A DNA stretch of 63,287 nucleotides, the filler included, from Reticulomyxa filosa (lineage: Eukaryota > Protista > Foraminifera), in the NCBI GenBank assembly GCA_000512085.1. It is 23 parts of 23 records of this genome, joined end to end, with 100 filler letters (N's around TTAATTAATTAA, not from the genome) between each part and the next. Parts side by side here need not be neighbours in the genome. Positions count along the whole stretch, not along the records: positions 43,256 to 47,279 come from ASPP01005109.1; 22 more parts are not named here. One strand, written 5' to 3'. Both the position numbers and the translations under genes were made by a program. Under the pieces are notes generated by a model that saw nothing but the letters and a program-made list of their open reading frames with translations, did not search any database and had not been told where the DNA came from. Below are positions 1 to 63,287 of this stretch, one piece after another (position 1 is the first letter of the stretch; each line of letters starts with the position of its first letter).

Positions 1-2331
1 GAAAATGAAAAAGAGACATTTTCCAGCTCTGGCTGTTATAACAAAGATTGGATTTTGTTAATCAACGACCAACAGAAATTGAACCATTTAATCTGCTGCA
101 TTTGCAAACAAGTTGCAAATAACGCAGTGGAATTGCAATGAAATGAGCATGAAAATGCAGACCAAATGTATTTGGTCGGAGAAGAGTGTTTGCAAATGTA
201 CTTGAAGCAAAGCAATGGCAAATGCCCAATTCAACAACACAATCATTGTGAATTTGTGAAGAATAAATCTTTGAGACAACAAGTTTCAGATTTATTGGTA
301 ACATGTCCTCGACAATACGATTTGAAAAAGAAAGAACACGAAAATGAATGCAATTATAAAGAAAAAATAAGTGAAATGAAAGATCATTTGGACAATTCAT
401 GTCAACTGATATCAATTCGACAAATTATTTCATTAGTCAAAGAGCTACAATCGCAAACAGTTTTATCATTATTTTTGAGTTTTTCAATAATTGCGATAAA
501 TGAATAAACAAAGAAATTTTTTTTTTTAAAAAAAAAAAGGAAAAACTAAGAAAAATGAACTTAAAAAGTAATGCAGAAATTGAAAAGCTGAAAGAAATTG
601 ATAACGAAAAAAGCAAAGAAATTCAACAACTCAATGTAAGGATTTTCTATTTTTTAAAAAATATATTTGCTATTGCTTGAATTGAAAATACAAACATATA
701 ATTAATTGTAATAAAAAATACAGGATGAGATTAAACGATTGAAATCAGAAAAAGAATTAAATGAAAAAAAACAAAATGAAGAAATTTCAAAAATAAATAA
801 TGAAAATTTAATCTTAAAACAACAATTGGTATCATTTGTTCTTTATTTCCATTTCACATAAACATATCATTTATGACATATATCAGATTGATATTCAATC
901 TAAAAATCAAATTAACGAAGACAAAAAAGAAAAAGATTACAATAATCAATTATCACAATCCAAATACAGACAATCATATAAATTAGTAAGTTTTATTCCA
1001 AATTTTTAAAAAGTTGATTTTCTTTATGTTTTTATTGCATTTATTGTATGTGACTTCTAATTGAACTAACCAAAGGAAAACGGAATCCAAATTATTATCG
1101 ATCATTGGATTCGAATATTAAACATTAAATTTGGATGGATAAATGATTTCGATAAACTAGTTGCCAATTATGTTACGATTTTTTTTATTTTTGTCTTTCA
1201 TTTAATTGTAATAAAAATACACAAATATAAATTTGTTATTTTTTATTATCGTTGTTAACACAGGCAAATACTTTCTTTATGTCTGATATATTTCGTTCAT
1301 CATCCAAATTGATCAATACATTCACTGGACATATTAGGTGTGTGAATAGTATTGATTATTCAACATTTGATGATTGTCAATTCATTTGTTCTGCATCAGA
1401 TGACAACACAGTTTGTGTATGGGATGTTGATAACAAAAAACAAGTTCAATCATTCGATGGACATTCAGATTCTGTATTTTGTGTGAAATTTTCATCATAT
1501 CATTATCATAATCATCATCAAAATGTCATTTGTTCTTCATCATATGACAATATTATTCGTTTTTGGGATTTCGAACATAATAAGCAATTACAAATATTCA
1601 ATGGACACACTAAATGTGTTAATGGTATTGAATTTTCACCATTTAATGGTGGTAGATATTTGTGTTCTGGATCTGATGACAAAACAATTCGTTTATGGGA
1701 TGTTGAAACATCAACATCATTACATGTTTTCGATGGAAATGAATATGGTATCTTTTGTGTTGATATTTCACCATTACAAAGCAATAATAACAATGATAAT
1801 AATTATATTGGTGTGATTGGTGGAAATGGATATACAATTTGTTCTGGATCATTGGATAATACCATTCGAATATGGGATATTGAAACAACAAAACAATTCA
1901 ATGTATTCAAAGAACATACAAATTATGTAATAGTGTAAAATATGGATCAAATGAATTATTAAATACAATATTATCTGGATCAAATGATTTTAGTGTTCGT
2001 TTGTGGGATATTCGATCTGGTCAACAAATTCAAGTTTTCAATGGACATACAAGTTATGTATGGTCTGTTAAATATTCACCATTTGTAATAAAGAATAGTA
2101 TTGGTAATTCAAATGTAATATGTTCTGGATCATGGGATAATACAATTCGTTTTTGGGATATTCGATCAAATAAGAATCAATTATATATGATCAAAGGATA
2201 TGAGAACGAAGATGATGGAATAACTTGTCTTAAATTTATTGAATTGAAAAGAAAAAGATATAAAGAATATCGCACATGATTTGAATTTGTGTTATGGTTC
2301 ATTCAATGGTCCCATTCGTATTTGGGGATAA
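1..2331 (+). pseudogene. RING/TRAF-type zinc finger + coiled coil + WD40 protein, multi-exon, 5'-partial, disrupted
   Basis: Frame 1 reads LICCICKQVANNAVELQ*NEH..ECL..KCP, then CPRQ..CNYKEK..DHLDNSC (TRAF-like). GH..WD repeats 1270-2331 end GPIRIWG*. In-frame TGA at 139-141 and apparent frameshifts near 1930 and 2250. Confidence 0.8.
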
Positions 2332-2609
2332 TTTGCTGTTTTATGAAATAAGAAATGAAAATGCTTTTTTGTTTGAAAAGTTTGATTAAAGAAAAATAAA
2401 GTGATATTAAACTTGTTTGATTTGATTGAATGCAAGCACTGAATGATGTGTTTTATTTTGCTTTGTTGTTTCAATAAATTGAAACGATTCGTTCAATGTT
2501 TTTGAAGGAATTGAAAAGCATATAAAAAAAAGGAAAGGTTTCTCAGTTTGAAAAGCAGACAGTAAAGTAAAGATAGTTCTTTCGATCAATAAATGTAATT
2601 TGAAATGAA

Positions 2610-2709
2610 NNNNNNNNNNNNNNNNNNNNNNNNNNNNNNNNNNNNNNNNNNNNTTAATTAATTAANNNNNNNNNNNNNNNNNNNNNNNNNNNNNNNNNNN
2701 NNNNNNNNN
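2610..2709. other. Artificial contig-joining spacer (first of 22)
   Basis: N44-TTAATTAATTAA-N44. Others start at 3924, 5325, 6872, 10116, 16226, 23575, 25215, 29717, 30817, 32194, 35282, 39179, 43156, 47280, 49494, 50597, 53516, 56346, 58704, 60099, 61250. Confidence 0.98.
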
Positions 2710-2714
2710 TTGGG

Positions 2715-3240
2715 TCACACGTGTTCAACTCCACTCCAATAAGGATCACTCGAGTCATTACCAGTCTCCGTACCAATATATTTGACAACGTCATTGCTTC
2801 CTTCTGCCAACAGGATGTAATCTCCGACGTTCAAGTGGATGTCGCGCTTGATGATATTGGCCTGCAGCACAATGTTGAATGGCTCGTTAATGATCGAACC
2901 CAAGTTTTCAATGAGATGCTTTGGAGACGCGAAAAAAGATCGACTTGAATGCGTCATAAAGTAAGAAATACACTTGGCTGTGCCGTCCGTGGCATTGGCC
3001 GAAAAGCCATCCAATAAGAGTCCGACCATGTCCATTTGGCAAACTCAGTTGTGAAATATTTTTGCCATCTACATTCCCTCACCTCCATTGGGCAATCATC
3101 TTACAATCAAATCCAATAATTCCACTGTCGCTGCGACTGCCAAACACAATGATCATCACTTTGTCAATGTCGTTCTTGTCGATAACGACATCAACTTTCC
3201 CTTTGAACATTGCGCTCGTGCGCATCTCTTATAAGTGCTG
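2715..3240 (-). pseudogene. Degenerate multi-CAP-Gly protein fragments
   Basis: Frameshifted PNGGEG(N)VDGK(K)YF, MVGLLLDGFSANATDG..YF and LNVGDYILL..VVKYIG..YWSGVE resemble successive CAP-Gly pieces; stops and frameshifts present. Confidence 0.6.
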
Positions 3241-3246
3241 GGATAA

Positions 3247-3503
3247 TCTCCCCATTTTTTTCTTTTTCATTTTTATACTTTTTTTCTCTTTTTAATCTTT
3301 TTTTTTCTTTTTAGTTCTTTTTTTTTCTTTTTTATCTTTTTTTTCATTTTTAATTCTTTTTTTTTTTCTTTTTCCAACAATTTTTTGATTCTTTTTTTTA
3401 TTTTTTCATTCTTATTTCTTTTTCACTTTTTCTTAAAAAAAATTTTCCCACTCATCCTTTTTTTCCCTCTATTTCTTTTCCCCCAATTTTCCCTTTCACT
3501 CTC
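3247..3503 (+). repeat. Nearly G-free pyrimidine tract (copy 1)
   Basis: T/C-rich low-complexity run with about two G on + strand, C-run-rich at its right end. Confidence 0.85.
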
Positions 3504-3923
3504 AAATAAAAATAAAAAATAAAAATACATAAAAACTTTCCAATATTGCTTTGGTCTGGACTACTATTTGCAAATTCACAAAGTAAAATTTTTTTATTTT
3601 AAAAAAAACAAACAAACATACTTTGATTTGGAGCTCGAAGCTCTATTCCATTTTCTATCATTTTTTTTTTCTTTTGCACAAAGAGGGGGGGGACAAACAT
3701 TTTTTTTTTGATTGGGGCATGCCTATTCATAAACAAACGTATACTTTTTATAAAAAAAAATAAAAAAATAAAAAAAAATAAACCTTTTAATTTTTGTTTT
3801 GACACGAGGTTGGCTTCGACCCCGAAGTTTTTCTTTATAGGGAGGGTACGTATACTTTCTTTTTTTTTTTTTTGGAATATAGGGCTGCGGCTGTTGTTGC
3901 AAAACACATAAATTAATTATGTC
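3501..3923. repeat. Conserved hairpin-containing non-coding element, copy 1 (truncated by contig end)
   Basis: Collinear with 34446-34878: AAACATACTTT, GAGC-N5-GCTC, GGGGCATGCCTATTCA, GGCTTC(G/A)ACCCCGAA, CGTATAC, TGCGGCTGTT, ATTATGTC. Confidence 0.85.
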
Positions 3924-4023
3924 NNNNNNNNNNNNNNNNNNNNNNNNNNNNNNNNNNNNNNNNNNNNTTAATTAATTAANNNNNNNNNNNNNNNNNNNNN
4001 NNNNNNNNNNNNNNNNNNNNNNN

Positions 4024-4494
4024 TTGAAACAACCAAAGAATTGACTATTTTCAAAGGACATGAAGATGCTTTGAGGAGCGTAAAATATTCACCATATGAA
4101 ACAAATACAATGTGTTCTGGATCATTTGATAAAAGTATTCGTTTGTGGGATATTCGATCAAACATACAAATTAATATATTTAAGGGACATACAAATTCTG
4201 TAATGATTGTAGAATATTTACCATTTGTGAACAATAACAATAATAATGGAGATGGACCATCAATTATTAATTCGAATATAATATGTTCTGCATCACAATT
4301 CGTTTTTGGGACATTCGAAAAATAAACAATTGCATGTGATCAAAGGAAATGAACATGAAGATGGTGGAATATGTTCTCTTACATTTTCATCATTGAAAAA
4401 TAAAGAAAATGCAAGCAAAAAAACTGACGACAGTGTTTGCAATGTCAATTTGTGTTATGGTTCAAGAAAAGGTCCCATTCATATTTGGGGATAA
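4024..4494 (+). pseudogene. WD40 protein C-terminal fragment with frameshift/deletion
   Basis: FKGHEDALRSVKYSP..SGSFDKSIRLWD; last repeats shift frame near 4295; ends GPIHIWG* like the contig 1 family. Confidence 0.75.
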
Positions 4495-5462
4495 TACAAA
4501 AAACAGATATCTTGAAAAAAGTAAAACCTTTTTTTTTTATTTAATTGAATTAAATATTACTCAATTTCATTTCTTACGCTCGCTCTGATGGCTATAAAAA
4601 GTTGTTTAAATAAACAAAAAAACCAGCCAATGATGCATTGCATAACGTTATTTGCTGCGCATAAGATGTTATGTTAGTTGAATTAGTATTTCATGTGATT
4701 TGAAGAATGAGCATTTGATATAAAAGTGTTTGGAAATGAATCATATACAATTAAATTTTTATATTAAATAGAAAATTGCACGAGTGTGCAAATTATAAAT
4801 TTGAAATTGTCGTGAAAAATGTACGTTTCTTCTGTTAATCGCTTGATTGCTTTCGTTTCTTTACCGATATTACTCATACAATTTCAACATTCGATTTGTT
4901 TTCCATTCCTTTCTCAGTACAGATGGTGACAAAAAATAACAAGAAATGGCCTAAGAGAAAAATAATATCATTGTTTGTAGTTAAAGAGCTCGTACCAGCC
5001 GTTTCTGACATGGAGAATTATCTTTGTCTTGTTGGAAGTGGAGGGAACGGAAAAAAATGTTTATTGAATTGTTTTATCAAACGTCAAAATGAATTACATC
5101 TTTTAAAATTGGACAGTTTAAAAAAAACTTTAATTATCTTTTTTAATGTTAATGATATTTTTGATAAACTTGTTTGAAAACAAAAAATTGTCATGAACAA
5201 TAAAAATATCAGATGTTTTCTTTTTATTATGTTGTCCGATGGAAGTTAGGAATTCGTCATAATAATCGTCAAACAATGTTTTAGTTTTTTTAATAGATGC
5301 TTTTTTTTGAATTGGCTCGAAGTCNNNNNNNNNNNNNNNNNNNNNNNNNNNNNNNNNNNNNNNNNNNNTTAATTAATTAANNNNNNNNNNNNNNNNNNNN
5401 NNNNNNNNNNNNNNNNNNNNNNNNAAAAAAAAAAAAAAAAAAACTCTGTTTTTTGTACAAAG

Positions 5463-6266
5463 GCACCAGGATTTGGTGACAACCGAAAAAACAATTTGCA
5501 AGATATGGCAATTTTGACCGGAGGACAAGTAATAAATGAGGAATTGGGACACAAATTGGAAGAGGTGGAATTTAGTCACTTGGGTCGATGCCGCAAAATC
5601 ACAATAACAAAAGATGATACAATCATTTTGAACGGATTGGGAAAACGTGAACATCTCGATGAACGAATTGCGCAAATCCGTGCTCAAGTGGAACAAACGG
5701 ACAGCACGTACGAAAAAGAAAAGTTACAAGAGCGATTAGGAAAATTGAGCGGAGGAGTTGCTGTCATTCGAGTGGGCGGCAGCAGTGAAGTGGAAGTCAA
5801 TGAAAAAAAAGATCGCATGAATGATGCTTTAAATGCAACCAAAGCTGCCATTGAACAAGGAGTGATTGCAGGAGGAGGAATTGCACTATTGTATAGCACC
5901 AAAATTCTCGATGATGTCGAAGTTGACAATGAGGATCAAAAAGTCGGAGTTGACATTGTTCGAAGGGCAATTCAATTGCCTTCCGTTGCTATTATTCGCA
6001 ATAGTGGAAGAGAAGGATCTGTTTACGCTGGAAAAATGTTAGAAAACGCAAAAGCAGACTCCAGATATGGATATGACTGTGCTACTGATCAATGGTGCGA
6101 TTTGCATGAATTGGGAGTTATTGATCCTGTCAAAGTTGTTCGCACTGCTTTGCAAGACGCTGCTAGTGTGGCTAGCTTGATGACAACAACTGAAGCTGTT
6201 ATCACTGAATTACCTAAAAAGGAAACTCCAAAAGTCGACATGGGGGGACCTGGAGGTGGTTTTTAA
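5463..6266 (+). CDS. HSP60: Chaperonin Hsp60/Cpn60 (probably mitochondrial), last exon
   Basis: After AG acceptor: APGFGDNRK, EKEKLQERLGKLSGGVAVIRVGG, GVIAGGG, GVIDPVKVVRTAL, TTEAVI, Gly-rich tail. Confidence 0.97.
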   Translation, partial: APGFGDNRKNNLQDMAILTGGQVINEELGHKLEEVEFSHLGRCRKITITKDDTIILNGLGKREHLDERIAQIRAQVEQTDSTYEKEKLQERLGKLSGGVAVIRVGGSSEVEVNEKKDRMNDALNATKAAIEQGVIAGGGIALLYSTKILDDVEVDNEDQKVGVDIVRRAIQLPSVAIIRNSGREGSVYAGKMLENAKADSRYGYDCATDQWCDLHELGVIDPVKVVRTALQDAASVASLMTTTEAVITELPKKETPKVDMGGPGGGF

Positions 6267-7093
6267 AGAAATCAAAAAACAAAAGGAGATAGTGTAAAAG
6301 TATAAAGCTAGCTGCAACTACGTTGTTTGTGTGTGTTATTCGATCTCCAATAATATTACAAAATTTGATCTACGATTTATAGTTGCCTTTGCAAGGAGCA
6401 AAAAAAAATTTGAAAACTAAACAAAGACTTATGATGTACTATCATACTCAAAAGATCAAAATTTAGTTAATGCTTATTATCATCCATACTAGTCTCATTG
6501 TAAAATATGCTATGCAAGTATTCAAGCATGCTAGATGAAATCCATAAAGAATATTGAGAGATAATTATGAATATTTTGCAATATTGTTAGACAAAAATAA
6601 TTAGTTGTCCAACATAAATTTATACAAAAAAATAAATTATTTTAAAATTTGAAACAATATTCAAAACAATAACACTAAATTACGGCATGCAACTGTCAAA
6701 TCAGTTCTAAGAATAGTTCAATCGTGAAAGATTATTGAATTAGTTTATGCGCTCCATAAGCAGCAAACAAAATGCGGAAAGTTTTTACGTTCACATAAAC
6801 AATAAATAAAAGGTCAACAAGCACATAAGTGTAGGAATAGTGAGACGACTAAGTGTAATACGAAAGGAACTNNNNNNNNNNNNNNNNNNNNNNNNNNNNN
6901 NNNNNNNNNNNNNNNTTAATTAATTAANNNNNNNNNNNNNNNNNNNNNNNNNNNNNNNNNNNNNNNNNNNNAGAGAGAGAGAGGAGGGGTATTTGCAAAT
7001 ATATACATATACATATATATAATATATACTACGTATATATTATATATATGTATATGTATATATTTGCAAATACCTCCTCCCCCCTCTCTCCTT

Positions 7094-10050
7094 TCATTGC
7101 ACTTTACACAACGAAACTTCGTTGTGATGAGCTTCTTGACTCGACACCACAACAACACATCGGAAGTTCTTGGCAATTCGACAACGGACAGACTCTCCGC
7201 CGAGACATATTCGACAATACTTTTGTCCATCGACGGCTTGATACCTTTGGTTGAGGACATCGTAGAGCGATTCATACAGCTTTTCCAATTTCAAAAGTAT
7301 ACACAATCGGCCGGTGCTCATGATGTTGCGCACTTTTTCAATCGTCCGGTACAAGTACAGACTGGAGTCTGCGTCACCTGCAAACCTGCTCCCAAAAATG
7401 ACTTCAGTGAAGTCCAACGAGGCAATGCCGCTATCAAAGAGTATTTTCCACATAAACGGGGACTCTGTGATCAACATAATGTTTCGCATTTCAAAGGTCG
7501 GAGGACGCTCTTCGCTTCTCGTCTGTTGGATGTTGTCTCGGATCAAATGCAATGGCGAAAAGCGCTTCCAAATTTCTGTCAAATCCAATTTTTCCGAATT
7601 TTCGAGCAAATAATTGGAAATTTTGGGAAACAAGAACGACTCGGTTTGCGCTTTTGTCAGGCCTCCAAAGTTTCGCATCACTGCCTCAATTACCAACTCT
7701 TTGTTGAAAACCTTTCGCGTGTCCAGACAAAATTTCAAATAGCTGGACAAGGCATAAAAGTCTCGATATCCAAAAAAATCGAATTTGAAAGGAGAATCGG
7801 TGTGGTCCGTCATTACTGCGTCGTAAAATGCCGCTATCTTTGGAATTTTGCCGGACAATTCGGGATGGATTTCTTTGTTTTCGGAAGGAGATATTATTTT
7901 TGTGGCTGTCTGTTCCAACTGTTCTTTGTTGGGTTGTACCACTTGATGTAATCCAATCGGTTCATTTTCGAAGCATCTAATCTCCAATTGCTAGCCAAAA
8001 AAAAAAATATAATAATGTTTTTAACACTTTTCTCTTGTCAAAAAAAAAAAAAAAAAAAAGCAATACCTAAGTCCAATGAATGCAATCTCCCTCTTTTCGT
8101 CTTCTAACAATTGATGCAGCACTTTCAATGGTCGGAACTTGGATTGCTCTGCTAAACCGACTTCGTCCAGTGCCAAGACGACGTTCTTTGGCGAAGGTGC
8201 AACGGATTCGCGCCGATTTGGAGCACGGGCAACTTCATTGGGGAGTCTGTTGATTAATTTGTGCGTACAAACCAGTACAATCATATACACATTACATAGA
8301 AATAAATAAATAAGTATACATACATATACATATATGTATGTATGTATATACAAACTGGTTCAATCTTTCAAGGAAACTAACAGCAAAATTCCATCTTCTT
8401 TGAATCAACTCTGCGGTTGTCAACTTGGAACATTGAAAAGACACGACAAAGAAATCAGCGAATCTCATTTGCGTCAATTTTTTGTTTTTGCTCGCAGAGC
8501 TCAGATTGGCTTGCACGGTTGCCATTGCCAATGTCTTGGAAGAGCCTGGCCGTCCTACCACAATCGTAGGGGTTTTTGTCGCCAGCGCCACAAGAATGAC
8601 AAATAAGTTCTCACGAAACGCTGGATTCAATGCGATGCCGGAGGGAATTTCCAAATTGCTAATGTATCTGTCTTGCTCCTGTTCAATTACTCTTTCGATG
8701 CGAATTTCGCGCTGCAGCTTTTCATAAATGATATCTTGAATGGTTTTGGCGTACATGGATCGTTGATAGCTGTCCAAGCGATAATAATAACATTGAACCA
8801 AAGCCAAGACAATCGAGTCAAGCAACCCTCTCTTGGTGGTTTCACGGGTGCTGCAGAACCATTTGAACAATGAATTTACTCGTTGTACGTCACGGAGCGA
8901 GCATACGCTGCAATCGTTTAACGTGTTTCTATTGTAATAGAAAAGGGACCAGATTCATTTTTTTTTTTTGTCTGTTTGTAAAAAAAAATGACAATAAATA
9001 ATAATTCAAACCTTAAAAATGTTTGAGACCGACAAACACATTCAATGAAGCCATATTTCATCTGTTCAAACTGTTGATTGGGATCCTCTTTGGAATCTGT
9101 GTCATTTTTGTTCTCTTGGATCATCTTCAGGCTTTTTTTGAAACCTTCGGACCTGTTTATATTTGTTTGTTTATTTGTTCATTCCAAATCGGCAACGGCA
9201 ATTGGATGAAATGATTAAATACATAAATAAATAAAACATCTGTACCATGCATTGGTGGTAATCAACGCAATATATTGGTGTTCGTCCGCCTCCGACAATG
9301 AACCAAAGTTCCACACATACGTTTGCAACGACCTTGGCAACGGAAACACTCGATACACCAATTCGTCCATTTCCTTATCCAAGTCATCCAAATAGTATTT
9401 GGTCCGATTTCGATTATCTTGTTTGTCCTCATCTTTTTCTTTATCGCTTCGCTGGCGTTTGCGATAAGGATTGAGCGCTGCAATAATGACAATGTTGTCA
9501 GGAAATTGTTTCCCTTTCAAACTGTGGTCGCATACTACTTCCTTGAATGCGCCAATGTCCGGACTGGTGTTGATTTCATCCAAAAATATCAAATGTGTTT
9601 TCCCAGTATTTTTGGTTGCGTCTGCAAGTGGTTCTTCTAAGTCTTGTTGCAGCTGCTTCACGCCATAGCCCCCATGCACATCAATTGACTTCATCGTGAT
9701 TCCTAATACTATCGACATGTATTTCAGCAATTTTGTCTTGCCACAGCCCTAAAATTGATTTATTTGCACAAAGAAACAAAAATTTTGTTATACGTGTACA
9801 CGTATATCTTTATTTATATATATATATATATAAATATATTGTTGCAAGTGTCGTGTGATCATGTCTTAAACAGTTTCTCCCATAATCAGAACAGGAATCC
9901 CTGCTTTGATTCTGAAAAAGATTGCAACTATTTTCAAAATGTTGTCAAATGTCAAAGTATAGTCATTGTGTTCACTAAGGATTTTGTTAATTTGCTGCTG
10001 TTTCTTTATTTCATCAGGAGAGCTGAAAAGTATTTTTTTGTTTTGTTTGA
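7094..10050 (-). CDS. RNF213/mysterin-like AAA+ ATPase, internal multi-exon fragment
   Basis: PVLIMGET|GCGKT (Walker A split by intron 9749-9871), IFLDEINT, AALNPYR, LVYRVFPLP, second Walker A VGRPGSSKTL, SFQCS, LDEVGLAE..PLKVLH, LYESLYDVLNQRY. Confidence 0.85.
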
Positions 10051-10081
10051 CGTTACACAAACAAACAAAACAAAACAAAAA

Positions 10082-10115
<34 letters not shown>

Positions 10116-10601
10116 NNNNNNNNNNNNNNNNNNNNNNNNNNNNNNNNNNNNNNNNNNNNTTAATTAATTAANNNNNNNNNNNNNNNNNNNNNNNNNNNNN
10201 NNNNNNNNNNNNNNNAAAATGTTTTGTTGTTTTTACTTTCTGCAAAAAAAAAAAAAAAAAAAAAAAGCGATCCATTTTTTTCGTTTGGGTTTTGTGTCAA
10301 CAATTTAAAGAGATTTGCTTTTCTTTTTTTTTGTTTGTCTTTTTAAATTTCAAAATAGTCCCCCTCTACTCCTCATGCCATTGTGGGAGAAGAAAATCAC
10401 AAAACGTCTCGCTATATATTCTAGCCAAATAATTTGCTTTGCTCTGCTCAAGAGGAAATTCTATCAAACACTTTTTATGCGGTGTAAAAATTTAAACTGC
10501 TTACTTATAAAGTTTTTTTGGGTGTTGTAGATATTTTTTTTTGGAAAGGAAAGAGGGTTGTCTGAAAATAATAATTATTGCATAAAGAATCGTATAAAAA
10601 C

Positions 10602-12173
10602 ATGAAAGAATTCGAACTGACCTGTGATTTTGCAATTGGATTAGATAATTTCTTTACGTTTTGCTTTTTGAGTACTGAATTTGAGGAACAGTTTTTGACA
10701 TTTCAACTCGAAAACGTGCCGTTGGATGAGGTGTTGTCTCGGCGTCCCTCTTCACAACACGTAACAGTAACGCAATGGATATATGACGCAAATCAGCCAA
10801 TTCCAATTTCAGAGGCTGGTAAAAATAAGGCGAAAGGGGTGCATACGCGGATGAAGTTTTACAAGATCAGAGATCCAACCCAAGAGACCACCAAGACTTC
10901 AGACATGAACTCTCTGACACAAGTCACAGAGACCCAAGTATCGATATATCTTACAAAAAAAAAAAAAAAATTAAAGAGGAGGGAGGATGAACAAATGAAA
11001 TCATTTAGTACAAAAAGGAGGATTTGAAGATACATAAAAGTAAATATGTTTGTTATGATGTGAATGTTGGCACATGTGTGAATGGGGGGTGGGGGGGGGA
11101 GGGAATAGAAATATTGGATTTCAGGCGGCAGTAGTATTGGTAATAATGGTGGCAAGAATAGTAAATGCAAAACGATAAAAGACGAGTTGAAAAGTGACAC
11201 AGTGATATGTGTGCATAGCTTGGTGTTGCCGCAGTCGTCACTGACGTTGGAACCAGTGTTTCGAATCGAAGCGACTTGGACGTTGTTTGTGGAAGACAAA
11301 AAAGGGATGAAGCGAGATGGTGGCAATGGACCACCGAGCAAAGGGGGAGCAGCGTTCATAGGTAGCCATAACAAACCTGGCAGTCAAACGACAGTGAAGT
11401 TAAACATCAAAGTGGAGTGTATGAAAAAGTCTTGGGGAATGGAGTCAATTGTTGAGAAAATATTGATGGATCAAGCCAGACATATGTATCAGGGCTGGCT
11501 CAACTTTGCAACACATTGGATATTGTCTCGAACCAAGACTGGTGGGACTGAATATCATTTGCATGACAGTTTTGTATTGAAGGAAGATGAGTCTTTTGTT
11601 GTTGTGGAGAAAACCACAAATGTTAATGTTTCTTCTGGACTCAACAAGAGAACCACCACTACCGTGCTTCACTCTCAAAACACTGTTGTCACTAGTGCAA
11701 ACACAACTGTACTCCTCGGTACAAACATGGACGGCAACCAGGAACAGACTGCTGCTGGACAAACCGAAGATGTAAATTCCAATCGCAACAACACTCTTCC
11801 CGATATTCGTGTCGACACTGCTCTTATCAATTCCAGTGATATCACCACTTCCACTGTCGATACCTTGTCTTCGCTTTTGATCTCCACTACTCTTGGCAAC
11901 GATAGCAGGAGCACAAGGGGCTTGAACAAACCTAGAGTGTCCTTGTTCATGAAATGTCAACGTTGTTTAATGCGGATCTGTCCCTCTTGTGCTGTTAGTG
12001 GAAATGATTACATCTTAGCCAGGCGACAGAATGCACAGATCCATAAATTGGTAGATGGGGAATGTAAAGGGCTTGAGTGCTTACTATGTTGTGTCATTTT
12101 GTCCTCTTTCATTATGATTCTTGTCTTAACTTTCGCTAACAAGTCAAAATGGAACATGGACATGCACATTTGA
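10602..12173 (+). CDS. VASt (StART-like) lipid-transfer domain protein with C-terminal TM helix
   Basis: VTVTQW..HTRMKFY..TQVTETQ, intron, FRIEATWTL..VECMKKSWGMESIVEKILMDQA; hydrophobic LLCCVILSSFIMILVLTF at C-terminus. Confidence 0.6.
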
Positions 12174-12612
12174 TTCATCGTATCTTCAAAAAAAAAAAAA
12201 AAAAGACTGATACCATCAAATGTGGTGTTATTTGGGTATCGAAGCATTGCCTTTTGCAACTTGTTCCATCAAGTGCTGAGCTCTTCAAATGTTTTCAATA
12301 CTTTTCTTTTTATTGTACTTACCCACTTAATTAATAGCACAACTGAGTTACAATTAATCTCTATTGTTCCTTTAAAAGTTATTCAGCTTATTTCTTGAAT
12401 CAAGTAAAAGTTACAAATTTGTCATCACATCAAGTAAAGAAGCAAACGAATTTTTAAAGATGGAATTGACATGTATCCGTTTCAAATTATGTTATTATTT
12501 TTTGAGTGAAACAAAGTGAAAAAGTTTGGAGTGGCCATAGCTATATAACTCGTAATTATATTTGTCGTGCATCACACAATGAACACAAGGCTTGCTCCTT
12601 CAGACTTTTTTT

Positions 12613-13476
12613 TTAAACAGTTGATAAATCTTCGACACTGAGGAGTTGCACAACAGAATTGCTACTTACCATCATCACGAGGTGATAGCTTCCCAATTCG
12701 ATATTAGAAAAAGTTTCCACTTCAACATGCTCGCTTCTCTTCCAACCGGGTGCAATGGTATGATTATCAAAATCAGTAACAATTTCAAAATGCTTCCACT
12801 CTTGAGTACTTTCGGCAGGATTATAGGATCTCACTGTTACCACATTTTCGTTGCCATTTTCCATTTTATTCCATCCAACATGAAAACTACTTACATACAA
12901 ATAATAACCATGCAAATCGTTGTTAAAATTCCACCAAAGACCGTTGAGGTGGGATTTGCGATCAAAAAATACACGAAAATTATCCAAGTTTGACGAGCTT
13001 TTGAAAAACCCTAACACGTTTTCAGACAAGTTTCCCACAGATACTGCAAACGTATACTTGAATTTACCGCAAGAGCGCTTAATTTTATCAATATAAAAAG
13101 TCGATAATATGTAATCACTGCCATTGCCTGTTTTTGACCTCAGCTCAAGCATGCTACTTTGGTTATCCGTTTGATTTTGCTGTGGGAGACATTCTTGGTG
13201 GCACGGAATTATTGATGGATCTTTCAAAAGGAAAAGATTTTGCTGTTATTTTTTGGAACATAAAAATCTATATCTTCAAGATAACGCACCTATTGAAACA
13301 AAATGTATGACTAAATGATTTAGATCGTCCGGGATGTGGTTCCTTAAACCACAAGCTCGCGACCAGTTTTCTAACGTTTTTTTAATATTCTTTTTCCTTT
13401 CTTCACCATTTATAAACGAGGTGACTGTATCTGCAACAAGCATTTGACCTCCAATGTTATCTTTCGATTCTTCCAT
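12613..13476 (-). CDS. Hypothetical protein, two exons
   Basis: ORFs 13276-13476 and 12613-13227; N-terminal IKKTLENWSR..IPDDLNHLVIHF motif. Confidence 0.5.
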
Positions 13477-13625
13477 TTATGCAATTTTTTAATATTTGTA
13501 ATTAAAGGGGGATTCAAAAATAGTTTTTTGAACAAGGAAGTAAGATTATGTGCGATTGAATAAAGAAAACTTCGATATTAATGCATACTGAAAATGGATT
13601 TGAACATTAATTACAAAAAAAAATA

Positions 13626-14969
13626 TTATCGAGCAGGTTTCCACGCAAAATTGCAGCCACCTAAAACAAGACAAATAACAGTGCAAGTGGAGGCCAATTC
13701 AAAGCTATAAAAATGAGCTAGCGCACCACAAGCACCGGCACCAAGTATGGTACCAACATCACCCGCTGATCGTAAAAGTGCAAGTGCACGACTTTGGCTG
13801 AGAGGTAATAAAGTAGATTGATGTTGACATTGATCAGCAACATAAGCAATAGGAGTAGTGCGCAAAGCACATCTGGCAACACTCCAAAAGAAAGAGGATA
13901 GAGCCAATTGTTGAAAAGTATGAAGAAATGGCAATGCACAAACAGGAATGGATAAAAGGAAAATGGAAGGCAAGACAATAGATTTGCGATCAATTTTGTC
14001 ATTTAACCAAGCCATAGGTTGAGATAAAATAACATTAATGAAAGCCATTCCACCAAAAATCATACCCAATTTGGAAGAAGTTAAAGCCAGTTCATTAACA
14101 GCATACATCGGCATAACAGTAAAAATAATACCACTGGACATAAATGACAAAAGAAATTGTAAATAAATAGCAGCTCGAATATTAGCATTTTGTAATAATG
14201 GTTTACAATCATGTAACCATTGACCAATAATTTGTAATGTTGTTGTTGTTGTTGTTTTATGTTTATTTTGATTTGAATTGTTTATCACAATAGACTTTGT
14301 TTCTACACACCATTTCCAATTTGAAAATGCCGCCATACTTATTATTAATCCTGCAACTCCTAATGTTTGTCTACTAGACAAATAATCTCCCAAATATCCT
14401 CCCAATATTGGACCTAATGCCATTCCTGCACTCCAACACATTTGCATTGGAGCTATTGTCCTTGCTCGATTTTTTGCTGTACTTAAATCTGTTAATGATG
14501 TTTGTGCTCCAGACATTTGAAATGACTCACCCATTCCTAACATTAATCTCCATAACATCATTTGTGAATATGAATTCGCTGTTGCTGTTCCTGTCATTGC
14601 TATTGTGGCTATTAATGGACCACTAATTAATAATGGCTTTCGACCAAAATGATCTGTTGCCCATGCTGCTGGCACATTCATTATCAATCGTGTCCATCCC
14701 ATCATCGATGTCATCATTCCATATTCCAATGTATTTATTCCTATCGCACTTGCAAATACTGGCATTACTGGTGCTGACACTCCCATTGCCATACCCATTA
14801 GCAACGATTGAAATGCTATCGGATATGTTCTCTTATCAACACCCGTATTTTCGTCACTAGTTAGCTGTCTCTTGCCCGTCACTGGAGATAACCAAGGCCC
14901 AACGCTTGTTAGTCTCTTAGAAAATACATAAGGCTGTCTTATCGACACATGAATTGCTCTGCTTAACAT
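13626..14969 (-). CDS. MFS transporter with putative mitochondrial presequence, intronless
   Basis: 447 aa, about 12 hydrophobic segments, motif A-like WATDHFGRKPLL and WLNDKIDRK, motif C-like GMALGPILGGYL. Confidence 0.9.
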   Translation of the reverse strand: MLSRAIHVSIRQPYVFSKRLTSVGPWLSPVTGKRQLTSDENTGVDKRTYPIAFQSLLMGMAMGVSAPVMPVFASAIGINTLEYGMMTSMMGWTRLIMNVPAAWATDHFGRKPLLISGPLIATIAMTGTATANSYSQMMLWRLMLGMGESFQMSGAQTSLTDLSTAKNRARTIAPMQMCWSAGMALGPILGGYLGDYLSSRQTLGVAGLIISMAAFSNWKWCVETKSIVINNSNQNKHKTTTTTTLQIIGQWLHDCKPLLQNANIRAAIYLQFLLSFMSSGIIFTVMPMYAVNELALTSSKLGMIFGGMAFINVILSQPMAWLNDKIDRKSIVLPSIFLLSIPVCALPFLHTFQQLALSSFFWSVARCALRTTPIAYVADQCQHQSTLLPLSQSRALALLRSAGDVGTILGAGACGALAHFYSFELASTCTVICLVLGGCNFAWKPAR

Positions 14970-15204
14970 CGACCAAACCCAATTTTTTTTATGTTGTGCT
15001 TGTCCAAACTAAATTTAAAAGTATCCTAAGTTTTTGCTTTTTTTGTTTGAGTTTTAAACGAGAAATAGTTTTTATTGTATTTATTTGGATTAGACAAATG
15101 GTCAAATTGTTTGTTCAATCTAAGCAGTATGGTCGATGGTGTCAATTTTTGGTTATTTTTACACATTTTTTTTGTTTTTATTTTTTAAACAAATCCAACA
15201 AAAA

Positions 15205-16017
15205 ATGATAGCAATTTTAAGGGTAGATATATGCCCAGTTCCCGAAGCTGCAGAGTTTGTATTGGAAAGATCATTTCACGTAAAGTAAGAAACTTATGTA
15301 TATATGTGGCTTAGTTCAAGAATCGAGAAAGAACGGATGTAAAAAAAAATGAAAAAACACACTCGTACTTATTGCAACACAACAATAAAAAACTCAAAGA
15401 CTGTATTTGGCAAGGTGTGAAGAAATGCCACTTCCACTCAGAATCAATGAAACTGCTCAAGTGGTATATACGCATATATTTATGTAACATATAGGATGTA
15501 CATGTATAAATATGTTTATGTTGAATAGAAAAAAATTGAAAGCAAGTTTTTCATTTAATTGCATTCCTGGTTCAGTGATGACGATAACTGAATCAAATTT
15601 GAATACAAATGCAAAAGTATGTATAACTTGGATATTGCACAAAGAAAGATCGAAGAGAATGTGAATCAAAACAAAGTGCAACAACCCGTGAAAAAAGAAG
15701 GAACAGCAGTAAAAGAATGGAAATATTGGAACGAACATTATAATGACCACCACCGGACAGGTCTAGTACTGTTTGGTGATTGCTTAACAGTACCAAGTAA
15801 AAGCGTCTATCACTGTAAGGCACACCTTTCGCACTTGTCCAATATCGGTGACTATGTCGGCATCGACCTTATTGTTTCTCATTATCACTATCTCGCTCAT
15901 CACATACTTTCTAATTTGTTCGACAGTTATTTCATCTTTTACAACTACTGTCGCTATTTTGATTCATGGGTCAATGTCAAGCAACAAAGTATTGGACATT
16001 GCTTACTCGTTGGGTGA
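15205..16017 (+). CDS. Hypothetical protein, multi-exon
   Basis: ATG 15205 (MIAILRVD..), GTAAGA donor near 15284, downstream ORF 15619-16017; exon structure uncertain. Confidence 0.35.
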
Positions 16018-16351
16018 CAATGATCAAATGACAAAAGCAAAGCCATTCAATTTGATATTTCATTATAATCACTGCAACTAACACGTTTCCAATTATTAAT
16101 CAACATTTGCTGTTATTGATTATGTTCGGACTGTGTTATCTCCGGACATTCTCAATTTGCTTTTGGTACAAATTTATTAATAAGTCCGTGTTATCTATCA
16201 AATGAAAGTAACAAACAATCACAACNNNNNNNNNNNNNNNNNNNNNNNNNNNNNNNNNNNNNNNNNNNNTTAATTAATTAANNNNNNNNNNNNNNNNNNN
16301 NNNNNNNNNNNNNNNNNNNNNNNNNTGTTTATTAAATAATTTTTTAACCAC

Positions 16352-17340
16352 TCACTCGAAATCAAAGATAGTCGGGAAAATACTGTATTCAAAGTTTTCA
16401 GTCATCAATTCGGCAAACTCTGTAGCGGTTCGCACGGTCATGTACTGAGCACCTTTCAAGTTGGTCGAAATATGTTGGGCCAATTCGCTTCCAAAGTCTT
16501 CGCCAATGCCGACAAAAGTGGTATAAATCTGTTGTTGACTGCATGAATTAGCCAATCCAAACAAGCCAGTTTCTCTCGTTTCTCCGGTATTGGGTCGCAT
16601 ATCCGTCATAAACAAAATGCGATACTGTACATTGGTCGTCGTGTTTGCCTTTTTATCACTGTCGATTTTATCTTGCAGCAATTTGCTGGCTCCTTTGAAT
16701 GCCGCCGACAAATCCGTTCCGCCCGTAGCCGTGATTGACATAATCGATCGTTTAATCTTTTCCGCATCACCTTGTTTCCATTGTGTTAATGGCACCAATA
16801 CATTGCACGTTGTGGTGAACAATACAACGGCAATCGAATCATCCGGTTTTAATTCTTTCAACATCGACAACAAACTTTCTTTTGCCACTGCTATCTTTGA
16901 AACGTATTTTGTTTCACCTTCTCCTGGAGTTATGCTGTCACCCATCGATCCCGACACATCTAATGCTACTACCAAGTTTACTGGCGGACGTCCATATTTG
17001 GCAATCCCTTTTTTTCCATCGTATTGCTATGCAGTCCTAATCCTAACCATTGATACATTTCGTTCGAAATTGGATCTCGACTTCGCGCATAATTGGTACG
17101 CATCGTGAAAAAATCTTTTGCGATTTCTTTCATTGACTCTTCTTTTTTCGCTTGCAATTCCTTGCTTTCTTCCTCTGTCACTTCCCCTCGCACTTCAGAC
17201 GGGTACGTATCAAAATAATAACGGCCAAAAATTCCTTCATGCTCAAAGTCATTCAAAATCAATGACGTTGCTTGCTTGGTCTTATGCAGCGAAGTGCCAA
17301 AACTTGCGCAGCTCAACATTCTTAACATAAACTTATTCAA
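16352..17340 (-). CDS. von Willebrand factor A domain protein, 3'-partial, one apparent frameshift near 17025
   Basis: EGIFGRYYFDT..LGLHS/YDG..RPPVNLVVALDVSGSM (MIDAS DxSxS), ATGGTDL, ILFMTD, FVGIG. Confidence 0.8.
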
Positions 17341-17879
17341 ATAATCAATTATTTATCCAAAGTTTGATTGCACTTTTTCCTTCAGTATTACATTGTAAAA
17401 GACAATAAAAATGTCACTTTCAACGTCTTTACTGAATTTCCTAAAAAGGAAAGACTGAAATAAGATTTGAGGAAAATAGCCTTTCGTGGCTTGATAATAT
17501 TGCACAAAATAAAATGTTATCAAGACCAAACCCGCCTTGAAAATGTTACCACATGAGACAAATTACATCTCTAGTCCCTCAGGCGCAAAAACCGTTAGAA
17601 ATACGCATACTCAGTAAAACAAGAAATGAAAAAACTCAAACAAATGCGGTAAAAAAAGAGATAATTTTTAATAACAGTCGATTAGAGAAACAACAACAAA
17701 AAATGTAATAAAAAAGAACATCAAAAGAAGTGATAAAGACAAAAAAAAATTAAAAAAATAAAAATCGACAAGATATACATTCAGCTATTTTGAATCTTGG
17801 TTTTGTGGCATTTTTTCGGAGAATGCATTATTTTGTAAGAACAAGCGAATTTTATTAACTTTTGCGGAGCTATTAAATG

Positions 17880-20800
17880 GATCCAGGGTTGGATTCTGTA
17901 TTTCTGGTGTCGTTGGGCTCGCTCCGACTTCTTCACCTCCTCGTACAGGCGTGACTCCAGCATTAGGTGTGCTGAGAAGACATGTACAGATTGAACAAGC
18001 ATTGGAGGGATGTTAACAAACAAAATAAAACGAATAAGAAAATGGAAATAAAATGGCGAAACTTGGGTGACCCACCACTCTTTTTTTTTGCACTAGCACT
18101 TGCATAACGATACAAGGACAATGGATGCAATGATCCTTGTGGATAAGCAGTAGGTAGAGTATCCGTCACTTTGTTCGTTTTGCTGTTGACGCTATTTTTC
18201 GGTTTACTTTTGCTACTTTTGCTACTCTTTGTTTTGCTCTCATTCAATTTGCTTTCTGTGGATTGCATTATGTGGAAGATCGTCGATCCCTTCACAATTT
18301 ATTTTTTTTTAGATAAACCAATTTTTATTTATTTATTTTTGATTAGAAAAAAAAATTGGAGTTGTTTCACAAAATAAAGAACCTACGTATAAACTACATA
18401 TTAAAAAAAACAAACAAACGATGATGACACGACTAAACATTAGGGTTCGAGTTGGAACTTTCTTTGGACTTTTGTTGATAGTGATCGTGTTTTTGATCGC
18501 TTCCATTTTTTTCATCCTCGTTAGCTTTGTCCGGAGTTTGAGGCAAAAATACGGGGATATTTTCAACTTCGTTTTTTCTCCCGATGGCCTGCAACGTATT
18601 TAATCCATCCCTCGGTCTAATCGGCTCAATTTTGTTAACTTCAGAGTGCGAAAACGATGTTGTTCTCTGTAAATGTCCGCTTCCACTGTTGCCTCTGTTC
18701 AAAAAGAGGCTACCACACAACATAGACACATACATATCAATAAACATAATTAATGCATATGCATGAGTATCATATATGTATGTATACGTATATTATATCA
18801 GTGTGTTATGACAATTACTTTTTTAAAAATAAAAACGAAGCAATCAACAAACATCTTAATTACAGCATTTGACTTAAAAAAATGAATGAACAAATAAATA
18901 CGTACATATGTATATTGTATACATACATATATAATATAAAAAAATATATGTATATGTACATATATAAAGAAGTATAAATTTGTAGACAAGACACAAACTT
19001 GAGCGAATTTTTTAAGGAATTTTTCAAACTCAGTTTGGGTTTGATCGAAACAGGTGATGGCTTTGGAACGGGTTGACTATGCTGAATGGACACTTCATCT
19101 CCAAAATCGCCACTACTCGGATTGACCATTTTTTCATTGGGTGGGGTTGGCACTGTGTGTTCGTCGTGCATGGCTACGTGTTTAATGTCTTCGAATTCGG
19201 TGAAAATGGCCAGCTCAACGAACTCGTCCGTCATATTCACGTACTCGTCGGGTTCATTTTCGGGAGACGAGGATTGCGGTACGTCCGTTGCGCCACCATC
19301 ACCATCACCATCGCCATCAGTAGGGATGGCCATGCCTTTGATGTGAAGAGGGCTGCTCGCGGCCTTGGTCTCACTCGTCGACCGGTTCGGACTGATTTCC
19401 TGCACTCCTACTGCATTAGCGTTTCCACCGTTTGTAATTGTTCCTACATTTCGCTCTTCCTCTTTTCTTGCTTTTTCATTCCTGCTTCCACTTCCACTTG
19501 TATTTGCATTTGCATTTGCATTTGCATTTGCATTTGCATTTGTAGTTGTATTCACAATAATGCCTGTATTTGCATTCGCGTTAATATTTATATTTTTTGC
19601 TGGATCTCCATTTACGCTTATGTTCGTATTGGTCATTGTATTTGTGCTTGTGTGTACATTTATCTTTGAATTCGCACTTTCATGAGCATTGCCGTTCTTA
19701 TGTACATTCCCGTCTCGGTACTCATAGAAAGTGACGTGTTCAAAGCCATCCGTCTTTTTTGCTATCTTGTCTGTGCTTTTATTGCCAATGGCTAATGTCA
19801 AAGCTGGGGGTGCTTCGTCCATCGTATTTTTATTTACATCTTATCGTATGCCAAGCGTTACGTATACATAGACATACAAAGAATGTTATTGAATAATAGT
19901 TATAACAACAAAAGCGTTTACAAAATCCATTTAAAAAAAAAAAAAAAAGAAAGGTATATATGTAGATAATATTTATTATTTTTTTTTTTATACGAGTACG
20001 TTTGAAGAGCTACAAAACTTGGTTTGCACCAACGTGGACAACACAAAACACTGAGCATGACACAACAGGGATGTTGTCTACATTCAAAGAGTGAAAAAAA
20101 GGGGTGGGAGGGGGGACACATATGGTTGCGCTATACATTGTCAAATATCTTTTCTCGTTTTTTTTGTACTCGATCTTATCTGGTGTAAAAAAAAAAATAC
20201 ATATATACATGAATATACACGTATATATGTGCGACGTATAATATCGTAAGGTACCACGTTTTTTTTTTTTTTTTTTTATGTTGTTGAGAAAAGATAAGAA
20301 AAGTAACCGATTGAAAGTGCACAGCCAAACGCGATCAAACAAGAAGGTATAGGACAACCCCAAGCAGGCGCAGCAGTGACCAAAGGGAATGATCCACAGC
20401 CAAAAGGGGGCCGTTGTGGGGTGTGACAGTTGATACGACGATGAAGAAGAAGGAGAAGAAGATGACGAGGAGGAGCAGGAGCAATGGAAGAAAAAGAGTA
20501 AATAGAAAAGGAATGTGAGACCACTAGCGATGGACATGAGAACGCTTCCAGCGGTGACTTGTTGAATAGGTAGCATTTCATTGGCCAGGATTTCTTTCCA
20601 AAGATAAGGCCGGCTTTGCGCCAACGATTGCAAGTAACTGTAATACACACTGTACAAAAAGTGAGTAGTCAAGAGAACATTCGCAATGGCACCGATAATG
20701 ACACAAGCTAATACGGCATACAAAGGCAATATACACACGTTGATAGCAACCCAAAGCAAGATGAAGATTAGCAAGTGACCAATCGACTTGAACCATCCTG

Positions 20801-21635
20801 GACAAGCTCTTCGTGACAGCGAGAGATGACTATTCACGTTAGTCATGCCGCTCACGCTTTTAACTTTGGTATCTCTATCCTTTCGGTTCGTCATCGACAC
20901 CGATCCTCGACAACACTTCATCACTTCCAAACAACGCATTGGATACGAAGATATGCAACATGGCCATCCCTCGCTCACACTCAGGCTGTTTCTCTCGGGT
21001 TCGTTCTTGGCGGAGGTCGATGGAAACGCTGACACCGATGGCAAGGTTGTTGCTGTCGCCAATCCGCACCGACACTTTAATAGTGGCGACACCAATTGGT
21101 CTCGCTCAAACGACAAATACAATTCTATACTTTGTGTGGTTAAAAATAATGCCATTATCAATATCTCCAACACCTTCGCGCTATTTACTTCTCTTCCTTC
21201 TCCTCCTCTTCTTTCTGATATCCATTCAAACAACACTGGCTTTTGCCAGTTATGCTTACTGAGTTCGACTGTGGTTTATTGTTCATTTTGTAAACATCGA
21301 CACATTTTGCTATCGTCACTTTGTTTATAGTATGACCTTCTTTGCTCTTTATACGTATGTTCTTCTTTTGTTACCAAACTGTTTAGTGCTGAACTCGGCC
21401 ACAACAGAATTTCCACAAATACCATCGCTGTTAGACAACAAGAAAACCACATGTAAATCCCTGCAAACATCGGAAAATACCCGTTCACATACGGACGTCG
21501 TCTTATTAATATACAGCGTCGAGGCCGGGCCACTACTTCAAAGTGGTTGTACAAATGAACTATCCAAAGAAGTAGTTGCACACACCAACTAAAAAGTACT
21601 ATTGTGGTGGTCACTATGTCCCTTGTAGAATACAT
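17880..21635 (-). CDS. Multi-exon multi-pass membrane protein with low-complexity tail (one or more genes)
   Basis: Hydrophobic ORFs 21276-21644 and 20010-21236 followed by hydrophilic ORFs 18860-19822, 18433-18747 and 17963-18295; boundaries uncertain. Confidence 0.4.
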
Positions 21636-22059
21636 TTTTAGCATTTCTGTTTATGTTACTTTCAAATTCCTTTTTTTTTTTGTTTCCCTCTCTCAAAAGG
21701 GATTTTTTGTGTTTTTTTTTAAAAATTAATCGTTCTTCATTTTTCTGTGCCACAAGAAAAGGATTGCAGTCTACGAATTGTATGCAACACATATTGCCAT
21801 TCATTTTTTGACATACTAAATTGTAAAAAAAATTTGTATTAACATTGTATCTCACTGTGATTTTAACTTCAATCAAGTATCTTTTTTTTTGCTATCTTTT
21901 GACAAATCCACACCAAAAATTTTGTTCAAACATAGATTAAATTTTATTCAACTTTAGTTATTGGATCAGTAAAACACGAACAAACAAAAAAAAGAAAAAC
22001 AAAGAAGCAAATGTTTGCGGCCCATTTATACGTAAGCCCACTAAAAAAAAAAAATGGTG

Positions 22060-23430
22060 AGTTAATTAATTACTTAGTACAATCAATTTTTTTTTTGAAG
22101 TCCGTTGTGCGGACTGGAAACAACAGTGATACATTGTCTTGCTGTCGTACCAGGGGGATTGATTCCATCATAGCCAATGGCATGTCCAGTATTGGTATTG
22201 GAACTGCCATGATCTTGATAAGGGTACATCCACGGCGCGTACTAATTTATATACAACAAATATGTAGCAACAAAAAAAAAGTCTCTTTTTTATTTTTAAA
22301 TCACAATCTCTCCCTCTCTGTCCCTCCCTTTTCTTCTCTTCACTAGCATACTTGTTCCAAAGCCCAAAGCTGAAAATCAATACAGCTGAAAAACAAGGTA
22401 AAAGAATAAGACAGAGGCGTGCTCCAATGCTTTTGCCGACGTTGCAAAAACTCGGTGAAATGTGTGTATTCAAAAATGAAGTAATGAATGATAGCCAAGA
22501 CATTTAAAATGCAGCCTAGTTTGATTTGCGTCCGATACTTCCACCCCTTTTTTTTTTTGTAAGTGGTGGATCCCTTTCGGGCTGATCACCAATCGCCGTA
22601 AAAAATAAACTCCAAACCATTGGATCGCATTGAAACACCAGATGGCAACCTCTTTGGAGTACAAGAGTAGGTTATGAGTTTTGCTTCCTTCTTGTCCAAG
22701 AACGATAAATATAATGGCAAGCAAGCTCAGAATTAAGAATCCAAGGCCTAATTTTTTTATTTTTCATTTTTTTTATTTTTTGTTGTCATTGTTAAAAAAA
22801 AAGGTTGCCCCCTTTTGTACCTAAAAAAAAAAAAAAAATTATGTAATATATACATACACAAAAAAAAAAAAAAAAAAGGGTTACCTTGGAAATACACCGA
22901 CCCAATTTGTTTTTTTGATTTTCGAACCGAAGTCATTTGCAACATATGCTGTATTTCGGACCCACATTGGGCTTGCAAGTTGTATATTTTATTGTTGATA
23001 TACACTTGTGAGCACGAGATAGTGACAAAGATAAACACCCAAATGGCGTTAACGACGTGCTCGCCCAACAGCGCCACGTTATCTCCGGTCGACTCACTCA
23101 CGATCATCCAAACATATAGACCCATGCACAGCCACAGGTTCATTTGCTGCATCACATTGTGCAGGTGCGAGTGGTACGAAGAAGGCTCGGTTTCGAGCAT
23201 CAAAAAGATCGTGGCAAGTACAACATTGGAATGAATGGTCGCAATATCATCATTTGTGTCACAAAAAATATTTGCGAGCATTTGTCCAATGGAAACGTAT
23301 CCGTTCCGCTCGGTACATTGTGGCAGTAGGTCTGAATCAACGTATTCGTAAAATTGTCACTGTTCAGCGGTGGCAAGCTAACAAACGAAAACAATTTCGT
23401 CATAAATACCGCTACATACCATCCACGCAT
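22060..23430 (-). CDS. Hypothetical multi-pass membrane protein, multi-exon
   Basis: Hydrophobic ORFs 22757-23281, 22470-22724 and 22168-22503 separated by poly-T introns. Confidence 0.4.
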
Positions 23431-25314
23431 CCATGGGTCTGTTCATTTCATTGTTTAAATTGACACAATTGAGAATTATAGCATTATCTCAAATGACAAT
23501 AATAACTGAACAAACAAATAAATATATTTATTTAAGACTGATCACAAAAAAAAAAAAAAAAAAGAACGCACATGNNNNNNNNNNNNNNNNNNNNNNNNNN
23601 NNNNNNNNNNNNNNNNNNTTAATTAATTAANNNNNNNNNNNNNNNNNNNNNNNNNNNNNNNNNNNNNNNNNNNNAAAATTAATGGAATTAATTTTGATAA
23701 TACAATTAATTATTTAATAACATTTATCACAATGTGGGTTTTCCTGCTGCTGAAAGAGGTTTGCAAACTGTAATACGAAAGGTTTTCGATCTTTTGAGCA
23801 ATTTAAAACAAAAGATTAATGATTTAAATAAAAGAGAAAATAAACAACAAGATTCAACAAGTGAAAGAGAAAAGACAAGTCGTGAAAGCGAGTATTATGT
23901 TTTTAGAATAAAGGGTTCCAAAGTTCAATTGTAATGTGCGAATTACTTATTACGACATCATGAGTACTACAACAACAATAATACAATATACTATTGCAAG
24001 AAAGAAAGTTATATAATATGAAGATATAAAAAAATAATTTAAATTTAGTATTATTGTTAAAAGCAATTATAAGCAAAAACACGTAAAACAATAGTTCAAG
24101 ATAAAGTAATATGAAAAAAGACAAAATTTATTTAAAAAACATTAAAAAATGAACACAAAACAAAAAGACAATATTATTGTGTAAATTTATAATTATTAGA
24201 TTAGTTTTCATTAAATTAATTTGTATTTATCAAAATTAATTTGACAAGAAAATATTTGTATTTACTATATATAAATTGACTAACTTATTTGTGTATTTTC
24301 ATGTCTACACAAAAAAGCAAAAATTAAAATATATTATGTAATATTTTAACCAGAATGAAATTGTAACAAAGTGCAAAAATTACAAATAAAAAATACATAG
24401 ATCAATCGGTTTATATTATTTACTTAAAACAATACCAAGTACAATAAATAAATAAAATTTGCAAATATAATGCTGAAAAGGTATTATGATTATAAATATA
24501 AAATCACATAAGAATATTTTATTGAATAATTAATAATTTCACGTTATAAAGCATAATGCCTAGATTACATTAATAATATCATATTCAAAAACAAATTTGA
24601 CTAATTGATAAAAAACTTAGTATATCACGTTCAAAATAAAGAAGAAATTTCATCAACTTAATCTTAATTTAGATTTAATACGAAGTATAGAAACAAAAAA
24701 TGTAAAATATTTTTTATTGATTATATTCGTAATTGACATATCAAAAACATATTAACTATGTCTAGGAAATGCGTCTGGAAAGTTATGTTATATAACATAC
24801 TTATGTTCATACAAAGGCATCCGACGTTCATCAGTATAAACATTATTATTCAAGACAATCATAAGTCCTTCTCTTGAAATTAGTTTCATTCTGAATGTAA
24901 TAGCAGATCATACAAGATGTACTAGAAAAGGTCCAAATATTTCAATGTATATAATCTTGTGATTGATTATTCAACTGCATATGATCAATAAATATAATAT
25001 ATCAATTTCATCTACTTGAATTAAGACTACAACAAGAAGAAGTAAAGATAAATCAAAAATTAATTAGATTGCCAAAAAAACTTCAAAATTCCAATTTAGT
25101 AAAAGCATATCTGATGTGTAAAGAATATAAAATATCAACTAATGCAAATTATATTGTATATAAAATCAAATTAAGAAATTTTACTAAATCAAATGAAAGA
25201 TTAAAATTTTTGAANNNNNNNNNNNNNNNNNNNNNNNNNNNNNNNNNNNNNNNNNNNNTTAATTAATTAANNNNNNNNNNNNNNNNNNNNNNNNNNNNNN
25301 NNNNNNNNNNNNNN

Positions 25315-25356
<42 letters not shown>

Positions 25357-26995
25357 ATGATTGATAATAAAATACCACAATTAAAAGGCATCTGGAAGTG
25401 CGACAATTCGAGAATTGCAATTGAAGAAATGAACAACTTTATCAAAGAATACAAAAAAAAACAAAAAAATGCGCAACGGGTAATCATTTGCGGGGATTTC
25501 AATTTGGATGTACGTACCTTTGAGGAGCGGATTCAAGATATGGAAGCGTCGTCCATGTGGCTGGCAAGTGCTCGTGGCAACCATATCAATTATGCGTCTT
25601 ACGACGTAAACGTGCATTTGAAGGAAAATATCGCCGTCGCTGCTACGACCACTCATTCTCACCAATCCAACAGATTGGCTCATTTCACGACCGACTGGCC
25701 ATTTCGAAACAACGAGTACAGAAAGCTGCTCCCTCATGAACATGAGGTGGAAGAGGATGGACATGCTTTGAAAAAGCCTACTCTTCCATTTTCTATTGAT
25801 AGCGACGGTGTTAATAATAATAATAACATGAATAATATTAACAATAGTAATGCGAATGAAAATGATAATAACATGCTTTTGCCTTCCTCACAAAAAAAAA
25901 AGTGGTCTTATTTCATTCAACAAAAATGGGACCATTTGCGATTGGGTCACAATGACAACAGTGCGTATCGACCACCCTCGGAACAACTCTTGGTAACTGT
26001 AGAAGAAGAAGAAGAAGAAGAAGAAAAAGAAGAAAAAGACAAAGAGAGGAGAACGCAAGAGAGAAAAAAAGACCCCGAAAGCGTAAATGCGAGCGCGATC
26101 AATATAAGCAATGCCTTGCTACTCTCCGCAACGGGGGTGAGTCATGAGCCCATTCCTCCCTTGGACAACGAAGACGACGATGATCAAAAAAAAAATCCCG
26201 AAGATGACGACGACAACGATGAAAAGGCGAAAGCAGGCAATTCAAACGACCTCCAAGTCTCTCCTTTATTGCAGCCAAAAGGTAAGAGTTATTTGTCTAC
26301 ATTTCAGTATCATTACGGCATTCTTTTTTTTTTTTTTTTTTGCAGTAGTCAATCTTTGTTATCACATTGCTCTGTGTTTTGCTCGGGGGGGGGGACTGGA
26401 TTTTTATTTATTTATTTTGTTTATTTACTTCAATCAAGCTGAATCTACTCCAGATGCACATTTTATTCTATCTTCTTTGCCAGCTTCAAATACAGATCAC
26501 GAATACGTAAAAAATGGACGTCACACATCTTCTTTGGAACATTCGCAGATTAACGACACTAACCCAAATATTTGCATCAATGTTGAGAAAATCGAAAATC
26601 CGAATTCAACTCCTGCCAATGCAAATGAAAAAACAAATGGTAAAGCGTCGAACGAACGAGAAAAAAAGACAGAAGGCACTGGAAAGTCACCAAGCAAAAG
26701 CATCCTTGGAGGCTCTTTGTTGACGTTCACTAGTCCGATTAATTTTGAAGAAATCCGCAAAAAAGTGGCCAGGCAAATGAAAATTGTTCCTTACATGGAT
26801 ATTGCTGCAAAACTAAATGCCATAAAAATTTCAACTGTGGACAGCACAGAACGGACAAACTTCAACTTGGATCATATTTTTATTGATTTTAAAACTTCCC
26901 AAAAACCTATCTGTACCATTCATGCCAAACGAAGAGGTTTGTCCGATCACTATTTGGTGATTTGCCAGTTCGAAAGTGTCAACACCAAATGTTGA
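25357..26995 (+). CDS. Endonuclease/exonuclease/phosphatase (EEP) family protein, 5'-partial
   Basis: RVIICGDFN, LDHIF and GLSDHYLV motifs; in-frame intron 26282-26438 (GTAAGA..AAG). Confidence 0.75.
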
Positions 26996-28369
26996 TTGTA
27001 AGATGTATTTTTTTTTTCTGTTTTGTTTATTGGATTGCAACACTTTGTACTTTTTATTTTCCTCAAATATTCTCTCCTTCTCTATTATTTATGAATTTTG
27101 CTGGCTTGAGAGATTCCTATCGCCTTGTCAAAAGGACAGTTTTTGGCTATCATTTTCTACTTTTTTTTCTCTTTTAATTGATGTTTTATTTTTTAAAAAA
27201 ATTTTATTTTGTTTTTCTAAAATAACCTATTTTGGGCTGTTCTCTTGCCATGGAAATATTGAAATAACTTGGATCCTTTTGCAAAAATGCTTAAGGAAAA
27301 GAAATGGGAGTGGACGAAAAATGAACCAGATTTTGATAAAAATGTATGTACTTCGTAATACAGAAATAAAGAGAGAAAAAAAACAAACTTGGATACCACT
27401 AAATTGATTAGCACATTTCAGAAAACGTGAATTTTGAACTGAGGTGTTGTTGACACAAAACATAAATAACACAAGAGAAAAGATCTAAGAACACTTTAAT
27501 TTGGTCCAACACACATCAGAAAACAATACATGGAATATATCCCCTCCCCCTCACGATAAAACGTCCCTTCCTTGTGTGCAACAAAAACAAATGCCATAAA
27601 TGGCACACAAGAAACGTTCAGTTTCTTTTTTTAATATATATTATATATTGTGGTTGTCAATTACAAACGCTCGATTTCAACCGTTATCTTCTTTTATTCC
27701 AATAACTCACTAAAAAGGGCAGGTATAATAGGAGCCAAAAAAAAGGGAAGTATCACTTTTCCACCTTTTTTCAGTGTGTTTTCACTTTCATCTTTCAGTT
27801 TTTTTTAAAAAACTGAAGGAGCATAACGTATTCTAAATAAAGCACAGCGATACTTCTTGTAAATAAAAACACCCTTTTTGCAAAAATTTAGAGCCATGAG
27901 TGAGAGGAGAGAAAAAAAAGATGGTAAAAAACAAAAAGGTAAAAAAAACAAAAAAACTAGCATAAATACTGTACTTTTTACATAGTTGATGATACATTAT
28001 TGTTGTTGTTGTTGTTGCAATTGTTATCTTTCGAATGACCATTGGATAACATGAGTGTTATTTGCTTCAGAGGTGAACAAAGACTAAATTGCAACAACAA
28101 CGAGCAATAGAGTAAATAATAAATAAAAATGCAACAGCAAGGTCAAATTTCCATATTCACTGACTGGCGGTTCTGAATATATTCGAGGTCATCATCCAAT
28201 CGTTTAGTGAGAAAAGTGGTCTATTTATAGATTGAGATGTGCAAATATTGTTTTTTTTTTTTTTTTTTAGATAATGGTGTATGTAATAACGCATCCCTTT
28301 CATCAATTGATTCAAGTTACAAGACCTGAAAAAAATTGAATAAAAGGAGAGAAAACATTTTTTTTTTTT

Positions 28370-29620
28370 TTCAAAAGAATAACTCGTTGAAAAGACGGTT
28401 TAAAGTCGAAATCATATCGATGTTTCTGTTGCTGCGGAATGGAAATGGTGTTCGATCTTTCGGTCGCACTGGGTGGTGACTGGATACAATGCTGTGGTTG
28501 TGACAGAAGTAGGGATTGATAGTAGTCACTCAAATGAAACTGCTCACCACTTTTGCGGGCAATTATCGAAGATGAAAAGTTGAATTTGCCGGGTGGCGTA
28601 ACTGGAGAGTATAGTTGCGGAGATTCGTTGGACGCAATGTGGTCCAAATGTTTGTCTGGGAAAGGGAAGAAAGACCAAAGTTGTTGGTATTTTTGTGGTT
28701 GATCTACATTTCGTTTTCGAAGCTGATTACCATTTCCATCACGTTTGTGGTCTGGTGTTTGGGATGTCTTTTCGTTGTGTCGATCACGTAGCAATGCAGC
28801 CAACCTTCCAACACGACAAGAGTGAGACCGCATTTTTACTGGTTTGAAGCTAGTTGTTGTGGTAGTATCATGGCAAAATCCCACTGACTTGGAACATTCA
28901 AGTGTGGGTCTTGAAAAAGGCACATGATCATTTTCGTCTTCTTCGTTCGCGTATACGTTTTCGTCTTTGTCTTCAGAAGACCCACTTTTTTTTTGCAGAC
29001 TACAAGAGTACGATATACGTTCGTTTCGCTCGTGATTGTTGGGGGATTGAGAATGCGCTTTGTCTGAGCAATGTCGCAAAGAACGTGTGTTTGGTTTTGA
29101 CACATTGCCATCATGCTGTTGAATCTTCCACAAACACAAGCGTAGTTTTCGATTGCTTTTCCACGTCGGCGTTGCTGTTTGTGCATTCTCTGCTCGTCTG
29201 CTTTTTTTCTGTGACTGCGATTTAATTGACGGTGGTAATGGTGGTGGCGAAAGGAAAGAGACAACAGATGTAGTTGTTTCATTGTCATTGTCATTGTCAT
29301 TATCATTATCGGTGGTTGGTGTTGCTATACTTTGATCGCTATTGGATTTGAAAGTACTTTGGAACTGTCTCCAATTCAGTCTTATTTCTTTTTCCATTTC
29401 TGCTCGTGCTTCTGTTTCGGTTTGCGATTTTGCGGGTGCATTCATTTCGCTACTCGTCTCGACTAAATCCACTTCGCTCGGATGGTTTAGTGATTCCACA
29501 GTTAACTTTTTCATAGTCTCGCTGGCTGTCCGCACATGTACCGAACTGCTTGCAAACAACATCGGTGGAGACTGGGGCACTACCATTATGTCAAGTGATC
29601 CATCACTTGCAGATCGATTC
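28370..29620 (-). CDS. Hypothetical Ser-rich low-complexity protein, internal exon
   Basis: Long ORF 28312-29682 bounded by intron-like tracts; downstream hydrophobic exon near 28000-28220. Confidence 0.5.
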
Positions 29621-29816
29621 ACTTTGTGTGTGTGTGTGTGTGTGTCGTTTTTTTTTTTTTTGTTTGTTTTGATTTGTCGCACATATTACATTCCTTTTTT
29701 TTTTTTTTCCTTTATANNNNNNNNNNNNNNNNNNNNNNNNNNNNNNNNNNNNNNNNNNNNTTAATTAATTAANNNNNNNNNNNNNNNNNNNNNNNNNNNN
29801 NNNNNNNNNNNNNNNN

Positions 29817-29863
<47 letters not shown>

Positions 29864-30024
29864 GAACACATAAATAAATAAATAAATAAATAAAAATAAA
29901 AATATATATGCATATATGTATATATATATTTATATATATTTAAATTGTAAATAAAAAGAAAAGAAACCAATAAAATAAGCGGCATAAAACAATTGAACAT
30001 AATCACGACACCCAATGGCTTGAA

Positions 30025-30816
30025 TATCAAACATGTCCAATGCCCGAATGTATTGTTCGGTTTCGCTAGTCACGTCCATCAGTTGCCTCCAATGTTTTCC
30101 GCTCTCTTCGTTGTCTGCTTTTGTGTGATTTAAATGTTTGAACGCCTCATTGTTTCGCGGCGATAGAAACTCCAGTATTTTTTTATTGTTTAAATACAGA
30201 GTTTGTAAATATTCCATCTGTTTTTTTTTTTTTTTTTATTGTTGTTGTTATTTCCATTGTTATTGATCAATAAACAAATCAATATACATATACATATATA
30301 TGTATAATGTATATATAAACCAATGTTAACTGTTCCCTCCATTGAACTTGAAACAAAGGAACCTGATTGGATGTTGATATCGGAATCGATTTTATTGGAT
30401 TTGAACGAGTCTGAATTACCATCTTTTTTTTTTTGAAAAATGGCCCGAAGTATTTCTTGTTCGTGTTCTTCCTGTCTTTGCCCTTGTTGATGTGATTGCT
30501 TCTTTTCTTTGTCATGGAGAGAGTGTGGAAACAACCAAGAAGAACCGGCTCTTATTTCTTCTTCTTTTTCGTCTCTCTTGTTCATATATGGGTTATGACA
30601 ACGCGACATCATTTTATTGGAATCATTCAACATAACCATCGATGCTCTTCTTGTATTTTCATTTCCATCGCTTTCCTCTGTTACATTCATGTTCATGTTC
30701 ATGTTCATGTTTATGTTCATATTCATATCCATATTCATGTTCATATTGGTGTTCGACGACTTTGGCTTCATTCGCGACGACAGAGATGGAATGGGATGTG
30801 TGTCGACCAATTCGCG
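30025..30816 (-). CDS. Hypothetical protein fragment with (MN)n repeat
   Basis: ORFs 30190-30810 and 29930-30217 separated by a TA-rich intron. Confidence 0.45.
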
Positions 30817-31668
30817 NNNNNNNNNNNNNNNNNNNNNNNNNNNNNNNNNNNNNNNNNNNNTTAATTAATTAANNNNNNNNNNNNNNNNNNNNNNNNNNNN
30901 NNNNNNNNNNNNNNNNATGATAATGATGATGATGATGATGATGATGATGATAGCAGTCCCACATCATTGATTGGATCCGAGTCCTCCAGAAATTTCTGTG
31001 CAGAGTCATGCAGGTAGTCCGGCGCACTTGGAAGATCGTCTATCGATGGCAGATCTTCTGGAAGTCTCGTGTCAGACACGTTCTGTGATTCCAGCCCTTG
31101 ATGCAGTAACGTGTACTGTGTATTCAACGAATCTATCGTCCCTTGTCTCAAGGGATCCCTACGCTTCATCAAGGTGCAGAAACTGAAAGAGTTGTGCAAG
31201 GCAAATGAGCTTCTTGATATAACATGGCGACACAACCTAGGCAGATACATTTTTTTTTTTTTTTTGGTGTCCCGGGCTTTCCTCTTTCTGTCTCTCTAAC
31301 AATTGCAAAGCAAGGATGCGATAGCAAGCATTGTACAACCCGTTTGCTCAACGACACATAAGAGTGTTAAAGTTTACTGTTTTGAAGACAAGTGAAAGGA
31401 AGTAAAAGGGGTTTTTTTTTAAAAATAGAACCTTGATCATCCCTCCCCACAAGTTAGCACATGAATTTTGATTCAGCGGATTCGCTTGTTTCCAATGAAA
31501 AGTTAAAACCATCAATTGTCTAAATCTGAAGTGTGAGTTTGTTTTTTTTATTTGCTTTTGTTTTTTCGGCTGATTCCGGGAACAACAGAGACAGAAAAAA
31601 AGAGAGAGGGGGGGATCGGAAAAATATAAAAAGGGGATCAAGAGAGAAAGAAAAAGATAAAGAGATGA

Positions 31669-32154
31669 GTGAAGCGAGCAACAGCAATGACAAATACGAT
31701 CGAATGGAATGGTGGAGATAAAGAATGGACCCAAGCGATGGAAGACGAAACAAATAAAAGTAAGAATAGCGCAACGACCGGAGCGAGTGATTACATGAAA
31801 AAATCAAAGCGCAAAACAAAAAGGGGAAAACATCACAGTAACGATCCTGTCCGTGTTAATGACAATAGCAATAGCAATAGCAATAGCAATGGCAATAGCA
31901 ATAACGAAAATGAAAACGGTGACGACAATGGCGGGCATCAGAGTAAGAGCAAACGCAATAAAAAAAGTAGGAAAGACAAGACCAGAGCCGGCAAAAGAAG
32001 CAGAAAACGTCACACGCACGTGCGTGAGCACAATAGACACCGTCACAACCACCCCAGTCATACCCGTAGTCACCACCGTAGTGACAGCAACGGGTTAGCC
32101 GCAGTCGCGCAAAGTCGGAGTAACAATCGAGACTTGGATTGCAATGATCACGAT

Positions 32155-32192
<38 letters not shown>

Positions 32193-32193
32193 C
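31669..32193 (+). CDS. Hypothetical low-complexity basic/His/Asn-rich protein fragment
   Basis: Open frame with (NS)n, K/R/H clusters and terminal (AAC)n. Confidence 0.4.
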
Positions 32194-32293
32194 NNNNNNN
32201 NNNNNNNNNNNNNNNNNNNNNNNNNNNNNNNNNNNNNTTAATTAATTAANNNNNNNNNNNNNNNNNNNNNNNNNNNNNNNNNNNNNNNNNNNN

Positions 32294-33944
32294 GATTATA
32301 TCGTCAGGTAACTAGAAAGGGACAGGCGCACAAACGGTCAACCAAATAACAGCAACTTCTTGAGGTCTTGCGAATGCACGCTTCAATTTCAAAGATCACT
32401 ATTTCCATCAATTATTCCGTTATTTTAGGACGACTGACGGACTTGAGGGAGTTGGTATCATTGAAAAGCTCGTCCCTAGAGCTACCATTTTTCGAGTGGT
32501 GGTCTTGTCAATGGCACAACCTTCCACTTTTCGAATCCGAGTGATTCGCCTTTTGGTATCCACGGCAACTACGTTTATGAGATGAGAGATAGGGGGAGGG
32601 GCTCGACTGCTGACATAAATATTGTCTACGCATTCATCCAGCAGGGCCCAGCGCCACCAGCACATTGACAGTATCCACACTTTTTTTCTTGATTTGATAA
32701 ATAATAGTGCGACTTTTGAATCGTTAATCAGATTATCGACTGGTACGACGTTGTTCCTTTTTGTAACAAATGGCAACATTAGCTCCAGCACACACCGAAT
32801 CAAATCGTAAAACAGTAGGGGCATCCAAAATTGACGGCGCACAACGCAAACCAACGATTGAAACATTGACAAATGAGTAAAAGAGAGAATGGACCACATT
32901 TTGTCGTTGTTGTCATTGGACTGCGCTTGATATTAATACTCGTGTAGTAACTTCCATTGGGAGGGGAGAGAGGGCGCACCATTTGAAATTCGTTCATGCT
33001 TCAGAATGAGCAATGCTCGATGTTGTTCGGAAGCTTACGATTCTTCCCATCAGCACGCGCATGATTAAAAGCCCAAATTTATGCATGTGCGCACACACGC
33101 CACTTCGACGCTGGTACCCAATCTGTGCGTTTCGACTGTGTCTTGAGTTTATAAAATTATTACCATTTCCATAACGATTGAGTTTCCCTTGCTAGCTGGC
33201 GCTTGTAGATCGCAGTTGGATACCTTCGTTGCGGATAATTGTTAGCTTGGCACAGCGCCAGAGACTTGTGTCTGCCTATGTTGATGGCAAACAAGTTCTT
33301 TCAAGTACTTCGGGTATTACTTCTAGACATTGCCATATTCGTTCATACTTTCGATAGTGGCGCGTTTCCAGACTTAAAAAGCCAATTCATGGAACCAATT
33401 TCAATAGAACAGGCCTACTAGTTGTTTTTTTTTATTTTTTAATTTTTAAACAAATTTAACAGGATATGATTTCGGAACGCTCTTTATCTTCATCTTCTTC
33501 ATCATTTTCCTCTTTTTGCTTGCTGATGTCCTGGGGTTTCTCAAACTAAATTGGACCACTCTTACATGTGATCGTTCACCCGATGTAGAGGTTTGCTCGT
33601 CGCAATATCGATTTTTTCTTTTTTTTCCTCGTCTTCAAATTCTTCGTCGGCCAGTCGCTGCTGCTGTTAGTACACCATAATATCGACATCGTTTTCACTT
33701 TCTTTTTTTCTTTTGGCGGGCTTGATTTTTATTCTGGCAACACCAAGACACAGATTGCGATTGGTGATACGATGTGAGGGTATCATTTATACTTTCTTTT
33801 TTTGACTTATTCGCTGTTGTTCTTCTTCGCGCTTTCTTGATTACCATCCAACAAATCGTTCGTATTACATAGCCGACCACAGGGATAGTTTGGCAATGAT
33901 ATAGAATCTTGCTCGACAAACGCAATGAACAAAACTCTTGAGAC
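32294..33944. pseudogene. Degenerate coding-like sequence of unidentified origin
   Basis: More balanced base composition than intergenic DNA but no long ORF; broken acidic coding-like patches on - strand (e.g. ENDEEDEDKE). Confidence 0.4.
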
Positions 33945-34445
33945 TTTTTTTCATCGTTTTTTTTTCTCTTTTTTTTTCTTTTTTCTCTTTTTTTTTTCTA
34001 ATTTTTTTCTAACTTTTTTACTATTTTTCTCATTTTTTTTTATCATTTTTCTCATTTTTTTTTATCATTTTTCTCATTTTTTTAGTCATTTTTCTCATTT
34101 TTTTTATCATTTTTCTCATTTTTTTTTCATTTTTCTCTCATTTTTCTCATTGTTATCTTTTTTTAAAAAATTTTTCAACATTTTTATATTTTTCTTCATT
34201 TTTCTAAAAAAAATAATTTTTAAACCCCCTTTCCCCCCCCCTTTTCACAATCTTTTCAACCCCTTTTCCCCCCTTTTATCTCCTTTCTATTTCTTTTTCC
34301 CACATTCATTTTCCCCCATTTTCAATTTATTTTATTTTCCCTTCATTTTTTCACTTATTTTTTCCCTTCATTTTTTCACTTATTTTTTCCCAATTTTCTT
34401 TTTACCCTTTTTCCCTCCAAATATTCAATATCCCCTAATTTCATA
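33945..34445 (+). repeat. Nearly G-free pyrimidine tract (copy 2) with imperfect tandem units
   Basis: About 500 nt with very few G; recurring TTTTTCTCA/TTTTTATCA units, then C-run-rich end. Confidence 0.85.
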
Positions 34446-35281
34446 GAAATAAAAAATAAAAATAAAAAATTAAAATATAAAAAACTTTACAATCTTTTTC
34501 TTCGATCTTTGAACACTATAAGCACATGCAAAAATTTTAATAGTTTTTTCATTTTTAACAAAAATAAACAAAAACATACTTTTGACGTAGAGCTTAAAGC
34601 TCTAATTCCAATCACCTATTTTTTTTTTATTTTGCTACGGGGAGGGGGTAAAAATTTATTGTTGATGGGGGCATGCCTATTCACAAACATACAAACATTT
34701 AATAAAAAAAATAAAAAATAAAAAAAAAATCTAAACTCTTTCATTTGTTTTGCAACGTGGGGTGGCTTCAACCCCGAAATTGTTCTTTGTGGGAAATTTG
34801 GATGGGGACGTATACACTTATTTTTTTTTTTGAACAGACGGGTTGCGGCTGTTAAAAAAAAAAGACTTAAATTATGTCAAAAAAAAAACAACGTATAAAT
34901 GTAGCACAAACCATTAGTACTCCTTGCGGAGACGGGGGGCCTTACCCCATAATCAATTATTTTTTTTCTCTTGGAGAAGGATGCAAAGCATCCAAACAAA
35001 AAAAACATTTTTTTAATATTTTTTCAGAGTTTGCGAACTGTTCAAACAAAAAAAAACAAAATCACTTTTTAAGCTGAAAAAAAATTGAAAAAAGAAAAGA
35101 GACATACTAGTATTGCGAAGATTGCGAAGACCACACTAATTACGAACCGGTGCGAGAAGGACAACCAAAGAAAAAAAAAAAGACCTTTTTTCTTGAATAA
35201 GTCACAGATACACAACTCATAAATGTTGATAAAAAAAATGTAAATTTGCAATTTTTGGTAATATTTTGACATTTTTGACAA
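34446..35281. repeat. Conserved hairpin-rich non-coding element, copy 2 (longer)
   Basis: Homologous to 3501-3923 up to ATTATGTC (34878), then several more short hairpins. Confidence 0.85.
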
Positions 35282-35549
35282 NNNNNNNNNNNNNNNNNNN
35301 NNNNNNNNNNNNNNNNNNNNNNNNNTTAATTAATTAANNNNNNNNNNNNNNNNNNNNNNNNNNNNNNNNNNNNNNNNNNNNAAAAAAAAAAAAAAAATTT
35401 TAAATCTAAACATATAAACATATATATGTGTATATATTTATATATTTATTAATCTTTACATATAAATATATACACTTATTTACAGTGAATAAAAAATTAG
35501 ATTACAACACTTCTCAAAAAAAAAAAAAAAAAAAATTGGGTGAGAAACC

Positions 35550-35934
35550 AAACTTGGACACGATACTTTGCGACAAACAAGTCGTCACGGTCGAGAACGG
35601 TTAAGTAGAAGGCACAATACCCCTCTTGAGAGTTTTTCCAACCGTTGACACATAACTCTAATTTGAATTGGCGGTGCTCTTTCTCCACGTTGGCTTCAAT
35701 GACACCCCGCTTGGCTCCTTTTGGAGCCAGTTTGGCCATGTGTAGAGACTGACGATCGATCTTCCAATTAATCACGTGCGTCACCGATGTTGTCTTCGTT
35801 TCGATCGACAGCTCGTCTCGCATTTTACTCGCAACGTCGCTCGTCTCTCCATTGTTGTGCCTGCTTTTCGTTGTCTCTGTCGTATTCAATCCATTGCTCT
35901 CCTTGCTGCTACTTCTGTTACTCTGTGTTTCCAT
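35550..35934 (-). CDS. MATH-domain protein, partial
   Basis: VTHVINWKID..FKLELCVNGWKNSQEGYCAFYLTV pattern. Confidence 0.6.
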
Positions 35935-36735
35935 TTGTTTTTTCAACCCCAAACATTTTTTTTTTTTTTTTTTTTTTTTGCACTTTTCCACTACTTTTGA
36001 TATCAATGTTATTTTTATTTGCTTGCTTGGACCAAGCCATAGTTGTTTTCTTTGCTAATGAAATTAGATGTACCAGTTCAAAAGATGCCATTGGTTTGTA
36101 TTATTCTAGTTTTTGCTTATCTTCTCTTTCCTGAGAGAAACAAGACCGATTTAACAACAAAGCTAAACAAATGTGCAGCTAAAACAACACCAAAATTTTT
36201 AATGGGCTGTCCAAGAACAAGCTATTTGGAAAGTGCTTACAAGAAAATTACAAGCGGTTGAAATAAAGATAAAACACCACCAAAATTTAATTTTTTTTAC
36301 CCACTTTTAACCAACGCAAACACTTGCTTGCAACTGCGTAGTTTCACGCACTATGGTAGGTCATTTAAAAAAAATATTTAAAAACAATTACGACTTGACT
36401 TAATCAGAATTTTTTGGTGTTTGTTGTTTCATTATTTATATATATATATAAATTACATGCTTGTTAAATTGCTAATACAGGTTTTGATTTTTATAAACTG
36501 GGAACATTGTAAATATCAAGCTATGCATTGGCTATGTTATCTACCATTAAAAAAAAAATAGTACGTGGACAAAATTTTCATTATAAATTAACTTAGAAAT
36601 ACTTTCTAAGATTTTCATGTTTGTACATTAGTAGAGCAAATTTTAATTCTTAGTCCAACAGCACATTTTTGTTAGTAGTATTTCTGCTAAAAGTTGTCAA
36701 ACAAAAAGGTTTTGTCTGAATAAAAAAATATTGAG

Positions 36736-37195
36736 ATGACAACAGATATAGCAGTGCGCAAATTTTTGGTTGCATTGAGTAATAGACTTGATTTTCACTG
36801 CCAATGTGAAACCCGAATGGTATTAAGAAATGCAAAGCAAGCGTATGGAGACTGCTGGTGGTGTGACATATGCAAAAAAAAGAAGAATGAAGAAGAACTT
36901 GTGTTCCATTGTCCTAAAATGCGCTCAACTATTCACCCTAACGGCTATGACTATTGTATCAACTGTGCCATTGATTGTTTCCGACACAAAGCGATCGCCA
37001 AATACAAAGCCGAGCAAGGACAAGAGGATGTGTCACATTCTGATCTTTTGTCAGACGAGCCCGATTTGTGCAAAACAATAGAAGAGATTGCCAAACGTCA
37101 ACAGAATTTCGTAGATGCCATTAAGCCAGGCAAAAGCATATGTATATCTCATTTTTTTGTTGTTGTTGTTTTTATTTTGGATGGCTCGGCAATTT

Positions 37196-37226
<31 letters not shown>

Positions 37227-37806
37227 GGGAGTTGCTTGATTGATGATCACTGACAACAGACAACGAGGACATTGATGAGAAAAAAAAAGAAGATCATCTA
37301 ATGCGATTTCCAAAAATAGAGCGTGCAACTTGCATTGAAGACCTTTCGAAAATACGACATGCGAGCAGAAAAGTCGTTGAATCGGCTTATGAGTTGGTTA
37401 ACATTATAGAAAAACTTAATCTTGCTTTGGACTCGGAAGCCTTCAAAATGTGTCGAAACTGGAAAAATTGGGAAACAGGTACCCTCAAAATATATATATA
37501 TATATATATATGTATATGTTACACTATATAGATGTAATGTAACATTATGTCAAATGCCATTTCGTGCAAAGTAGATGTATCTTATATTTCGTGTGTATTG
37601 ATGCAGAGGATGTAATTCAGTGGCTGTGTTGGATCAGAAATGAAAAGTACAAGGATACTGTGGATAAAGACAAAATAAGAAAGATGGAAATCAAGGGAAA
37701 ACAATTGGAAATTCTTACAGAATCAAACTTGGTGTCCTTTGGATTTCGTCAAGTTGATGATGCTTTGGATGTGGTGCAGCAAATTCGAGAGTTGCCACAA
37801 GATTAA
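36736..37806 (+). CDS. ZZ-like zinc finger protein with C-terminal SAM-like domain, multi-exon
   Basis: WWCDICK..FHCP..YDYCINC; last exons W..EDVIQWL..KY..EIKGKQLEILTESNLVSFG. Confidence 0.6.
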
Positions 37807-38087
37807 AAAAGCTTAACCTGTTTCTTGGCTCTCACAACTATGTCTTAATTAATGTTACTTACGGTAAACAAAATCATACGGTTTCAAAATCTTTACTTAG
37901 TGTGTCTGATCTTTCTCTTCTCCATTTTTATAATTTTGATAGACGAGATCACGACAACTTTTTTTTTTTTTTTGTCTTGGGGATTTCAAAAAAAAATTTT
38001 TGTTTGTTGGAGCAATTGTACTTTGTTGAGGAAATTTTCAAAAAAAAAAAAGTATTGAAAAAAAAAAAGTTGCGTGATAAAAATGTC

Positions 38088-39106
38088 TTACACTTGAGAA
38101 AATGATTCAAAAAATTTGTTTCGCACTCGTTCCCAAGTACTGTCTTTTGGAGCTTTTAGTTTGATCAAAAAGTCAACAAAGTTGTCGGACACTTGGGTAG
38201 AGGCTTCTCGTGGAATTAGAGTGGCCAGATTGTTGATCGCGATAATCTATTTCATTTTATTTAAATGTATGTTTGATAAAAGTAGAGCCAAGGAAGAGCT
38301 CACGCCTGGCTGCAAAACTTCAAGAGGGTTGTCGATGTCATCAATAATAGCACCGACAGGGTCTTGGATGGTAGTGAGATGAGAATAGACAGGAATTGGG
38401 TTGTGTGGACTTGATGGCTCACACGTTAAATCAACAATCATGCGCAACTGTCTGGTTTTTGATGTAATCGTGTCTCTGGTTACCAAAGGTAGCTCCGTCT
38501 TTGAGAGGGGAGATCATTGTACAACAAACAAACTCAGACTTATTATTAACATTAACAAAAAAAAAAAAAAATAGAAGCTCAAAACTTTTTGTGGCAAAGC
38601 AACACAATTAACCAAAATATCATATTGCTCAGTGATGACCTTAAAAGGGCCTCCCTCTTTTGTCTCTTGCACGTCCCACTTTGTAACGGAAGATAACTTG
38701 CACTATTATTCAAAGAAAAGAAAAAAAATTATTTGTTTTTCTTTTCGTTTAATCCAACACACACACACATATATGTACATATACAATGAACATACTTGAT
38801 CAGCAATCCATGAAGCACCTTGCCCACATCGGCCCAGAGCCCCAACAATGATGACTTTAGGAATCTGTTGAGTCAAAGACTGAGTCGCTTCTAATTCTTT
38901 GTTACACTCCGTAATCATGTCTTCCACCGAGTTCCACAATGGAAATGGAGTCACACGTACGCCTCGGAGTCTCTTGCACCAGCCAAGAATTCCAACTCCC
39001 ATTCCAATCATTCCTGCAATTTTCCCAAAAGTAACTACTCGTTTTCCATTGTCATCTATCAAAAACTCCAAGTCCAAGGCCTCACCGTCTCCCTTTTCCC
39101 GCCCGT
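38088..39106 (-). CDS. LYS1: Saccharopine dehydrogenase (NAD+, L-lysine-forming), 5'-partial, multi-exon
   Basis: LDLEFLIDDNGKRVVTFGKIAG, VGALGRCGQGA, WDVQETKEGGPF, MIVDLTCEPSSPHNPIPVY, INNLATLIPREAS. Confidence 0.88.
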
Positions 39107-39278
39107 CCAAGCAAACAAAGCAATATTGTCTTCAAGGAAGAGAGAGGGGGGGGGGGGGGGTGGTCATATGTTGCATGCNNNNNNNNNNNNNNNNNNNNNN
39201 NNNNNNNNNNNNNNNNNNNNNNTTAATTAATTAANNNNNNNNNNNNNNNNNNNNNNNNNNNNNNNNNNNNNNNNNNNN

Positions 39279-39891
39279 TTTCTTGTCCTTGTCCATTTTC
39301 TGAATTTAATACAAAGCAATGACTACCAATATAATAATCAGTTGGTAAAGTATTATGTTTAATAAATTGAAATGTATTTAAATCAAACACACTAATATAA
39401 CGATAACGAAAAGTGATAAATAACAAATCATTGTCTCTTCCACCAATCACCGCACGCACTCCAATATAAGGACCATTTTCTTTTCCCATGATAATTGGAT
39501 TATTGTGGTTGTCTGTGAAAGGGGTCCATTGATTGTAATTGTTTAATTTATTAAATTTGTTTGATATATTACTCCAAACACTTACGTACTTCATTACCAA
39601 TGTATGTTTATTTAATCCACCAAAAGACAACAAAGTAATTTGATTGTTGTCTTTGTTGATGTTGTTGTTATCTACCAGTTTCACTACACAGTGCCCATGT
39701 AATTGAATACCACTTGGATACTCACAGATAAACTTATATTCGTTTTTGATTGTATGATAAGAATAACAAGCCCTTTGTTGATAACCTCCACAAATGAGGA
39801 GTTCGTGTTTGTGTGGCACACATTGAGATTGTTTTAGTGGAGTGGGCAACTCCTTTAAACTTTGAAAGGGGGTTGTGTTTTGATTACCCAT
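39279..39891 (-). CDS. Kelch-repeat protein, 3'-partial
   Basis: MGNQNT start (possible myristoylation), LLICGG..CYSYH, LLSFGG, AVIGG. Confidence 0.8.
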
Positions 39892-40923
39892 GTTAAGAAA
39901 CCATGAAGTAGTTTGATTTTTTTACTTTAAAAGGAGGACTTTTTTCATGCCGTTCCCTTTTTTAAAAAATCTAAAATTTTTTGGAACAACCGGACTTAGA
40001 AAAATAAAGATGATTTTCTTATTAAAAAATTGCAATATTGTTTGTTTCACGCAATGGCAAGATATAGCTGAAAAGATTATTTTTAAAAGTGCAGAATGTT
40101 CCATATTTTGATAATCTCGCAAAAGAACTAAACAATGCAACTCATGAATTTGCTTTCATTTTCTTCTAAACAAAGCCAATTACTAACATGCGAGAGTTGT
40201 TGAGTTTCGATAACAAAAAGAAAAACTATTGCTATCCTTTTGTATTACAATGAGATTATGCAAAAAAAAAGCATGATTATGACGATGTCATGAACAAATC
40301 AAGGCTGTTTCTAAAAATAAAGCATTTTGTAGTTTATAAAATATTGAATTGACATTTCAGAATCGAATAGAAAAACAAAAAAAGACGTTTCATTCCTCTT
40401 TGAAATATTAAAATAATCGCAATGGACTAAGATATTCTTTCGAAAGAACAATACAACAAATTCTTGTTTACAACTTTAACTAAATTATTTAATTGCATTT
40501 TGAGCCACTTTAAAAATTTTTGAAAAAATGTTGACTTTTGGCTTGGAAATCGATCATCTTCATAAGGTTCCGTTTTAGTATGTTGAACTTTTGTCCCGAC
40601 CTGTGCATTGTGGATTGAAAAGAGATATTAAAGAAATGAAGAATTTTTCATAAGTCATGTAAGTACTTGTGATGATATTCAAGTTGCAAATGTATATAAG
40701 TGATCGAGTTCTCATTCTTCTGTGGTAAGATTACCTGAAATCATTAGCTGTAATGCACCATGATATCTCCATTCAAAACATAAACGTGAAATTTTAGTTG
40801 CAAGTTTAAAACATATAGATAAAAATCACTACCAGAAAAATTGGATTAGAGACTGTTTTTACCAAAAAAAAAATTTATTAAAAAACTTTTTACACAAGTT
40901 TGAGTTTGATAAAACGTTTAATC

Positions 40924-41867
40924 CTAGAGCGAGTCAAACCACATGTTAAACACAGCAAATTGAAATAAAAACTGGACATTGATATTACGTTCAGGCGAGA
41001 TTTCAATATAACAAAGGTTATGTTTTGTACAAAAATTGAGAATAGCATCTAAATTTTCTTCGTACTTTGCAAAGTCTTCATTCCTCAAATGGGCGTTAGT
41101 GCCCGCGACGAGTACGGTGGTATCGGAAAGCTTACGAACATATGAGAAAAATTTGTGTAATTCGTCTTCAGGATTACCAAGCTGACTGAGATCATACACG
41201 ATAATGATACCATTCGATTCGCAAATAAACGTAGTGCACGCTAGATTAAATGGCTCTTCCATTGAAACAAAAAGGATGTCAATACGGCAGACAATACCAT
41301 CGCTCAATATCAGATGTTTATAATACATGTCGTCGATTATTGTATCACAAGTTCGATCAACAAAACCTCTGGTAAAACAAGTTAAAATATCTAACTTGTT
41401 ATAAAAATCTTTTCCGAGCAGCATTATTCGTTTACTTTGTACATTACTATTCAGACATGGAATAATTTTATGAATCCTTTCTTTTTTCTTCCTCCTCGGA
41501 ACATTAGTATGCTAATAATCATAATTATTGAGTCGTAGGGGAAAAAAAAAAAAAACAAGAGGCAAAAGAGAAAAAACTTGAGCCAGTTAGGGGGCATATA
41601 ATAATCCGCGGATAAAGTGTTATCGTGATTGAGGTCACAAAGATCCGGACGGGTCAAACGATAATATGCTTGAAAGTCATGGTATTCTCCGAGGAGTGAG
41701 TAAAATATGCCCTTTACGTCTTGCACACCGTAGTGTGAAAATACCTTTTCTATCACTGCTCGATGCTCCTTTGTTATTCTCCACCCTGTTGACCACTCTT
41801 GCAACTTTAAGGGATAATCTTCCTTCCTTTTGGGCACAGGAGCTCCTTTGAAACAATTATTTCCCAT
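40924..41867 (-). CDS. Divergent Ras-superfamily pseudo-GTPase with N-terminal acylation motif
   Basis: MGNNC start; second exon follows Ras topology (IMLLG..DTIIDDMYYK..IDIL..GIIIVYD..VLVAG..YIEIS..NINVQFLF) with degenerate G motifs. Confidence 0.7.
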
Positions 41868-42599
41868 TAGCTTTGCCAAAAAGATAATTACAAATCTTCA
41901 CTTAACGGAAATAATATTTTTTTCTCGAATGTAAAACTGAACTTTACAATCGCCCTTTAAACACGGCTTTGATTTTGGTTTTTTATTTGTGAACACATTG
42001 ACTAAGTTTAGAAACATTTCAAACAGTTTATCAAATTATGCCTTAATATCAATTTAAAATCAAATGTATTGTACTTCAAACAATTTTTTGTTTCATTATT
42101 TTTCAGTCATAATGTCTTCTTCCTTGTTTTTGAAATATTTACAAAAATGCGATTTTACAGTAGTTTGCAAAAAAAAATGGCAAACATATTATCTATTCTA
42201 TAAATATTTTCAATGTTTCTAATGATAAAATTGATAATGTTGGTGTTTGTTTGTTTTCTTTGCGATACAAAAACCTAATTTCATATCGTTTAGACTTTTC
42301 CATGCTGTCAAAATTGTAAAACTTGTGTTAATTAATGATTAGATGTTGTTAGAGAAAAAGATAATTTTTATTTTAGATATTTATTTGAAAAGTTTGTTGA
42401 ATAAAAAAAATAGAAGACAAACAGGAGACCCAATTTTCAACAATAAAAGAATGTTTCTTGTTAGGATCTGACAAATTTGAGATATTTGTTCTTGATTTCA
42501 AATCCAAAACGTTACCTTTATATATTACATAACAACAGTAAAAACATTGTTTAGACAGTGTTTCATCTATCATATCATATTTGAAAGAATACAGGCTTC

Positions 42600-43084
42600 A
42601 AAACAATGATTATGGACAAGGAATTTCTTGTTGTTATGAAGTCATTTATTGATCAAAACCTAAAGGCTCTTCATTTTGACGATCATGTACACACAGACAA
42701 GTTCTTTAATTATCCAAAAAAAAAATTTTTCAAATCATTTCTAGCATACTTTACTTAGAGACAAATTTGATTCTTGTGGAATATAAATCACTCAATCATG
42801 TATATTTAATGATTAAGCCAGGTCATTATTGACATGTCTGCTAATGGTTTCAAAGAAAACGTATACGTAACAACAAATTAATGTTTTTTTCTTGAATAAT
42901 AAGTAATAAATGAAAAAGAACAATTACAAAGTGTTTTCTTCATATTTTTTATTGATTTGACAACAAAAACTTTGTGAGAATTTGAAAAAATATGTGAAAA
43001 AACTGACATTTAATTCTAGTTGAGTCAATGCCAAGGAGAATTGAAGCTGTAATTAATGCACAAGGAAAACCAAAAAAATGGTAA
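42600..43084 (+). mobile_element. Tc1/mariner transposase remnant
   Basis: 43016-43084 encodes LVESMPRRIEAVINAQGKPKKW*, matching the typical Tc1 transposase C-terminus; upstream degraded, left boundary approximate. Confidence 0.7.
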
Positions 43085-43280
43085 AAACATTACAAAAAAC
43101 AAATTTTTTATAAAAATTTCAAATAATCAAAAAAAGGTTTCAAAATTTTATTAAANNNNNNNNNNNNNNNNNNNNNNNNNNNNNNNNNNNNNNNNNNNNT
43201 TAATTAATTAANNNNNNNNNNNNNNNNNNNNNNNNNNNNNNNNNNNNNNNNNNNNAAAAAAAAAAAAAAAAAAAAAAAAC

Positions 43281-43789
43281 GGAACTTGCTCATCAGGACT
43301 AAATGTGTATATGACACAACACAATCTCAATTTGCATATTAATACTTGCTTTCTTTTTTCAACGTCTTGCACAAGCCGTAGCTGTGGCAAACGATATACC
43401 AATACGTCTTCTTTCGTGTATTGCCCTACTTTTTCCCATTTTGCTTCCAATACTTCAATGTCATTGGCCGCCTCTTCTTGCTCACCTTCTCCATTCTCGT
43501 TCGTCTCTTTATGGTCACTTGTGCTCATCACTACCCCCTTTGTTTCGACTCTTTCCTTTGCTCCATTCGTTTGGCTTGTGCTTGATGCTGACACGTTTTC
43601 GTGTCCGCTCTGTCCTTCGCTTCTGCTGTTCTCGTGTTTTTCACCGCCGCCACCACTACCACTCGGGTTGTATTCCGTATTTGCTTCCTTTGTTTGAGAA
43701 GAAAGAGAATCTTCAATGGATAATGTTGCATGCTTTGTATCTTTTGAATGCTCATTTTTTTTTTTGGATTTAAATAGATTACGAAACAT
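43281..43789 (-). CDS. PP2A regulatory subunit B56 (B'), first exon
   Basis: LPQLRLVQDVEKRKQVLICKLRLCCVIYTF matches the start of the B56 domain after a disordered N-terminus. Confidence 0.75.
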
Positions 43790-45414
43790 TTTTAGAGAGA
43801 GAAAATTATGTTATGATTTAATTAATAATTTTTTTTTTTTTTTCTCACACAAAGTATTTTCACTAAGCAGACAAAGTATGCTATTTTCTCAGATAGTAAG
43901 AACACTAGATTGTAGAGTGAATATTTGAAATTCAAGAACAATCGGGAATTGTTACAAATTTGATATTTTATCAGATGGAAATAATGAAACAATGAGTACA
44001 ATACTTTTAATATCATTATTAATAAAAAAACACCCAATTGAAACTAAAATGTTGAAAACACAAGTGTATGAAGTATTCAATGAACAATAGATTGATAATA
44101 TGTTAAGAACGTTTCAAATATCCAAAAAAAAAATGAATTATCAAAATTAAGAATTTTTTTTTAAAAAAAGTGTTTCGACAATATTGTCAACATTTAGTAT
44201 TTAAAGTATTTGTTTTAGGTATCGCAATAGAAAACGAAAGTATAAATTATAAAAGTAAAGAAACTTAAGTAATTTGGACTCAACCACCGAAAAAGTTAAA
44301 AGACAGATGAATTGTTTATAAATGTAAATGATATTCTATTATGAAAACAACATGTTTGATATCAAGAGAGTTGGCGATAACAAATATAACTTTTTACAAA
44401 TCTTTCAAAAAATATTGTGGTGCAAAATGATATTTGACATCCTTTTATGGAAACCAAATATTGTTGTCGATCATCGATAGTTTCAGTGGCAATTAAAAAC
44501 AGTGTTTTCAACACTACTATCAATTTCTAAGTACTAAATTCTCGCAAAATTATTTTAAAACGAATTGTGTGAGCATTGGATCCATTTGTATATAATTTTT
44601 GGATGTGTGGATTATTAATGATAATTTTATAATGAAAGCGACTAATTTATTTTTTTGCAAAAAGGTCTCTAATGAACTTGTTATTGTTTGTTGTGGCTGT
44701 TGTTTTTGTCTTTCTTGTATTAAATACTTATGGACTGCTTTTGAGTCATGCCGATCAAAGGACATGATAGTTTACGTAGTAAAAAAAATGTCACCAGTTT
44801 GATAATACAGTGATTTTATGCTCAAATACTAAAGATAGCATAGTATACATACTATTGGAGGAAATACAAAAATCGGAAAAATGTTAACGCAGATACTTAA
44901 AAATATAAGTGCTGCGCTCTTATACCATAATCGTCATTGTACTGCGTTTTTGAACTTCTAAAAAAGTTGGTCAAATCTTTCATTTAAAATTTTGTAATTT
45001 GTTATTGGACATTTTCTGGGCGATCAAACCTAAAAAGAATCCTTCAATAAAATAGGCATCCAAAGAATTTAAGGTCTGTTAAAAATTCTATCTTTAAGAA
45101 GTTTTTTTCTTGCGAAAGTGCGTCTTCCTTATCTTTTTTTTTTCATTCAAAAGCTCTACGACAAGAAAGGCGAGATAAAACAACTTGAGGTTGATTTTAT
45201 TATTTTTTTATTGTGTTTCGGATAACAGAGGAGCAAAAAAGAAATACTTTGTCCTTTGATCAAAAATAGATAACAATTGGCATATTTCCTAAAGTATTGC
45301 GTGCAAGTTTCCAAAATCACAGTTGATGATATAGATAATAATGATATATCTGCTATGAACAATAAGGATATGTATAACTTTGTTTTAATAGATAAAACAA
45401 AGTGCAAAGGAGGA

Positions 45415-47279
45415 ATGCAAGACAACAACAGCAATAATAATAATACAAATACCGCAAACGAAGAAGACAAGAAATATGAAAAGGAAATAAAAATATTGAC
45501 TCAACTATTCAGTGATTCTATCAACAAAGAAGAATTGAAAAAGAAAATAATAAATAATAATGGAAATATCGAATTGGTGCTAAAAGAACTTGTTCAATTA
45601 TTTATTGAAAATGAGGTATATTTATCTTGTTTTATTACAACTGATATTTTTTTTTTTTTGGTATTAAAAAGGAGAATATCGAACAGATAACAACAAAACT
45701 ATTTTATTTATTTTATGACATTTTTTTTTGTTATCTTTATGTTTCTGTTCTGGGATGGTGAATAGAAACAAGAACAAAAACAAGAAAACATAATGAACAT
45801 ATTCGACAATAATAATAAAAGTATAAAAAGGGAAATGGAAAAATCAGAAATTGGAGAAATAAAACCAGGAATTAATTTGCAAGGATATTGCATCAATGAA
45901 ATGTGTTTAGCATCAAAAGCGAAATTACCAGCATGGATTAATATTGGATTTAATAATATTACTTTTATTTCAGATAAAACTTCTTTTAATTGTCTTGATT
46001 GTAAAAAAGAAACAGTTACATCCATTGTTAAAGCAATGTTCTATAATTCCGAACATTCAATTTGTGCAAGTGGTGATTCAATATCTGTGAAGGATAATAA
46101 TTATCAATGTTCATATTCAATTAAATCTGGGCTATCTTATGAACTAAAAGCAAATAAGATTAAACAACATGCAAAGAGTATTGAAGATTTGAGAGAAAGG
46201 AGTGAAAATGCAATGAATAGTATTGAAATAAAGAATTTGGTGACAGAATTGCAGAAATACGAGATTACAGTAGTGAAACCACCAAGTTTGAAAGGAAATG
46301 AAAGATTATTAGAAAAGATTCAAGCAGACTATGGTGGTGATTTTAATCAAGCATTTGATATTGGAAGATTTACAATTTTATGTGATAATCCAACCAAATT
46401 ACAAACTGCAGTCACAGTTATGAAGAAAGCAGAACAATTTAATCTGGTCGTGTCTGAAGACAAAGATTTCTTTGATAAAAAATCAAAGACACATCATCGT
46501 TTTCATAATATTAAATTGTATGTTCCAAAACATGATGTATATATTGAAATGCAAGCAACATTGAAGAAATTCACAACATTGGAAGGATATACTGTCATTG
46601 AAAATCCAAAGTTAAGTCATTCATTTTATGAACATATTCGAGCATGGAAACCTAAAAATCAAAAGGAAGAGAAATTAAAACAACCAAGTGATGAAACATT
46701 GACCAAAATCAATGACATAATTTGTGAATGGATTGACGAAAAAGAAATTAAAAAAATTGCAAATCGATATAAACCACATTCAGAAATTCGAATATTGAAA
46801 CCCCCACAATTAAAAGGAATAAATGAAGAAGAAATTAATTCTCAAAAAGATACTGTATTAAAATTAACTAAATTTGTTTATGATCAACTTTGTAAATTCA
46901 ATCCAAAGGAAATGAAAGGACAAGCTGTTTATGTTATTTTATTTGAATTTTTTAAGAAGAATATTATGGGCGAAATGAATCCTGCAAGTTGTGCTGATGT
47001 TATATCAATATTAAAAAAATCAAGAAAACAAGAATTAGAAGAAGATACAACTATACTTCAAGCACTTGAGACATACATACCATTGCAAGCAAATAATTAT
47101 TTATACATTGATAGTGATGACAATGAAAAAAATGATTCATATGATTGTCATCAGCGCATAATTAACTTGTTAGTTGAACAAAAAGAAGAAAACAAAAATG
47201 ATCAACAACAACAACAAGTAGTCATATTGCAAGGAAAATCAGGATCAGGAAAGAGTTTATTTTGTCGTCATTTAGAAGA
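45415..47279 (+). CDS. NLR-like protein: CUE/UBA-like + Cys-rich + RelA/SpoT-like NTase + P-loop (NACHT-type) start, 3'-partial
   Basis: Phase-0 intron 45616-45765 joins ORFs in frame; PGINLQGYCINEMC..CLDC; LKGNERLLEKIQADYGGD..DIGRFTI..HRFHNI..IEMQ..SHSFYE; VVILQGKSGSGKS at 47218-47256. True start may lie further upstream. Confidence 0.8.
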
Positions 47280-47817
47280 NNNNNNNNNNNNNNNNNNNNN
47301 NNNNNNNNNNNNNNNNNNNNNNNTTAATTAATTAANNNNNNNNNNNNNNNNNNNNNNNNNNNNNNNNNNNNNNNNNNNNATGTCGGTAAATTTAATGAGT
47401 TTTTTTTTGACAAGGAACAAAAAATAAAAAAATCGTATATTACATAGCGTTGTTTGATTGAACACAAAAACTACGTTTCTCGCAATTTATTTTAGAACAC
47501 CACTCGTAATAGCAAAAAATAAAAAAAAATTGAAAAAAACTTGATTTTATCCTTGTATGCATTTCTACAAACTGAAACTATGCAAGGATATTCTCTTCAA
47601 CTTAAAAAAAGTAAAAAGAAATCATTATTTCCTATTTTATTTGAACTATTTAGAATTATTGCAACAGTCACTAAATCATAAAAAAGGCAATAATGTTGTG
47701 GGAAAATGCACTTCTTCCTGTAAAATAATCTTTTGTTTGTAAGTCATTTTTTACAAAGGAGAGTTTTATATAAGATTTTTGTTCCTTGTCAAAAAAAAAC
47801 TCATTAAATTTACCGAC

Positions 47818-49263
47818 ATGGCCGCAATGCAACAGCCAGATCCATTGTCTGATGATGAATTCCTCCTAACGAGTGAAAATGAAGGGGATAATATTGATCA
47901 AACAAAGAAAATAGTGAAGGATGAAGACGACAAAATTGGTAACACTCAAAAAGACAAATCAAAAATACTACCTGATATTGAAAGAATTTTGGAAATGGCC
48001 CTTGCTAAACTACCAACACCCAAAGCAAAAATATTAGCTAAAACATACACTAGGCTATCAAATCCTTTTTATTTTGGTGACTCGGCTGATGAAGTCGAAA
48101 ATAGATTGAAAAAACACTCAAGCGATTTATTTGCAGTAACCGCTACAATTGCGCCAAACCAAAAATATCGAAAAAGAAACGATACAATTAAGTATGAATG
48201 CTACCCCTTCCCTTGCAGAGCATCAAAAGATGCAGATTGTTCAAGGGGTGTATGCACAAGCTGTAACACGCATTTTTACTTGTATCACAAATACGAAAGT
48301 ATTTGGCAATTCCAATGTGGACATCATATTTGCAAAGACTGCGTCCATAAATATTTTGAAATATGTTATGAAAAACATTTAAGTTGGCCCAAAAGCTTGA
48401 ACAATTTTCATTCTATGTATATACGTAAATACAACATTCCTGACGATGTAGCATTTGCTCTGCGACAACTTGTCGAAGCAAAATGTGCACATTTGATAAA
48501 CGATGGGGAAACTTGTGATCAGTTTGTTTTTTGTCCATGCAATGATTCGCGCTGTACAAAGATTCGCGAATTTGCTGTTGGTCGTCATAACAGCAAAATG
48601 CAAATGGGAAAATTCCCAAAGTTTATTAGTTACTTCAATAATGAAGCAATACGAACACTTTTACGTTATTCAAAATATTTGCAGCATTGGAAATTAAAGA
48701 AAAAAGAATTGGAAATAAATTTTTCCGAAGATATATCAAAATCCAAAAGCAAAAGACACCAAGAAAATGGCACTGATGAAATGGATGGTTCCGACAAACT
48801 ATCAACGAACAAAGTACTTAAAAAAAGGGGTTTTAATGAAATGAAAAAAGAGGACACTCCCACTATGGAAAAAACTCCTGATCCTGAACGAGGAATAAAG
48901 CAACAAAAAACGAATGCTAGTGGAGTGCTACTATCTGCAACTTTTGCAGCATATATTGAAAGTCTATTGACGGAAATCAAAGAAACTCAATGTGCACAAC
49001 AACTACAGTACTTTCAGCAAGTACAACAAATCCAAAAACTCCAAAGAGATATGGACTATCTAACGAAAATGGTGATCAATGAACAGAAGATAGTACATAA
49101 TGAAGATAGCGCTGAAAAAAATCCAATGTTATTTCCGCATCATGGCAGTGGCAACGGATATTATGGACATTTTCAAGGCAGTCATTCTCAAGGTAGTCAT
49201 TTTCAAAACTTGGCAAACAATTTACTTGGAATGTCACCAACTGATGGAAATAAAATAATGTAA
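47818..49263 (+). CDS. RING-finger-like protein, intronless
   Basis: CTSC..QCGHHICKDC..KC pattern plus extra Cys cluster and Gln-rich coiled coil. Confidence 0.6.
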   Translation: MAAMQQPDPLSDDEFLLTSENEGDNIDQTKKIVKDEDDKIGNTQKDKSKILPDIERILEMALAKLPTPKAKILAKTYTRLSNPFYFGDSADEVENRLKKHSSDLFAVTATIAPNQKYRKRNDTIKYECYPFPCRASKDADCSRGVCTSCNTHFYLYHKYESIWQFQCGHHICKDCVHKYFEICYEKHLSWPKSLNNFHSMYIRKYNIPDDVAFALRQLVEAKCAHLINDGETCDQFVFCPCNDSRCTKIREFAVGRHNSKMQMGKFPKFISYFNNEAIRTLLRYSKYLQHWKLKKKELEINFSEDISKSKSKRHQENGTDEMDGSDKLSTNKVLKKRGFNEMKKEDTPTMEKTPDPERGIKQQKTNASGVLLSATFAAYIESLLTEIKETQCAQQLQYFQQVQQIQKLQRDMDYLTKMVINEQKIVHNEDSAEKNPMLFPHHGSGNGYYGHFQGSHSQGSHFQNLANNLLGMSPTDGNKIM

Positions 49264-49593
49264 TTAAATTATTTTTTTATTATTTTTTTTTATTTAACGT
49301 TTCGTTTTGCTTGATTATTTTTTTGCAACTGCTATATTTCGAGGATACCAATGCAATGCCATCAAGGCAAATAGGGATTATTTGAAAAGGAAAAGAATTT
49401 TTTTTGTTCTTACCACAGCGAAAATAATAAAAAAAATGGAAAAAAAAGTAGTTACACTATGTTCGAAAAGAAGATCGAGACAATTTTTATTCCNNNNNNN
49501 NNNNNNNNNNNNNNNNNNNNNNNNNNNNNNNNNNNNNTTAATTAATTAANNNNNNNNNNNNNNNNNNNNNNNNNNNNNNNNNNNNNNNNNNNN

Positions 49594-49912
49594 CTTGAGC
49601 TACTGGTCTTTCTTGCGCTACTGGCCTTCCTTGCGCTACTGGCCTTCCTTGCGCTACTGGCCTTTCTTGCGCTATTGGCCTTCCTTGTCCTGCTTGTCTC
49701 CCTTGCGCTACTGGTCTTTCTTGCGCTACTGGCCTTCCTTGTCCTACTTGTCTCGCTTGCCCTACTTGCCTCCATTGCCCTACTTGCCTTCCTTGCGCTT
49801 CTGGTCTTCCTTGCCCTCCTTGTCTTCCTTGCCCTACTTGCCGTTCTTGCCTGATTTGCCTTGATTGCCCTACTTGCCTTACTTGTCGTTCTTGCCTTAG
49901 TTGTCTTCCTTG
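49594..49912 (-). repeat. 18-nt coding tandem repeat
   Basis: Units such as CAAGGAAGGCCAGTAGCG on - strand, diverging towards the 5' end. Confidence 0.9.
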
Positions 49913-50566
49913 ACTTCTTTCGTATTCTTCGTCCTCCTCTTCCTCTTCTTCATCTTCGCTGTCATTACCAATTAAAGAAGCCATTGATCCCAAGAAATTT
50001 GCGTGATTATCACGAAGCAAAATTGGCCCGATATTCGCGTTTGGATTGGTTCTCTCAAAGGGCACATAAAAAAAAAAGCGTTGCATATATTCCGAGGAAT
50101 CGCCAAGTCCGGGATGTCTGCGTGAAAAAAACTCCATAAACTGGGCATAAAATGGGTCCGAATCCGAGTTTTCGTCGTCGGTGCTCTCTTCGATAGTATG
50201 AGCTATGTTATGGGCTTCATTCAGCTTTTTCGGAAGAACAAAGGCGACACGAAATGTGCCTCCTTGACGAATTTGAATAACTTCAAATTGTTTTTGGCAT
50301 TGTGGACACCGTGTTTGATAGCTTTTTGCTTGGTTGATGCAGTCCACATGAAACTTGTGTCGACAGCAATGTCCCAATCGCGCATACGAGCAATTGCTGT
50401 TGGGATTGGTGTTGATCGAATCCAAGCATATGCACAGTTTATTTGATCGCTTTCTTTTTTCGCAATACAAGTTTTCAACCTCAAACGTGTTGCCGAGATG
50501 GTTCAAGCATGTACTGTGCGGTTGTTCAAGAAAATGAGCCACTAACGCCAAGGTTCTTACGTCCAT
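49594..50566 (-). CDS. RING-H2 protein with acidic tract and hexapeptide repeats, 3'-partial
   Basis: CICLD..CCRHKFHVDCI..RCPQC; then QGRPVA/QERPVA/QGRQVG repeats. Confidence 0.75.
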
Positions 50567-50717
50567 TGGTTTTTCTCTTTTGTTAAAAAAAAAAAANNNN
50601 NNNNNNNNNNNNNNNNNNNNNNNNNNNNNNNNNNNNNNNNTTAATTAATTAANNNNNNNNNNNNNNNNNNNNNNNNNNNNNNNNNNNNNNNNNNNNATAT
50701 ATATATATGTATATATA

Positions 50718-51219
50718 GGCCCGTCAATATAAACACCAATACGTATTCTTTTGGCTACTTTTGTATGTATGGACGCCGCTGTATTTTGTTGGGAGAATAC
50801 TATCGTTATTGTTTCCAGTTTTAAACCTAATTGTAAATATTGTGCAGTTGGGACACGTGGAACATATCAATTTGTTGCAGCTAATTTTGACATTCATTTA
50901 TTTTGCCTTGGTGTTTATCATTGTGTTTGTGCTGGGACCTCAAGTATTTTGGTTTTACTTTGTCACCTGGCATATTTCTCCGGGAAACAATGCCTGGATT
51001 TCTACATACAATCTGCGGTCCAAAGAGAACAAGGTTATGCAAGACATTCAACTGCTCTATGCATCCGTTCATCAACTCCTACTTGCTCAAAAGTATCTCA
51101 ACCAAACCTTTGGGGATGACATTGGTGGCATTATTTGGTCCTATGTGCCTGTTGATATTGACACCTCACTACTCAAATGGTATGATACCGACCCTTACGG
51201 AAATGATCAATTTGATTAG
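50718..51219 (+). CDS. Membrane protein, last exon
   Basis: Hydrophobic segments in ORF 50761-51219; C-terminal YLNQTFGDDIGGIIWSYV. Confidence 0.55.
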
Positions 51220-51934
51220 CTAAAGAAAAACATTGTTGTTGTTGACAATGTCAGATTTTGTTTATTGTTGTTGTTGTTGCTGTTGTTTTGTGAGAGCGTG
51301 AAAAAAAAAAAAAAACAAGGAAAGGGGAGGGGAAGAAACGTATTACAAAAAATTAACGTTCTTGAAGACTTGAAAGAGTTTATTTCTTTTCAATGTCAAA
51401 TGTCTTCCTGTTACAGCTTTTTTTTTTTTTTTTCTCTTGTCAACATTGACCTTTTACTTGTTTTTTTTTCTTCCCCTACTTTTTCTTTGTTGTGTTGTTG
51501 CAAATCCTCTTTGCAACCCAAAAAGAAAATTGTTTTCGAATCAAATTTGTGATCAAGTACTCCTCCCTCTTTTGCTGTTGCTTTTTTTTTTATTAGCAAC
51601 TTTTGTTCTAGACGATTTTACATTTCGTTAATATGTGTTGTGTAATATTTATTCCTAAACACAAACTAATTCCTAAAAATCTACCATCGATTACAATGGG
51701 ACAATACAGCGAAAACTAAAAAAAATTGGTGTTTGTAACAAATAATTATGTTGGCGGGTGTTTTTAGATTTTTCAAACTGTCCCACCAAACATCACTAAA
51801 AAAGATCCGAATAATAAGAATAAAATATATGAGTATACATATATGAATAGTCTATATTTTTAAATTTTTTTTTTTTTTTGGAACAAAGCAGAGCAGCTTT
51901 GAGTTGTTCGAAGACGATTAAAATGGCTTGTGCC

Positions 51935-53077
51935 CTACTGTTTTTGATTTTGTGTCATATTGGGCAAAGCTTCACTGTTTTGTACTTTCGTGGCCAAGAC
52001 AGATTGTCCAGCATCGTTGAGTAACTGTGCTAATCTGCTTTTGACTTGGGGATGCAATGGATTCAAACGATATGCAATTCGAAGCAATTGCTGCACTTTC
52101 AAAATGAAATCGTAATTGTATTTGAGGTGATGAGAATATAGGTAGGCGTCACTCAAACTTAAATAAGCCTCGATATAAGTCGGGTCAAGTCGGATGGCAT
52201 TTGAAAAGTATTCTATTGCCTTGTCATACTTTGATGAACGCATACACACAAAAAAAAAAATGAAGAGGAGGGGGATAAACGAGAGGCAAAGAGATCCAAA
52301 AAAAAAAATACAATTTTCAAAACAAAAAAAACAAAAAAAACGAACTTGTTGAATGACTAGGTACTCATTACCGGTTAGAAAATGATGAACAGCATTGTTT
52401 GGGGCTAACCTTAGCATGCTTTGATGGATAGCAAGCAAACGCTGATGTCGCTGATGTTGTTCCAAATCGGTGAGTGGGCGTTGGTAGATCTCAGAGTCAC
52501 TGGAGTCATGAGTGTTGCGCAACTCTTTTTCAATTTGTGCAACTTCCGCCAACAACTCTGTCCATTCTGTATGTGCCGCACTCGATTGAATTGCTCCTGC
52601 CACCACATCTCCAACATTTAGAACAGCATGAAACCTAAGATCGATCAATCATTATTATTATTATTTGTTTTTTTTTTTTTTGTTTTTGTTTTGTTTTGTT
52701 TGAGTCTTCAGCCGGCTCTTTGCCCTCCAAAAAAATGTCAAGAAGGGAGGTGACGTATAAACAAAATGGAGAGAGGGATCCAATTAGAAGACGTAAAGTC
52801 AAACCAGAATTCGGGAACATAAAGAACTTGTCCTTCTGCTTGAATGCACTCTAATGGCTTATATAAATGATCATAACGAGTGCCAGGAGATATCTGCTGT
52901 TGCGGTGGTAGCATCGATGTATAAAACTCAGAGTCTTTTTCCGTGTACAAATCGCTTCCATCATACAGTGTACTTAATTCATTCTGTCCATTTTCCTCTT
53001 TTCTCAGTTCTAAAAAAAAAAAAAAAGAAAAATGTAACTCATAAGTACGTTTTTTTTCTTGGAGGGAGGAAAAAAAA

Positions 53078-53108
<31 letters not shown>

Positions 53109-53495
53109 CACACACACACAAGAAGGTTTGACTTTAATTAAATAACTTGAAATTCGATCGGTTGTGCAATCACCTTGCATAATGGTTGTAATATCACTAT
53201 CACTGTCTAATTGCAGCTGCGTCATATGTTGGCACTCCATTTGAGAATCGTATGTGTCCACCTCCTCACATGTGGCAGCAGCAGAGAGGTTGTGAGAACA
53301 GACTCTTCGCGAAGTAACATTGTTTCGTTGTAAAATCCGATTTCGGTTGTACATCCACGGATGACGAGGCAATTCGTCTTTTAAATTCAAGTAAATATTT
53401 TGGTACCAATCCAACATACTATATCCTGGCCAATAGCCTCCTGGTGGAGATATTTCTGGGGGATACAAAAACCATCGTTTTCGCCCATAGGCAAC
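51935..53495 (-). CDS. JmjC dioxygenase (JMJD6/JMJD8-like) with C-terminal TPR, 5'-partial
   Basis: YGRKRWFLYPP, PLECIQAEGQVLYVPEFW|FHAVLNVG; YDKAIEYFSNAIRLDPTYIEAYLSL (TPR). Confidence 0.8.
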
Positions 53496-53634
53496 ACCTT
53501 TTTTTTTTTTTTTTTNNNNNNNNNNNNNNNNNNNNNNNNNNNNNNNNNNNNNNNNNNNNTTAATTAATTAANNNNNNNNNNNNNNNNNNNNNNNNNNNNN
53601 NNNNNNNNNNNNNNNAAAAAAAAAAAAGATAGAA

Positions 53635-54558
53635 TTAGTGTAATAACAGTAAGGAATCGTTAAGAACATTCGCAAGAGTCAACGACGGGACCGACAAGAC
53701 GGTCGATTGAACCGTTGGCTCGAGGTCACGGACAATAGGTTCAATACGCTCATTCGCGAGATTGTTGGTGGCGTTTCTGATAACATTATCCGAAGTTGTA
53801 GACATACACGAGGGCAACAACGATGACGACGGCGATGATGATGACGAAGACTGTGCAAGTATTGCCTCACCACCCATGGCTTTAGATCGTCTATTCAAAA
53901 TGTCACCAATTGACTTACGTTTGCTCAGCCATCCTTGCCACGTTTTTTTAGCATCGCTGGATAACTTCTTCTCACTTTTCGGCGGTGCTATCACGGTTTC
54001 ATTTGCTGCTTCATTGCACACACTCAATTGCACGTTCTTTGTTTCGTCCGCACTCATTGGCAATGACAATTGCAATGTCTCGCTTTCCTCTGCTCCTTTC
54101 GCTTTGCTCTTATCCTCACTTCTCAAACTCGACTGCGCTTCCTTTTGATTACATCTCTCCCACAACAAATGTTTGTGCTGCTCGTCGATTTGACTGCTTA
54201 AAAACAATAGACCAACACGGTATATTTTTTGATCGGTCACAAGTTTCAAGTCTCCTTCAAATTCAAAATTGCTCAATTGATAACATAATGTACGCCAATA
54301 TAGTGAACTGCTCGAGTTGGGGGGGGGAGAAGGGGAGAGAGAGGGCGATCGGGCAACATCATTTGCCACACATACACACACAACAAACTGCTTGTTTATT
54401 GGTTCTTTTTTTTTTTTTTTTTTATGTTTGTGTGTGTTTTTTTTTTTAAGGTTGTGAGTGGCGAGTGGTCTGCACGTACGTATGTACACTAAAAAAAAAA
54501 TTTTCTCGGACCTTGGAGGAGTAAAAGGGGACTGCTCAAAGGATGCTCTTTTTCATAT
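53635..54558 (-). CDS. Hypothetical protein, possibly entering an RGS domain at contig end
   Basis: ORF 53635-54489 ending LTLANVLNDSLLLH; weak evidence. Confidence 0.4.
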
Positions 54559-54929
54559 CCATTTATCGAAACGTATTTGTACCAGCTGTTTTGATTCACT
54601 GGAGAAACAACAGCAGACATGCTTTTCTTGTTGAAAGCTTAAAAAAAAAACAAAAAAAAAGTGGTTTTCCAGGTCAGTACTTTACTTTGGCCCACAATTT
54701 AAACCCTTGATATGTGTTGATACAAGCTTTGCTATGAGCATAACGCTTTTCTAAATGGTTGGTTCAGCAGAACAATTTGTGCCTGATTACATACCTTATT
54801 TATTACAAAAAAGACGTTGGGCTGGTTTGTGAAGTGGTAAACCTCCTTCCAAATAAAACTAAACAATTTTAAAGGACAGCCAAAGCTAGAACTAAGTTTT
54901 CAGCATCTAGTAACAATAATAAGTATATC

Positions 54930-56029
54930 ATGACCAAGCGTATGAGTAAAGAGGAGAAGATGGATGTGGCCTTGAAAGCTCTCCATGCGTCAGTTGGGTG
55001 TGTCTTTCTTTGAAGAGCACGAAAACCAAAGTACAATGGCACTGGCCACTTGTGACATTCAGAAAGAAGTTTTTACGCGAAAAGATGTCGAAAAACTATT
55101 GAAAGAATCTGGAATTGGTGAGTGGGTAGTCAAACAAGAAACAATCTTTTCTTATTATGTACTGATCAAAGCGAAGAATAAAGACAAAGATCAGAAAGAG
55201 GAGGGAATGCACATGTTAAAACCACTTCCAACATAATATTGACAGCTCGTAGTGCAATTCAAGACACAATAACTGCGCTAGTGGATGAAGGTAAAGTTCA
55301 TGAAGAAAAGATTGGCACAAGTAACTATCTATGGGCGTTTCAAAGTGAAGCTTTGGTTCAAGTTAGTTTTTGTTTTTCTTGAAAGAGGAAAATATCTTTA
55401 TTTTAGTCTTTCTCCAGCAAAAAAAGTTCAAAAATTCCCCCCCCCTTTTTTTTTTAAAAAAAGAACATGAATAGTACTGGATCGCTAAAAAAAGAAATCG
55501 AAAATTTGGAAAAAAAAATTGCTCAACTCGAAAAAAATCTTGAAGCTGCAAAAGCTCAAAGAGCAGATGTTTCGTGTCGTTTCATGAATCACACTTTTTT
55601 TTCTTTTTTATTTGTTGTTCGAAGAACAACTCGCAAAGACAAACATAAATCATGTATGAATTGGGTTGATTCTTTTTCGATATGTTGACGTTGTTAAGCC
55701 GGACCGACAACGCCATTTAGACGAATTGGCTGCCTTTTCCAATGGCATTACCAAATTCAACGAAGATTTACAAAAGTACAATGAAAGTGATTCCGTTGAT
55801 TATGAAGGGATTAGTTTGGTTTTTCTACTGTTTCTCTCTTATTCTCTTACTTTAACATAAAACAAATGTATTTGAAAAAGAAAACGCTGTTGAAAAAGCA
55901 AAAGAAGCAATGGAGCACTGGACAGACAATATCTTCTCGATTGCTAAGAAAATTAAAGAAAGAGGAACATCAAACGAAGAATTTTTTAAGGCATATGAAT
56001 TGAGTGCCGATTTTGATTACGTTGAATAA
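54930..56029 (+). CDS. MND1: Meiotic nuclear division protein 1, multi-exon, apparently complete
   Basis: KRMSKEEK, EVFTRKDVEK, ALVDEGKVHEEKIGTSNYLWAF, coiled coil, EAMEHWTDNIF, ADFDYVE*. Confidence 0.88.
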
Positions 56030-56445
56030 ATTTTCTTCGAAAAAACTTGTCCCTAATTCTAAGCACAGCAATTAATCCATTTTCTTCATATTTTATTCCA
56101 GTTTTTGCTTATTGTTGTATTTTTTGATAAGCAATGATTTTTTTTTTACAAAGTCAGTTTCACTTCTGATATTTATCGATTAGAAAATGTTCTGCAACAG
56201 AAATAGCGTTCTAAGAAGAAAAAGTTAAACAAACGGTTTAACTTTACATACTCTTTGCTTCAACCGAAGCCAATTTGACAGTTTTGTGCAAAGCTCCAGC
56301 AGCTATAAACAATCGCAATCGATCTTGTAATTTGATTCGATGGCCNNNNNNNNNNNNNNNNNNNNNNNNNNNNNNNNNNNNNNNNNNNNTTAATTAATTA
56401 ANNNNNNNNNNNNNNNNNNNNNNNNNNNNNNNNNNNNNNNNNNNN

Positions 56446-56790
56446 TTTGGATGATGAACGAAATGTGTCAAACATGAAGATAGTATACATCTATGTTAAA
56501 TAATGTTGGAATGTTTTGATTTGCATTAAGAAAAGAAAGAATAAATGAACTAACATAATTGACAACGAGTTTATCAAAATCTTTGATCCATCCTAATTTA
56601 ATGTTTAATGTTCGAATCCAATGATGGATAATGATTTGGATCTCTTCTTCTTTTGACTGTTTTAATCATAAAGCAAAATGAAAAACAATAAGAAAAACCT
56701 AAAAAAACAACTTAAACAAAACTTCCATTACTAAGCTAAAGTATATCCTTTTTTTACTTAAGATGATCTTTGATGATGCAAAGATGATGA
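56446..56790 (-). pseudogene. WD40-family gene 5' end; no clear start codon
   Basis: EEIQIIIHHWIRTLNIKLGWIKDFDKLVVNY exon, intron, MYTIFMFDTFRSSS; paralogous to 58025-58703. Confidence 0.65.
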
Positions 56791-57117
56791 AAAAGACACT
56801 TTTCAACTTTTTTTTAAGCTCACAAAGGGCCAATAAAATTGAAATGAATTTGTTTTATTTACTAAATATAAATTTTGTAATGAGAACAATAAGAATTTTT
56901 TTCTAGTTTCCTCAATTATAGGAAATGGTAATTTGAATGCACAAGAACGTACAATTGAATGTGAATTATTTTTTTAAAAGACTCATTTTAAACAATTCCC
57001 ATTAATAGTTTACAAAATATTTTCAAATTGGATTATTGAATTAGAGTCATTCTTTGTTCAATGTTTTTTCATTGGCTATTTAAAATTCCCTTTTTGCAAA
57101 TATGCAATTAGTCCATA

Positions 57118-57240
57118 GATACGTTTGAAGGACATAATGAAGTTATTAATTGCATTTATTTATCATTTGATGATTTAAAATCAGTGTCATGTCCTCGTGA
57201 TAAAACAATTCGATGATGAGATAGTGATAAAGAAAAAATC
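57118..57240 (+). pseudogene. Isolated WD40 repeat remnant
   Basis: TFEGHNEVINCI..RDKTIR* with stops. Confidence 0.5.
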
Positions 57241-58024
57241 ATCGACGTAATGATACAACCAAAAATACAGACATCACCGTTATTTATTTATAAAGGAAAA
57301 TCACTATTGTTCTGAACAGAACAATCTTTCAAATCAAAAACAAATTTCAATTCATTTTAGAAATTGTCTCTGTTTTCTACTCTAATTTTATCCAGAAAAA
57401 TCTAGATTAATATTTACTTCCGAGTATAAATAATTTGTAGTTTCTATTTTAAAAAATAATAAAAAATTAAAATTAAAACAAAGGTTGTATATTTTAAGCA
57501 AAACCTTTTTCGCAATGGTCTAAAGAAATATCAATTCATGCTTTGTGCATCAAATGCCTTTTACGATAAAGTAATTTGAAAAGGAAGTATAAACTTTTCA
57601 AAGTAATTTACGAAAACATATCATTATGTAATTTATGTTTCAAAGTCGGATACATAATTTTACTTTCAAGCTTGCAAACAATATCAATTTAAAAATAAGA
57701 AACAAACACATTTAAAGTTTATAAAAGCTGTACTAAATTACACTTTTTATCTCAGAATTAAATTCTTTTTGTTTTCAAACATTTTTTAAAACTACAAAGC
57801 TGTTTTTAAAGTTTTTGTTGAAAAAAACTTGTTCAAAACTGAGTATGCACGCATAACACAAGTTTTTAAAAATTTCTTATCTTTATGAAAAAGAAACATA
57901 TGTATTGTTAAAATACTATTTTTCATGTTGCTAAAATATTTTTAAAAACCCCTTTCGCTGCCCTTGACAGGAAAAAGTTCAATATCTTCCATTTTACATC
58001 ATCAAAAACAATCTTAAAAAAAAA

Positions 58025-58703
58025 ATGACAACTCTTGGCAATGAGAAGCGAACGTCAACACAACTAGAATTGGTAAGCTTTATTACAATCGTTCAGAAAG
58101 ATGTTGCATTTTTTAGTTTATTTTTATTGTATTTAATTTGTGGTCTAAACAGTTTGAAGAAGAAAAGATTCAAGTAATTATACAACATTGGATTCGAATA
58201 TTGAAAATCAAATTAGGATGGATTCATGAGTTTGACAAACTTGTTGTCAATTATGTTAGTTCATTTGTTCTTTCTTTTTTTTAAATACTAAATATTCAAA
58301 TGTTTATTTAATAGATATATACTATTTTCATGTTTGAGACATTTCGTTCATCATCCAAATTAATTAATACATTCACTGGACACACTAATTCGGTGTTTAG
58401 TATTGATTATTCAACATTCGATGATGGTCGATTCATTTGTTCTGGATCACGCGATAATACAATTCTTGTATGGGATGTTGATAATAACAAACAAATTCGA
58501 TCATTCAATGGACATTCAAGTTATGTGTATTGTGTGAAATTTTCATCATATCATTATCATAATCATCATCAAAATGTTATTTGTTCTTCATCATATGACA
58601 AAATAATTCGTTTTTGGGATTTCAAACATAATCAACAATTACAAATATTCAATGGACACACCAATGGTGTTTGTGGTATTGAATTTTCACAATTTAATGG
58701 TGG
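58025..58703 (+). CDS. WD40 repeat protein, 3'-partial, multi-exon
   Basis: MTTLGNEK exon; IQVIIQHWIRILKIKLGWIHEFDKLVVNY exon; FTGHTNSV..SGSRDNTILVWD, close paralogue of 1270-1650. Confidence 0.85.
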
Positions 58704-58803
58704 NNNNNNNNNNNNNNNNNNNNNNNNNNNNNNNNNNNNNNNNNNNNTTAATTAATTAANNNNNNNNNNNNNNNNNNNNNNNNNNNNNNNNNNNNNNNNN
58801 NNN

Positions 58804-59857
58804 AGGATGATCGACGACTTTTTGGTCACGTTCTGACCTTGAGATAATGGGTCTAGAATTTTTGTGTTTGTCTTCTTTGATGAACTATCCATGTTCTCAC
58901 TTCACGGCGATTGAGTCTCTTTGTCCATGTACAGCACAATCCAAAATAAGTTTTGAAACAAGTGCTTTTTTTTTAACTCGCTAGCAGTTTGGTTCGAGCA
59001 CAAGTGCATGTACAAGTCCGATATCATTTCAAACAATTTATGCTTTTATGACAAATAAATAATAATAAAATAACATTTTTTAATCAAAATGGTGTGAAAT
59101 AAGGAATGTTGGAAGCCTATCAAACACCAATTGTAAAGCTGCAACATCGACTAATAAAAGGATGGCGAACTGGTGTTTATGTATGTTATGAAGATTATAC
59201 AATTTTGCTCTTTAATCACTCTCTTGGAAAATAATGTTTCTCATTTTTGTAACTGATAAAAAGCAAAGCAATGCCTTAAAGGGATAAAACAATCAACAAA
59301 TGGTATAATTGAAAGTTTGAAGATAGTGATAAATTGTTTGTTGGATTTGATTTTTGTTTGTTGCTTTCTCAATATCATCCAATCGTTTTACAACATCCAC
59401 GCTTTTATCTTCGTAGCCTAGTTTATAATCAACTAGTGTTTGATAGCCACGTACAATAGTGCTCTCTATTTTGCGTGGATGTGTATAGCTTCCTTTTTTC
59501 ACTCCAAAGTGTTGATCGAATTGGCTTCGCTTAATCCTTCTGTACTTCTTTATTTTTTTGCTTTACTGCTTCGAAATCAATTCTTATCATCTTTGCAAAC
59601 AGGAATATTGATTTTTTGTAATTTGAGTATATTTCAAATTATTGTGATTTTTTTTATGACAATATTACAAATATCAACACAACACAGTCAAATATTTTTT
59701 ATTCTTTTTGAAGAAAATAAAAAATCACAATTTGGATATATTTGATAATTATTTGATCAAAATCATCGATCCAACCTAATTTTATCTTTGAAATTCGAAC
59801 CCAATCCTGAATAACAAATTTTATTTCATGTTTTAACTGTTCATTATTTGTAGTCAT
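58804..59857 (-). pseudogene. Degenerate gene starting with the WD40-family N-terminal module
   Basis: MTTNNEQLKHEIKFVIQDWVRISKIKLGWIDDFDQIIIKY then broken frames. Confidence 0.5.
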
Positions 59858-60198
59858 GTCATACAATCAAATTTATTTTTGTTTCATCATAAAAAAAGAA
59901 ATAGTTCAAACAAAAATTACCAATGTGGAACATCCGGCACACTTTTATGTTCATGTGTGTTGATATATCATTGTTTCGTTTTCTTAAAATAAAAAGTGTA
60001 TTGCATAAGACAATTATGGTATATGCTATTTCTCTTTGTCAAAATCGAAAATGATTTCAAATTCCAATTTATCAATTCTCTTTGATGTAAAATTTTAANN
60101 NNNNNNNNNNNNNNNNNNNNNNNNNNNNNNNNNNNNNNNNNNTTAATTAATTAANNNNNNNNNNNNNNNNNNNNNNNNNNNNNNNNNNNNNNNNNNNN

Positions 60199-61207
60199 CA
60201 AAGACGAATTGGGATATGCGATGGAACATTGACGGATGCAACGTCGGTGAGAAAGAGCGATTTCCTCCGAAAAAGTATTGGGAGTATTACGACTTGGCGA
60301 CGAAGAGCTCGTACGTGAGAGACAAAGTGCGGCATGGATCGAAGACGACAAAGACAAAGATGAGAACAGTAGCAAAGACGATAGCGACAGTGATAATAGC
60401 AGGAATAGGAATGAAGCTAACGATGAGCGACAAATGGGGGATTGGATCGAGCCTAGCGTTATGGCTTGTGTTGGGACTGTCGTTATATTGGCTAGGATGG
60501 CTGCCTTGGATGTCAACGAAAGATAATGACAATGACAATGACAATGACAACATAGAAATAGAATTGGAAGAAAAGGAAATGTCATATCATTACTTGTTTG
60601 TGTATGGGACATTGAAAAGCAATTTTCATTGGAACCAAAAGTACTTAAGTCATAGCCAGTTGATATCGTCGCGTGTCGTCACTTGTCGCAACTATGCGCT
60701 GATCATCGGCGACTGTGGCGTGCCGTATTTGCTCAATGACAACAAATACTCCTCGTTCTTGAAGGCCGAACAAATACAACAACTCCCACGCATTCAAGGC
60801 GAATTGTGGCTGGTCGACTCTGAGACTTTGTTTGGACTTGATCAATATGAAGGTTATATATATATGTATATATATATATATATATATCTTATCTTGTTTT
60901 GTTTGTTATACTATTCTCCATTGTTCTTTTTTTTTTTTCAATTGGCTGGTTTGTTGGCTTCGCTTCTAATATAAAAGGCATTGACAAAAATTATTACATT
61001 CGAAAATGGATTGATGTTGTCACCCATGATAACAACGTCGTTTCTGCAAATGTCTATTTGCTTGACAAATATGACCACACGCTATTAAACGATCACACCA
61101 CATTCTTCGATGTCTACTCCTTGCAATATCATAAGCTCCATTACTCTGCTATTAAACACATTCAGGTCAAACAGTTGGCTTACTTAAATGAAGATCACTC
61201 ACGGACT

Positions 61208-61210
<3 letters not shown>
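60199..61210 (+). CDS. Gamma-glutamylcyclotransferase-like (AIG2/GGACT) protein with upstream TM segment, 5'-partial
   Basis: YLFVYGTLK, IQGELW, LDQYEG|I..YYIR; intron 60853-60977. Confidence 0.8.
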
Positions 61211-61249
<39 letters not shown>

Positions 61250-61349
61250 NNNNNNNNNNNNNNNNNNNNNNNNNNNNNNNNNNNNNNNNNNNNTTAATTA
61301 ATTAANNNNNNNNNNNNNNNNNNNNNNNNNNNNNNNNNNNNNNNNNNNN

Positions 61350-63140
61350 CTACTACTACCACAGAGGCCCATCCAAAATTTGAGGGCACGCAAGAACAAT
61401 ATTGGCAATGCGTTTCCAGTGTTGGGAGATTTTTAGAAACTGTTTTGAAAAGAATTTCATTGCTGTTTGTGAAAGAAGGAGGGATGGAAGCATTAGTGCA
61501 AATCTCCTACGATCCGGCCATGCATCCAATACCACTAATGAAAACAGAGACGGCAGAATCCAAAGCAGGAGACGAGGAGAAAGACAAAGACCCAAACAAA
61601 AAAAAAGATGAAACGTCCAACGTAAAGTTTGGATCCAATGTCATCCCTGCAGTGTCCAATCGGGTCCTTACTGCTCAACGGTCAATTGCCAATTGCTATC
61701 AATTCTTGCGAAAAGAATGCTGGCCGGATTTAATCAACGCGTTGTTCCGAACCTTTCAAATTGACAAAATTGATGAGCATTTGGTCGCCAAATTTCAATT
61801 TACCACTTTGGCTGACGTCGGGTTTGTGTAACAAAAATAAAAAACGTTTTTATCCCTCCCCCTTTTTTTTTTTTTTTAAAAAAAACTTTTTGATTACGTA
61901 CATATTTTATATATGCATATACATATACACATACCATAAACATTAAAAAAAAACAAACAAACAAAGAGGTGATGTCGAAGAACTCAAAAAACGACATCGC
62001 AATTTGGCCCAAGCATTGCTGTTGTCTTCGAGAATGACATGCCTGCTTTCGATATTGACACGATTGACCCGTCGTGGCGAAATGACACTGCTTTTCGAAT
62101 CGGAATTTCACAAGTGGATGCACTGTTTAACGTCGGTGATCCCAGGAGTGATATGGCATATGACGCAATGCGATTCAGTGGACGTGCATCGCCAGGCGAC
62201 TAGCGATCGACAAAGACTGGTCGGATTGTATACCGAAGAAGAAAAGACGGGTAAGAATGCCAACGAACCAGGAGATACGACCACGAACACGCATGTGCAA
62301 TACTATTCCGACGCATTTGTAAATATTCGTTATTACGAAAACCAAACTGTGTCATTGATGAATCATTTCACCAAATTTTTGAAGACCGCACTACGCACGT
62401 ATCGCAAGGCGATGGACTCGCATCACAAAAATGCCTTGTTGGCCTCTGCCGGAATACACGACAAGCATGTAGTCGAGTATATGGCATACTTGTTACACAC
62501 TCTAACCACGTTCCAAATACCACGATGCTTTTTGCTGGAAACGGACAAGCAAGCGAATCGCAAAGTATATCGAGTGGCATTTTGGGCGTTGATTCAATAC
62601 TGCGAACATGCGTGTCACATTGTGGAAACAATGCTATTGACAGGTCACAAATTGCTGGTCAATGACTTGTTGAAGTCATTTATTGAATACGGAGCGTTGA
62701 ATCGAATGGTATTGTTGTTCCGTGTCTTTGTTCACGTCTTGGGCAAGTGTGATGATGGATTGCAAAATGCCGTCAATGTCATTGAATCGTCATCACCATC
62801 ATCATCATTGCCGTCATCATCATCATCATCATCATCACTGGCGCAACTGATCAAAACTTTGTTCATTCGATCCGATAACGACAATGACATGTTAGACAAT
62901 GTAGACGTAGCCGTCGAGTTTGACAAGGAAGGCCACTTGTATGACACGCTGCGATCCGCTATTACCCAATTTGCGAATTTGTGGCATTTGCTGATGAAAG
63001 CACCCAATGTGAATGAGATTGACCGCAATTTAGGATTCTCGATTTGCGTGGAATTAACTTCGCTGTGGAAGTCCCCGTGGTTCTCTCAACGAAATAGTCG
63101 GTTCACATTCAAGGACTTTGCTTTAATTCACAAGGGTAAG
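61350..63140 (+). CDS. Large hypothetical helical protein, internal exons
   Basis: ORFs 61445-61831 and 62004-63239 separated by a T/TA-rich intron; no diagnostic motif recognised. Confidence 0.55.
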
Positions 63141-63287
63141 ATTCAGCTCACTTTTTTTTTTTTTTTGAGAAGGGGGGGGGGGGAGGGTATGTCAAATGGT
63201 AAAAAAAAAAATAAAATCATATTCACAATTAACAAATGAAACAACTCACACACACACACACACACACAAAACTAGTGATGGAATCGA

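What the first reader, a model, noticed from the sequence alone, without database searches (positions are those of the whole stretch)
46260..47279. RelA/SpoT-like nucleotidyltransferase fused upstream of a NACHT-type NTPase: candidate eukaryotic NLR with an alarmone-synthetase effector
Seen: one frame carries SLKGNERLLEK, DYGGD..DIGRFTI, HRFHNI, YIEMQAT and SHSFYE, then about 190 aa later VVILQGKSGSGKS. Known: this order parallels RelA/SpoT synthetase motifs (RxKxxxSxxxK, DxxGxR, YxSxH, ExQxRT, HxxxY); STAND/NLR proteins put an effector before the NTPase; bacterial toxSAS/CapRel use this fold in defence, making (p)ppApp or pyrophosphorylating tRNA. Inference: ligand-induced oligomerisation could switch on nucleotide-signal or toxin synthesis, i.e. 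a protist innate-immune system. The sensor repeats lie beyond the contig end, so NACHT identity rests only on Walker A and its context. I cannot confirm novelty without a search.
Basis: partly seen in the sequence, partly recalled or inferred. Interest (0 to 1): 0.88.

Follow-up and report, generated by a model that had tools for sequence, protein, structure and literature searches.

The report
Protist immune receptors carrying alarmone-toxin enzyme
This gene from the giant amoeba-like protist Reticulomyxa filosa belongs to a large family of immune-receptor-like proteins whose front end is an enzyme domain of the bacterial alarmone-toxin type, which would likely poison the cell's ATP supply once the receptor is triggered.

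Summary
Observation confirmed. The ORF (45793-47279, cut by a contig end) is Reticulomyxa filosa RFI_05965. Its residues 128-314 fold as a RelA/SpoT (RSH) synthetase; the only PDB sequence hit is the (p)ppApp toxin Tas1/Apk1 (E 1e-5), and it carries Apk1-type signatures rather than those of housekeeping RelA/SpoT. 102 of 104 hits are R. filosa paralogues; 38 are complete: Cys4 domain-RSH-helical-NACHT-pentapeptide-WD40. Catalytic residues are intact in 72 of 78 domains, and the WD40 repeats vary most at positions spaced like fungal HET-E specificity sites. The acceptor loop is altered (GYRD to HHRF), so the product is open. One unnamed metagenomic protein (P0156) has the same RSH-NACHT fusion and groups with the family in both domain trees; the NACHT clade includes a gene of an intracellular-type Bacteroidota genome, suggesting exchange with a symbiont. 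The architecture itself is not new: RelA_SpoT-NACHT-WD40 is described in fungi (Dyrka 2014) and alarmone synthetases are listed as bacterial NACHT effectors (Kibby 2022); this scan also noted a two-gene NACHT plus RelA-like pair in E. coli. No paper on the foraminiferan family was found. Activity and function are untested. New variant of a known kind.

The parts
45415..45615 (+). Probable exon 1: small helical N-terminal segment (MQDNN...ENE), UBA/CUE-like by eye only
   Evidence: In-frame ATG at 45415; matches the N-terminus of 42 of 105 family proteins; no Pfam match at E<1
45616..45765 (+). Probable spliceosomal intron (GT...AG, 150 nt, phase 0) joining exon 1 in frame to the long ORF
   Evidence: Donor GAG|GTATAT and acceptor AATAG|AAA; no RNA data to confirm
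45841..46167 (+). Cys4 beta-sandwich domain (GxNLxGxC...CxxC), predicted zinc-binding, function unknown
   Evidence: C33, C38, C67, C70 kept in 33-34 of the 34-35 rows that cover them; all-beta, pLDDT about 90; look-alike unnamed eukaryotic clusters at 0.90-0.93 in the Atlas; best structural match only Z 6.5
46174..46734 (+). RSH (RelA/SpoT) synthetase domain of the Apk1/Tas1-like type; K167, R171, K175, D189 (46357-46359), R192, N239, E252 (46546-46548), Q254, H276, Y279
46735..47073 (+). Helical linker domain between synthetase and NACHT
   Evidence: Helices 316-426 in the model; 60% mean identity among 38 paralogues
47074..47279 (+). Start of the NACHT module; Walker A GKSGSGKS at 47233-47256; truncated by the contig end
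   Evidence: Pfam NACHT E 0.062 on 20 residues here; E 6e-10 in paralogue P0002; collinear with P0006 at 73% identity over 45460-47277
44019..44516 (+). Degraded fragments of the post-NACHT region of another family member, in different frames (pseudogene relic)
   Evidence: tblastn with P0006, E 2e-8 to 1e-6

Best explanation
The gene is the 5' part of one member of a large Reticulomyxa filosa family built as Cys4 domain-RSH synthetase-helical linker-NACHT-pentapeptide-WD40, and it likely works as an NLR-type immune or non-self receptor whose WD40 repeats would bind a foreign ligand, whose NACHT would then switch on, and whose Apk1-like synthetase would likely transfer pyrophosphate from ATP onto adenine nucleotides, draining ATP and shutting down the affected part of the cell. 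Shown: architecture, fold, intact catalytic residues, copy number, variable sensor surface. Inferred from NLR and Apk1 biology: ligand sensing, NACHT-controlled release of the enzyme, (p)ppApp as product (about 40%; any pyrophosphokinase activity about 85%), and local shutdown of an infected or wrongly fused region of the multinucleate cell network (life style from own knowledge). Inferred origin: the RSH-NACHT fusion was exchanged as a unit with an intracellular bacterium.
For: Family and architecture: 102 of 104 hits named R. filosa; of 105 proteins 64 have RSH motif plus Walker A, 60 also Walker B, 38 also 3 or more WD repeats. Enzyme type: profile hits only Tas1 among 177,635 PDB sequences (E 1e-5); Tas1 is Foldseek rank 1 for both models; D189/R192/N239/E252 align with Tas1 chain D306/R309/N349/E361, which with a 21-residue offset are the R330/N370/E382 listed as Apk1 active-site residues (PMC12691689); distant hits are fused to eCIS, MuF and portal domains typical of exported toxins; a phage hit lies between a portal gene and a small ORF plus HD hydrolase, the apk2-tis-aph layout (layout in PMC10083569). 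Selection for activity: nine family-invariant positions intact in 72 of 78 domains; RSH is the most conserved region among 38 full-length paralogues (77% against 65% NACHT core and 52% WD40). Sensor: the four most variable repeat positions (15, 16, 18, 34 of 42) have the spacing of HET-E positions 11, 12, 14, 30 under high dN/dS (PMC12222747). Origin: P0156 is collinear from RSH through NACHT (E 3e-70) and groups with the family in the RSH tree (97/98) and the NACHT tree (100/98); that NACHT clade includes a gene of a 0.9 Mb Bacteroidota genome whose family has ATP/ADP translocases in 45 of 48 genomes.
Against: No activity, expression or phenotype data. The acceptor loop departs from all relatives: G-Y-R-D (67, 62, 58, 54 of 76) is H-H-R-F here, so the substrate may differ. 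Asn at 239 does not fix adenine specificity: only 16 of 76 relatives have it and SaEAS, which has it, makes both pppApp and pppGpp, while VpEAS, clustered among Apk1 homologues, makes pppGpp only. In structure-only ranking Tas1 ties with Rel and RelP/RelQ (Z 10.7 against 11.3; 11.9 against 12.1). AU tests do not reject grouping the family with canonical long RSHs (p 0.28) or with the Tas1 subgroup (p 0.29). WD40 repeats lack the high internal identity of HET-E (57% within, 51% between proteins), and top-face variability is common to WD40 propellers; the positions were picked after seeing the data and no dN/dS could be computed. High RSH identity is inflated by finding the set with an RSH query. 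P0156 is unnamed; no RSH of its type was found in 48 genomes of the Bacteroidota family, and the direction of transfer is not established.
Confidence: 0.5

Rival explanations
1. Same receptor architecture, but the synthetase makes a second messenger ((p)ppGpp or a new pyrophosphorylated nucleotide) at low rate for a downstream receptor, or to manipulate engulfed or symbiotic bacteria, rather than draining ATP.
For: Altered acceptor loop HHRF conserved across the family; Apk1 homologues with guanine or mixed specificity exist; the Cys4-RSH-helical unit also occurs as the cytoplasmic tail of a predicted single-pass membrane protein without NACHT, P0078, as expected of a reusable signalling output; Dyrka 2014 proposed manipulation of bacteria for the fungal analogues.
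Against: The His that all 6 canonical (p)ppGpp synthetases carry is absent (Asn in 92 of 98); nearest characterised relatives are toxins; no receptor for such a signal is known in Rhizaria (own knowledge, not searched).
Confidence: 0.25
2. The domain pyrophosphorylates an RNA 3' end (tRNA CCA, as CapRel and FaRel2 do) and blocks translation on activation.
For: CapRel structure matches at Z 10.0-10.6; acceptor is adenosine in both reactions (PMC11245113); family-specific basic residue K241 and reshaped acceptor loop.
Against: No sequence similarity to CapRel or FaRel2 in the PDB search; FaRel2 complex scores only Z 5.8; signatures are Apk1-type.
Confidence: 0.1
3. The family is not immune in function: it is a domesticated or selfishly amplifying symbiont effector family used for general signalling or with no function in most copies.
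For: Related NACHT-pentapeptide-WD40 proteins with varied N-terminal enzymes occur in host-associated bacteria; relics and degenerate copies exist.
Against: Catalytic residues are retained in 72 of 78 domains across 45-96% identity, and variation concentrates on the sensor face; birth-and-death with relics is also typical of NLR families.
Confidence: 0.1
4. The contig is bacterial contamination in the R. filosa assembly.
For: Nearest outside relatives look bacterial; no RNA run was available to show splicing.
Against: In-frame GT-AG intron and a shared first exon in 42 of 105 proteins; over 100 paralogues on separate short contigs; the Cys4 domain has eukaryotic look-alikes; GC 28% is within the window's range; no match in prokaryote-type collections at close range.
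Confidence: 0.03

Closest known systems
Fungal RelA_SpoT-NACHT-WD40/ANK NLRs (Dyrka et al. 2014, PMC4986451; Sordariales survey PMC12258605)
   Same: RSH synthetase N-terminal to NACHT with WD40 sensor in a eukaryote; proposed direct enzymatic effector; untested biochemically in the passages read.
   Different: Rare in fungi (14 T-NACHT NLRs, 82% of the RelA_SpoT class, among 3324 annotated in Sordariales) but the standard effector of this family; no fungal RelA_SpoT-NACHT protein was recognisable among the 82 distant hits scanned (only P0156 had NACHT), so probably an independent fusion, not tested directly; extra Cys4 and helical domains; NACHT of the Mycoavidus/Mortierellaceae pentapeptide-WD40 type.
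Tas1/Apk1, Apk2 and exported alarmone synthetases (PDB 6OX6; PMC10083569; PMC12691689)
   Same: Fold and KxxxRxxxK, DYxGD, DxxR, ExQ, HxxY signatures; Asn at the N370 position.
   Different: Cytoplasmic NLR fusion instead of secretion domain; no adjacent immunity gene on the contig; acceptor loop HHRF instead of GYSG/GYRD; eukaryotic host.
Bacterial NLR-related (bNACHT) proteins with alarmone-synthetase effectors (Kibby et al., 10.1101/2022.07.19.500537)
   Same: Effector-NACHT-repeat layout; alarmone synthetases listed among effectors; transfer of NACHTs from intracellular bacteria to eukaryotes proposed for animals and fungi.
   Different: No foraminiferan family mentioned (0 occurrences of Reticulomyxa, rhizaria, foraminifer); the alarmone effector was not tested in the passages read.
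CapRel fused toxin-antitoxin (PDB 7ZTB, 9ERV)
   Same: RSH toxin held in cis and released by sensing a foreign protein.
   Different: No NACHT or WD40; targets tRNA; no sequence similarity detected.
Podospora HET-D/HET-E (HNWD) allorecognition NLRs (PMC12222747)
   Same: NACHT-WD40 with variable positions of the same spacing.
   Different: HET/TIR-type effector; near-identical repeats by concerted evolution, which this family lacks.

Membership tests
RSH synthetase (SYNTH) domain | Pol-beta-type nucleotidyltransferase fold as in Rel/RelP/RelQ | tested here: met
   Foldseek E 1e-7 to 1e-6; VIA Z 10-12, rmsd 3-4 A over 119-163 residues
RSH synthetase (SYNTH) domain | Mg-binding Asp and catalytic Glu (ExQ), basic ATP-binding residues, HxxY | tested here: met
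   D189 93/94, E252 90/91, Q254 94/95, K167 92/93, K175 91/92, H276 95/97, Y279 97/97; aligned to 6 canonical synthetases at D, E, Q, H, Y
RSH synthetase (SYNTH) domain | Pfam PF04607 gathering score (27 bits) | tested here: not met
   17.2 bits for the window protein; 30.2 for the two-domain paralogue P0002; most Apk1-like relatives also miss it
RSH synthetase (SYNTH) domain | Pyrophosphokinase activity | not testable with these tools
   Needs assay
Canonical (p)ppGpp synthetases (Rel/RelA/SpoT, RelP/RelQ) | RxKxxxSxxxK, DxxAxR and GYxSxH motifs | tested here: not met
   Family has KxxxRxxxK, DxxR and Asn where 6 of 6 canonical sequences have His
Apk1/Tas1-like synthetases | KxxxRxxxK-DYxGD-DxxR signature and closest sequence match | tested here: met
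   Only PDB hit; K167, K175, D189, E252 invariant in 76 of 76 relatives, R171 74, R192 75
Apk1/Tas1-like synthetases | GY acceptor-stacking loop | tested here: not met
   H234-H235 (Tyr at 235 in 12 of 97); P0156 is intermediate with HYRD
Apk1/Tas1-like synthetases | Phylogenetic nesting | tested here: inconclusive
   Best tree nests it among Apk1-like sequences with canonical RSHs on a 100/100 branch, but AU p 0.28 for grouping with canonical RSHs; relatives were selected by similarity to the family
Apk1/Tas1-like synthetases | Cognate immunity protein or hydrolase | tested here: inconclusive
   None on the 4 kb contig; whole genome not held
Apk1/Tas1-like synthetases | (p)ppApp synthesis and ATP depletion | not testable with these tools
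   Needs assay
NACHT-class STAND / NLR | Walker A, Walker B (hhhDGxDE) and Pfam NACHT | tested here: met
   Walker A in the window; 60 of 105 proteins have RSH motif, Walker A and B; NACHT E 6e-10 in P0002
NACHT-class STAND / NLR | C-terminal sensor repeats | tested here: met
   WD40 in 38 of 105 proteins; for the window's own copy the region lies beyond the contig end
NACHT-class STAND / NLR | Ligand-induced oligomerisation activating the effector | not testable with these tools
   Inferred from the class
Fungal RelA_SpoT NLRs | Common descent of the RSH-NACHT fusion | not tested
   No fungal RelA_SpoT-NLR sequence was in hand; none recognised among 82 distant hits
HNWD allorecognition NLRs | High internal conservation of WD40 repeats | tested here: not met
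   57% within against 51% between proteins, 315 repeats of 38 proteins
tRNA-targeting toxSAS (CapRel, FaRel2) | Basic CCA groove and acceptor-stem site | not tested
   Model coordinates not available for surface analysis; only fold similarity

The most novel reading that the evidence does not exclude
A foraminiferan captured a secreted RSH-NACHT effector from an intracellular Bacteroidota symbiont and amplified it into a receptor repertoire of dozens to over a hundred genes whose common output is a toxic or signalling pyrophosphorylated nucleotide, (p)ppApp or a new one set by the HHRF loop: an alarmone-based innate immune or self/non-self system in eukaryotic cytoplasm, with related Apk1-like domains fused to TPR and LRR repeats in other, probably algal or protist, proteins.
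Probability: 0.35. Interest if true: 0.85.

Novelty: new variant of a known kind. Interest (0 to 1): 0.63.

Why it matters
Whether eukaryotic cytoplasm makes and uses alarmones is an open question: hydrolases (Mesh1) are widespread but synthetases outside plastids are sporadic (PMC3153485), and the fungal RelA_SpoT NLR effector has been a rare, untested annotation since 2014. Here the same logic is the standard effector of a large protist receptor family, with intact catalytic residues and a toxin-type enzyme, and a 190-residue domain can be assayed directly in E. coli. A positive result would add nucleotide pyrophosphorylation to the NLR effector chemistries of eukaryotes and give a further case of NLR exchange with an intracellular bacterium, this time with the effector attached.

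Tried and rejected
Whole genome not held, so copy number, a hydrolase antidote and dN/dS could not be examined. No RNA holder listed for the gene. No relatives of the family profile in viral contigs, plasmids or JGI metagenome contigs; none of the P0150/P0151/P0156 type in metagenome contigs; P0156 itself not found in GTDB genomes; names for the distant hits could not be looked up. RSH not found with these queries in 48 genomes of the Bacteroidota family (the 11 weak matches there cover the ankyrin part only). PADLOC gave no match for the window protein and NCBIfam only one uninformative Walker A match at E 0.06; PHROGs one unnamed family at E 0.003. A homodimer prediction of residues 17-427 returned no verdict. 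Repeat search of the contig showed only low-complexity chance pairs. No known fold was assigned to the Cys4 domain; it was not folded and searched alone. Using Asn239 as proof of adenine specificity was rejected. The first RSH tree was a quick tree with long branches and was replaced by a smaller careful one (40 rows, long-branch P0167 and 57 other rows of the 91 left out, 6 canonical added). NACHT trees left out 4 of 54 candidate rows lacking an end motif and used 28 rows in the careful run. Literature searches with no relevant hit: Reticulomyxa+NACHT, 0 papers; Reticulomyxa+RelA+ppGpp, none of the 20 listed names Reticulomyxa; Reticulomyxa+WD40+immun, 4 unrelated; foraminifera/NLR/NACHT/Amoebophilus/horizontal, 0; supplements of PMC12691689, 0 occurrences of Reticulomyxa or NACHT. 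The R. filosa genome paper did not appear in the listings and the bioRxiv supplements of Kibby et al. were not seen; either may mention the family.

Full report
Setting. The window is a string of short contigs separated by N spacers. The finding lies on contig 43256-47279. A homologue search with the candidate domain returned a protein 100% identical over the query, on a 4024-base contig, named Reticulomyxa filosa RFI_05965, partial (P0003). R. filosa is a freshwater foraminiferan with a multinucleate network body (own knowledge). The long ORF starts at 45793 and runs into the contig end. An upstream in-frame segment from ATG 45415 matches the N-terminus of 42 of 105 family proteins and joins the ORF through a 150-nt GT-AG intron; no RNA run was listed to confirm it.

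Observation. Pfam gives RelA_SpoT at E 0.0063, below its cut-off, and NACHT-type families on the last 20-30 residues. An AF2 model of the domain (pLDDT 75) matches RSH synthetases: Foldseek ranks Tas1 first (E 1.1e-7), then RelP and RelQ; VIA-align gives Rel Z 11.3, Tas1 10.7 (151 residues, rmsd 3.4), RelP 10.6, CapRel 10.0, which are near ties. A model of all 495 residues (pLDDT 80) gives the same picture and shows three folded units: an all-beta Cys4 domain, the synthetase and a helical linker.

The family. 102 of 104 hits among longer proteins and 34 of 37 among shorter ones are named R. filosa; they are clusters at 90% identity and many are partial models, so the gene count is uncertain. 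Of 105 proteins examined, 64 have the RSH motif and Walker A, 60 also Walker B, 38 also three or more WD repeats; Pfam confirms NACHT and WD40 and pentapeptide repeats are in the precomputed domains. The window protein is collinear with full-length P0006 at 73% identity. A few close relatives (45-71% identity) come from unnamed metagenomic records (P0070, P0094, P0112, P0125), so the family may extend beyond this assembly.

Which kind of RSH. The family profile hits only Tas1 among 177,635 PDB sequences (E 1e-5). A profile search of 1.84 billion representatives gave 122 hits; the distant ones (E 5e-10 to 1e-3) share KxxxRxxxK, DYxGD, DxxR, GYRD, ExQ and HxxY and are fused to eCIS, MuF, portal, TPR, LRR and DUF285 domains (82 scanned). 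A weak phage hit proved to be such a domain downstream of a portal gene and upstream of a small ORF and an HD hydrolase, the layout described for apk2-tis-aph (PMC10083569, passages). RelA/SpoT-like toxin domains on T7SS, XopAD and MuF carriers are in Zhang 2012 (PMC3482391, passages). Alignment places D189, R192, N239 and E252 on Tas1 chain residues 306, 309, 349 and 361; adding 21 gives the R330, N370 and E382 listed as Apk1 active-site residues (PMC12691689, sections 5 and 9 read). Six canonical synthetases fetched as controls have Ala at 192 and His at 239. Nine family-invariant positions are intact in 72 of 78 paralogous domains that span them. One feature is peculiar: the acceptor loop GYRD of the relatives reads HHRF here, with P0156 intermediate (HYRD). 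Asn239 does not settle specificity (16 of 76 relatives; SaEAS is promiscuous and VpEAS guanine-specific). The careful tree nests the family among Apk1-like sequences, but AU tests reject neither a grouping with canonical RSHs (p 0.28) nor with the Tas1 subgroup (p 0.29), and the relatives were selected by similarity to the family.

Sensor. Among 38 full-length paralogues mean identity is 77% in the synthetase, 65% in the NACHT core and 52% in WD40 (the first figure is inflated by how the set was found). In 386 repeats the most variable positions are 16, 34, 18 and 15, spaced like HET-E positions 12, 30, 14 and 11 (PMC12222747, passages). Identity at six variable positions, chosen after the fact, is 15% against 59% elsewhere; repeats are not homogenised as in HET-E (57% within, 51% between proteins). 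This fits a diversified binding face but is not a test of selection.

Origin. P0156 (1170 aa, unnamed ENA metagenome record, hydrophobic N-terminus, ankyrin repeats) aligns with P0006 from the synthetase through NACHT (E 3e-70). It groups with the family in the RSH tree (with P0150 and P0151, 97/98) and in the NACHT tree (with P0231-P0234 and L007, 100/98). L007 is a gene of an uncultured Bacteroidota genome of 0.9 Mb whose family has ATP/ADP translocases in 45 of 48 genomes and 0 of 14 controls, the mark of intracellular energy parasites (own knowledge). Further out lie Francisellaceae, Mycoavidus/Glomeribacter and Mortierellaceae proteins. Of 68 NACHT proteins scanned, only P0156 has the synthetase; the others carry different N-terminal domains. 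Exchange of a ready-made RSH-NACHT fusion with an intracellular bacterium is therefore plausible.

Mechanism. Shown: architecture, fold, intact catalytic residues, expansion, variable sensor face. Inferred: ligand binding by WD40, nucleotide exchange and assembly of NACHT, release of the synthetase, pyrophosphate transfer from ATP to a nucleotide 3'-OH. I give about 0.85 to an active pyrophosphokinase, about 0.75 to NLR-type control, about 0.4 to (p)ppApp as main product, and 0.5 to the overall picture of a toxic-output receptor. Apk1 kills by ADP/ATP depletion; in a syncytium that would shut down an infected or wrongly fused sector. A second-messenger output is the main rival, helped by P0078, where the same Cys4-RSH-helical unit ends a predicted membrane protein without NACHT.

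What is known. Dyrka 2014 lists RelA_SpoT as an N-terminal effector of fungal NLRs, including NACHT-WD40 forms, and suggests manipulation of bacteria (PMC4986451, passages); it is a minor class in Sordariales (PMC12258605, passages) and among the effector profiles of PMC9815663 (passages). Kibby et al. list alarmone synthetases among bacterial NACHT effectors and propose NACHT transfer from intracellular bacteria to animals and fungi (passages and section 7). Atkinson 2011 reports sporadic eukaryotic SASs (passages). A 2025 review of fungal cell death has no mention of RelA, ppGpp or alarmone (PMC12881547, term search). tRNA-targeting toxSAS: PMC11245113, passages. No paper on the Reticulomyxa family was found (supplements of PMC12691689).

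Verdict. Real, and correctly read as RSH plus NACHT. The architecture is a known kind; the toxin-type enzyme, its use as the standard effector of a large foraminiferan family, the altered acceptor loop and the link to a probable symbiont protein are new as far as these searches reach. Interest 0.63.

Noticed in passing
window 44019-44516: Three short fragments in different frames resemble the post-NACHT region of the family: a decayed paralogue about 0.9 kb upstream of the gene.
   Followed up: partly
window 45616-47279 versus P0003: The NCBI model RFI_05965 reads into the probable intron, omits a short stretch near residue 380 and stops before Walker A, which explains why it carries no domain annotation.
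   Followed up: partly
P0078 (RFI 'vcbs repeat-containing protein'): Hydrophobic N-terminus, repeat-like ectodomain, one predicted membrane helix near 425, coiled coil, then Cys4-RSH-helical unit with intact motifs and no NACHT: a receptor-type use of the same enzyme.
   Followed up: partly
P0002: Tandem Cys4-RSH units before NACHT; the first copy is degenerate (lacks the HxxY His), the second intact.
   Followed up: partly
P0155, P0158, P0171, P0174, P0180, P0182, P0198, P0200, P0201, P0206, P0214: Apk1-like synthetase domains fused to TPR, LRR, EF-hand, C1 or DUF285 repeats; several look eukaryotic (algal or protist) by their domains, but they are unnamed. Possibly a wider unrecognised eukaryotic group.
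   Followed up: no
L001:1571-3836 (Bordetella phage PHB04): Portal, then a protein ending in an Apk-like synthetase annotated only as hypothetical, a 69-aa ORF and an HD hydrolase: apk2-tis-aph-like module; relatives in three further viral contigs besides a copy of the same phage.
   Followed up: partly
L007:2254-10047: 2597-aa NACHT-pentapeptide-WD40 protein with near-identical repeats varying at two or three positions, in a 0.9 Mb Bacteroidota genome, flanked by two near-identical 577-aa ATPase-like genes; a second similar locus L008 in the same genome.
   Followed up: partly
L009:236-5776 and P0235: Same NACHT-WD40 chassis with PARP-like N-terminal regions (PF00644 recorded for P0235; the L009 resemblance is by eye) in a Francisellaceae genome and a metagenome record.
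   Followed up: no
L013:1171-1971: Stand-alone Apk-like synthetase with a hydrophobic N-terminus in a Francisellaceae genome, followed by a MutT/Nudix-like gene (by eye).
   Followed up: no
window 1252-2237, 4026-4268, 57112-57249, 58318-58701: Other WD40-repeat fragments similar to the family's sensor region on other contigs of the window.
   Followed up: no
window 47812-49263 (+) and 49595-50566 (-): Two unrelated ORFs with weak RING-finger matches on the next contigs; the second ends in a Gln/Gly/Arg-rich tandem repeat.
   Followed up: no
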